A DNA stretch of 64,000 nucleotides from NCBI GenBank assembly GCA_017499595.2, contig CM039009.1:2170001-2234000 (forward strand), read 5' to 3'. This document shows, in pieces, positions 1-64,000 of this stretch. A model generated the notes under the pieces. It was not told the DNA's origin. It did no database searches and was given only the letters and a program-made list of their open reading frames with translations. Source of the DNA: Psilocybe cubensis. Taxonomy: Eukaryota. The stretch's first letter is position 1. Every line of letters starts with the position of its first letter. The translations under genes and the position numbers were made by a program.

Positions 1-203
1 CGAGACGCGGGAGAGATTCTAGCTGAAAGAAACCCCATTTATTCTAGGTTTGTGTCGCTTTGACATTGAAAATTTCTACGCGATAAAATGTGATTATTCC
101 ACTAATTCTCGTCACTAGTCCGTTCTTGTTACTGAGTCATTCATTCAAACTGATTTGGCGGACTCAAAACTGAAAGCTGGAGGTCTTTAGGGGATTTATC
201 CAG

Positions 204-280
204 GTCACGTGTCACTCAGACTTCGCGAAATCGCGAAAACTTTTCCTAGAAACAGTTTCTGAATTCTCGTTAACGCGAAA
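204..280 (+). promoter_or_regulatory. Promoter motif cluster: GTCACGTG E-box plus three CGCGAAA (SCB-like) elements
   Basis: GTCACGTG at 204-211; CGCGAAA at 224, 232 and 274, 70-140 nt upstream of the ATG at 347. Confidence 0.4.
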
Positions 281-346
281 CTCCTTTCTAAAGTCACCAT
301 TACTTCCAAAATCTTTCATCGAATCCCTTTGTTAGCTCATAGAGCT

Positions 347-2839
347 ATGAGTCCCAGCCGGGGCTACAGTGGAGGAAGAGGGGGGTATCCGTACGGCTAC
401 AGCGGAAATTGGTATGCTAACCCGTATGCCAATGCGTACAGTGGATCTACAAATTCGTATGGGAATGCCTACTCTGATTATTCATACAATGAAGGGAACC
501 ATGGATACTCTCACTACGAGCACCACCAGCAATACCCTCACGTTGAACAACATCGGTCGCAACAGTATCAGGCCGAAAACAATCAACAAGATAATTATTA
601 TCATCAGCCATACCCACAACGATATTCCCAACAACAATATTCGCACCAACATTCCCAATATCACGATACTTACCCAGACAGCACACAAAATCCACCCCGC
701 CGTCGGGCGTCGCCCTCGTACGACGACTACGACGTCAGTAGCGCGGCCCGAGCACAGTCGTCAAGAGGATACAGCACATACTCTTCTTCTCGGTCTTCAT
801 CATCACCCAGAAGATCTGACCCGTCGCGTCGTCCAAGTTCACCCTCGGAAATTCTTTTAATGCCCCCCTCGTCCATGTCCACGGAACTCCTCGCGTCTCG
901 TGGGACTTCACACTCGCCTCGGCCTCGTAGTGCCAGCCCACCACCCCCGAGGCGAACAGAACCAAGGGAGGAGTACCTTCGCTTATCGCAGGAGCCCTCA
1001 TCATACGTTGAAGCTCCTGAAAAGGCGCGAAAGCTCATCGTACTCGACCTGAACGGGTCCTTGCTCTTGCGCAGTGCTCATCAAAGGCGTCTTCCGACTC
1101 CTCGACAAGCACCTCATTCTCAGGACCAATCAACCGATCCATATGCAGACCCCACAGTTTTACGCCCCCTACGAGTCGTACACCCCCGTCCATATCTCTC
1201 CTCTTTTATCACCTACATCTTGCACCCGAAAACTAAACAGTGGCTTGACACCATGGTCTGGAGCTCAGCACAACCGCATAGCGTCAACGATATGGTTGAT
1301 AAATGTTTCAAGGAACGAAGGCAAGAGCTTAAAGCTGTGTGGGCAAGAGATACGTTGGGGCTGACGAACAATGAATATCGTGAGTTTGGGCTTATCGACG
1401 AATAGATTTACTCATAGTCATTGGCATTTTTGATAGACAGAAAGACTTTGACATTAAAAGACCTTGAAAAACCATGGGCGGAACTCCCCTTGGTCTCTTC
1501 TAACGATCCAAAACCCCCGTCCGATAGGCCTCCACCACCTACCAGCTCTTCTCCGACTTCCGACTCTGTCTCACTTCCCAACGGTGCTGCTGAATCTGAT
1601 CCCCCGGCCACTACATCACAAACCACTCATTCTGCTCGCACAACACTCCTTATCGACGATTCGCCTCTCAAAGCAGCCCTCCAGCCATGGAACCACCTCG
1701 TTATTCCCGAGTACGTCCAGGAAATGCGTAACAAAGATTTGAAGGTCGCCGAACTCGTGAGGGAGAAGGAAATGGTACAGGATAGAACAACGGAGCAGTC
1801 CCAGGACAAAGAAACGGGTGCAACAGTCAGCGAAGATCTCACCGATGAAATCAAGGCCGACGCCTTGTCACAACCTCTCTCTGATGCAGTCCCTGCACCT
1901 GTCGAAATCAACGCTCCGTCTGCAGCATCCGATTCTCACTTGGAGACATCTGCCGCTGACAATGGTCCCGATGCCACCGCGGACACGCAGTCCAATCGTG
2001 CCCTCAAACGTTTGCAAAAGAAAGAGGCTGGAAAACTAAAACGTGCTGAAGAGCATGCGAAGCGGATATCGGAAGTCGTAGGGGACCAAAAGTTCGACCA
2101 AACACTGCTTGCTGTTATTGGAATTTTGGACAGGGTGAAATGGGAGGACAATGTAGCCGGTTGGATGAGATCTGGGGGATTAGTAAACGTGGAGGGTGTT
2201 AATGTACACCACTTCACTGGAGAAACTTCTGTGAAGGACGCCGGTGTGCCCACACTGCAGTCAGTCCCGGATTTAGAGAATGAAAGGGAGGAGGAGACAT
2301 CAAAGCGCCCACTGTCCCACACGCCACCTACAAGGAGCCGTGACGCGTCTGCCTCCCCGTCCCCTGATGATGGCACAATCCCAGGATCGGGTTCAAAGAA
2401 GAGGAGGCGAGTCAGTGATCAGGCAGAGAACCTTTCAACTGTTGAGGAAGCAGCCCTTGATACGGGGATGGATACCTCGGTGGATGGGGCAGTATCGCAG
2501 CCCAACGAGGCGACCTCGACGGACATATCTTTAGCTCAGATGCAGTCGACTCAGGCCCAACCGGATGATCAAGAGAAAATTGAAGAAGAAAAGGCGGAGC
2601 AATCGGCAACAGGCATTCCCGTAATTTCAAGCCCCAATTCTATGCTTGTCCCTCAACCCCCAAATCCATTATGTGATGACGATGGAGAGCAGAGCAAATC
2701 TTTAAAATTGTGGTACGAATATCCTGAGGTTCTCGCGTTCTGGGCGGAGAGGGGGCAGAGGGCGTTGGGCGAGTTGGGTATAGAGGTTACGAGTGGCATT
2801 CTACTAAACGGAAGTGCAAGGAGAAAAGTTAGTACTTAA
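347..2839 (+). CDS. FCP1/NIF-like HAD-superfamily phosphatase-domain protein with a low-complexity Tyr/Gln/Ser-rich N-terminus (2 exons, intron 1380-1436)
   Basis: Motifs LIVLDLNGSLLLR, RPYL, MVWSSAQPHSV, VWARD, KDLEKPW and TLLIDDSPLKA..QPWNH. A GTGAGT...TAG intron joins ORF 329..1405 to ORF 1421..2839 in frame (NEY|HRKTLTLKDL). Confidence 0.85.
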
Positions 2840-2972
2840 ATCTGTCAATATAGAAACCACAGCTGGCATAAAAATAAGGTTCTTATGTTTCCTCCAAACT
2901 TTCTTGTAGACAGCCACCCCGGAGAAAATTAGATTTATTAAAACGAGTCAACGTTTGTAAAGTTGCAAAACT

Positions 2973-4808
2973 TTACCCATCATCGTCGGATAAGTAGTCT
3001 TCTTGACCTCTTTCATCGAACGGCCAGGAAACTCCATCACTATATACGTCTTCCCCAGAACTGTCAGTCCGGATGAGCGATGGTGAAAGTGGATCCACTA
3101 AGTTACTACTCGATTTGTCGGAATCAAGATATTGAATGGTTAAATCGAGTTGAATTCCTGCCGCGTTTGCGCGGTCAAGGATCTCTTGCCGGATATCGCG
3201 ACCGTCTTTGGGCATCCTTCGGTTGAACAAAATCACCACTTTCTTGAGCGTATAGATAGGTGACCTCACATCCATTCGACCGCTGACAAATTTGAAGACG
3301 GTATCGTCAGAGGCCAATGTTGCATTCAATTCGAAGATTTCTAGGCGAGGAAGGAGGACGTATTTTCCCCTACCATCTGAAGCTTCTTGAACTATCAGAT
3401 CGTTAAGATCAAATGGGTCTATTATTTCTCCCAAGGCAGAAACTTTGATTTCAGTCGGATTGGGTGAGATCAGGCACAGAGTGTTTAAAAAAAATGTTGT
3501 CGAAGGGACCTCTAGGAGGGTGCGTAGCGTGTCTGGAGCCATGACAAATCGATCAAGTTCGAGTACCCTAATTCCCAAAGAGGTTTCGACAAGAGAAGAG
3601 ATAGAATGCGGTCTATTCTGTCTAGAGAATCTGTTATTGGAAAAAAGAAATTCGATGTCCGTGGGTCCTTTGTGTTGAATCCATCGTAGAGCAGGTGCTG
3701 CAATGTGTTTATAGAGTGCATCAGAAACCAACGTGTCTAGTGAATTATCCACGATCCAAAGCGACTCGAGAAAGGGCAACTGGATGATGCGTTGACTAAC
3801 AGTGTTGTAGTCTGAAATTGTTATTATGGAAAACATAGCGTGAACGAGCTGCGGACAGGACTCCAGAATTCTGAATATATCAGCCAAATCGACCAAAGAG
3901 TGGAACGAGAAATGGGTAACATTGCGCGATGTCAGACGCATCAGCTGAAAGAGATGTATTTCATCCATATGATAGTTGCAAAGGGAGATATGTTTGAGGG
4001 AAGATATTTTCAAAATCTCCAGTGTCGGACAAGGCTGCCTAAGAAAAATGTCGTTTTGGTACCAGTCTTGGATAATTATCCTCACTTGTGTGAGGTTAGG
4101 GATAGTCATCGTTGACACCATGGCGTCTAGTTCAACGAATACTTGGATAGGGACATTCAGCTCCAGTGTTTTCCATCGACTTGAGAAAGATAGAATGATT
4201 TTGAGGAGAAGCAGGGCTGATTGGGATAGAGGGGGATTATCAAATGTGATGCTCATTCCGTTGTAGTAGATTGAGAGATGTAAAGGGCAATCACCCGATC
4301 GCACCATCCATTCCTTGATCGCATCGCACCTCTTTCGTAGAAGCGCTGATACAGTTTCTAGAGGTGTCCGATCGTAGACGGTCTTAATGGGAACTTCGTG
4401 ATGGAACGTGATATGTAAATGCGACCATAGGCGGGGCGAGGACAGCGTAACGTTCCTCCACCGACTACAAACTCGTGTGAGAAGCATTGGTGCCTCGGAT
4501 GCAGAAATGGTTGGGTTTCGATGGGTAGGTAGGCAATGTCTGAATATCTTAGAGAGAATGTCGGATGGAATCCGTCGAATGAGGGAAACTATGCATCTAT
4601 ATTCACTGATAGGTTTTTCGATATTCGCACGGGTTTTTTGGAGCTCATAGATAGTATCTTGCAGGCGATCAATTTGGGCGTCTATCTCGACTAGTTGTTT
4701 TTCTGGCCCGGCAAGTATACTCTGCAGTTGTATGAGCACATTATCTGACGGTGGCTCATTACTTCTGACGAGATTTTGGAACTGTTGTAAGTGAGCTGAG
4801 TTTTGCAT
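2973..4808 (-). CDS. Agaricomycete F-box domain protein with LRR-like C-terminus (intronless)
   Basis: A coiled-coil leads into SLIRRIPSDILSKIFRHCLP...APMLLTRVCSRWRNVTLSSPRLWS, then WMVRSGDCPLHLSI. Likely ATG at 4808 (MQNSAH). Confidence 0.85.
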   Translation of the reverse strand: MQNSAHLQQFQNLVRSNEPPSDNVLIQLQSILAGPEKQLVEIDAQIDRLQDTIYELQKTRANIEKPISEYRCIVSLIRRIPSDILSKIFRHCLPTHRNPTISASEAPMLLTRVCSRWRNVTLSSPRLWSHLHITFHHEVPIKTVYDRTPLETVSALLRKRCDAIKEWMVRSGDCPLHLSIYYNGMSITFDNPPLSQSALLLLKIILSFSSRWKTLELNVPIQVFVELDAMVSTMTIPNLTQVRIIIQDWYQNDIFLRQPCPTLEILKISSLKHISLCNYHMDEIHLFQLMRLTSRNVTHFSFHSLVDLADIFRILESCPQLVHAMFSIITISDYNTVSQRIIQLPFLESLWIVDNSLDTLVSDALYKHIAAPALRWIQHKGPTDIEFLFSNNRFSRQNRPHSISSLVETSLGIRVLELDRFVMAPDTLRTLLEVPSTTFFLNTLCLISPNPTEIKVSALGEIIDPFDLNDLIVQEASDGRGKYVLLPRLEIFELNATLASDDTVFKFVSGRMDVRSPIYTLKKVVILFNRRMPKDGRDIRQEILDRANAAGIQLDLTIQYLDSDKSSSNLVDPLSPSLIRTDSSGEDVYSDGVSWPFDERGQEDYLSDDDG

Positions 4809-5206
4809 AGACCTCCAGTCCAGAGCTTTGAAGAAGAAGAGTATACCATTAATGAAAGGTATTAATGTTACAGTGGGTTCATTGGTACTCACAAGATTTG
4901 TTAAATTGAAGTGACAATGTCGCAGTGGTCATGACATGCATCATCAGACGGCGATTTACTAAATTTTGCGTCGGAGACTGTCGGAAATTAAAAAATAGAA
5001 CATTTCCGGTTAGAAAATATCCGTACATGCCTCATTTTAATGCCAATGGTACTCGCACTCTCAACGTACGTGTCAAGTCACCCCCTTTACCGCACTAACA
5101 CTCAGCATAACAGTTTATCAACCAACTCAAGACTATAAACACGAGCAACCCGGCGAACATCGACAATAGCACTGTAGCAGTCCCCAAATTTCAGCAATCA
5201 CTGAAT

Positions 5207-7162
5207 ATGATTGATGTCATCTCAGCTAGACTCGAATCCGGTACAGAGGGGCACGATTACTCTGTTGTCAACGGGCAATGTAGCGCAACCACGGAATTGC
5301 GCGAGCCATCTCCTCAGGAAGTAGCCTCTTTATCTGCCACGATAAATCGACTACCCACCGAGCTCATGGGAGAGATCTTCATACGCACTAGCCATACCTG
5401 CTTTGAGGAGCACCTTTCTATGTGGATGTATCGCTTTCAACTTCCCTGGTCATTGTCTCAAGTCTGTCGCTTATGGAGGAACGTGGCACTCTCGTTGCCG
5501 TTGCTATGGAGGCAAATACCATCGCTCGATCTGTCCCAGAAACACACAAGAAATTTATCCTATCAAGAATATCTCATCGAAATTTTGAATCGTTCAAAGG
5601 GCATCGCGATCGACATACATATCAACGCGCGCAATGCAAACGACCTTCCTCATCCTATTCTTGGAATCCTTTTGCAACACTGCGAGAGGTGGGGAAGGCT
5701 TCGACTTGAAGCGTGCCACGCTATTATCCCGCTTCTTGAACCTGCAAAGGGCCGCCTCACATCTCTTCAACGTCTCACACTGATTTTTCGATGGGACAGA
5801 AGATCTCCATCTATTGTACCCAATGATTTATTCCTCAATGCCCCATCACTCAACGACGTCTACTGGGAAGATCGAGCTGGCTATTTTTCATTCCCCCGTA
5901 ATCAAATCATTTGGTACACGCATTCTACTCAATACACCAACCATCTTTTTGAAGTCGTTAGCCATTCCATGACATCACTTACCACGCTAGTTTTGCATAG
6001 CCATTCGACTTGTTTTGGATCTTTCCCCCATCTCGTTCTACCGTCTCTCTTGACCTTGGATATGTGGGATCACAATGTTTCATGTGAATGGTTATTGGGT
6101 CGTCTGACCCTTCCAAAACTCCGATCTCTTTCTGTTGGGACTAATGTCGGTGACGTTTCTAAGTCTGTAATGCAGATGATTGAACGATCTGGTTTGCCTT
6201 GCGAGCTTGAAGTACTCAAAATGAACGTCGAAACTTATCCATCAGTTTCTTTGACTACGCTATTGAAAAAAACACCCCATCTTCGATTGTTATCTATTCC
6301 ACTTCCTCCCATTGCAGATCTCCGTGGCCTCACCTGCGACCATGAAGCAAGCTTTCCGTGCTTAATTCCATTCCTTCGCGAGTTGTACTTTTGTGTTTTA
6401 TACCCGATAGAGAACATATCCTCCATCTTGATCAAACTTGCGTCATCTCGTTCACGGACTCGGAGAATTCCGATATCACCAGAGGAGCTGCGACGCCAAT
6501 CTCTTTAGAAACTCACAACTTGGAAAAACTGTGTGTCCTGTTCCCGGATACACCGACTGCTGAGCAACACCTTTATAAAATGGAAAATTGGAAACCATCT
6601 GAAACGTGTTTGGAGCTCCAACGAATCGAATCGCTTCTTCGAGATATCTTTCCCGCCATTTATTATGGGACATATTATAACGAGAATTTACTGCAGTCTA
6701 CTGAACAAACGGCTCAAATTTTATCTCTATTGGAAGAGATTCGAAAATTAGATGTAGAAGACCCTAAAGATCTTGCCGTACGTTTCTACTTTGTTTTGTT
6801 AAAGCAGTGCTAAGTCTTGGTCGCAGATGTCTGGTATACATTCCATTTTATACCGAATAAATAGGGCAACCATACCAAACGCTTTAAGAGAATTGGTTCA
6901 AAGTATTATCTCGAACTGGGAACCCATCTTTGCGCGCGAAATACCATGTAACCAATGGACGATGTGCTTTGGAACGTTGACACATCTGCCTGGTTGGAGT
7001 GGTACAAGGCCAACCTTTCTAGCGATGTCCACGAGTAAGTGACCGTCATCTACCAGAGCTTCTTCAGCTTTGACTTGTACTAATCTCATGCACTCAACAG
7101 ATACATGGCCACAGGATGATAGTCATGGGTTTATTTATGGTAAACACTACCCCTTGCTGTAG
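5207..7162 (+). CDS. F-box domain protein with a frame break at ~6450-6508 (weak intron or frameshift)
   Basis: INRLPTELMGEIF...LPWSLSQVCRLWRNVALSLPLLW. Coding continues in ORF 6358..6813, then in exons ~6828-7001 and ~7101-7162 bounded by GT-AG introns. Confidence 0.7.
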
Positions 7163-7304
7163 AAAACAGGCATCGTGACCGTTCTGTAATGTTATATATT
7201 GCCCTTTTTGGAGCTTACCATCTGAATCCGCGACTACTCACAAACTGAGACAAGTCTTTGGATCGCAGTGTGCAGCAGAATCAACGCTTTGAATCTCATT
7301 ACTC

Positions 7305-8330
7305 ATGCCCATGAAAGATGAATTCGAACAAGTCGCAAAGGAGAAAGGTTTACAACTCGCCCATGCTATAGAATCATCAGCCCGGTCAACTTTCCCCATC
7401 TTGAACAGCTATGACGGAAACCGTTTACCCGGAAGCCAATACTCGGTTGTTCGACACTGTCGCTCATGCGTATACTACCGGGGAATATCTACGACGATTC
7501 CCATTACTATACTTGGACGAGTCCCCGTACCTCCTGAACGCAGAATTTTGTTGCAAAGGAGGGGATGGCGCACAGGGATGTTTGGATGGAAAACAGGCGC
7601 CGTGCTAGGGGGAAACTACGGGAAGGATATAGATGTCACCCCGGATCGGGTGGGATTGTGGGACGAAGACGTCTTGCCAGATCAAAGGAAGAAAATCGAC
7701 AGGGACCTGGAGCAGTATATGAGCGAGAAGTACGCTCCGGTAGACCAGGTAATCCTGGAAACTGATTTCATTCGCATTCCCGCGTCATCAGGCGACGGGT
7801 ACTTCAGGCTCGTCGTATGTCCTCATAAATCTGCCCGTTCTATCATTGCTGCCACTGGAGCCTTTAGGCTTGCATCCCTGTCTGCGGATTCTGCTCATAT
7901 TCGAGGGGCAACCCTTGGGATGTTGGCCCCTGAGCTCGCACTGAAGCATGCATCAGGTACCGTCCTATCTGCAGCTGAAGGGACCCTCTGCGCAGCAAGT
8001 CCCGTTGTCAAATCCGTCGAGACGACTCCAGGAACAAAGGTGCTTGGAAAATGGGCTTTGGATAGTGGTTACCGACGCGTTGCTGGGAAGGAAACTCGAG
8101 CTCGATACAATTCTCTGGACGACGTCTATCATCATTTCATAGATGAAATTTATGATTCTGTATGTTCCCTACATTTTCGCATTGTGGTATTTTTTCACTG
8201 ATGATTTGAATTTCTTAACAAGATTCCAAAAGTGAATGTCGGTGTACGAACGCGACATGACCTCGTAGAAGACAAAAAAATAGGGAACGGTGGCTTGTGC
8301 TGTAGACGTTCTCAACAAAGTTTACTGTGA
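7305..8330 (+). CDS. Conserved-looking fungal hypothetical protein (2 exons, intron 8160-8222)
   Basis: 298-aa ORF with globular-looking motifs (YYRG.STTI, LQRRGWRTG, IDVTP, ETDFIRIP..SGDGYFRLV, IRGATL). The last exon IPKVNVGVRT...GNGG ends at TGA 8328-8330. Confidence 0.65.
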
Positions 8331-8561
8331 CTATTGTATAAGTTCTGGTTGACTTTCGTAGACGTTTGAAGGAAGCACAGCTGTCAGACACACCCAGCAT
8401 AGAAAGTTTCGATGCCCGTATATTTCTCGAGCATCCAATATCTCCTTAGGAAGCATTCACTGATCTGCTCAACGGGGATTTCCACTCATGGTCTAATGCG
8501 TTGAGGGTGTTAAATTTAACTGTTTACATTGGTAAGTATTAACTGAGTAGTAGATTCTAAC

Positions 8562-10327
8562 TTATACCGAATTCGAAGTCTCTTTGTCGTTTCCTTCATC
8601 CTTTTTCTCAGAAGCGGCGTCTTCTTCATACCCCTCCACCTTTATATCGTTCAACCCAAGCTCCTCATTTTGCTCAAAGGTGCGATCGTAGAGTTCAATC
8701 GTCATGTTCGGGTCGGGATCAGGGGCGTATAGATTTTGCATGTAGGAATTGGCGAGCGGGTCGTCTAGGATGATTGTGAACGGTCTCTCAGCGTTTTTGA
8801 CCTTACGTTATTGGTTAGCATGAGGGTTATAAGACGATAAGAAACTATGACCCACTTCCTTGAGTCCTTTCAAGAACGCCTCGTACGCCTCTTTGTCTTC
8901 TTTATTCGAAGAGTCTCCCGCGAACGCCTTGTCTGCCAACTCTTCGTAAATCTGCTCTAAGATTCCCTCTACTGTCGTAAACCGTCCTCCTAATGTACCG
9001 TGAGTAAGCACAAGATCGATTTCAGGTATCGTCAAACCCGCAGTCTCGCTCTGAAAAGAAGCTTTATGAGAAGAACCAATCAACGCGTTATTGTGAGCCA
9101 GACGCACCTTGAGGATATCTCTACTGAGATCCTCACGATCTTCACATTTAAGGATGATTCGTTTTCCTTGAGGCGAGATTGCCGCGCCAGATTTTACTTC
9201 GTTATCGCGATATCCACAGAATTCGCAATTAGTGGACATAATCAAGATATCCTGATATTGCATTCCATTAATTTGGCAAGAAAAAAAAAAGAAAGGAAGG
9301 TAGGAGAACGTACTTTAAAGTAGGGGATGTTGACTTTCTTCATGTTAGTCTTGATGGCATGTCCGCAGCTTGAACATAGTCCATCGAAAACGAAAACCTC
9401 GTCGTCCGTAATAGCCTCTGGCGTTACTTCCTCTTGTATCACCTCCGACTGCGCCTGAGCATCATCCGCAGCAACCAACCCCAACGCTACATTTTGCTCC
9501 AGAGTACGATGGTACGTGCGAAGATTCCACTTAGGATCAGACATTCCTCCGTAAAACTCGATAAAGCTGTTTCCAGCGGGGTCGTCGAGCTTCACAGTAA
9601 ATGGGGTCAAGGGGAGATTGAGATAGTCGGCTTGCTCTTGAACCTCCTCGTCGTCGTCGGGATCTCCGAGGATGGGTTTCATCTTATCGATGATTTCCTG
9701 AATCTTCGTGTACGACACCTCGTCTTGTATCCGCCTGAGAGGCTGGTCCATGCTCAGATCAGAGACGACATCGCGAATGAGGCCCTCGACTGTGGTAAGC
9801 TGACCGCGGTTTGTTGGCGGAAGGGTAAGATCGAGTTCGGGAATCGTGATTTCGCATGAAGCAGAGCGAACAATCTGCCTGTTCAAATCTTTGCGTTCCA
9901 GGATTTTAGCGGTGTAGAGCGTTCCTTCGGCTGGACGGGATGTCAGATACGTTCAAGCACAAAGATTCAGGAACGCACGTCTGATTTCTCCAGCAGACTG
10001 GATTTCATTGTTGGATGCGCCACAGTACTCGCATCGGAATGACATTACAATCACTTCCCTGAAGAAGGGTATCGAAGTCAACATCAACCTAGTAACACCC
10101 TACTATCCCGGCGTTGAATAACAAAATCACAGAAATCGTACAGAATGACGAACCTGTTCATGACATTTCATGCACAATGACTCTATCTCCTGAACTACTT
10201 TGTCTTCGTTGTCGAAATTCTCTCCTCCCTCTGTTTTCGAGCCTTCCTCTGTTTCGGCGGCTGGGATTTCGTCAGTTTTAGCAGCGATCTCTCCAATGGC
10301 TGGAAATAGTTCCTCTTTGTGGGCCAT
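8562..10327 (-). CDS. ZPR1: Zinc finger protein ZPR1 (multi-exon)
   Basis: Two Zn-finger/A-B modules: [113 protein letters not shown]. Confidence 0.97.
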
Positions 10328-10574
10328 AATATTGTGTCTAATGGGTCGAAACTGATATCGGTGGTGGTGGTTGAGAAAGCAAATGAAAGTGCAAAAAATA
10401 GACAAATTTGAAATCGATGCTTCCAGATGAGTCAAGAAAATCGATCTTATCTTATCTCTCGGTTTGGCCCCTATCCTGATCAAAACCATGAACAACTTTG
10501 CACATGCACACACGGTTTCTCAGAGAGATCGCAGACAATTCGCGAGTATAATCTTTTTGATGGTTGACCTTTAA

Positions 10575-11806
10575 CACTAGAGCAGTACCGGGAACGGCTG
10601 GGTTTATAGGACGCACTTGAAGTAGCATTGATTATACCCAAAGACTCTAAGAAGACTGGTAAATATTTTATTACTCAATTTTCTAATCCAAATGTTACAC
10701 TTTTTGCCATAATTTTGTTGGTGTTGATTGATTGACGCCCCGCAGGGGAGAAATTTTCTATATTTGGGAGTACCCCTGAGGAGGTCTGTCTGGTTTTGCG
10801 GATTTGAGACCTCAATTGTCACGGATTTGAGGGCCAAAATCAGCAAAATTCCGGACAATCCTTTAGTGGAGCTTCCCAGGTCTGACAACCGCGAACTGCA
10901 AACCACAAAATTGTTTGCATTCTGGACACTGATGAAGATAGGATCCGACATCAGAGACATTGTTGGCATTGGTTAATGCACGGTGGTGGACTGTCGTGGT
11001 TTTCCAGGGCCATCATCCCTATTTACACCACTACATAACTAGCATAGGTATACTGAGGAAGATGCAAAGCAAAATAAATACTGATACATTCTCATGGGTT
11101 CCCTCAAGCTTGCCTCAAGCTGGCTATATTCCTGGTTAAATTTCTAATACTCGGAAGAAGTTTAATCTTGGAAGAACTGACTGCATTCCTCTCCTACTTA
11201 TGTGCATGAATATATTTATGATTTTTTATTTGTGTGTCATTGAAATCACCATGATAGCAGGAACTAGTAACTACAATAATCAAATGGAATGCCTGGCTCA
11301 CAAGGATATCCAAATTTCTCTTGATTAGGTCAGTCGATGGTCCTCAACGGGTGGCTGCTTGTGCTTCTTTCTTTGGCTCTTGACAAGTAAATTTGTCGTT
11401 TGTGGTTCGCTGTTTAATGTTTGCGCCCAGTTGCGGTTCACCAATTGGGTAAGACCAGACTTGGAGCAACCGGTTGATAACAGAGTGATTGGGACGAGAC
11501 TGGGGGTCCCAATCTAACTTGTTATACCAGGTGATGAAATGTATTGTGCGAGTGGGTCTAAAAATGAGAAAAACCAAAACCAGCTACTGATTTAGGCGTA
11601 TTTGATGAATTTTGTATCGTCTTCTCTCCATTTAAACTGAATTTAGAATGGTTTAAATGGAGAGAAGACGATACAAAATTAAAATATTCTTTGACACTAG
11701 AAAGTGTCCCAATGATCCGCAATTCTGGCCTCAAATCCGCCAGATCCGGAAAGTGAAACGCCAATTTTTTAGTCGTTAGCGCCTCAACGTTCTTGGGTCA
11801 CTAGCA
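10575..11806. mobile_element. Possible degenerate non-autonomous DNA-transposon/MITE-like remnant
   Basis: AT-rich non-coding block. It has a degenerate inverted match (CGGATTTGAGGGCCAAAAT at 10822-10840 vs the reverse complement of ~11722-11739), an internal 30-bp palindrome, and CACTAG at both edges. Clean TIRs and a TSD are not evident. Confidence 0.3.
11608..11680. repeat. Perfect 30-bp inverted repeat with a 13-nt spacer
   Basis: AATTTTGTATCGTCTTCTCTCCATTTAAAC (11608-11637) is the exact reverse complement of 11651-11680. Confidence 0.95.
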
Positions 11807-12376
11807 TTGGTCTCGTCGTCGGGACAATGCAATCAACGTTTTCCTGCATTTCGAACGAGTCGCGTCGGACGTGTTCATCGTCATGTGATCAGCCAAGCCG
11901 ATCATGCTCGAGATCCAAGCCACCTCAGACTTCGAGTATTCTGTGTGCAATGGTTTACTTAACATCAGGTTTATTAGAGTTCAGGTATTCTTCGGAGACC
12001 ACAATCACGGAGATATATCTGTTTCTCACTCGCTTCCTAAAGAAGAAACCAAGTTGATAATACGGCGCTTGTTTTGATACGTAGAAAATACGTCAATTTG
12101 ACGTACCATCAGCACCATAAACATCCGTGGGCAGTGAGCGTGAATTTCTACATACGGATACAGTAAAGGTATTAATACAATTATTTTAGTGGCGCAATCA
12201 CCATCGAGTCCTCATAAGAAATTAAACGGGTTGTTTGGATGGTGAATATATTTGCCAGGAGTCATGCGTGTGTGGGCAATATGAATTCTACAACTGTCGC
12301 TGCTCGTTTCGACAAACAGTCTGATGATCTTCTCGAAACGGGCGCGTATACTAACCTGACCCCGGCAATCACGTTT

Positions 12377-13786
12377 TCAGATCGTGCGCTACAATAACAT
12401 GGAACAATGTCAGCAAGGATGATAAGGCCACCAGAGCGCGCCACGCGCGACCCCAGTTCCAACCAGAAAGCTGGACTCGGACGCGGAAAAAGGAGGGTTC
12501 CCTGCAATAATGCTCCATATTACTGCCCGACGCGGCATGCTCAACCCGTAAGAAAAGGTGGTTTGAGAACCATGCAATGTAATCACTTACCTTGACCGAG
12601 GCCCATTGAACGATGACATCTTTTATTTTGTCTTCGAGAGCTTGGTGGCATTGAGTGCACGCCAGATGCTCCATCAACGGGTTGAGGGCGGTGTGCATGG
12701 TGTGCGTCGAGAGGTCTGCTGTACCAAATTAGCCAATTCCGGTTAACAAGGTAGCGACGAACCGGGCCTGGCATCCCAAGCCAAATAGGCACTAACAAGT
12801 GCCCATGCACGGGTGAGCTTGCGCTGGTCCTCGAATCCGCATTCCTTGGACGGCGGGTGCGGGTGGGGCGGGTGGAGAAGAATGTTCTTCAATGCGGTAA
12901 AGCGACTCATGTGAAGATGCATCATCTTGTTCAGATACGTCGCACCGATGCGCTCTGCCATGTCGTCAGAAATCTTGGACAAGTCGTAGGACAAGAGATG
13001 AGACGAAACGCTGACTGCAAGTGGGTGGAGTTTGTGATGTGCGGCAAGGGCATACGATTCCAAAGGATGCAATGGAGCGTGGTAGAGAAGGAGCTCATAC
13101 AAGCTTCCTCCAGGGCGAATGAGTGTTGTAGGAGGAATGGAATACGATGGCATGCGGTCCACAGCCTGTATCAAAGTGTCGAACGAAGGACGATTGGCAG
13201 CGGGAGAGGTACCATAGAGGGCGTGGAAAATGACGTTGAGCTCAGGGCTAGAGATATCGAGGGAAATGTTACCATCTCTGAACTTTGGGTGGGATAGAGG
13301 CTGCATAAGAATTGCAACAAAGGCGGTCGGACATGCTTTCAACACAGTCGCGGAATCGATGTAGAACAACACCCCGTCGGAAGAGGAGAATATCGTATCG
13401 GGAGAAGGCTCTGCGTTGGGATGAAAGGAAGTAGAAATAGAAATGATAGTCGCTTCATCCTCTGGAGTAGTCGCTTGTAATGGATCAATTGGCAAGGAGG
13501 CCGCGGAGAGAGCGAGTTCCGCAGGAAGTAACGATTCCTAGCCAACGTATCAGTGACAATGAATGACACTACAAAAATTTCTTACGAATTGTGAAGAATG
13601 TTCTACAAAAGTACTATAGCTTCCGCTGCTCGACACGCTGGGACTGACAGGGGGGTAGGGGAACGCATCCTGGTGGAACGACGTGTACTCATCCTGCGGT
13701 TGACTGAATGAAGGTGGAGGAGTTGGGTAATTTGGGCGAGTAGGAGCGTCGTAAAGCCACGCACTGGGGTATTTTGTAGGATCCAT
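12377..13786 (-). CDS. BTB/POZ-domain protein (agaricomycete type, 4 exons)
   Basis: PDTIFSSSDGVLFYIDS, ELNVIFHALYG, YALAAH, MAERIGATYL..LH..RF.ALK.ILL.PP.PHPP..ECG, LTRAWALVSAYL, C..C. The last exon RTI* follows a 202-nt intron. Confidence 0.85.
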
Positions 13787-13901
13787 GGTATATCGTGAAT
13801 GCGGTAACAGGATTACTGCCAAAGTTACCTCTTTATAACAAACGATGAAGGATATGGCAGCTGTGCCGAGTTACAAATTTTCCCACTCCGCCAAATCAAC
13901 G

Positions 13902-13933
13902 GGGGTAATGACGTCACATGACGTCACTACCCC
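13902..13933. promoter_or_regulatory. Tandem perfect CRE/ATF sites (TGACGTCA x2) inside a palindrome, upstream of the BTB gene
   Basis: GGGGTA-A-TGACGTCA-CA-TGACGTCA-C-TACCCC; TATA-like TTATAAA on the minus strand at ~13832-13838. Confidence 0.6.
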
Positions 13934-16900
13934 ACTTGTCACTATGCCGAGGTCCAAACGTACTGGCAGCTCAAATCTATCTGGTAAGAGTAGAGCAGTC
14001 TTACTGCGTTGAGCGACGGAGAGGTCAGAAAATAGGCATATTATATTGCTCACCCACTCCAAGTTGATGCGACACGTTGCAGAAACCTACTAACTGTGAT
14101 TGGACAGTGTTCAACACAAACCCCACTCCAGACCACGAGCAGTAGAAGAGAAGTGACGTTTACATGCCCAAAGGCTATTGAGATACTAAAAACACCGTTA
14201 GAGTGAAGAAGTAATGAAGATAACAATTTCAGTATTTAACGTACCTAACAGTGTTCGCGAACCAGATCGAAATATCCAACGCGTTGTCGTGTGAACGTTG
14301 TCCATTGGTAGCACTTCAAGCATCCACTGCTGTGTATAATACAGAAAGCAGGGTATGTAACTATCAGTTATCCATGTCAATTGTGTAGCGGGATCAACGA
14401 ACTTTGGGTACTTGTATTGACAAGCTGTTTTCATGAGAGGGAGTAAGCGAGAAGACCATAATTGTGCCGAGAACCTGCCAGTGCAAGAAGGGAAAGAGGT
14501 TGTTATAATTATTCAATGAATAAAACAGATTAGAAGTGGGGGAAAGGATGTATATACCTGGCCCCTTCACCGACATCTAGCGCCAGTGGGACGCACTGGT
14601 CTATCGCACATTCGATGTCACTGTAAGAGGGGAAGTCAGTCTAGGGGAAAAAGTGGGGGGCAAAAGAACAAAATCCAGTATGGCGTCAGCTATTTGTACG
14701 ATTTCCAGTAGTCGTTTAGGTGGACCGTGCGTAACAAAAAAAAATCATCCATGATGTCATCTTCTCAGAAAGGAACCACACTTTCCTTTCCAAGACATCC
14801 TTGCAATTCGTCTTCAACGGGGTGTATTTGACTCACGTGGTTAATGGAACAGGAATCTCATCCGTCATCCGTGAGAAGTGCTTCTGCTGCCGTCGGGAAG
14901 TCTGGCGTCTGGCAGTGGGACCTGAGCAAATGAGGTGCTTGCCCTCGCATAAGGACTTTTCAGGGTTGAAAGGAAGGGACGGCCTGACGATCATAATAAT
15001 GGAATAGTAATCAACTCCGTTGCCGATGTCGGAAACCGTTGAATCGATGCGTTTTTATTTGGTGTTGGATGAATGACGGACTCGGACTTGACAGGATTTA
15101 TCAATTGGTAAAACACCGTATTCACTGTCATGTGCATTGCTAAGCGCTATGCACGCATAGACCCTACAGAACACCACGGATGGTGGTCGCAGTAGTCGTC
15201 GAACGCTTATACGACATATCACAGTACGTACGCAGCCAGATTATCAAGACGACCTTCCAACAATATCACACTGCTTCTGAGCCGGCTTGACCAAAAATAA
15301 AAAAAGAAAGTCGACAAGATCCTTAAAAGGCTCAGTACTCATTGAGGAAAGTCATATTTGAAAGGAAAACAAATTCCGAGTGCACCCGTACCATAGACCC
15401 CTTTCGAATCACCCCATTCCCGGAGCCTCGGAGTCCATGGACCATCACAGTACTTCGGTAGCAACGTTCACCGGAGCATTTCACAGCGTAGGAGGAGTTG
15501 CTTTGCCAGCTGGCATCGACAATGTAGTTGGACACAAGCTTTTGCGACACACAGACATGCAGATCCTGCGATCGTGCTATGTCCGCTAAATCCAGGGTGA
15601 TGTCGGTGTGAACTCTGGTTTTGGTGAGACTGGGGTATCCTCATGCGGTGAGCTTAGTACGGTGCCAGCTTTTTACGAACGCGTATCTCTCACAAATTGC
15701 ATACAGATATCAGCTCGAGTAAAATGCTGACAATGTACGTAGACATTGCGTACTAATCTTCTTGAAAACCTACAAAAAATCAAAGTTTCGTCATCAATCA
15801 TCTCCAGAACTCAAGTATTGGATACATATCATGATTCTTTGATTCTCTACGCACAATGTCATTTCAAGGCCCTGTCTTCCATTGATTCATACACATAATC
15901 AATTCCGCAGACTTACGAAGACTTTGCCTCGCTTACCTGGCTCCCTTGTGCAGGGTGCTGTCACAATCTACACCTCCCGCAAAGTCCTCGGATTTCACTT
16001 CATTCAATCAACATTCCGAGGCCGAGATAATCATAAGCGACAAATTCACTCTCAGCCTATGCACGGAAAGCCCAACGGCACATAACATGGCGTACCTCCG
16101 TGGATCGTGCCCCAGGACATACCACAAATGTCGAGCGGCTCTTCGCGTGCTGTGAAATCATCGGGAGATATTTATGGACTTTTCAGGATATGAACCGCGG
16201 CGCGAGGCCCAAGTCGCGGTCACGGTGAGAGGCGTTGCTCCTAAAGGCGATCCAATGTGAGCAAGTGATGCCATAAATCAACAAAACTCATCACTGCATC
16301 ACGTATCGTGGATGCTCGAGGCCACACTAGCCTGCATAGTATGAGGGCATTACAGTCAACCACGATGCGCAGTGTACATCTACCTGTGAGTGTTACGATG
16401 TTACTTTCAGTGCCTTTGGATCGCCTGTGCATAGGCGTCGATTAAACTTACTTTACTCCCGGTAGGATATTTTGGTTGATTTGAGCGTTGAGACGCGTCC
16501 AGCGAGAAGAGAGTCGTTTTGTCCTCGGCGACCCTGTCGCAATGACGTTCTATATTTGTCTTTCCAATATATAGAAGTCAATTGTTATCGGCTAATATTC
16601 AGGCGACCTCAGATATCTATGTATGTCAAAGGCAAACGACTTCTATGGGCCGGATGTCACTGGTCAACGGTGAACCCGAGCTTAGACCCATTCGACGTTC
16701 GGTGTGGACCCTGTGTGCGAACATCATGATTTGACGAATCAATCAGCACCCGTGAGTCCATGGATTTCAACCAAATTATCGCTAATACAAGCCTAACGCT
16801 GCTCAATGGCCCTGGCAGCCTTGAGACCTAATGGATCAATCTGCAACTCCCGAAATAACTTGGAAGGGACTTGCGGGAGATAGGTTGTAATTTACGATGG

Positions 16901-17145
16901 GGTGAATGCAGGGACTCTCGAGATCGGGCGACACTGCTCCTTTGCCCATATGTTGGATGCACATGTCCCCGGTCTGAGATTTTATATAAATTGCTGTCTA
17001 GTTCACAACATGAGCGACTCATTTTACCCCGCTTTTGTTTGCTCGCCTGTCCGTCCCCCCTCCTCCAGTGAGCGCTTCCCCTCCGTACTTAATGTCATCC
17101 TAAAATTTCTAACGCTGATCCATCTGCCCTTTTAGCTTATAAAAA

Positions 17146-18657
17146 ATGTCGCAGCTCACGAGTCAAAATAACAAAAGTTATAGCGCATTTCTCCCAGACG
17201 ACATTCTGCGCCAAGTCTTTGAAACAGCTGCACAGTTGGATTTCAGAGTAACTGTCAACCTAGCCTCTTTGTCCCGTCGAATCCGTCCATGGTGAGTTCC
17301 GCGCTATAGGTAGTAGATTAATGCCACTACATCAAACTTACTAATCTTAGATTATTATTTTTTCTCTTCATCTTACAATAGGATTGACGAGATACTATAC
17401 TCCGTGGTGATATTGAGAACACTGCGGACTTCATACGCCTTCCTGCGCACCATCCAGACGCCTAACACCAAACCCAGGGACTTCTTCGCCAAGTGCGTCA
17501 AGTCCCTGCTCATCTACGCCGACATCGACACAGATAGCCTTGTGACACTTTTATCGATATGCCGCGGTGTCATCAACCTCTCTTACTGGCCGAGCACAGG
17601 AAACGCCTACGCTGCTCTGCCTGGGTATAACCCTTCAAGCCGTCTCCTGGGTACCCCCACTCCGTGGAATTCACACGTTCATTCCACAGCTACACCAAAT
17701 ATATCTTCCAGCCCCCTATCCACCCGCCAAGCGACCAAAATCTATGTGCCCGCCGTCACGGAGTACTTCTTCTTCGATCTACACAGCACCTCCCACATAG
17801 CTCCTCGGAGGCTCTCCGTGATGCTGCACGACTCGCACCCCTTGTTCATATTCCGCCCGCGATTCGAGGGATCGCCCTTTTTCGGTGACGTCACTCACCT
17901 CTCCGTGCTCAATCGCTGGGAAGAGTGGACGGCATGGGCAGGGCACAGGATGACCGCCGAGGCACTACCCCGTCTCACCCACCTCAAATTCGACCTCTCC
18001 GTGGGCCAGGCGCCCGAGTCCGTGCGACCTCGGTCTTTGTCTCCCAGCTGCTCGCGCTGGCTCGAAACCGTCACCGTAGCCGACCCCTTCTGCCCCTCGC
18101 CACCGGAGTCGGAGTCGGAGTCGCACTCGCACGCGTACGCATACTCGGAACGCAAAATGAGCTCGTCAGAGTGCGCGTGGGCGAGCAAGATCGCCTGCGT
18201 CGCCAATGCGCTTAGCGATGTCCTGAGCCGCCACCCGTCGCTTATAGCCTGCGTCTTGGTTCTTCGCTTCGACAGCAACCCAGCACGCACGGCGAGGCTT
18301 ATTTCCAACGCGGTGGCTTCGAGGATGGCTTCTTCTAAGCAGAGAAGATCTTCCAGCCCAAGGTATTCCATGGACATGCAGTGCGACAGTGACGACATGG
18401 ATGTAGACATGGACTCGGATTCGCCTCCGGCAGTGGATCCTCGCTTGGTTTTTGCCTGGGAGAAGGAGTCGTTCAGATACAATTATGCTCACTCTGAGCA
18501 CGAGCAAATTATGTGGAAGTCTGCCGAGTCCATTGCCAAGGCTCAGCGTTTCATGAAAGGTGAAAATCCCCTCCGATAACTCGCAAGAAGCCTTACTGAT
18601 AAATATCGGTATCTAATTATAGGTCATTCGATGCTGAAATGCGACGATCTATTTTGA
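17146..18657 (+). CDS. Agaricomycete F-box-like hypothetical protein (3 exons)
   Basis: Exon 1 reads FLPDDILRQVFETAA..NLASLSRRIRPW, then intron 17292-17381, then IDEILYSVVILR...VTHLSV...LPRLTHL..., DPRLVF. The last exon is GHSMLKCDDLF*. Confidence 0.75.
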
Positions 18658-20171
18658 GATGCTGCTCTTTTTCTTTGCAAAGACGTTGTTCATAAGATAC
18701 CTTAATTATTACCTGCCCTTACTGTACTAATGTTGAGAAAACTTTGGGAAACAGTGGGCGCTGGTTTCATGGAATCATTATTTGTAATAGTATATTTACT
18801 AGTGCTCAAACTCGTTGTTTTATTATGTTTACATTATTTTGCCTCTTATACGCAATATGACGCGCTTGTACGCGTAACATGATAGAATTTTTAACACAAA
18901 ACGAAAATCACAGGCTAGGTTAAAGGTCAGAGTTCGCTTGACCACTGCATGAACTCCGCGGACAGATTTAAAGTTAGCCGTGAAAAGCCCCAACTTTTGA
19001 GAAAATTTGCCGAAAGCGCTTATAGTAGACAAAACCAGGAACCGCTTGCCATGGTAATGAGTCAGAGGCAGAGGAAGTAGCATTTAGGTCAATGGTGTGA
19101 TCGCGTTGTGCTTCCAATCATGGAGTTGAGCAATGAAATCCGACAAAAGATTAGAGAAAAAGACACAGAAAAATTGTTAGAATCGGCTAAGAAATAGGAA
19201 AAAAGGTCAGAGGTGACCTCAAACAGCTTAGATAAAAAACCACTATTCAGTGTTGATCAAGGACACCTTACAAGTTAAAAGCCAAATTTCGTTGAAGTCA
19301 TTGCGACGACTCTGCATGACCGGCAATCAATATACCCGAATACCGACCTTCTAAATTTGTGCAGGCTGTTTGCAACTTGGCGCAGTTCTACAAGTTGTCA
19401 ATGATTGACAAAAAATTGTTGGAACTTGGGTCAACCGATGTCTTTCCAAACGAAGCATTTACCCGCCTTCAACATCTCCGCCAAAATCTACTCACATTGA
19501 AGACCATTCCTCCAGGCGAAAACGACCCGACTCAAAAAACGCGTCAGCCATCTGCATGGGATCCGATCGAGTGCTAGAAGAAACCGGGATTTGTAACGAG
19601 GACGCTTGTATGTTTATGACTGTAGACTGCATCTGACCTCTTTCACGGATCCATAGGATGATAATTAGAGATTTTTCTCTGCTGTGACCACGGCGGCCCA
19701 TCACATGAAGGTGGATCACTGGGAGAAGAGGTATGGTGTGCAGGACTAGTACGTATCTTCCGTCGCGCTTTGACCCACGAAATTGGCGGGGTAACCACGT
19801 TTTACTTACGGTCATACAAGGAGGTCCAAGTTGCACCCTAAATTCAGGTCTGTTTGCCATATATCATCCCCCATCGTACCCTATCGTCGTGTATGGATCA
19901 TGGATATAGGAAACCAAACTCCCGCTCGGTATTCATCTCCCTGTTCGAGTCACTGCTATGAGTCTTTATGAGTACTACTAGCGCAGCTCCTGCTCGTGTT
20001 CAACACGCCCATGTCCTCTAGATTCCCCCTATTAGCTGGACTATTGCACCTACCTTAGGCTTCCCCTGACGCGCAGTTGGCACCATCCCAGGCCAAGATC
20101 ACCACTACGTCGCGCATTTAAAAGTAGACTAGACTTCGCATATCTAGCTTGCATCCCTCAAAGCTTGTACA

Positions 20172-21418
20172 ATGCTACCTCGCAAATTCTTCGCTGGAAT
20201 CATATCTCCTATGATCCGGAACAGGGAACCATTGCCTGTACCACCACCGTCACCCAGCGACAGCGACACTCTCCGAGTGTCAGAAAGTACTGCCAGCGAC
20301 TCAACATGTCTGGAACTATCAAACGACAATGACATCCAGGATGAGGGAAACAAGCGCAAGAAAGTCATGTTTCACGCAGTCACTCTCGTAATCGATGCTG
20401 GACCCGAAAACGATATGTCACAAAAATCTACTTCCGACGAATCCAAGTTTCTGCGAACTGCTTTCAGCAGCTACGACTACGAAACAAAGGACGTTGCGGA
20501 GGATCTTTCAGATTCGGGTCCTGCTAGCCCTTCCGATACTGGGGAGAAAACTGACGCTTCTATTCGAATCTTGAAATTCCTGATCACCACTGGATCTTCC
20601 ACCCATACATTTGAGTGCCCCGCGATCCTGTCGAAGTGTATATCAGAATTATTTCCGCCGCTCGTGTCAATCACTGAGACAATCCCAACTGTATCTCTTC
20701 TTCGTGCCGCGGCTTTGACGCCACTTGCGTCCACCATCGAACAAAAATCCTCCGATTTGGGGATGTTCGCCGACCAAGACATCGCGCAGGGACAATGTAT
20801 CCTCTCAGAGCGTCCTTGTCTGGTAAGTATTTACTCGATTCTTGACGGGAACCATCGAGAGGAACTTGCCCAACTTTTCGATAACCTAAACCCGGAAACG
20901 ACCGATGAGGCCATTTCGTTGCTATCACCCGATGATTCTGAAGATTCTGTGTGGTACGAACAAATAATGCGCCGACATTCATTTGTTATTCCTTTGTCGT
21001 CGTCCACTTTGGAGGGATGCGAGGACGCTCTTAAGCATAGAGGTTTGTTTCTCAAATCGAGTAGAATCCGCCACAGGTATTGTCACAATTCATTAGTTAT
21101 TCACACATCGATGTTTCTAACTCGGGTTTGTTTTCGCTTGACCACAGCTGCACCCCCAATGCACGTTGGGGATGGAATACCAAATCGTTTTCTCTTCGTG
21201 TCTTTGCACTACAACCTATCTCTGAGGGGATGGAAATCACAGTGGCGAAGATTAAGTTGGACACGCTTCAAGCCTCAGGAAGTCCCACCGGCTTCAAATG
21301 CATTTCTAAAGCATGTGTCGGTCATTGTGCTAATTCACCATTCCACCCCCACACCACGCAGCTCGATAAACCCAAACAGACCACCAACCATGAAGAGCGA
21401 ACACAATATTCTTGCTGA
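20172..21418 (+). CDS. SET-domain-like protein with degenerate catalytic motifs (intron 21077-21147)
   Basis: LGMFADQDIAQGQCILSERP, HRGLFLKSSRIRH|SCTPNA, LRVFALQPISEGMEITVAK and a post-SET-like GFKCISKAC. Confidence 0.75.
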
Positions 21419-22309
21419 GAGCCAGTAAGAGGGATGTTATACTGGTACGCTCTACGTCATTATTATTTCCGAATGAGCTATTCATACAGCTGCATAGATC
21501 AATACTACTCGGATCATGCCATTGTTTACTTTCAACTAATGCATTCAATAATTCTGTAGGTCCGACCATTAGCGCGTCATTATGCCACTAGGCTTGCTTG
21601 ATGAATTTATGTTAGCCACAATCCGCGGTCGTAATTATCATTGTGATTTACGGTAACTAAGTGACCAGTGAGCTCTTGGACCTGCGTGTGCTGCGTCCAC
21701 CAATTCAGTGAGTATTCAGAGAGAATAATACTACCCAGTGACTACCACATAGGTCCAAGCGTCATCGTCCGTTGTCTAGAGACGGGGACGGAGTTTTCTC
21801 GGATGATTCACCATGAGCAATCAACAAACGTCCCTGAGTCCTATTTTGTACCTGACCGGCGCTTAAATGTTCAAGTCAACAGACTCGGTATAGAAAACCT
21901 GTACACTCCATGTTACAGCAATCCGACCACAGATGATGCTTCTCTGCTTTAAAATGAAGTCACGCATAGAATCTCTATTTGGCTTGGACCCACAACAATT
22001 GTGCAGCCACTGCCCGGTTGCTAATGACTGAGGTTAACTACGAGGCTCAATATGGTACTCACAGAATTGATCGAAGCCCATAATTGTCTGTCTATTCATC
22101 TTCACCCATCCTATTTCGACGACAAAACTCGCTGGTTGACGACCGTTTGGGTATTTTAAGGAACGGATTCAGGGGGTGCCTTTTTGATCTCTTACTAAAT
22201 CGATCTCACCCCTCTCGTCAAACACTAAACAACTAAATCATCTAGAGAAACTCATCTTCTCAACATCATACTATCACTTACACAATAAACTTGTATTCTT
22301 GAAAACACA

Positions 22310-24008
22310 ATGGTACGCCTTCACCTGTTTCCACACATCCCGCCAGATAGCTCATATACGCCACCATGATGTACAGCCTAAAACCAAGGCAGAAACTAAC
22401 AGAATGGTTAGACGGCTTTCCATACCACGAATGTGAGTAGACAACAGTGTAATGCTACAGCACATATTGACGCACATCTAGAGCCTCTTCCTCTCGAAAA
22501 TTGAACGCTACCGCCACAAATACACGTTCCACGGCTTCAGTCCCTATCTCATCGTCTGGAAGAGCAGCTCGGAGCCGCAGACATCCGTACCACAATTACG
22601 CTCGGAAGCAGAAGCAGCCTGTTGGAGGTTCAAAGCTATACGACGAAATCGACGTGGAAAATGGATCCCCTTCACCTAGTGTCTCTGAGTCAGGCACTCA
22701 GCAGCATCTCCAAAGCGGGGTCGTAGACATCACCCATGTAGGTGTGCCACTGGAAGGAAACACTCCAGGAGAGACGTGCGTACCTTTCCATTGCCGTATC
22801 GATGTGGCAGATACCTTGATTACTCACACATAAATGAATATTTTAGGCCTCTTTCCCCTTCCAAGGACCCTGAATTGTTTGACTTTCGCGGTTTGACATG
22901 CTTCCCAGAGGAGAACATCGTCGGCGGCAATCCAATTCCTTCACCACTCTACCCATGGAACATGGGGCCGATGGCACAATACCCACCCCAACCCTGCAAT
23001 AGTAGCTACATTTCGACGTACCTTCCTTTCATTCCCCCACCAGTTGACCTGTACCCAGGTCCTATGTACCATGAGTATGGAGGTCCATACTACCAGCCTC
23101 CACTCCCCTATCCTGCACAAGTACAGCAAGTACAGGTACAGGAGTCGTTCGAGAACATTGATCCGGTATTACGTCCACCGATGGCTGAACAATTTCAGGA
23201 GATCCAAGGACCAGCGCCCCCTCAATACAGCGAAGCTGTCCCAAACAATTTTTACACGTATCCAGTCAACCTCCCCACGGCCAACCTAGAGGAGAAAGTC
23301 GCAACAGCCAAGGCAAACATCACCGATAAAAACCCATACGTCTTCATAGTAAAGACTCCGGTCGATGAAGGCGCCTACCCATTCATAGTAGAGACTCCGA
23401 ATGATCACAAGCCTCGCGCTCGAAAAGAACGCCAAGTCAAAAATCTGGGTTTCCGACAACAAGCTGGCACACGCGTAGAAGTTGGTAAGGTTCCAGGAAA
23501 GGTCATCAGTGCCGCCTGGCTGTCGAAAGCCATTGCCTGGAAGAAAAATGGTTCTGCGAAGAAAAACCGCAAGCTTGTTGAGACCGTTCATTTCGACGAA
23601 CCTTGTGTCTACGAAGAGGCACCGGTACACGTCAAAAAGGAGGATCTTCCAGAAATACCCTGTCCTATGGCTGGATGCGACGAGTTGCTCCGAGGACGAG
23701 AGGAGTTGTTTAACCATTTGAAGGACCCGACAGGACCTCACAAAATCGTAGTTAACAACAGTGTGGGTCAGACCAAGGTACCGTGCAGAGCGGAAGACCC
23801 CTGCAACGTCCATGTTATTTCTGGAGGTATGGCTAGGCACCTTGTTGAAGGCCATAGCAGCGTCTGGTTCTATTGCACGACATGCAACAAATGTTTGATC
23901 CGTGAAGATCAGATGAAAGAGCACTTCAAGAAGGCCCATCCAGGACAGCGGTTGCCGACCAAGTTCCGCGAAGTATTGCATCGACCTTACGAAGAAGACA
24001 GCGAATGA
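22310..24008 (+). CDS. C2H2 zinc-finger protein, putative transcription factor (4 exons; the first coding exon is ATG only)
   Basis: Three fingers: CPMAGC..HLKDPTGPH, CRAEDPC..HLVEGH and CTTCNK..HFKKAH. Also RRHPY and a Pro/Tyr/Gln-rich region. Introns follow 22312, ~22432 and 22775. Confidence 0.8.
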
Positions 24009-24818
24009 TGTGGCAGATCAGTGATTTCATGAAACGTAGACGCCCTTTCACCTTTTATTTGTTTTTTTTTTTTTTTCATCCTGAGAGCCTTTCGCCACGA
24101 ACTATACCGTTCGTAACACTTTCGGGGAAGGAGTTGTGCCTTTTCGATTTTCATTCTATAGATACCAACTTCCTACAGCCTATTCCTTCAGTCTCCTCTA
24201 GCCACCATGTACATATGTAAAGTTCACGTACCAGTAGTCCACTTGGTATATCATTTATCTGTTCGACATTAGTCGCGGAGCATCAGACCTCAAATTGAAC
24301 TCGAAAATGGTCAACCGAAGAATGATAAAATATGCTGCATCAATACGCAAAATGTGTTGCAAGAAACTTTGAATATGACCATACAGAAAAGACTTGAGAG
24401 GTTGCCCGACCGGCGACTTCATGGACGGTGCATCCCCCGAGTATTTGGGCAAGGTAAAAAGATGAAAAAATTGCTCGCCCCAGGAAAGAAATTGCGGTAT
24501 AATCTGTGGGAATTGCGCTGAACTTCATCAAAAATTTTTAAATAACATCGGGTTCATACGCGTGGACACCCAATGGCATGAGGGTGTCAAAAAGGTCTAC
24601 GACGCCAATACTGAACGAGGTCTTCACATAGACGGTGTTGAAAACACATTCATATGGACGACGAACCTACCTGAAAGGAAAGCACACAGAATATCCGTGA
24701 ATGATAACATGCGGTAATAGTGCGGCAAGTTGCAATTGTCGTGTGGACGAAAGTGGTTGCTATTATTTTGATAATTCTAGCGGGCGATGTGGTATCATAC
24801 ATCCTCTTCTCTTCGTGC

Positions 24819-25534
24819 TTAAGCGGTCCAGGCCCTAGCAATTAGCTCGGTGAGACCTTAAAAATAATCAAAACCTGTGTATATGAAGAAGAGAGTGATC
24901 TACTCACCAATGTCGTTGGTGTTGAACTGGTAGAGGCCAACAAGGGTTCCAACAGTCGCCGTTCTCAGCGTCCAGGTAGCAACCTTTCCGAGAATAGGGA
25001 ATTTTCGGGGGTGCAGATAGTCAACAAGGCATTGATCGAACTTTAATCCTTGTAAGTTTCGCCATCAACGAGCAGATATCAATGGGTAGACGTACGCCAA
25101 TGTGACTGTGCATAATCAAGCTGACCCCAAGAAGTCCATCGAGAACAGGATAGTTGCTTCCAGTTGTGACGAATGCAGCGGCAGTCAAAGGAACGAGGCC
25201 CGCTGAGAGGAGTCGCTCAAATGACCAGTGGTAAGACCCATGGGTTCGTGAGGGTGCTGGGAAGGTGGTGGGGTCGTTCACGGTTCCCTGGATGATGGCT
25301 AAATCACATATTCAGACACTAAAATGCTCAAAAGAGAGATCGCGAACGTACGACCGCCAGGGACGTATTTATACTGGGATGCTTCGCTGGTTGCATATCG
25401 AGCTATTCTCATTGGTCAGTGAGACATTTGTAGCACCGCCAAACAGAACGCGTACCCTGGTTAACAGAGCGCGCTGCCAGACGATGTGTAAGGTTCCTGG
25501 AGAACGCAGAGCGGAGAAGAAGGCTCGAGGACAT
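24819..25534 (-). CDS. SDH4: Succinate dehydrogenase cytochrome b small subunit (CybS; SDH4/Tim18 family)
   Basis: Mitochondrial presequence MSSSLLLRSAFSR; GTVNDPTTFP.PSRTHGSYHWSFERLLS, HSHIG|FDQCLVDYLHPRKF, GLYQFNTNDIG|LTELIARAWTA. Confidence 0.95.
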
Positions 25535-26300
25535 CGTCGCAGACAATGAAGAGAGGAAAACGAGATTGGAGCGGGATGCAAGCGGGACTGGGAATTGACT
25601 TTCCGGGGTGAGTTTCACGAGACCTCGACTAACCGGTTATTTCCGATGCCGGTTTCCAGAGGGGCATAATGTCACGTGTTCATTGACAAACAACAGTAAA
25701 CGTCAACTTCAACGTTCAACGTAACGTCGACTCTCGAGGTTTAGTGACCTTTGTATCAGGCAAACGCTCTGCTAGCATGCAAGATATTGACCTATCGATA
25801 AACTTTTATCTTAACCTGCTCTTACTTGCGCCAGATGAACTATCTACCGCTTATTTACCATGACTTCGACAGTAAACGTAGTCTTTGTACTGGCGCGTTT
25901 CCATACCCTACAATGTGTTTGTAAACTTGGAAATTTCACTTCAAGAGGTGAGTCATTGGCCTCTAGATTCTATTTTATTTCATTGATATATCCTGCACCT
26001 GTGGACCCACCGTCTTTGTTTTTGTTTCTCCTCGAAAAAACAAGGTGTGCAGTCCAACATCGTCCTTGCCCCCGAGATCCCATGGCAATACACGACATAT
26101 TGACCCTAATTTTTTTCTTGGTGCTGGGCTATCTAGGCTTGAAAAAATTCTATCCTATCTGGAGAGCTCAGCTTCGCATGTCGATCGTTCGTCTGTTAAA
26201 AAGCTAATCTAATAAGACGCGAATCCCAACCATTCTGTGAAACTGAATGCCCCTCCCTCAACAATTGTCTTGATGCGAGACCTGTTCAAGGTTTATGGTA

Positions 26301-26347
26301 TGGCTAACAATCGGTGGCTGGCATTGGGTGGCTAACGATCGGTGGCT
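26301..26347 (+). promoter_or_regulatory. 19-bp direct repeat in the orphan gene promoter
   Basis: TGGCTAACAATCGGTGGCT (26301-26319) and TGGCTAACGATCGGTGGCT (26329-26347), 18/19 identical, ~50 nt upstream of the TATA. Confidence 0.6.
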
Positions 26348-26503
26348 TATATAGTCTTGTTACAAATTCGCTCGCACGAGTACGAAGGGGCAGCATATAA
26401 AAGACGAACCCTTTGCACAATTCCTTCTTCATCATAACGATATCAATCAAGCAATCTCAACAATCTCATATCCAAACAATTATTCAAGCATCTCTTTGAT
26501 AAT

Positions 26504-29247
26504 ATGGCTGCTCTCATCGCCGTATCTACAAACTTTTTCAACCTCGCCGTTGGCCCCCCACTGGCCTTCGTCGGAGGTGCCATCTGCAACGCCGTGCTCA
26601 ATTTCATTCCCGCCCTTCCCAAACAAGTGGGATTGAGCGTCGGACTTCAACGCGTCGTTGGTATCGCTGGTGTTGCCAGCGTTATCTCACTCGACGCCGG
26701 CTTCCGTTACTACAAGGAAGTTGGCATCGCCCCAGTCAACTATGCTGCCGCCGAAGCTCCTTCGGCGGACTCTTCTGGCAGCCTTACTACCCAATCCGCC
26801 ATCGACGCGCAGACTCAAGGGGTGCCAGCTGTGCAAGCTGCCACCTCTGCTGCAGGAGAGGCATCGGCACCGGACACTGGGGCTTCAGGTATGTTTTAAT
26901 CAACGGCGTGGTATATCCTTGCTCATAAAAATGTTATTATTCAGGTAACAACAATGGCGAGGATGACAACGATACTCCCCATAACGGCGATGGTTCACAA
27001 ATTGGCAAAGGCGATGCAAAGGGTGGTGAGTACTTCGATATATATTGTAGTCGCAATCACTTATTCTCTCGAAGAATCTTCTCCCAACCGCAAAGGCGGG
27101 GAGCCAGTAAATGCACCACCACCCCCGCCACCCCCGCCACCACCCTCGCCTGGTTCTGAGGTCAATGACGACCCAACCCCGCTGTCGGTTTTCAAGCTAT
27201 GGCTACTCCTTCTATTGGCGTCGATCCCGATGGGCATTGCAGCCATCATATACCGGCTTCGACTAAAGGCAAGAAAGGCGAAGAACAAGGGCAGAAGGAA
27301 ACCCATCAAGCTTCTCAAGAACGCGTGCCCAGTCTTCGCGTTCCCCACCGGCCAGTGCCCAGTTGGCGGGCCCGATACATTCACCAAAGCCATTATCCCG
27401 CCTCCCAAAGAGGTACTCACTATCAAACCTCAAGTTGAAGAAGTGGCATTGGGTCCTTCGCCAGAGCCCGCAGTATTCAATGAAACAGCTTCCCCTGTAG
27501 AAGAAGAGGTTCAGTCTTTCGCCTCTAAACCTTCAGAAACTGTCAGCCCCACTCTGAAGAAGAGGTTTGAGTCCACTACGTCAAGAATGCCATACCGATC
27601 TCCAACCAACATCGCCTTCCGTATCCTCAGTGATATTGTCTACCGCATTTTTCTTATTTTCTACATCCTCCTCATCGAAAACTTCCTGTTCACCCTCTGC
27701 ACCATACTTGTTATGTCCGTGATGTCATTCTTGCACAAAAACGGACTCGCGTTCGGCTGTGGGACAAAGGTTGACAAGAAAAAGGTATGTGACATACATC
27801 TCTTATGTAACCTTTTTATATTGAGTATACTTTTTATAGACTTTCGTCCCCGCGGCTTTCCTTGATGGCAAGGATGACGATGAAGACAAGAACGTCGACG
27901 AGGGTGCTGTAGACCTCATGTCCACACTTTCCACCAGCACCGAGGTCGCGGGAATCGAACGGGACACATTCTACAACACCAGCTTCGAGGCCAACCTCCC
28001 TTCTCAGCCCGACGAACACCCCGAACCCTCCCTCGAGCTCTCTCGTCTCGATTTCGACGAGCACTCCTTCGTCCGAAGGCAGCTTCGCCTCTGGGGATTC
28101 ACCGTGCTCGATGGGGTCGTCGTCGAAGGATTCGAAGAGGAGTCAACCGCTTTTATCGAGGAGGTGAATGATCTGTTGGAGTTAGGTGGATTGATGCAGG
28201 ATAACAGGTCGGGCATCTCTGATGGTCCTACCCTTACCGCGGACATCTTGGAGGGGCCAACCGAGACGACACTCGTTGGGTCCCTGGAGGATATTGTGGC
28301 CGAGGAAGTTACCCAGCCGATTGCACCCCTTGCACCCCTTGCACCCCTCGCCTCTCAGGAGGACCTCTGGACTGACAACGATACCACCAGCTCCATCGAC
28401 ATTCTCACCCCCGTCGAGGAAGTCTCAAGCACCCTCGAGCAGGCCGATGGTGAAGTCGAAATCGAGGCGCGCCCTAACGCGGACATCGAGGCCGTCGTCG
28501 ACGAAGACAGCGAGGACATTCTCGCGGGCCTTGACCGAGTTGTCGAGGAGCACCCTGTCGCTGTCGTTCCCCGCGAGGAGGAAGAGGATGACCAGGATAT
28601 CCTCGCAGGTCTTGACCCAGTCAACAACAAGGTCGGCGGCGGCGTTCCACCTTGCGAGGAGGAGGAGCACGGTCAGGTTGTCGCTGCCCTGGATGAGGTC
28701 ATTCGGGAGGTTATTGAAGAGGAGCCGACGGTCGGCACTCTTGTTGTGGTATGTTTTGCTTTATTTTGGACCAACAATATACTGATCATTATTCGCTGCT
28801 ATTAGTATACTCCCTTGAGGATCACAATGGTTGAAGCCAGCGAGGTCGGTGAGCCTGAGGGATCGGTCGGTGCGCCCGAGGGATCTTTGGTATGTTTGAT
28901 AACATTGTTATGGCTATACATATTTATTTATATGACAATGTCTATAGCCCTCTAATACTTGCACCACGATGGTGGTTTGGCGCCCCTTGCAAGACCCCGC
29001 CCATCATCAAGCTGGGGTTTCCGTCTCACAGATTGAGCTCCGAGATGGATGTCGCGTCCGCCGCCGCAAGCGTTGCCGTCCCAAGAAGAAGATTCAACCC
29101 CCGGCCAAGCCTGAGCCCACTCAAGATGACTCCCAGGCTCAGCCTCAGCCCACTGTGGATGACGCCACTGTGGAAGACTCCCAGGCCCAGCCTCAGCCCA
29201 CAGTGGATGACTCCCAGGCCCAGCCTCAGTCTACTGAAGACAACTAA
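26504..29247 (+). CDS. Orphan ~822-aa membrane protein: hydrophobic N-terminus, poly-Pro, TM helices, long acidic region, Arg/Lys-rich C-terminal motif, DDSQAQPQPTV repeats
   Basis: Six exons (26504-26888, 26945-27025, 27075-27784, 27840-28748, 28806-28889, 28948-29247) splice GT-AG into one open frame of 2469 nt. TATAAAA at ~26396; codons strongly C-ending. I recognise no family. Confidence 0.75.
29125..29241 (+). repeat. Coding tandem repeat, ~33-nt unit x3 (DDSQAQPQPTV)
   Basis: GA(T/A)GACTCCCAGGCYCAGCCTCAG occurs three times, with one partial spacer unit. Confidence 0.9.
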
Positions 29248-29250
29248 GCC

Positions 29251-29706
29251 ACCGCACGAAATATCCTCAAGCGCGATGTAGACCCGAAACGACGACGAGA
29301 ACCAGACTTCGCAGCAAACACTTCCGACGTACTCGAGATCATCGACATCCACCTTCATCACTTCCTATATTCCTTTTCATCCGATTCCTGGGTGCCGACT
29401 GTGGTGGGTCGCTGTCTGACGAGACAGTGATTCGCCGTGTCCGTTGTAGGGTGGGCTTTGCTGTGATGCCCAGAATGTTGACGAGCATTCTGGACATTAC
29501 AGCAAAGCCAACACTGCAGTGGCCAGTCGGGTGCATGAGAGGTAGCGCTGACGAGTGCTACCTTGAATGCAACCCAGGATACCGGACTTTTCTATCCTTT
29601 CTTCTTACTCTCTTTGTGGACTCTCTGATCTCGGGTACATCATCACACCTCGCTGCGAATCATCTCGGTTGTCGCCGTTTTTCCGCGCTATAGAACTTCT
29701 GGCGGT
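29251..29706 (+). ncRNA. Candidate large structured RNA element (3' UTR or independent ncRNA) with three U-GACG-A-capped hairpins
   Basis: Nested complementary segments and three hairpins with TGACGA at 29417, 29479 and 29549. The hairpins contain 11 G-U pairs and 1 A-C mismatch (see findings). Confidence 0.75.
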
Positions 29707-29859
29707 ACGCTCTTTTGGGCTTGGGTTTGGTTCTATTCTTCTTTGGTTCATTTTCTCTTCGGCTCCGGCTTCCAACTATCTTCTTTTCTTTTTTATCAAT
29801 ATCTTATTTTCCTTTCCATATATTCAATATACTCTCTATCTCAGGTCTCTATTCTCTGT

Positions 29860-30133
29860 TTCATTTCTATTTCTATTACCACATTTCTATCTCTCTATCC
29901 CATCTCTACATTTCTACCATATGTCTACATTTCTATGATTTTTCTATTCTACCACATCACTATATCACTACTCCATTTCTATTTTTCTATCACATCTCTA
30001 TCTACCACATTTTCTATATTTCTATTCTACCACATTTCTATATTTCTATCCCATTTCTACATCTCTATCCCATTTCTAATCTATTCTACCACACAAATAT
30101 CATTTTACATTTCTATATTTCTATATTCCTATT
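29860..30133 (+). repeat. Almost G-free low-complexity minisatellite built from ATTTCTAT and CTACCACAT units
   Basis: Repeated ATTTCTA(T/C), CTACCACAT and CTATCCCAT. I count only two G residues on the + strand in ~270 nt. Confidence 0.9.
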
Positions 30134-30531
30134 GTATAAATCTATATATTGTTTTTTTTTCTTCAAATACAATATTTATTCCCTTATTCTTGGAAAGATT
30201 AGCTCCGATTCGGCTTATGTGTGCACAATATATTGTTTAGAAAAAAGCTTTGGAATGGCTTCGTTTAACATTATGTTGTGTTTTAGCCTGGGACTAGTCC
30301 AATGTTCAACGTTCAACGCCAACGACTGGTAAGGTAATGTGAGACCGTTAACTTGTCTGCCAATCAACCATGAATAGAACTTTACACCACTACAAAAACA
30401 AACCCCTTCGTGGGTATGGTGGAACCGGGCAGTACTCATAACTCGAACTCGGTACTCAGTATTCAGACATAACTAAGTTTACGTGAATATTACCATCGGC
30501 TTAGAGCAACGAAATTCAAGTACAGAACTAA

Positions 30532-31365
30532 TTAACAAACGAATTTCTTGAAAGCTTCGTAGCATTGAAGAATACCACGTCGATTATCGAGTGGCTTTAT
30601 GCCTTCGCTGAACCGGCGGCTGGGGCGGGGGATGTCAGGAACATGTCCAGTGACGATGGTGAGAGTAGGAGGATACTGCCCTTGTGCGACGCATCGAGTC
30701 AATTCTTGGGTGACGGGAATCTTGAAGAAACTCGGAGATGTCCCAACCATGATTATACCCGGGATGACCTATGCCCAAGAATGAATAACATTCGTAGTAT
30801 GATTTATTGAAAGCAGACTTACCTTGCTATTCAATGGGTCAAGTCCCGCCGATCGCCTCTGAGCGTTGTTATTCTGGAAGGTGGCTATTGCAGAGGCAAT
30901 GAGTTGAGCATGCGGGTCTGTGTCGCCACCAAATCGCTTATCCTCGTGAACGAGGAGGATGATATCATTTTCATTTCGATCGATAATGCAGACATCGGGT
31001 TTGGCATATTTTTTCTCTCCGCATATGAGAAGTCGTAACTTTTTGCGTGTGCGAACTGCTCGAGGACGATGAAGATAGCCAAGGGAATGGAAAAGTACCA
31101 CTGCGAAATCAACAACTGCCGATTCCTCAGGCTCCGCGGGCATCATTGCAAGATCGAGTTGAGTGAGGAGGCTGTAGGCGATATCGTTGGCTGCGTCGTC
31201 GGCGGTGAGGGCAGTGAATACCTCCTGGCTGACAGCAGGAGCAGGTAAGGGCGTCTCGCCAAAGAATGTCGGAGCATCCTGGAAGGTGATATTGATGTTA
31301 TATGCTTCCAACTCATTGTCGGTCCACTCGTTTCCTGACTTGGCTGAGCGAATAATGTTGGCCAT
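30532..31365 (-). CDS. Agaricomycete PD-(D/E)xK (restriction-endonuclease-like) family hypothetical protein (2 exons)
   Basis: MANIIRSAKSGNEWTDNELEAYNI, ESAVVDFA..L...LGY, AKPDVCII, LLVHEDKR, AQLIA.AIA.FQ.NN, MVGTSPSFFKIPVT..L...V..GQYP, LDNRR.ILQCYEAFK.F. Confidence 0.75.
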
Positions 31366-31849
31366 GATAGCTTGAAGGCAATATACAGGTTCTGTGAGGA
31401 CAAAGCTGCATGCCTGTTGTGGTTTAGAAATGTAGATCCAAACAACATTAGACGCCTTTGCCTGGGCAAATTTGCCAGAGAATTTGCTCAAATTTGCAGC
31501 CAAATATCACGTGGTCTAATTTTATGCCTAATCAACGCAAATTTGCAGGAGAAATAGCATATTTGTCGGTAATTGTGCTACACACAGGCTAACTACTCAC
31601 TAGCACTCCTCATCTGCCGTTGCCAGAGACCCCGTTCAACCTTCAATACCATTAACCACTTCAATGTTGTTTGAGGCCTAATGCTGATTTTGGAAAGGCT
31701 AGTTTGGCATAATAAGGGGATTGTCAGGCGGTCCGAGATTGTCATTGCAGGATTTCCTCAAATATCCTTGAGTCTCTTGTCATGACCGAAGACTGACTTC
31801 ACAAAGTTGCTCAAATCCATCATCTACTAAATCAGCTCCGCATAACACA

Positions 31850-34408
31850 ATGTCAGCCACTTCTCCAATCATCCGTATCGACCCAGCTCGCATCATCGAT
31901 GAGGTCGACCCTCGTATCTACTCTGGCTTCACCGAACACATGGGAAGATGCATCTACGGAGGCATATATGACCCAGAGAACAAGAGCGGCTTATCGGACG
32001 AGAGGACAGGATTCAGAAAGGATGTGATGGAAGCTCTGAAGGCTCTCAAGATTCCTATCGTGAGGTATCCTGGAGGGTGAGTTCATGGAAGCATCTAAAC
32101 ACCTTACATGCAATGACTCGTCAGCTTGATCGCAGAAATTTCGTCAGTACCTATCGATGGCAAGGTATGAATCGTGGTTGTTGTTGCCCGTTTTCTCTAA
32201 ATCTCCTCTCTGACTTAGATGGTGTCGGTCCTCGTGAACTTCGCCCACGAAGGCCTGAACTTGCATGGTTGACCGAGGAGAGCAATCAGTTTGGAACAGG
32301 TGACGTTCATTGATTGAGATGGCAAATCAACGTTGATATTGACCGGAGAAACTAGACGAATTCATCGCATGGTGTCGAGAGCTTGGAACCGAACCATTCT
32401 TGTGTTTAAATATGGGAACCGGAACCTTAGAGGATGCTTTAGCTTGGGTGGAATACTGCAATAGGTAAATTTGCTTTTTGCTTCGCTCTATCACACGGAT
32501 CTAACTTATAGACAGTTCTTCAAATACCTACTATGCCAATCTACGTAGGAAAAATGGGCATGAAGAACCTTACGGCGTCAAGGCAAACTATCTTCCTCGT
32601 TTCCTATTGTTATTTTGTTAATATTGTTCAATGTAGTATTGGGCACTTGGTATACACTTACATTCTGTATTTCTCAATCGAGCTTATTATTATCCCTAGG
32701 TAACGAAGTGTGGGGTTCATGGCAGGGTTTGTCCAAGCCTATAGCAATGGTTCACTTTTCAAACTAACAATGTTTCGACTATTAGTCGGACAGATGGAGT
32801 CGCACGACTACGCGAAGAAAGCCTTCCAATGGGCAAAAGCGCTGCGGCTTCTTGACCCCAGCATCAAGCTCATCTCATGTGGAGGTTAGGGCGTTTACTC
32901 ACCCATTATTTGTTCTTATTCATTTAGATATTCCCAGAAAACGGATACTCTGACTGGGATAGGGTCACGCTTCGAAAACTCGCACCTGTCGTCGATTTTC
33001 ACTCCATTCACTGTACGCCTTGTTGCCTTATTTCTTCGACACGCATGTTCCCGGATTCTTATCTCAATCTGCAGTATACACAACAAGCCATGGCAAACAT
33101 CTTGTAAACGTCATGGGTCGTAAGTAAAATCCAAATTCGTCCAATGTACAGACCCTACATGCTTTCGTTATAACTTATATTTTCTTCAACGATTAGCCGC
33201 AGCCGCTGAGAAAGGAATTGAAATTACGCGCTCTCTCATTGATCTTGCAAAGATTGAAGGCGGGCTCAGCAAAGACTTGACTGTGTAAGCCTCTTCCATT
33301 CAATCTTTACAGCGTGGCGTCTCTTCTTACAATTCATCGCCTTGATAGCTGCTTCGATGAGTGGAATGTCTGGTAAATCTTATTCCCGACGATATATACG
33401 CTTCGATTGCTTGAAAACTGACTGTGTCGTTAGGGATCCCGTTCGTGGTACGTGAAAATGATCCCTTAAAGAACCTTTCATTATATGACATTTGTCGCCT
33501 TCAGCCCCGGGAGAAAAGGGTGCAGAAGAGCATTATGACCTCTCAGACGCACTTGGTACGCACGTCCCCTTTTTTGTTAGAGTTCGTGCAGTCATGTCGC
33601 ATTGATTTAGCTGTCGCATCCTGGCTCAATGTTTTTGTACGCAAGGCTGATATAGTGAAGATTGCTTGTATTGCTCAGTAAGCTCCAGATAGCTATTTGA
33701 CGATCGTTCTAATCATTCAGTAGGTCAGTTAATGTAATATCACCGGTTAGGAATCAATTTTTATTACACCACCATCGTCCCCTGACCTTTGCATTTTTTA
33801 GATCATTACTTCCCCGGACGGTCTTTTCAAACAGGCGAGTCCTCAGATATGCTCATAATCTCTGTGGGGCTAATTGCACTCTACTCCTGCAGACAACTTA
33901 TTACCCTCTTCATCTATTTTCAAATTTGATGCGAGGGGCATCGCTCTCCGTTCACGTCGATATCCCCACGCCTGCACTAGTATACACGGGCCCAACATCT
34001 CCCAAATTTGTCCAGGATCTGAGTGTACATACCCCGGATTCAGCCAAGCTTACCAAGCTCGTGGACGTCAGTGCAGTCTTAGCTTCCGTCGGGCAAGGAA
34101 AAGAAATTAGGATCGCGATTGTGAATAAAAGCGATGACATGGACTTCAAGGTTCCCATCCTGTTTGGCCCTCAGGCTACGGTGAAAGACGAGTTTACTGT
34201 ATACGAAATTTGGCACGAAGATCTCAAAGCTAACAATGGGTTTGATGGCGAGAGAGTGCGCACGGTCGTGAAAAATGATAGGCTTACTGGTAGCTATAAT
34301 TTGAAAAGCCACTCCTTCCAAAGTATGTCATCGTTCATTTCATTATTTCCAATTCGAATTGGCTCTCATAAGGTCTCTTTAGTTCTTGTTTTTCAAATAG
34401 TAGAGTAA
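31850..34408 (+). CDS. Glycoside hydrolase family 51 alpha-L-arabinofuranosidase (many small exons, no signal peptide)
   Basis: [58 protein letters not shown] (acid/base Glu), CFDEWNVW (nucleophile), AQ|SVNVISP. Confidence 0.95.
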
Positions 34409-36368
34409 ACAACGCTTGTCTTGTCATCTACTATTCTGCCTTGAATCTAAACAACGCTTGGGCAAGTCCAAGTGCTTGTGAAATGTTCTACTGTGTTTCG
34501 TCCATTGTGTAGATACTGACGACGCACACTGCTTTCGAAGCCCTTGGCCGCAGGCGGGACTGTGAGCAAACTATAGTGGGGGATTTGTTTAACCTTGAAC
34601 AGCATCCACAACCACCATGAATCTCCAGCCCAACGTATATATCCATCTTGGGCATACCCGGCAGAGATCTTTTCAACCCTCACCCGGGCAAAGAGCACCG
34701 CATTACAAGTTTGTCATCATGGATATCTAACTTGTGCGTACGCTTCATCTTGGATGGCCAATTGACATCCAATTTTGATCTACGAAGTTTCATTGCCCAA
34801 GTGACTGAAATGTTTCACAACCATTAGATGCCAGAAGTAAGCGACGTTTAACCATCATACGCCATGTATTGATAATTATGATCATTTTTTTATCTAGGCA
34901 TTGAGCGTTTTTATTGCCAACCAACCATCATTGTGCTAATTATATCCCTCATGATCTGGTACCCGGAATCTATGGGCACACCAAGGAAGTTAAAGCAGGT
35001 TATATTCATTGGACACACTATTCTAAATGCAATTGTCGATCTGGTCCTTATCCAATCCGTTTCAATAAATTCTATCATGTCCAATTGAACTGATCAGTAC
35101 CTTTCAAATGGAAACGCTAGGACGCCGTCTCGAAGGTCAGAATGTCACTTACATATTATTATTATCAAAATTAATGTGTTTTTGCATTGATGGACCAACC
35201 CTTTGAGAACCGGGCGCTCATTCTTGTTAGTAGAAGCTCATACACCGATGTTTAAGACCAGCATACTGCGGATCATCTTATTGCAGTGAGAGAACCTCGT
35301 CAAGGTGAGTAGTGGCAATAACCGTGTTAGAAATGCTGTTGACTAACTACACGCTCTGTGAAACCGGTAGCTTTGTGTGCCAGGGGAACTCACGGAACAA
35401 AGTGTACCTTCAACTAACCTCGAGTCAAAGGAAAATGACACTTATGATTACGACAACGAACATTGAGCGACAAACGGCTTTTATGGAGCTCGTACTAGAC
35501 AGATGCTATCTATCTATAATCTATCTCACCTCCGATCCACTTTAACACAGGTGTGTTAGCATCGAAAGATGAGATTTATATCCAAATGATAGCTGTGCCT
35601 TCAAGCGCTCTCTCATAACACCGCGGTGAAAGGTCAGAGGCAATGGATCGGACAGCCAACACAAGTATATTTGATAAATGAGATGGGAGGGCACAATGTG
35701 CCAGTGTCGCCGTTTCTGCCTTGATAACAGATTGTTGACTGGTATCTAAGTTCTGAAGTAGGTTTCTGTGCTCCTTGGGGTCGTATAGGTAGATATATAC
35801 ATGACAAGGCAACTAAGGAGTGTTCCATAAACAGTCTGTCGAAAAGGACATGAAGACATGCTGTGAATGCCATCTACCAACACTTTCGAGAGCTGTATTC
35901 AAGCGATTTATACAACCGGGTGTTATTCGAGTCTGTCAGATGAAGTATCAATGATCTCTTGCCAGCGCCGAAACACATTTTTTGTCTGGTATTGAAATTG
36001 ATTGTGAATTGACCACACAATGTCTACCCACAGCGCTTGGAGTGTCAGGACAGCACGCAGCAGCTGTGCTATTTTTTCTTATAAAGGCGGCAAATTCCCA
36101 ACGTCACTTCATACAATTAGCCAAACTGTGATATTGCTACATACAATTCCTCGACCGACGCTCATGTCATTTAAATGATTGTAACTGATAACTGATGATT
36201 TGATTGGACCATTCTAGTAAAAACTGTATCAAAAATTGAATCAAACACAACTACATCATCCTAGCACCGCCCGTCCATCCCGTGTCGTAACCTCTTCAGT
36301 CATCTGACAATTCCGTATAGTGATTGACTCTTAAAAAAAACTACATCGTGGATCATATATGATTTACT

Positions 36369-38148
36369 TCATTGAGTTTTAGACTTGACTCTATATTCAG
36401 CAGCTGGGCGGCGAACAGCTTGTCCCTTCTTGTCGCGGTAGAAAAGGACATCGCCTGTCAACGAAAAGAATTAAACATCAATAAGAGCGCAGAACCGAAA
36501 GAGTGTCCAAAAGAATATTCGTACCCTCATTCTCGACGAATTGGCATTTGTTATAGCTCTCCCACAGGGCCTTGAATGGGTTCTTATTTGAGTACGCGTA
36601 GTGCTCTCCAATGAAAGCCTTCAAATGCTGAGTAGCCTCAGGGCCGTGGTCTAACAGAGACGTTAGTATAAGAATTATCGGCCGAACGAAAATCCAGTCT
36701 CACAGAAAGGCATCTTTGGGAAGAACTGTCAAGACGGCGGTCATGTGTAAATGTGTGTCCTTAGTGCGCTGGAAAGATTAAGACTCACATGGTGGATAAC
36801 ATGGAAATGGGCGACATCGTGGAGGAAGAAGCGACCTTGCCATCCAAGGAAGTCACGGTCGACGGTCGCGGCGGCTCCACGCTGGAAGTTCCATTCCTTG
36901 CCACGGTAGTGGGGGAGCAGTGGGTCGGTGTGGTGGAGGTAGGTGATCATAATGACTGTGTGTAAATCAGATGAGTGGATATTTCTCTGAGAAGGACTTG
37001 TGGCTATGTACACCAGTGGGAAACCAAGAGCCAAGGGATTCCGTAATACTTGATGACCTCGCCAGCACCGTAAATGGAGGAAAAGTGTACGACACCGTAG
37101 ACCATAGCCGCGATACCGATATTCGAAATGATAACCACATTGCGTTGGGCTTTAGTGAAGAGAATCGAGTTGGCTACAAGGCAAAAACAAGGTCAATGAA
37201 ACCGTCTAATCAAAGGCAAGTGATGCGCTATTTACGATCGAAATGGTTGGTCCATTTTGGGTAATTCTTTTGTCCGGAAACATTGAAAACTGAAAAGAAG
37301 CCTATTAGAGGCAATTGCAAAGCTATTCGTCGGACGGACTTACGGAGATATGCCGGGAATGCGAGCACTTGCTGGCGTATCAACATGTAAAGAGTGTAAA
37401 TGGGGGTGTCGCCAAAGATCTCGTCCCAGTCGATTTCTTCATTGGCTTTGTCGGGGATACCAAGGTCTTCACGGGTTTTGGGAACATACACTTCATCACG
37501 CTCCATGGATGCGTGATTTGAGTGATGACGATGATGCGAGATTCTCCAAGAGAAATAGGGAGTCCATAAAAAGGTGTGGGTAATCTATGGCCGTCGGCGC
37601 GAAAATTAGTTCCAATGCTGAGTGTTGATGCTGCGTAACTTACGAATCCGAGAACATCGTTGACAATTTTGTGGTCAGAGAAAGCGCCGTGTCCGCATTC
37701 GTGACCGATAACCCAGATACCGGTGAAGATGAGGCCTTGGAACCACCAACTTCAAGAAATCCCTTAGTATCGCTTGGGGAAAAGATTGTAAAGATAGCTT
37801 ACTATACGAGCCATGCTGCCCATCGAGCTACTTCAGCTCCGATAGGCGTCAAAAGCTCCTTGGTTGCGGCCTGTTGGAAATATGGGTCGATATATGTAGC
37901 GCAAGTCCAAGCTGTAGCCGCAAGTAGGACATCGCGACCGAAGTACGAAAGACCACGAGCTGTGTCCCTGACAAAGTACTCGGCGGGAATGGCGGCGCGT
38001 ATCTCTTTAAGAGACCTAGGTATTAAGGTATTAGAATTAGTTGAAATATCATTAAGAAGGATACGGATTAATGAAATTACCATGGCATAGGCGTATACTC
38101 GGGAAGAGAATCCTCTGAGTATTGCTGCGTCTTGAGATCGGAACCCAT
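36369..38148 (-). CDS. Membrane-bound delta-12-like (FAD2-family) fatty acid desaturase A
   Basis: SLKEIRAAIP, GIWVIGHECGH, WRISHHRHH, MERDEVYVP, SGQKNYPKWTNHF, ITYLHHTDP..PHYR..EWNFQRGAAATVDR, HDVAHFHVIHH. Confidence 0.95.
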
Positions 38149-39311
38149 GTTCAAACGGGATTGAAAACCTATAACTGCTCAGGGCAGATGAGAGGAGAGG
38201 CGGTGGTTCTCACTTGGCTTGCAGAGAGTAGTATTTAAGTGCTCGAGATCTGCTAAAAGCAAATGCCCCACGCAAAGGTACTAGATGGAGAAATAGACAT
38301 TTCGTGTAAGTGCGAAGAAAAGATTACACCTGCAACCATACCTGTCGAGAAATTCTTTACTCCGACGTAGGATCAAGATCGATTTGTAGATGCAAATGGG
38401 TTCTCAAAATGGATGACAGTCAGGCGAAATTAAACCAGTAGTTCCATATACACACCTTGCAGCATGATGTAAGTTAGGAACTCTGGGGAGATCGGGCATT
38501 TCGAAATACAGATATCTGCGTCGGCTATTTTTTTTTTTTTGAAAGTTATTGAATGCGTGAGCTTTTCTGGTTACAACAACAAAGAAAAAATGAATCACAC
38601 TTTAAAGAAACATGGAAGGAAATCCATTCGCTACGAAAGTCTAGAGTCCCTGAATTTCGGATAAAGCTTGTTTTGCTACGAGCGTGGCGTATGAGTAAGC
38701 CGTACATCCGTCGGTGGGTCATCCTACGCAGAAGTTTTGCTGGAAATTGGAGAAACGGTAACGGAAATTCACGGGAAGTTTGAAGGTTCCGATCATGGAT
38801 AAGACTCGAGGCGCCGCAGGCTTTGAAAGATGCATGTCAGACGTGCAGAGGGATTCGAGATGTCTTCTGAAGGACCCAAAGACTTTTGAGCAATTACTCA
38901 GGGTTATCAACACCTGGTTGTCGTGGAGGAGTACATAGATGGTGGACAGCAGCAGGTGATCGACAACTGTGAACACGGCCAAGGCCTTATGGGGTGACAC
39001 AAATATTACTCGGCTCCCAATTTAGACTGTCCGGGGTCCCTCCTACCTTTTCTGACATAACTCGTATCCCCTGTCGTCGGGTAAACGGCGTGTTCGACTT
39101 TCTAGATGAGATTCAGAAATACACATCCATCATGATCTACTTCTCAGTACACACCACTGCCTTTCCCTAATCAGATACAAGCCTGTCACAGCGCATCAAC
39201 CTAGAGGTTCAAATAGTTACATGAATGATGGTCGGCCGAGTTTACTCACCCCAATTTTCTCCTCTCGCTGCATAGTCCCAACTGTGTCGCAAGTGTGAGT
39301 ACGCATCCAAC

Positions 39312-40951
39312 ATGTTCTCTATCTTCAAGGACGGCCCGGAATACATCAAGCGAACTCAGACTCCATTCAAGCCAACTCAGGTATGCTAAGCTAACCGACG
39401 ATGATAGACTCTCCTGGCGTTAACAAACTTTTTTATAGGTGACTTTAGCCGAAGTGCATTCAGTCGTTCCAAAGCACCTCCACGAAAAGAACACCTTCAA
39501 GGCTCTGTGCTATGTTGCTCGAGACATTACTTGTGCAGTTATCGTGTACAAGCTTGGATGGATGATTGATTCCTTTGCGAGTTCACTTGTCACCAACTAC
39601 AATGTTCCACCACTGGCTGGTAGCGCTGTTAAATGGTCTCTGTGGGCACTTTACTGGCATTGGCAAGGCGTCATTCTAGCAGGATGGTGGTGTATGGCTC
39701 ATGAGGCAGGACATGGAAGTCTCTCGTCCTATTCTTGGATAAATCATTTCATCGGTTACACCATGCACACGGTGAGCCATTCATTCTCTGTGACAACCAA
39801 AGCCATTTCTTGAGCTGATTTAATCTCTAGTTCATTCTGGTTCCCTATTATGCCTGGAGGTCGACTCATCACGCTCACCACAAGGCCACAATGTCTATCG
39901 AACGCGATGAGAACTTTGTTCCTCGCACTCGCTCTGATTATGGTCTTCCCCCAGAGTCAACTGCGCGCATGTCGGATTATCACGAGATCTTCGAGGAAAC
40001 CCCAATCTACACTCTTGGTCGAATGATTTTTATGCAACTTCTTGGCTGGCAATACTACCTGTTAACCAATGTCATGGGATCTCCTATGTACCCACCCGGC
40101 ACGAATGTAAGTGCGAAATTCACTTCAGGGTCTAATTTACTCAAGATACAATAGCACTTCCAACCGTCTTCGCCACTTTTCAAACCCCACGAACGAAATG
40201 GAATCATTGCCTCGAACATTGGTCTATCGGTCATGTCGACAATTCTTTACCTATGGACAAAAGAAGTAGGCTTGGGCAACTTCCTGAAGTTGTACTTTGT
40301 TCCTTATCTGGTACGTCTCTTGCCCGCGTATTCTCTGCAGAGATAACTGAAAAACCATGATCAGCTCGCCAATCACTGGATCGTCATGTTGACGTATCTC
40401 CATCACTCGGACCCTACTATTGCTCACTACCGAAACAAGCAATGGTCCTTCCTTCGTGGGGCAGTTTCTACTGTCGATCGCCCTCTCCTTGGATGGGCCG
40501 GCCGCTTCTTCCTCCACAACGTGTCTCACGATCACGTACGGCTACGATTAGAATCTTCGCAACTTCACCTGACTAACTTATTGTGCAGGTCGCTCACCAT
40601 CTATTTTCTTCCATTCCATTCTGTAAGTTGTCGAAATTCTATATTGCGGCAACGTTTAAATGAGTGCCCTGGTTTTAGATAATCAGCCATACGTAACAGA
40701 GGCGATCAAGAAGGTTCTCAAAGACGATCACAATTATGACTCAACCGTACGCCTGAGCTTCTCTTTCCTTCGAAGTTAATTTCTAACCCTCGTTTCACCA
40801 GAACACTTTCCGCGCACTCTATCGTACTTTTACCCAGTGCTGCTTTATCGAAGACGACGGAGACATCGTATTCTACAAGAATAAACATGGACAGGTCGCT
40901 CGCGTTCTTGCTCCCGAAGCGTTGAAGAACCCGACCAAGAAAGATCTTTAG
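39312..40951 (+). CDS. Divergent FAD2-family fatty acid desaturase B
   Basis: TLAEVHSVVPKHL, AGWWCMAHEAGH, WRSTHHAHH, SIERDENFVP, LTYLHHSDP..HYR..W.FLRGAVSTVDR, HNVSHDH|VAHH, FIEDDGDIVFYKN. Confidence 0.93.
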
Positions 40952-43522
40952 AGCACAGACCCCAGCAGAGGCATTTGTGCAATTGGCCGAAAATATAATC
41001 ATTGGTGCATGTAGTGGTTTCTTCAATTAGTCTCTACGTAAATAACGCTTGTTGTACATCAAAAATTAACAATTTGATAGAGTTTCACCTGACATACACT
41101 TCTTTGAACGACTTTCGACTAAGTTAAACTCTCTCTCTGCCTTGATAGTTTCGACAAAAATGTAATTTGGCAATGTACTCGGCGCCGTGTATTTCAGGTT
41201 TCTAGACCCTACTCGGGGAGGTCCAAGGTTTTTAGCCAAGGGTCAATAACGCCTACTCCCATACTAGTAATGGTCCGGTGTTAGAGCAATAGCCAAGTCT
41301 CCATCGTATTTCCGTCAATTGGTTTCCGACTTAATCACACTTTAAATATCGACGAACAATTCAAGGCAGCATAGCTGATAGCCTGATACATGTCCTTCAG
41401 AGTTAGAAGGGAGTTTCATCTTTACCTTCGACTTGACTGTCTTCAACATCATTTCTCTTTCAACATCTCATACCCCTTTTTACATTTTTAAACTCTATGT
41501 TTTCGGATTCAATTGTATGGTCATCAACATCAGTAGTTATTCCTGTGTGGTACCTCAAGAGTCAATTGAAGAAGGTATATTCAGGTGTAAACCATATGAC
41601 AATGATTGCACTGTCCAGATAATTCATGAAGTTCAATACTATCGTTTAACAGTACATGAGAATTTTTACTGATTCCAATCTTCATGCATATCAGACGACA
41701 AATTTCACATTGTTCAGCGTTCAACTCAACGGGGAATTCTTCCGAACGTTTTCCGTGGCAAGTGAAAGACCAATCTATTTTTAGAACCAAATGTGCTGGT
41801 CCGATTGTTACCCTCGACGTCGAAAAACTTGAGACTGCGAGATACTTATCGCTGATAACTTCCTGCATTGCAAACGTGACATTGAATACTTCTCTCACGC
41901 ATTCATTCCAAGTACGTGCTATATTTTTTTTACATGGTATTATAACAATCATTGCACCGAAGAGCACGCATTGCGGTCATAGTTAGTCACTGTGTGTCTC
42001 GACGACGATAGCACTCAACATTGCTCAACGTTCGAGGAGAAAAATAATTCTGAGATCCGGCAGCCAGTAGTAAGTATGTAAACTCAATAGCATAATAATG
42101 AGGGATCGACAGAAAAGTTCCCACATATGGCGTGCAGATTCGGTCTTCTTGCGGGTGGACGCTTCGAGCCCTCGCACCACATAGTTACGCGCAATGGCTG
42201 TCAATTAGAGAGCGGGAAGGGGGAAAGATACTTGCTGAGCGTATCGGTCGATCCAGAAAGGATTTATGTCCATAAAGAGTGGCGGATTCTGCTTTGGGAT
42301 ACCATTGTGAGGAAAGAGGGACCCCGAAAACCGCATTTTATTATTATATTTTATTGACCGAATACCCTTTTTGGTGAATTCAGATTGATACTGACGCTGT
42401 GGACTTGGGACGGGCCATGTTGGTGTGTTCTGTGAGGTACACGGTCGTCCACGCACGGGAAAATTTGTACAAGCTCAGTTGTTCAGTGAATTTCGGAACT
42501 GCGCCTCTGGGGTGAAGATTTGTATCACCCTGCGTTCAAGTCAACGTCGAAGATAGATAGACAGATGAACCAAAACATGAGATAACTACTACGACCACAT
42601 GCGAATTGGTCTACAAAGTTTTGGGTCCGCACCAGGCGCTGCTTCTGATAATGACGATGGTTATATTCCTCTTGAAGACGTCTGCGGTGGACATTGATGG
42701 GCTCTATCGGTGCTGGAAGTTCCACGGACGCCCGCTGGAATTCATGATTGTCGCTCGCACGTTCGACAGAGATAAAAATCATGGAAAAGTCGGAATAGAC
42801 TTGGAATATACTAGAAAACGAGCGCTGTTCATCGGGGGCGATAAAATTTTTGTTATTAATATTCTAAGGGTCGTACGCAATAATTCTGTTAACTTTTCGG
42901 TTAAAAATCATGTACCGTTAGTGGGAAGAGCCAAGATATGTGTTCTATTTTTAGACACGACGGGCTTTTAAGTAACTTTTTACTTGTAACCGTGAAGCGG
43001 TCACTCGCATGTGATAGGATATTTGACAGATCGCCAATCAATTTAAACGTTACGAGGGTTCTGTAGGGTTTTCAACAGTTTGACATATCGAATAGTAACC
43101 ATATTTCAGACAAACTTGCGGCCAGAATGATAGCTACATGCGTGCGTTACCGACGTGAGCTGGGGTACAGTCAGATAGCAATCCGTGACAGCGCCTGTTC
43201 TCACAAACTGACTTAGAATACCCCAAAATGAGCCTCATACGGCCATTGATAAGATAGAGATTCTATACGGATGTCTATCGATTCATTGCGGCCGGTACCA
43301 CTGAACTTCATGCTCAACTATCATCCACCCAGTATGTCGGAGTGAGTTTTCATGGAGAAGGAAGTCTTGAGCGGTGACAAAAAGTAAAAAATTCTTCTCA
43401 GGCCAAAAGGGTGGAAATTGATAAGATACAAATGTAAGCGAGTGGAGCTATAATACAAGTCCTTGGATTGTGTTTAATTCTCGGGTATAAAGGAATATAT
43501 AATTAGACTGGTATCGTCAACC

Positions 43523-43882
43523 TCAATTGTCGCCTTTGCCCTTGTTCTTTGTACTGGAAAATGCGTGAGAAGCTTGTTGGTGATGGAAAATTCAGAGAAA
43601 ATAAACTCACAGGGTATAATATACCGCAATAAAGGGGATCATAAAGCCAGTGCCCATGTACGCGACACATTTGGCGGCCAAAGCCTTTTTGTTTTCTGTT
43701 GAAAATGGTATCTCCTGATGCTGTGGAAAACTGTCAGTCATCTTATTCCGACGGGGAGCGAAGTTACATACCTCGGCGTGCCCATGCGCGTAGCGTCTAA
43801 AAGCAGGACCTTGTGTGGACTGCCTGAATATTGAGTGCGAGCGAACGGCTCTAGAGATAACTCGTGTTTGGAAGGGCGACAT
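43523..43882 (-). CDS. COX8: Cytochrome c oxidase subunit VIIc (yeast Cox8-like), 3 exons
   Basis: Arg-rich presequence ...RRYAHGHAE|HQEIPFSTENKKALAAKCVAYMGTGFMIPFIAVYYTL|TKNKGKGDN*, with a single TM carrying GF.IPF. Confidence 0.85.
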
Positions 43883-46250
43883 TGTATGGTGATGTTGGTA
43901 AGGTTGGCGCGAGCGGTGGATGCGACGTTTGTATGATCACTGGCTTGCGGCGGGAGCGCATTATATACTTGTCGCAGAACATCGTTTCAGACAGACTAGC
44001 TCGTATGATACTCCTAAAATTCATGCAAGAGATGCAATCCGTACTGTTTCCTGGAACGAGACTACAAAGTCATCAGATAATTTGATAACAACAGTCATCT
44101 AGCCTATGGTCTCGACGATGTCAGTCAGTTGTTCTCAGCGAGCCGCGGTCGTTCGCCGCCTTCCATAATACGTTTTTATTGACACTAAGGCTTTTTGAAG
44201 AACGACTAGGCGCGGCGTGGCGAATCAGCTGGTGTCCATTACCATCCAGCCAGAACAGGAGCTACCTAGACGCGCTGTTTGCGTGGCCGAGGCCGGCCCG
44301 GACCTTGAGCGCTAAGGGGCATCACGTGAACCTAAACGTGGGTGTAGTTATCGTAACTGGAGGAAATGTTCACAGAGTTTCGCAAGCGTAGGACATCACT
44401 CACTAAACGATGACAATAAAAAAATTGATTTTGACAAGTATTCTAGAAGGTGTGATTCAGGGAAATCGAGTGTGGCTTATCAGTATTATTTCTTGTAGAT
44501 GGGCGGAATCTTTTGACCATCATTCAGACCTCCATATTCTATTTTAAATCTAGTTATTGAGCATTTGACAATGCTATTTAGCGACATGAATTGTTCGAGA
44601 ATCTCAAGAAACACTGAGAAGCGTTGGGATAGCCACCCGACTGATGATAACTCCTTCGTTTCGAGATATCTTTGACATTGACGTGTTTTCTAATCTTATA
44701 GATCTGGCCAATATCTCAAGAAATACTCAGGGCTGCCCCAAGACTAAGGAAATTATATTTGTCTTTTGCTCTCGCCTTGGACTGCGTTTTCCCAATCTGT
44801 ACTTGGTCACGAGTAACCGTCGGAAAGTTACGTAATCAGTCATCGCACCGATATTCCGAGAACGACGTTTCCTCCTTTCGACTTCGACCCTTCATTCAAC
44901 TGTTGTCATTTTCTGTGATTTTAGCTAATGATTACATCGGCGGATAATGTACATTACGAACGGTAAATACTACCCTACGCGGACAGACAAGCGCATGAAC
45001 TGACACAGTATCTCCATCAACATGCCACAATTTCCGTCGACGCAGGTCAGGCCTCCAATGGTCGTTTATCTTGACAAGTTTGGTTTGGATTAAAAAAGAA
45101 GCTGGATGCTGTGCAAAAACTATTATCGAGAGCGGAAACCTGCCAGTTCCGCTGGTGCAATCGGTCTAACTGCTCTAAACTGCTCTTTGGACTGGCGACA
45201 TCTCTTCCAATGCCCCGGTGACCGACTACACGATGTAACAAAACACACTGCTACACCGAGTAGATGCTACTGTTCGACATTGACCTATCACGTCCTTTGC
45301 TAATTCTGCGAGGTTGACTGCGTATTTCAACGTCATACACCTCGTTGAAAGATTATCGCATGATCGTCGAAAGAGATTCTCAATGTACTCTGGAGTAATA
45401 TCTACCCCTCACCTTCGGCTTTGCATGCAAGACCTCCCCGGACTGCTCATAGTCAAATTCCTACGCCTAGTAAGAGGTAAGGGTAAGAAAAGTCCTCATT
45501 TCAGGTTTCCACGTGTTGATTTCTTCCTCACAGACTCTACCATTACGATACTCCGATGTGGAAACTTGTGTTTATTCTAACGCCCTCGCAGATTCTACCA
45601 TACAACCCCAAAACACGGATTGTCATGATCCATTTGTCTATATTCTACCATCTATCTGCCTAGGTTTATCCAACATCTTATTGTCGATTGTTACCAGTGA
45701 GTGAAAAAATGTATCTAATCAACCGCCATCAAGCATCTTCAAATTATCTGCTGACTATCGCCCTTATACTCACGTCAAATTAGCACTCTTGCTGAGATCG
45801 ACTGCAAGGACATTGATACAACAGCTGCCAACATGATAAAGGTTTAAGTCTCCCACAGCACATTCCTTTCCAGTCATTTGGTGTTGTGCCTGGAATTGTT
45901 CTGGTTACGTCGTTGATGTCCAACATTTCTCCGCTGTCTACAACGACTGAATACGTCTTCTATTTGCATATTGCGTGTGCTATGGACTCCTGGCTTCGCC
46001 ACGGAAATCTGTTCGATGTGTTTGACTTGTGTCTGACGATTCTTGGTGACTTCTGAAGTTGCGTTGAGGATTGGTTGCGGATTAGGACAGCAACTTCGGC
46101 TGTAATATTGTTCCGAATGCCGGTCGGAAACCCATTCCGCACACATGTGTAGCCTGGTCTGGTAATCTTATCGAGGCTATCGATCACTGCTTGACCTAAC
46201 TGTTCCCCAGCACTCAGAAGCGGCGTTGAAGAAAAATTTAAAACCACTCC

Positions 46251-46946
46251 ATGTCTTCTATTATTCAACTTCCTCCCTCCGCACGCCCTGCAGATTCCGT
46301 TCCATTGAAATATGGGATCATCGTACACAGTGGTTTCCAAGCGCTCGACGTCTTCGGCCCTTTGGATGCGTTGAACGCGCTATCACTTTGTTACCCTCTG
46401 CAACTCTTTATAATTGCCGAAACACTGGATCCGGTCTCGACAAAGCCACCAGGATCCCTTGGTAATCCGACTTCCAATTTTGCGCAATCTATCGTCCCTA
46501 CGCATACCTTCGACACTGTTCCGGCACTCGATGTCCTGATTGTGCCAGGAGGAGTTGGCAATAGAATACCTGAAGTCGTTGCACGGGCCATAGAATACAT
46601 CGCGGATGTATACCCATCTCTTCAATTTTTGTTGACGGTGTGTACTGGATCCAGGTTGGTGGCGGAGGCTGGGGTATTAGATGGGCGAAAGGCAACGACC
46701 AATAAAGCAGCCTGGGCGCGCACTATTGCTTATAGACCCCAGGTCAATTGGGTGCCACACGCTCGGTGGGTCGTGGACGGAAACATTTGGACAGCATCCG
46801 GCGTCAGTGCAGGCATCGATCTAATCTTCGCATACATCGGTGAAGTCTACGGAGAAGAGGTGGCTACTTTATTATCAAATTTCATGGAATATGAGAGACA
46901 TCAAGACTCGACTTGGGATCCGTATGCAGAACTGTATTCATTGTAG
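46251..46946 (+). CDS. DJ-1/PfpI (class I glutamine amidotransferase-like) protein, intronless
   Basis: GFQALDVFGPLD, LDVLIVPGG.G, TVCTGS (nucleophile Cys), AGVLDGRKATTNK.AW, ARWVVDGNIWTASGVSAGID. Confidence 0.95.
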   Translation: MSSIIQLPPSARPADSVPLKYGIIVHSGFQALDVFGPLDALNALSLCYPLQLFIIAETLDPVSTKPPGSLGNPTSNFAQSIVPTHTFDTVPALDVLIVPGGVGNRIPEVVARAIEYIADVYPSLQFLLTVCTGSRLVAEAGVLDGRKATTNKAAWARTIAYRPQVNWVPHARWVVDGNIWTASGVSAGIDLIFAYIGEVYGEEVATLLSNFMEYERHQDSTWDPYAELYSL

Positions 46947-48803
46947 GGCCGTTTCAAGAACTGTGGTCAATATTTTCCCTCATCCCACTGCACGTACGCC
47001 ACCGTCAACTCGCTAGATCAATACGTGTCTGTAAACTCACGCCGTGATGTGGGTTGGTACAATCATTACGTGCGGAAATTCCCGGACACTGATGTTCCCA
47101 AGGAACACGATGGTTGTTCTTTCCTTTCCTTCAGTTTCTCAGACTCCTGAAGGCGAATTCTCAGAGTTTGACGTTGAGAACGAGCTTTCAGATCTGTAGC
47201 AATCCGTTTGTTAAATGGAAGAAAACATATGTTACGTGAAATGTTCTTTCAAGTTCACTATCTCGCTCTCTAGAAAAGACAATCGATATAGGCACGCCTT
47301 TTGTGATCTTGCGCCATCCTTATAAAATATATCCGCCTGATCCAGATATAAACATATTTTCAAATTTCATCCTCTTAAAATGGCTTCATGATATGAGCTG
47401 TTCTCCGTCTCCTTTCGTCAATCTTGCTGCCAGCATCATGTCCCTTGTCCCTGGCAAATATTGCAATACGTGACCTCTAGCCACCTTGCACTCTACTCAA
47501 GCTTTTAAGGATGGTAGTACATGCCTCTGCTATCACGGCTTGGCTAGTAAGCTATTTCTTAGACTTCAAGCTCTTTATGTATCTGCAGACGACGTTAGTC
47601 ATGCTCCGACACTTTATCCTCAGAACCCACTCTTTCTGCCGCACTCATGATCAGGTTTTTCCGGGAGGGCTGTGAGTCTCCACCCACTTGCGGTTCCAGA
47701 TCGCTCAGACCGTTGAGGGCTCCATCTCTCCAGAGTCAAGTCTGATTTCGGCGTTGGGCCCTCTTCGGCGGCGATGCTCAGTGTGAGAGTTGGCAAAGGC
47801 ACGATAGTACTCAGGAGTAAAGTTGTTTTATGTACGTGCCTCAACATCTCATACTATATCGTGGCCAGTATCTTTCGAAGATGCTGAAGTTATTGTAGTG
47901 CATCCTTCTCTACTCTCCGTCCAATAAAGTTAAGGGCGCGTTTGGGAAGTACGGAGATAACCAGATGGCGTACCACAACTGAAGTCCGAAGTTTCCCTGC
48001 TTGTTCTCAGCATTCATGTGGACGATATCTTGTGCAAATCTAAAAATCAGCAGTTAATGTACACGATGTGCAACATGCCCCTTCACGTTGCCGCAGTTGG
48101 TGAGCTCTCATACTCACGTTTTGCCCACGTTATGCTCCAACGTATCTCACCAACTCGAACATCAAAATGGTGCGGGCGAAAACGGACGTATTTTTATGAT
48201 TGACTTCCAATTTGTAAAACGTTGAATTTCAAGGTGGATCATTCCAAAGTCAACTTCTAGCCTGGAATCCGACGTTATGTTTATTTTCAAGCTCTCAAAA
48301 CGTGTATTCGTACTTCTATCTGAAGATGTGGGGCTTGTCTGGCCGAGGTTGATTTGCACGTGTCACCGGCGACCCTGAACTTCCACCTCTTGGACGAGCA
48401 CGTTGCAATGCATCACGGATTTTGCTCTTTGGACAACACCACTCCGACGAGCACTTCTTCTCATCATCAATTAATTCAACAGCAACGCTTCCTCATTGCT
48501 ACAGCGAAATAATCATCGGAATCTCTCACACATAGCGCACACGCATAGTCAATGGCGGCTTCAATGTCCTGCTGTAGAGATCAACGGCCGAATGACCTCC
48601 ATTTGATGAAGCTGCAGATGCCCCGTATTGGGGTACTACAAACATACTCTCCCACGTGCAGACAGGCGCAGATTTGCTGAAAAGGATAAAACAGAACTGT
48701 ACGATCTATTAGCATGCCCCACCATAAATTTCGCCCTGGTATCTACTAGTACCTATCCACCTACCCACATTTTATTCCCGCCAGCACACGACCAGGACTG
48801 ACA

Positions 48804-49833
48804 ATGACCGCTCCTTCGCTCTCCACCGTTCGAACGATCACTTCGTCTCTAAATGTTCTACACATTCGAGCCGACGATACCGTCTGCCCGACCTATCACA
48901 ATGCCTTCTCCGACCCAGATGCAGACGCCGTCCTTCGATCTTATCAAGGAACGCTGTATCGTGTTCACTCCTATACTCTCCGTACAACATCAGGGCTTTT
49001 TGAGACAATGTTTACTCTTCCTCAGCCCAATTCTCGGCATTCAAGCGACTGCGAAGAACCCAGCATGTCAAAAATAAACCTTCCATCTGTTCTCGACGTC
49101 TACGAGTCAGACTTTGTTCTCGAACGACTTCTCAGGCTTCTCACGGGGCTCCCCCTACCACGGTGGAACTCGATTGAAGAAATTGAGCGTGTTCTGACCG
49201 TCGCTGAAAAATGGGACACACCAGGTCCGATATCGACGATGCGATACGCGCTCAGCTCGCATCAGTTTCTCCAAAGCCACCCCCTTAAATGTTATATGCT
49301 TGCTACTCACTTTGGCTGGGACGCCGAGGCAAAACTAGCCTCCACACATACCCTGACACTCAACCTGAACGACAAAATTCACTCTTCCGTCATCGATCAA
49401 ATGACCTCGAAGGACTTGCTTCCTTTGCTCGACCTACATCGAAAGCGTCGAGATATGTTCCGAGAGCTCCTAAACAGTCCTGAGAGATTTGCAGCCGGAA
49501 ATAGGTCAGTCCCTGAGTTCTATTTATTTTCTTCCCCTGTACTTACTTCGTACCAGCTCTCCGTATCATTGCAACCGATGCGGGGTAACCGAGCTGGATA
49601 ACTACGCTTGGCGTGCGTTTAAACATGCAATGTTTCTGGAGATAGAACGGAGGCCACTGGGAGACACTCTTGGTCTTGCTTCAGGAGAGGCCGCTGAATG
49701 GCCGGAGTCATTAGCTTGTTGGCAGGCCAAGTGTCCAAAGGGAGGCTGCGGAGGATTAAATTACGACCGGATAGCCACACTAAGGCAAATCAGGCTGTGC
49801 ATATCACTTCTTCCAACGACTATCGAAACATGA
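48804..49833 (+). CDS. BTB/POZ-domain protein (intron ~49505-49556)
   Basis: FSDPDADAVLRS..GTLYRVHSYTLRTTSGLFETMFTLPQP, LERLLRLLTG, AEKWD.PGP; C-terminal C..C...C...C. Confidence 0.88.
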
Positions 49834-50373
49834 CATTTTAGAGGCGGACGCCACTGGGGGCTTTTAGACTAGAGGTCGCAATCTATAGAACAAAACTCTC
49901 AAGGACGAAGTAGAAATAGATCAATATTCATGGATTGCGCTCTGGCTGAGAACAAGCGATATTGATTTTTTTATAAATTGCTAAAGCCTAAAGTGCTCCG
50001 ATGTCGTGATTACGATAACATAGGGGTCCATAGCATATGATGACTGTCTGCTGATTGAGAACGAATTGCAATCGAGACTACTAACCTTTTGATTAAAAAA
50101 TTCACCCGATTTATCGTTATTTGCGAATGGGACGGGTATCCGACTGGTAAGAAAATTACAGCAGAAATTACAGCAGGAGCGTTGGATTCCAATTTATTCG
50201 TCGGAGGCAGGATATGTCCATGTAGACGTTGCTAATCTGGCACGAGTTGTAACCAGCCAAAGGGATATCTAGCTTGGGTTTTTAACGTGGGTCTATTCAG
50301 ATATCTATTGACACAATGGTTTGCTATACCGTCACTCCACGATTTACTAGAAATGACACTCTAGCTATATCAT

Positions 50374-50850
50374 CTAGATGTTCCACACAACAGGGGAAAT
50401 TTGACCAAGCTCCAGCGGCGCCAGCTCTGCAAATGCCTGGTGACTGAGGCTGATATTAAATGATCCCTCTCCGGCAAGGAAAAGATCGGTAAATGTCACG
50501 TCTATGTTTGTCCCTTGGTCTACAAATGCCGTTCGGGATGCATGAGTGTCTAAACGTCTCTGTGGGGATGTATACGTACAGCTGACATGTACTGTAGAGC
50601 AACAGTTCTCTCCATTGGGGAACATGTCGACGGGTAGAGCAACGCGGTAATCAGTGGTCGGGCATTGAACTGGGCAAGGAGTTGTTCCAAGGGAGTCCCA
50701 AGTTGCTAAATCACGAGAATGTATGTAAGCCACTGATAATGGAAGTTGCATAGAACTAGGAAGATGCTTGCCTCTACCGGTGTAGGCATTTACTGAGATA
50801 AGATTGGCTGCTGTGGACAAAAATCCGAGTAGAAAAAGACGGGAGAACAT
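50374..50850 (-). CDS. Small secreted expansin/RlpA-like double-psi beta-barrel protein (3 exons)
   Basis: Signal peptide MFSRLFLLGFLSTAANLISVNA, then YTGR|ATW, VALP...FPNGENCC.TV, VTFTD, ISLSHQAFAELAPLELGQI..V.W. Confidence 0.75.
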   Translation of the reverse strand: MFSRLFLLGFLSTAANLISVNAYTGRGKHLPSSMQLPLSVAYIHSRDLATWDSLGTTPCPVQCPTTDYRVALPVDMFPNGENCCSTVHVSCTYTSPQRRLDTHASRTAFVDQGTNIDVTFTDLFLAGEGSFNISLSHQAFAELAPLELGQISPVVWNI

Positions 50851-51731
50851 GGTGAGTGAAGCTGTAGGCTCAGTGTCTGAATTTATGAGAACAATCAGTC
50901 CAAAAGTCTTGTATTTTATATCTTTCAGCTCCAATATAAATAGCGCCTGCCGTCTGGATAATGCTGAATGATCTTCCACCTAATCATTCTATGGGGAACG
51001 TTCTGACAAGCATAAAATATTGTTGCGACATCCAAGTCCATTCCAGCCCGTATTATACGCATTACATCACCATATAGATGCATGACAAGTTCGTGTTATA
51101 GCCGGATAATGCGAACCCTTCGTTTGCAGTTATACTACGAGAAATTATGTTTTGAACGAGCGCCTATTTCAAAATAGGCAAGGGTCATCAGGCGGCCAAC
51201 TCATATATAGAGTGCGTGAAATTACAAGGAAGATCAGTGCTTCTGGAAGGCCTTGCATCAATATTGGAGGCTACAGATGTACTCAGTGATGGTCAATTCT
51301 CTATCTAATGGAGATGCGACCCGTACACTGCGGTTATTCACGGGCGGCCCTAATGAATTAGAGCCAATCCTAAATACCGTCGGCTCCACAATCATCGGCG
51401 CCTTACTATGATTTGTATCGTTTAGTGGCCTTGTAATTGAAACACATACTTACACAATAATGGCGCAAAACGCGGAGGTATGTCTGCCTTCACGGTGTAG
51501 AGAGGGGTGATTGTTCATTTCTTCCAAATGGATTTGTATCCATTAAAACCCGTGGCACTTTCATATATAAGGAGGTAATACTAATACTACTATGCATTTG
51601 CAAATGAATGACGATGTTCTAACGTAATCTAGTTCCAGTACGTACTAAAAGAGTTAACAAGAACAGACGCTACTACAAAATAGTAAATGACTGACAGGAA
51701 CATAGAGTATACACAATATTCGTCTTTATCT

Positions 51732-53204
51732 TTATACGTTAGAGGCAATCCAGTTTTGAATTTCCTTGTAGACATTTGGAGCAGAAAAGTGAACGTTAAT
51801 GGCATGTCCAGTATTGGCGGGGATTGAGACGTTAAACTTCTGTACGGCCGGGAATAGGACACCGGAGGCTTCCACAAGATTTACCGACGCTCCAGGGAAT
51901 TTCTGGAAACAGTCTCCGCCGCAGAAAATGCTGATCAATAGGTTAGATATGTTTTATGATTACCTCTAGCCACTTGTATGCTTACAAGTCTTTATCCCCA
52001 GTGACAACAAACACAGGATTCGTATAATTGGATGCCACCGAGGCAGATAGGGTGAGAAACTCGCCCAAAGTCGCTGTTCCTTTGGTCGAGGAGGCGATTT
52101 TGAGGACATCTAAGATGCGAGTCAACAATCGTGAAGGTTGGAATGTGTCATGTGCATACTGAAATCGAAGAATGGGAAAGCGAAAAACGCAGATTGATCA
52201 TTGTAGATTGACTGTGTTGTGAGATAAGAGCTAGGTAATGAACCTATCGAAATTATATCAACACTGCCCAACGGCCTAGTTTAACCTGAAAGCCTACCAA
52301 ATCTCGCTTTATTTTGTTCAGAAGCTATGGTCAGTCCGAATGCTGCCAAAGAGGTGCTTATGCCTCCCTGAAACGGGGAAAATCCGGTGAGAATAATTGC
52401 ATCCAAAAGATTCCCGTATTTTGAGGCTAAACCTAGTAGTTGAAGACTAAATACACAATAATGAGATTTTTAGAGCAAATAGTATGCTTAAAACATACCT
52501 TCCATATGAGTGACCTAATCCAATAAACCTCGTAAACGTGTAGCCTGATTTTCCACTCTTGAGGTATTTGATCAATTGAGCGGCAATTTCGACTTGGGTG
52601 GCTGTCTGTACTTGCTGTATACCATCGGGTTTACTCGAATGACCAACTCCTATCATAGTTTTGTTGTGTCTCAATTCATAACACACTCAGAACAAAACAG
52701 CTTCACTTACCCAATCTATCATAGAGAAAGACTGCATGACCAGCTCGATTCGCAACATCTACATAGTTATATTTGGACCCTTTCCCTCCAAAGTTCCAGT
52801 AACTATGATCAAAATTGATGCTGGCACCAAGATGAATTCCCTTTGCCTATATAAAGAGTATAATAGGGGACTCACCCATGAACCGCAAACTCAACAGTCG
52901 TTATGGCCCTTTCAGATGAAACAGTTACTGGAAGGCAGAGCAGACTCCAAATCTTGTAGTTTGCTGTTAAATTTCTTTGCCCTTGCAGAACATCCGCAGT
53001 TACGTTGGAAGACAGACTCGTGACCTTTGTAATAAAGCCAGTCAGCTCCGATTGGTTTTTAGGCGCCGTAAGCTCTATGTTTTGTGTAAGCGCCGTGACC
53101 GATACGGGGATAGTTATTTGTCGACATTGAGCTGAGCCGGACGGTGGTGCAGAGGCAAGAGAAATAGTAGCCGTGAGCGAAAGAAGAACAAGGTATATAA
53201 ACAT
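51732..53204 (-). CDS. Secreted alpha/beta-hydrolase-fold protein (multi-exon)
   Basis: Signal peptide; VHG|INFDHSYW, YDRLG|VGHSSKPDG, nucleophile elbow GLGHSYG, IILTGFS, PVFVVTGDKD, IPANTGHAINVH. Confidence 0.88.
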
Positions 53205-54979
53205 GTCTGAAGCAGGTAGAAGGGTAGCAAGACCGGGAAGCTTGTTTTCATGCCATTTATACGAGACGCTAGAGTGATGTCGGACAAAAACTTACCGACG
53301 GTCGGACGAGATAAACGCCCATGAGTCATATAAGATAAAGGCAAGATAAATTCATTAAGATAACTTTTTTTGGGATCTTTTCTATGAGCTCGTAAAACTT
53401 AAAGATCAATCTGAAGGACTTTGTGTTTCCTTAGTATTGGATGAGCAGAAGAAGACTGGTTATAATTTGGATTCGAATGTTTCATTTCTGCGCGCTGTAT
53501 ATCATACTACACAGGCATATCTGCTATATGCGCATTTTCGTGTTTATAACTGAATTATTTAGTATATCGGCGAAAGGTTTTCAGCGAATTTGATTCAACA
53601 TTGATGTGTCCGGGATGTGTTTAAACGGTACAGGAGCTATAGGTCGCAACGCAAAGAATTATTCCGAGTCCAAATTGGTGATTTCCACGCTGTGAGTATG
53701 AATAGACCTATAGGTTACAATATTCCGACTCAATACTAAAACTAGAAACGGAGTCCTACGGAATTGCAAGTTGAGCTTTAAGTTCGTCAGGAGGCGATCT
53801 CACGCGGACGCGTTTATCACGTGACAGAAGTGACATCATGCCCGACGGCGGATACAATGTTACACACCAAACCTGCACCGATACACACAGGACGTAAAGA
53901 TTCACATAATGACATCCAACTCGCATCAAAATGTAAGCAATGTACCCCGCAGGCACCTGTACACAAGTCTCATATGTATATCAACCGGCGCTCTAAATTC
54001 AGTCAGGGAAAAATACTTGCTAAAAATTAAATTGGGTATAGTAGTAGTAAGCTATTTCTGAAGGTCAAAGATCACTCATTCTACAGCCATTTACAGAGCT
54101 ATGGCGGGCATTATCATGTCGCTCTCTAAGAGGGCACAGTCTACCGCGGCGCTCTCGGACAATTTGGAGAGCTATTAATAGAATTGGCATCATTGGTCTA
54201 AGCAATGCCTAAGCGGGGCTATGCAATGGCTCACCGCCTTCAAAATGGAACTCGAGTGGGCCCAAGGGCATGTTTTTCAGTCAATAGCAGATAGGCGCAG
54301 ACAATGGTGAAGATATGAGTTGCGCAAAGGAAGGAGTAATGAAACACGCCTTTCTACTGTTGAGTTTCTTATGATCGGACAATGACTGTCGACGACTCAG
54401 GATAGATGCTAAATGGAAAATTATCGTGAACATTGTGTAATACTTTAATGTACGATAAGTGTTGGTATGGCAACGCGCCAGCCCACACCCCTCAAAGGGG
54501 CGCTGCAGAGGATGCAGAGGCTAGACACCAAGACATTTTGCGTATGATATGATCAACCACACTGATTTGATTGAGGTAAAGAGGCTGTATACCAATTACA
54601 TCGAATGAGATGCTTCGGCTTTCCATGATCGACTCGTCTCAGACCTGTGTATCTGCAGCGCGTATTTTGAGGAAATAGAATGTTCGGGTGTATGGGCATG
54701 CCGGCAGACTCCACCACTGCCTGGTCCTAACATCAAATTGATGTGTGCCTCTTTGTAGGTGTTTACACATATATTATGTACGCTGCCCGCGGTCCCCGAT
54801 CATCATACACAATTCAGCGCCTCTTGGACCTGCGGTATTAATGCAATGGGCGGTACCGCCGCTGTCTAGCCTATAAAATAGGTTAAGAGTATGCATTGAC
54901 ATCCTCAGTGCTTTCACATCTTCTTTTCTCTCCACTTCCTCATTTAATTAATTCCAACGCTCCAGAGAGACAGAGCATA

Positions 54980-56398
54980 ATGATTTCCAAAGGACTTGCA
55001 CTCGCATTTTCGGCTCTTCCGCTTGCATTAGGTGCTAACTGGGATGTACAAGTCGCCCCAGAAGGCAATTTGGTCTATAATCCTGAATGGATTACAGCCA
55101 ACCCTGGAGACACAGTAACTTTCACATTGTAAGCTTTTGTGTTATTTCGCCATATTTTTTACAGTTGCTGATACAATGAATTTAGCAATCCAAAAGCTCA
55201 TACTGTTACACAGTCATCCTTTGACACCCCTTGTGTCTCGTCGCAGCAGTTTGATACCGGATTGTATGACTTTTCATCACCCGTTCTAACGTATGAAGCT
55301 CAAATAATGTATGCAGTGTAAATGTCACAGCCGGAGGTCCCCCTCAAACAAAGGTCTTCAACGTTCCGGAGGGTAATACCCCTTTGTGGTTCTACTGCAG
55401 ACAGGTCGGGCATTGCGGCCAGGGTATGGTCTTTGCCATCAATCCCCCGGCAGATCCCAGCCCGAGGTCATTTAGCGCCTTCAAAGCGCTTGCAATTGCC
55501 CAAAATGGAACGGCTTCCTCATCGACTGGTTCTGCTCCAGCCTCCACCTTCACAACCCCTCCTCCTCCTGTATGGCAAACTGCGACAGCAACTGTCACTT
55601 TCAACAACTCGGTCTACACCACAACTTACACTAGCTATGACGGTACTCCTCGTACGTGCAGTTGTGTCATTTTGAGGTCTCCAAATGTGGTTCTAAATAA
55701 TATTTCTCTTGCAGCGCCTACTCCGACCGCCAACCCAGTTGACCACAGAATTCAAGTGGGTGAAAATGGCCTCACTTATACCGAGTCCAATATTACGGCG
55801 AGCATTGGTGATACTGTCACGTTCGAGTTCCATGCGAAGAACCACACTGTGACTCAATCAAGCTTCCTCAAGCCATGCATCCCTCTGTTAGAGAGCACCG
55901 GTGTTCAAGGATTCGCCTCCGGCTTGTAAGTAGCGCCCGATCTTCAACGCCGTTTCAAAGTCTGATCCAGAATCAATGTCATTAGCAAACCTGTTGCTCC
56001 CGACGCCACTGAGTTCCCTACATTCACAATCACCATCAACGACGTGCGTAGCTTTGGTTTCACTTCATCTCTTACCTGATAACTTACGAAAAATTCAAAC
56101 GCAGACTGCGCCCATCTGGGGATACTGTGGCCAAACCGGACACTGTGCTGCCGGCATGGTGTTCTCAATCAATGCTGTCGAATCAGGCCCGAACAACTTT
56201 GAAGCTTTCCTGAACTTAGCAAAACAGTCAAACCAAACGGCTACTTCTTCGGATACCGGATCATCCACCTCCACTTCCGCGTCCACTTCCAGTACCTCAA
56301 CTGACCGGCCTAACAGTCGCGGGTTCATCTCATCTCAGGCGAGCCTTCCCTTAACGCTGGGGATGGGAATCCTTGCCATTGTTTCTTTTATTCTGTAG
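54980..56398 (+). CDS. Extracellular Ser/Thr-rich protein with two cupredoxin domains, likely GPI-anchored
   Basis: Signal peptide; twice GDTVTF.F..K.HTVTQSSF..PC followed by W.YC.Q.GHC..GMVF.IN; Ser/Thr stalk and hydrophobic C-terminus. Confidence 0.9.
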
Positions 56399-56852
56399 AA
56401 GAGTACTTATCTGAGGATCTGAGAACTTTGTATTTTGTAACGATATTTATGATTGTTTTGGAGTCGTAGTTAGATTCGAACACTTGCCCTGCTCGTCGTT
56501 AAAATATCAGCATGAACTTTTTGATGCCTTATTTATGTAAAACCTACTGTTCCAAAATTTTAGTGTCATTTTTGTAATATACATCTTTATCTGTTACCAG
56601 ACAAACCTTGTATTCATTTGATAAACAACTGGTGACAGAGAGCTGCTGCGTCAGAGAGAAACACTTCCGTCGGTTCTTCAAGGCACAGGTCAAATTTGCT
56701 CCCGAGAAAGTTTGAACGGAGATTGATTGGAATATTTCGGCATTCCGGCAAGTTGTTTGGTTTCTTTGGGCAAAAATGCCACATTGATTCTACTCGAATT
56801 TCGACAAATTAACCACTCTAGCATTCTCCTTCTGCGCGAGCTTTATTTCACA

Positions 56853-57958
56853 ATGGCAACGGAAGATAGTCTAGATCTCGGTGAAATGTTCACAGTCAGT
56901 ATACCTTGCACATCTCAATACCACTTGAATGGCTAATCTGCGAAGGAACCACCCAGACCACCCACACCAGAACCCACAATCTCGACATATAATCGCGATC
57001 AAGATAAGATATCACCCGACAGTAGTTGGGATTCAATCAAAATCAGACTGGTTGGGTCGCACCCTTTGTGGGCGCATCATCTGTATGTTTTTAACTTCGT
57101 GAATTGAGTGAAACATCAGTTCTGAAAATTTGAAGGTGGAACGCAGCTTTGGCTTTGGCTTCTCATTTGGATGAACATCGCGAGCTATATTCCGGGAAAT
57201 GTGTGCTGGAGCTGGGAGCAGGTGGTGCCCTACCTAGTATCGTTGCTGCGAAGAATGGTGCTCGCAAAGTGAGTATTGAAACTTAAACATCTGGTATGAG
57301 GCTCTATTGACATTGAATAAGGTTGTGATAACGGATTATCCCGACGCCTCCTTGGTGGACAACATTTCATATAATGTCGCGGAAAATGTAGAAGCGGAGG
57401 AGCGCTCTCGCGTAGAGGTTCAAGTAAGCATTCGCCCATCGTTATGGTATGCCGACTGAAGATTATAGGGCTACATATGGGGACGATCGGTCACACCATT
57501 GTTGGACGTTCTTCCTTCCCCTGGAAAATTCCAGCTTATAATACTATCGGATTTGATCTTCAACCACTCTCAGGCGAGTAACGCCCCATTTTTCGCTGGC
57601 TTACAATACGCTAACGCGACTATTTTTCAGCATGATGCATTGCTCAATACTTGTGAGCTTGTACTTGAACCTCTGACACCCAATTCCCATGAAGGAACAG
57701 AGCCCTGTGTTCTCGTATTTTATTCGCATCACCGGCCTCACCTCGCTCATCGAGACATGGAATTTTTCACCAAAGCGGAGGAACGAGGGTGGATTTGTAA
57801 AGAGACCGTAACAAGGATGTTTCCTGCAAGTCTCCATCTACATCATTTTGACGTTTTATTTATGAATCCTTTAGCCAATGTTCCCTGAGGATTCTGGAGA
57901 GGAATCTGTCCGATCGACTGTTCATGGATGGAAGCTGACCAAGCCTTTATCGTCCTAA
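56853..57958 (+). CDS. EFM7: Protein N-terminal/lysine methyltransferase EFM7 (NNT1) family
   Basis: [77 protein letters not shown]...VRSTVHGW. Confidence 0.9.
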
Positions 57959-58261
57959 TTGTGTATCCAACATCACTCCCCTTCATATCACTGTCGCTCA
58001 AAAAAATATTTTTTACACTAACGAAGTACTTCGCCATCCCGGTGAAACGGAATTGTTCAAACTTCAAGTGTATACATCCATCCTAATGCGCGTCATGCTT
58101 TGTGAAAAATCAGCCTTTCATATCACGCGTGCTTCTCGTCTTCTTTACATGGTTTAGCGGTCTTTTGCATCACACGATACGTAAATCTTCGAGCTTCTTA
58201 AAATGCCCACCTTTGCTCGCATGGTTCCCACTTCTTCGCCCCCGCTCTACCTGGTACCACA

Positions 58262-59834
58262 ATGTGGCTACGTTGGATTAGTGTTGCTGTGAACTTGCTA
58301 GTAGTATTTCCAGCATTTCCACAAACCTTTGGAGCGACGTATATTCTGTCTGAAAATATCATAGGAGATGCCTTTTATTCACATTTCGACTGGGAGGCGG
58401 TACCCGATCCAAATCACGGAAGAGTGTGAGTGATCTATGCTGTTGGGGTGTATACTTCAACTGCTGATGCCTACTTGGGCTTAAAAAGAAACTATGTCGA
58501 CCAGGCCACCTCGGTTGCCCAAAATCTGACCTATGCCAGCTCGGATTCCTTCATCCTCAGAACTGATTACACTAGTGTTCTGGGCATTGACGGACCTGGA
58601 AGGAACTCTGTGAGGATCAGAAGCAAGAACACCTATACAACACATGTGGCAATGTGAGGCTTTTGTTTTCGTTATTTAAATACTATGTGGACCGTGTCTG
58701 AGCGAAGTTCTATGGATGTAGTTTTGACCTGCGGCATATGCCCCAAGGCTGCGGGTACTATGTTTCATAGATCCGCAGCGTTTTCCTGACTTTGAATATT
58801 GACTCCCAGAACATGGCCTGGAGTAAAAGAAGTCAAAGAATCAGATAAACCAAAGGGTGTAAGGCGATGATATCCGTTTCCACAATTGTCTTTGCTTGAA
58901 CACTTCAATTCAAACCAGGGATTAGTGGATATCGTTGAAGGTGTTAACGACCAGCCACCGAACTCAATCAGTCTTCATACAACAGAAGGTGTGTCCTCTT
59001 ATCCTCAATGCTATATGGCTCAGGATGCAGTAGCTGGTTATTGTGCGCAAAGGATGTACTATGCCTGCAAAACGACGCCAGAAAGGGTTCGTCTTACCGA
59101 TCTACTCCATTCGTTGCAAATAAAAATTGTCTGGAAACAGAGTGAGCGGACAGCTTGACTGCAATAGCCTCGTGAACGCCAACGAAGGATGCAAGGTCAC
59201 CGACCCTGCCTTGCCGGATTATGGACCCCAATTCAACGTCATGGGCGGCGGATGGTGAATCAAATATGTCATGCTGCCGTTTCAGGAATCGCGATGCTAA
59301 CAAGGCGTCCTAAGGTACGTGCTGGAACGCACAGAAGAGCACATTAGTGTTTGGTTCTGGACGAGGCATGACCCTTCCGTGCCTTTCGAGATCAAACACG
59401 GCTTCCTAGAAGTAGACTCGACGACATGGGTATCCAATTTGTCTTTCTTGGTAATTTCATTGTGATTGACATATGACCAGGGTCCACCAGTGGCCTACTT
59501 CCCTAACGACGATTGTAACCCTATGAGCAAGTACTTTGAGGAACATAACATTATCATCAACCTTACGCTTTGTATGCAAATTTCGATAATCTGCCGTTCT
59601 GTTGTTGATCAGGCCATTTAACTTTTTGCACCAGGTGGAGACTGGGCAGGGGGTCCTGCGTACGAGCAAGCTGGGTGTCCTTCTACATGTGCCGGTACGT
59701 ATACATCATCATAATAAACACATCCGTTGATGACATTGGCACGGCTGTGGTGTGATTTAGATTTTGTAAACAACAACCCAGCTGCTTTCATTGAAGCTTA
59801 CTTCGATTTTGCTGCCGTGCGCGTGTATATCTGA
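58262..59834 (+). CDS. GH16 fungal laminarinase-like protein lacking the catalytic nucleophile
   Basis: Signal peptide, PDPNHGRV|NYVDQ, GRNSVRI.S, HMPQGCG|TWP, GLVDIVEGVN, SLHTT, FN..GGG|WY, ISVWFW.R, HNIIINLTL|CGDWAG, AF.EAYFDF. The exons join without stops. Confidence 0.9.
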
Positions 59835-60199
59835 AGGAAACTACATCTACGTGCAGCTTCTTTTCTGTCGTTTCTTTGGTCGATGATCGGTTTAGATCGA
59901 GGGGTGCACAGAGATAGTATTCGGCAGTATGAACTTATTTTACGAAGTTTGAGAGTGGCATGATGAAAAGCAAGTCATAGGTGACTCAACATGCAAAAAA
60001 AATCAGGGGTTTCCAAGATTTCTTTAAAAATAGTATTTGAGATAAAGAATCCTCGAGGGTGCAATGTACGTATGCACGAAAGAACAACATTGCAGTCAAA
60101 TTACTCCACGAGAAGAGATAAAAGACGAGACCATCGCCACTTTTCAGAATTATAAAACAAGTGCGTCGAAGGTGATTGCCACAATAAACATCCAATGTC

Positions 60200-62471
60200 T
60201 CAGCGTCCGCGCCGAGAGTCAAATTGACCACTATCTCTTCTTTCATGCGGAGCCTTGTCTCTATCATGATCATTTCGTTTGTCAGTCGCGGCGCTTGAGG
60301 TTGAGGGCAGTAAGTTGCTTGCAGCAGCACGCGACGACGACGATGGAGGACCGATTCGATGCTGCATCATACTCGCCATCAGCGTTGAATCTATCGAGGC
60401 ACTTGTCGCCGGTGGGGCGGCGGGCAGACGAGCGTTGGCACCAGGAAGAGGAAGCCTTCCCGATGACGGAGGGGGCGGTGGATTGGTGGGAGTGGAAGAA
60501 GGGAAGGAGAAGGGCTGTCCAGGAGAGGGAAGCATTTGCGGGACAGAGGTTTCGGTACTTTGTGTTGCCGCTGTTTGAGAAGATGATGTAGATGGAGACT
60601 GCTGCGACGCGGTGGCGTGTTGCGCCTGCTGCTGCGTGAGGGTTTCTCTCGCACGACGTAGAGCAGCGAGGCGATCTGTGGGTGGAGGTGGCGAGATAAT
60701 GGATGTACTCTTCGGCTCGATCTTGATCTTGATTTTGCCCGCCGACTTGGTAGCTTTCTGCTTCGATAATGGTGCAGCAGAAGATGACGAAGTAGAAGAG
60801 GAAGCCTCGGCGTTGGTAGACTTGCGAGCAGCTTTCCTCGCCTGTTCTTCATGGTATATATCCTCGTCGTCATCTTCGTCGCTGTCCATATAATCATCCC
60901 CGTCTTTGTCCTTTCCCCGCTTCCTCTTGCCTCCGGATTTGTAAGGCTTTCCTACAATGGACCCTGTGTCGCCTGGAATCGTTGTAGGCTTCCACTTCAT
61001 AATAAAGTCGCTCATGGTTTTCATAACCTTGCTGTTTGTACGAATATCAACGTGCTCTTTGCGGACATTGAGACGCATCTTCGAAATCCCCGAAGCTAGT
61101 TGTGTCATCGTCGCCTTGTCCTTGTGCATGTAGATGAATACTGCAAACATGACAAATTCAACAGGTGAGGTCTTCACGGGTTCCCTAAACACCTTTTGGT
61201 GGGTTTCGTCCTCGGCAAGGGCGGAAAAGACACGGAATGTGTCCCGAACCTGGTGAACAAACGAGTGTTCGAGTCGCTGGTCGTTCGAGAGCCATTTTTC
61301 TAATTGTGGCATGCCCACGTTCTTGAACCCGCTCTCGAGCTTGTCCATGCAGTACAGCGCTTGTGCAAGCCCGCGGTAGTCGCCCCCACGCGAAGTATCC
61401 CATTGCAATGCACCATTGGAGAGCGTCCCTTCCTCTTTCATGTATATATTTTGAAGCTCGCGAACGAAGTCTGACCGATAGGTTTTGACCACTTGAAGTT
61501 TCTCTGTTGGTGAACAGTGAGATCGGTCATGAGTCAGGCTAGAGCGATGCTACGTACCGGCAGGTGTCAGTGCCATCCCAAGTTGTACTCTCTGTAGACA
61601 TTTAGAAAGAGAAGATCAAGGAGACGGAATAGAATCTACCTGGAATATTTCACGTTCGGCTTCTTCTGACAGATTTTGATACTCCATGCAGACGATTTGC
61701 TTGTTCGCGAACAGCTTTCGAAGACGAGGGTGAAGTAGCTGCTTTTTTCTTGCGCCGGACGTTGTATGTGTGTCTTTGTACCAGTATCGCTTTCCTGTGA
61801 ATCTATGTTGGGTAAGCACGCGGTCATGTCAAAGATAGGCGCGTACGTACTGATCTCTATCTGTTTACACGGCAGAGGATTCAGCAATGCGCTGTCAAGG
61901 TCTCTAAAAACACATACGGGGAATCTGGAATGGCCACAATTAACTCAAGGCACACACAAGCGAAGGTGGTCTTACCAGGCCATCCATGAATCTTGTAAGA
62001 ACAGGCATGTCAGTGTATTGTTGATCCTGCACGAAAGAATATCGCACTTGTGAATAGATGTCAACCTCTGCTTTCCATCGATACATGTCCTCGTCTCCGC
62101 TCCTTCGTCGTTCATTTGCACCGTGAAAATGACAGGTGGGACGTAGAAATTGCGGTATATGGAGTCTATGAGCCCGATTTGTTTTGCTTCGGACCACACA
62201 ACATCTGCAACGGATTATCAGCTTGTACCGACTCTACTCAAGCTTGCCTACCTCGCTGATACTCTGGCTCCAAATTGATGTCGTTGTTGTGTATTTGATC
62301 TGCGGAAAGTTAAACACGACGCGTTTTCAACGAAACGTGGTGCCACGCACCAAACAAGGCCTGGGTGGTGTACGTCGCAGGCCGCGGAACCGAGAGCGCG
62401 TGTGTGATCTTATAATCATCGTTTTCGTCACTGTCGAAGTCTGTGAGGTCAGAATACTCGTCGTCGGACAT
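60200..62471 (-). CDS. DUF262 (GmrSD N-terminal / ParB-Srx-like) domain protein
   Basis: IDLEPEYQR|DVVWSEAKQIGLIDSIYRNFYVPPVIF, CIDGKQRLTSI, EREIFQ|RVQLGMALTPA|EK; basic NLS-like KRKRGK and a low-complexity C-terminal tail. Confidence 0.85.
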
Positions 62472-62620
62472 GGTGGTATTGAAGAGGAATGTTGTTGAAT
62501 TTGTTCGGATTTTGCATGACCTTAACCCTAAAACATGACACCCGACTGGCGACCCATTCATTGTTCACATTGAATCGTTGTTCCTTGACCTCTTGGTACA
62601 CCTATCTTCTTCCTTACACT

Positions 62621-64000
62621 ATGGACAATGACCAGTTCAAGACGCCGTTAAACAAGTCTCGTCTCCCTGGTCCTGGGTTGCGGTCGAGTACGATGAAGCG
62701 CGACTCTTTCGCTGCCGAGCTGGAGAGAGGTAGGTCTTTCGGCATGTGCATGACTGTGGAGGCTCATTGTTCTTTCAAAGACCCCCAGACATCGACAGCT
62801 AAACGACAGCAGCGAGCGCAGGTCTTCACATCTTCTATATCCCATGCCAGCCTCGAGAGACAATTGCTGGCAGCCCAGACGTCCAAGATGGAACTCGAAA
62901 CGAAGCTACGCGAGTCAGAGTTGCTCATTGCCACTCTCAAAAGCGACAGAGAGTGGCTGGCTAACCGTGAAAAGGAGGAGCGCGAGGAAAAAGAGGCTGA
63001 ACGTGAATCCTATGAAAAGGCGAAGGTATGGAATCGCGTTTTTTGTAGGCACCGAATCATTTAGCTGAATGATAACTATTGTTTAGAAAGCATCTGATGC
63101 TGAGAATCGTTCCTTACGAATAACGGTGTCTACGTTACGAGAAGAGCTTGCAGACTTACAAGATACACATCAAGCCCTCGTACGGAATACAAATCAAACT
63201 GTGTCTTCACAGAAGACAGAAATTATGACATTAACGCATCGGAATGCCCTTCTTGAACAACAATACGAACAAGCGAAAACTCTAGCCGAGGAACGTTCGG
63301 AATCCCTAACACAACTCCAAGCTGCCTATGACGAACTCAGCACCGCAAAGGAATCATCCGAAAAGCGTGAATTGGAGGAAGAGAGCATGAGCATTGTGCG
63401 AGATGAGTTGCATCGCCAAGCGAGTTATCTTCGTAGCCTGGAATCTTCCAATGCAAAGATGACGGCTGAGCTCAAAGTTCTGCGCGAGCGGCAAACGAGT
63501 GTGGAGGTACTAAGGGAAGAAAAGCGCGGGTTGGAACGCAAACTCCAGATGCTCGATGAATTTAGGACGAAGGCGATCAAATTAGAGGCTGAAGTGGAAG
63601 CAGGGCGAAAAGAACGTGAAGCATGGTAGGTTTCTTTTTGTATTTCTCTGTGTATTTCTCTCATGCATCTGCCATGTTATAGGGCAGAGAACTCTCAAAA
63701 TGCTCAGCTTTCAAGCACGCCGATCGCTGTTACAAAAGCCCTCTCCGACCTCCGTCTTGCCCATGCACGTCTTCTGGAAGAACACGGCTCTACAGTCGCG
63801 CTTCTTCGCCAAAGAGAGGCTGAACTAGCTGATTATGAACGACGTGAAGCCCAATCTACCCAGAACATCAGCACCCTCGAGCAGAACCAACGTATCCTCA
63901 AAGACAAAATCGCCAGGAGGGACGCACGCACACAGCTCGCAGAACGAGAAGTGACGTTCCTACAAGCTCTTGTGGTATGTCAGTTGGTTACTTGTTTCGT
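62621..64000 (+). CDS. MAD1: Spindle assembly checkpoint protein MAD1-like coiled-coil protein (5' part; runs off the window)
   Basis: KRDSFAAELER|DPQ.STAKRQQR, SLERQLLA, DREWLA.RE..E, IVRDELHRQASYLRSLES.N, SVEVLREEKRGLERK, LSDLRLAHARLLEEHG. Long heptad coiled coil; the name rests on remembered similarity. Confidence 0.75.

Follow-up and report, generated by a model that had tools for sequence, protein, structure and literature searches.

All gammaretroviruses carry a pair of stem-loops capped by the tetraloop GACG, and in the dimer the CG of each such loop is paired to its counterpart on the other monomer (PMC3265304). The structure of the kissing complex is solved for SL-C/SL-D of gammaretroviruses (PMC7357161), and an isolated GACG hairpin is described as a stable homodimer held by two G-C pairs with flanking stacked adenines (PDB 1F5U/2L1F; PMC7357161, PMC7599994). 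The retroviral GACG loops are described as highly conserved and as contributing to dimer stability (PMC5874298, PMC13736810). They are also reported to mediate heterodimers between different viral RNAs and to occur at the Maedi-Visna dimer initiation site (PMC516450), and GACG tetraloops were further reported in RD-114 and Harvey sarcoma virus RNA. The gammaretroviral GACG hairpins are accompanied by UCUG-UPu-UCUG nucleocapsid-binding motifs (PMC3265304). The contact made by the ACGR loop of the guanidine-II riboswitch has been likened to the retroviral GACG contact (PMC7357161, section 5.4). The cellular mRNA dimerisation signals named in the same source are mainly the oskar and bicoid 3'UTR loops (PMC7357161). 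Very few natural signals for RNA-RNA multimerisation are known in cellular mRNAs. In the cited parts of the literature on GACG loops, descriptions of the minimal GACG kissing module are confined to retroviral RNAs; among the matches listed, no title or abstract opening dealt with GACG loops in cellular mRNAs, and our literature search found nothing on kissing loops in basidiomycete 3'UTRs.

The element described here lies at positions 29251 to 29706 (+ strand) of a stretch of 64,000 nucleotides of Psilocybe cubensis DNA, called the window below. In the minimum free energy (MFE) fold, this RNA consists of a lower rod and a crown. The rod is closed at its base by pairing of 29251-55 with 29702-06, and the crown (29386 to 29579, 194 nt) is built of two stacked three-way junctions carrying three hairpins, H1, H2 and H3. 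Helix P1 (29386-93/29572-79) encloses all three hairpins and helix P2 (29395-401/29524-30) encloses H1 and H2. H1 (29403 to 29436) has a stem of 15 bp (29403-17/29422-36) with four G·U pairs and no mismatch, and its GACG tetraloop at 29418-21 is closed by U-A and then C-G. H2 (29441 to 29522) has a stem of 39 positions (29441-79/29484-522) with five G·U pairs and three mismatches, which are G·A, G·A and C·A in the pair census of the MFE fold. The GACG tetraloop of H2 at 29480-83, closed by U-A and then U·G, is the midpoint of the entire element. H3 with its extension (29532 to 29571) begins with a helix of 5 bp (29532-36/29567-71), followed by a tandem G·A/A·G and the H3 stem of 11 bp (29539-49/29554-64) with two G·U pairs; its GACG tetraloop at 29550-53 is again closed by U-A and then C-G. 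The 8-nt apex YUGACGAG is thus identical on three stems whose sequences show no likeness. H1 and H3 occupy mirror positions, yet they are not mirror copies, and GACG is on the same strand in all three loops. An earlier note, written from the DNA letters before this analysis, had named these helices; every one of them is present in the MFE fold at the positions it gave, and the pair census returned its counts of pairs, G·U and mismatches for H1, H2 and H3.

The lower rod consists of a left arm (29251 to 29385), in which helices are broken by G-poor loops of 10 and 33 nt, and a right arm (29580 to 29706), which contains the opposing pyrimidine-rich loop. The two internal loops measure 10×10 and 33×36. 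The 10×10 loop has no G on either side. The large loop has 26 pyrimidines and one G among the 33 bases of its left side (29353 to 29385), and 30 pyrimidines and two G among the 36 bases of its right side (29580 to 29615). Since both sides are pyrimidine-rich on the same strand, the right side is no decayed mirror copy of the left, and these large internal loops argue against a simple decayed palindrome.

The structure lies far outside what chance would produce. As + strand RNA, 29251-29706 has a folding energy of -204.2 kcal/mol (z -11.17), against -136.8 ± 6.0 kcal/mol for shuffled sequences, and none of 100 shuffles was as good. The - strand of the element is also far below its shuffles (z -8.3). 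Thus both strands beat the controls in the comparison that the earlier note had proposed, the + strand by more. The crown alone reaches -127.1 kcal/mol as + strand RNA (z -12.5; 0 of 200 shuffles as good) and -93.8 kcal/mol as - strand RNA (z -9.0), an advantage of 33 kcal/mol for the + strand. When the last exon and the 3'UTR (28948-30031) were folded together, all 149 pairs were retained, and the mean pair probability per helix in this transcript context was 0.89 to 1.0, with 0.89 at the base of the rod. In the ensemble every GACG hairpin has its four loop bases unpaired (probability 1.0), and the probability of the closing U-A pairs is 0.94-0.98. Tetraloop hairpins with at least 10 uninterrupted pairs number seven in the 64-kb window on both strands, and three of the seven are the GACG hairpins of this element; on the - strand none of H1, H2 and H3 attains 10 uninterrupted pairs. 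YTGACGAG occurs nine times in the window (4.3 expected), with stems of more than 5 bp only at the three sites in the crown, and no other GACG-capped stem of more than 5 bp is found elsewhere in the window. In base composition the crown is a G-rich island inside a G-poor 3'UTR: G makes up 65 of its 194 bases, compared with 21 of 135 in the left arm, 24 of 127 in the right arm and 20 of 325 in the distal 3'UTR.

The crown and the lower rod differ in strand asymmetry. The crown has 11 G·U pairs and one A·C opposition (one-sided binomial p 0.003), and four of its five mismatches are G·A, which is the best tolerated non-canonical RNA pair. In the + strand fold the lower rod has 64 pairs, only two of them G·U, and about 12 A·C oppositions. 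Folded as - strand RNA it has 81 pairs, including 12 G·U pairs that are the 12 A·C oppositions of the + strand, and it is computed to be more stable on that strand. The ratio of G·U to A·C differs between crown and rod (Fisher p 0.0002) and is balanced over the whole element (13:13). The earlier note had taken 11 G·U against one A·C as an argument for selection on the + strand RNA. These numbers hold for the crown, where the skew and the 33 kcal/mol advantage of the + strand are compatible with such selection; they fail for the lower rod, where the skew is reversed at 2 to about 12 and the - strand folds better, so the argument is restricted to the crown. The complementarity of the lower rod is real, and this part looks either neutral or as if the G-poor UTR composition had eroded it. 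A-to-I editing was considered as a source of the A·C oppositions and rejected, since sequencing run X7 shows no excess of A>G over the stretch (A>G 8, T>C 12, C>T 15, G>A 10).

Four of 13 listed sequencing runs (11 holders, 4 studies) were aligned to the window, three DNA runs and X7. None of the holders is on record as RNA; two runs, X7 and X8, were taken as RNA by guess, and for X7 spliced contigs were then seen: it has four GT..AG joints at introns of the host gene, and these joints are absent from the three aligned DNA runs. The host gene has six exons on the + strand in the gene model (ATG at 26504, stop codon TAA at 29245-47, 822 aa) with introns at 26889-944, 27026-74, 27785-839, 28749-805 and 28890-947. 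Its last coding exon, bounded by the RNA joints and the gene model and including the stop, is 28948 to 29247. One X7 contig of 1438 nt joins 27838-28747, 28805-28888 and 28947-29390. It crosses the stop codon and enters the element by 140 nt, which fixes the sense of the transcript as +; the + strand transcription called for by the earlier note is therefore observed, with GT..AG introns, through the stop to 29390. A second X7 contig, which carries no strand mark, covers 29396-30031. The two contigs together cover 451 of the 456 element bases and are unjoined across 29391-29395. The element is in the 3'UTR of a + strand mRNA. It begins at the fourth base past the stop codon (29251 after 29245-47), in agreement with the earlier note. 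The 3'UTR is at least about 785 nt long, as the second contig ends at 30031. Its distal part (29707 to 30031, + strand, covered by that contig) has 244 pyrimidines among 325 bases and contains degenerate TTTCTAT-like repeats. The interval 30146-30387 has no RNA cover in X7 and is not read as a 3' end, nor are contig depths read as copy number.

The contigs of all three DNA runs likewise break, at 29397-29426. We take this break as an assembly branch point between near-identical versions and not as a biological end. A second version, roughly 94% alike, is present in the DNA runs, with 17 differences over 29397-29698 (17/302, 5.6%). Its length in this interval is kept except for one-base indels at 29586 and 29594, both in the pyrimidine-rich loop. 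The divergence of 5.6% is no lower than in the flanks, where 22/501, 19/219, 16/321 and 17/265 differences (4.4-8.7%) were counted. The second version, like the contigs that are 90-95% alike in general, may be the copy of the paralogue or an allele. No contig of the four aligned runs fits two places of the stretch.

The host protein is an orphan, as the earlier note had called it. No Pfam domain was found in it, and a HMMER scan of 1.84 billion cluster representatives gave three matches at E ≤ 0.001, a number small enough to justify the label: the paralogue of the host protein, a protein of 136 aa with 40% identity to the N-terminus, and a weak low-complexity match. The 303-aa exon is 100% identical to the 822-aa Psilocybe cubensis protein JR316_0012642 (hypothetical protein in NCBI). 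The paralogue JR316_0009364 (694 aa) is encoded on a different contig, shares 91% identity over 666 aa and has one extra C-terminal repeat ahead of the stop. The C-terminus of the host protein is low-complexity and repetitive. An open frame of 151 codons at 29238-29693 runs through most of the element and is unusual (matched in 20 of 3000 shuffles). It was rejected as coding, since no start codon lies close to the 5' end of the frame and the stop is not preceded by a slippery site.

A search of Rfam with 28800-30200 (E up to 10) gave 11 matches, all well below the gathering scores of their families. Most are miRNA hairpins, the others are mcrA and sR52, and no retroviral family is among them. 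The best match of H2 is mir-1285 (29.2 bits against a gathering score of 56, E 0.003), and the miRNA-family matches to H2 appear on both strands alike. H2 thus falls well short of any microRNA precursor family in Rfam. The earlier note had not recognised the element as any known fungal ncRNA; this holds in so far as no Rfam family reaches its threshold, and falls short in that the GACG loop is a described retroviral dimer-linkage and packaging motif. Its passing remark on a packaging-like signal came close, given the GACG loop of gammaretroviral packaging RNAs, although the element is not a member of that family.

Several other identities were rejected. A hammerhead ribozyme has a CUGANGA box and a GAAA box, with helices I to III arranged around the cleavage triplet. 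The CUGACGA of H1 and H3 is a hairpin apex without GAAA or helix III, and no hammerhead match appeared in Rfam at E ≤ 10. The Ire1 hairpin of the HAC1/XBP1 type has the consensus CNGNNGN in a 7-nt loop; the loops of this element can be read as 4, 6 or 8 nt, never 7, and H2 has U where the first C is required. Loop consensus motifs of RNA-binding proteins and RNase III enzymes include CNGGN (Smaug/Vts1), AGNN (Rnt1) and CAGUGN (the iron-responsive element, IRE), and by eye none of them fits the GACG apex. The guanidine-II riboswitch was rejected on its loop register (GACG here), the location in a eukaryotic 3'UTR and the lack of an Rfam match.

Relatives were sought in viral and metagenome contigs as three TGACGAG apexes with the right spacing. 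In viral contigs (at least 120 loci), none of the 228 pattern matches listed has three stems of at least 6 bp. In metagenome contigs (at least 120 loci, stricter pattern), 11 of the 334 matches listed have at least two stems of at least 5 bp. These 11 fall in four loci (L173, L222, L224 and L228), which were rejected as relatives: they are tandem arrays of one stem, and L173 looks CRISPR-like. A blastn search of the element against all 240 listed viral and metagenome loci gave no match. Within the 64-kb window no second copy of the element was found, and no flanking direct repeat, terminal repeat or target-site duplication. The element is known from one species only.

We propose that the crown is under selection as an RNA domain that acts in cis within the 3'UTR of the orphan gene's + strand mRNA. 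The crown is probably maintained by selection on the RNA. This reading is favoured by the fold, the rarity of such hairpins, the identical apexes, the exposed loops, the strand bias of the crown and its position as a G-rich island, and further by the internal loops with pyrimidine-rich sides on the same strand, by the spliced + strand transcription and by the second version, which apart from the two indels keeps the length of 29397-29698. It is weakened by the divergence of the second version, which is no lower than that of the flanks, by the reversed skew of the rod, by the U-A closing of the loops, by the gap between the two RNA contigs with no strand mark on the second, by the differences from the retroviral setting and by the occurrence in one species. 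The role of the three hairpins would be the display of the same GACG tetraloop, with U-A and then Y-G as the closing pairs in each case. We suggest, more tentatively, multivalent RNA-RNA kissing by the three loops as the most likely mode of action of this domain, by analogy with the GACG kissing described in gammaretroviral RNAs. Two GACG loops would pair through their CG dinucleotides, with the loop adenines stacked on the two-pair helix. With three loops per molecule the mRNA would be multivalent and could form dimers or oligomers with its own copies, perhaps also with the mRNA of the paralogue; alternatively, two of the loops might lock the crown intramolecularly. The expected outcome would be particles in which copies of the mRNA co-assemble, and its storage, transport or translation could be affected. 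The domain is closed by the lower rod, which places the stop codon beside base 29707; the rod itself does not look selected as + strand RNA. We infer the selection, the kissing and all downstream consequences; what the analysis showed is the fold, its rarity, the strand bias of the crown and the presence in a spliced + strand transcript. As a structured 3'UTR element with hairpins of the GACG kissing type, the element combines two known kinds. A more far-reaching reading, which we consider quite improbable, is that of a retrovirus-like, multivalent GACG kissing platform, through which the mRNA, perhaps together with the mRNA of the paralogue, would multimerise into RNA assemblies of higher order or be co-packaged by a Gag-like capsid protein of a resident retrotransposon. 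The element would then be a convergent, host-encoded counterpart of the retroviral dimer-linkage/packaging signal.

The earlier note had suggested a multivalent platform for protein. In this reading the three Y-U-GACG-A-G apexes would bind up to three copies of one RNA-binding protein that would control the stability, translation or localisation of the host mRNA. The repeated loop on which the note relied is borne out, and the same structural facts (fold, rarity, exposed loops) serve this reading and the kissing reading. Identity extends past the tetraloop to two closing pairs, which exceeds the two-base need of a kissing contact, and recognition of a loop together with the top of its stem is typical of proteins. 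None of the loop consensus motifs compared by eye fits the apex, no candidate protein emerged, and no other mRNA in the 64-kb window has the motif. RNA-RNA kissing is at least as good a reading because GACG hairpins are a described retroviral dimer-linkage motif, and we regard protein binding as possible but rather doubtful. The reading without any function is a neutral DNA remnant: an old inverted duplication or foldback insertion decaying in the 3'UTR, which would have no function in the mRNA and whose hairpins and repeated loop were inherited from the inserted DNA. The element does form one interrupted palindrome centred on the H2 loop, its - strand folds far better than shuffles (z -8.3), the lower rod has 12 A·C against two G·U with 13:13 overall, the second version diverges as much as its flanks, and the host gene is a young orphan whose protein has a repetitive C-terminus of low complexity. 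Against these stand the 11:1 skew of the crown and its greater stability on the + strand by 33 kcal/mol. H1 and H3, moreover, are not mirror copies and carry GACG on the same strand as H2, both sides of the internal loops are pyrimidine-rich, and a remnant of this kind left neither a second copy nor a flanking direct repeat or target-site duplication in the window, nor a contig in the four aligned runs that fits two places of the stretch. On balance a neutral remnant is unlikely.

Two further readings leave the three identical loops unexplained, and we consider both very improbable. H2 and the other stems might be cut by RNase III or Dicer, so that microRNA-like small RNAs are produced, the host mRNA is destabilised, or both. 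H2 is an imperfect hairpin of 82 nt with the shape of a miRNA precursor, and its best Rfam matches are miRNA families; these matches (29 vs 56 bits, on both strands alike) reflect hairpin shape only, and RNA contigs over 451 of 456 bases indicate that full-length forms exist. The other reading is compaction of the 3'UTR, for which fold-back 3'UTRs and the stability element of Rous sarcoma virus just past the gag stop codon are comparisons. The rod would shorten the path from the terminating ribosome to the poly(A) tail by about 456 nt, which could shield a long 3'UTR from nonsense-mediated decay, and it would present CU-rich loops. The start of the element at the fourth base after the stop, the extension of the RNA contig to 30031, the pair probability of 0.89 at the rod base in the transcript context and the large, pyrimidine-rich internal loops are in its favour. 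The lower rod, which is the part that does the compacting, is without + strand bias.

The main interest of the kissing reading is that a loop of retroviral type would be used three times in a cellular fungal mRNA, for which no report was found in the literature searched. If the loops kiss, the crown would be a compact, engineerable case of multivalent mRNA self-association in a fungus, and would show that a host 3'UTR and a viral packaging domain have converged. If the loops bind a protein, they would define a code of loop recognition that is new. In both cases the crown, small (194 nt) and highly stable, offers a clean target for structure probing. Should compensatory change be lacking in the paralogue's copy and in those of related species, the element would be only a curious decaying palindrome in a young gene.

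Among known systems, foldback and MITE insertions resemble the element as inverted repeats of a few hundred bases that form a rod on either strand. They differ in that the crown here is strand-biased and the internal loops are not mirror images. Identical protein-binding hairpins are clustered in 3'UTRs in the case of the transferrin-receptor IREs and the nanos Smaug recognition elements, where one loop is likewise repeated on different stems within a larger 3'UTR fold. Their loop consensus does not fit GACG, and the partner protein is putative in the present case. The guanidine-II riboswitch (mini-ykkC) also consists of tandem hairpins with the same short loop, which kiss via a C-G/G-C pair; its loop is ACGR with Watson-Crick closing in a bacterial 5'UTR, whereas the loop here is GACG with U-A closing. 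The cited literature gave no statement on whether GACG kissing tolerates U-A closing. The oskar and bicoid mRNAs of Drosophila have a folded 3'UTR domain with exposed loops that pair between molecules, leading to co-assembly and co-transport. Their contacts comprise six nucleotides at one site per interaction, and there would be three two-base contacts here; they belong to another lineage without homology, and kissing in the fungal mRNA is putative.

The closest described system is the gammaretroviral pair SL-C/SL-D (SL1/SL2) of the dimer-linkage and core packaging signal, in which, as here, unrelated stems are capped by exposed GACG loops and clustered in one non-coding domain. The viral hairpins are a tandem pair in the retroviral 5' leader, between the primer-binding site and gag; the fungal ones are three, arranged on two three-way junctions in a cellular 3'UTR. 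The gammaretroviral hairpins cooperate with palindromic stem-loops and UCUG-UPu-UCUG sites. Both are absent here: there is no counterpart of the palindromic DIS stem-loops, and none of the nine matches to UCUG-UPu-UCUG in the window (at most one mismatch; 8.23 expected) lies within 29251-29706. A search for direct repeats around the element revealed no LTR-like flanks, and there is no sequence homology. Given its location in a cellular 3'UTR without LTR-like flanks, UCUG sites or a covariance-model match, the element falls outside the retroviral family. CG/CG kissing with stacked adenines is a property of the loop itself, independent of the organism, and a retroviral-like mode of action could therefore operate in this fungal mRNA.

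A reading frame at 29238-29693 (+), offset by -1 relative to the host CDS, stays open for 151 codons and spans nearly the whole folded RNA element. An equally open frame was obtained in only 20 of 3000 dinucleotide shuffles. A coding role was considered for this frame and rejected, because it lacks a start codon close to the 5' end and the stop is not preceded by a slippery heptamer.

At 29835-30132, in the distal 3'UTR and further downstream, the sequence is made up of degenerate TTTCTAT-like repeats. These repeats differ in length between sequencing runs; one run (X9) carries a 19-nt insertion behind position 30030. One-base indels at 29756 and 29807 are further length differences between runs.

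In the host gene, the intron at 27785-27839 was left unspliced in one contig (record 18; region 27755-27867) of X7, a run presumed to be RNA that shows spliced contigs, and the spliced joint is present in another contig of the same run. The occurrence of both forms in X7 suggests that this intron is retained in part of the transcripts. The paralogue of the host protein (P0002, JR316_0009364) is 91% identical and is encoded on another contig, outside the window. Its C-terminus contains one additional acidic/Q-rich repeat ahead of the stop.

Downstream of the host gene, a convergent ORF of 245 aa is found at 30772-31506 (-), for which Pfam gave no match. An X7 RNA contig spans 30424-30597, on the 3' side of this ORF. 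The window-wide inverted-repeat scan found a single 100%-complementary pair, at 11608-11680, whose two perfectly matching 30-nt arms are separated by a 13-nt spacer.

A pattern scan for three TGACGAG apexes found a metagenome contig locus (L173) in which approximately 10 repeat copies are spaced 70-72 nt apart at 1313-1951 (- strand of the locus). The L173 repeat is unrelated to the fungal element. The TGACGAG hairpin apex is common to the two, and the sequences between the L173 copies are variable, as in a CRISPR array.
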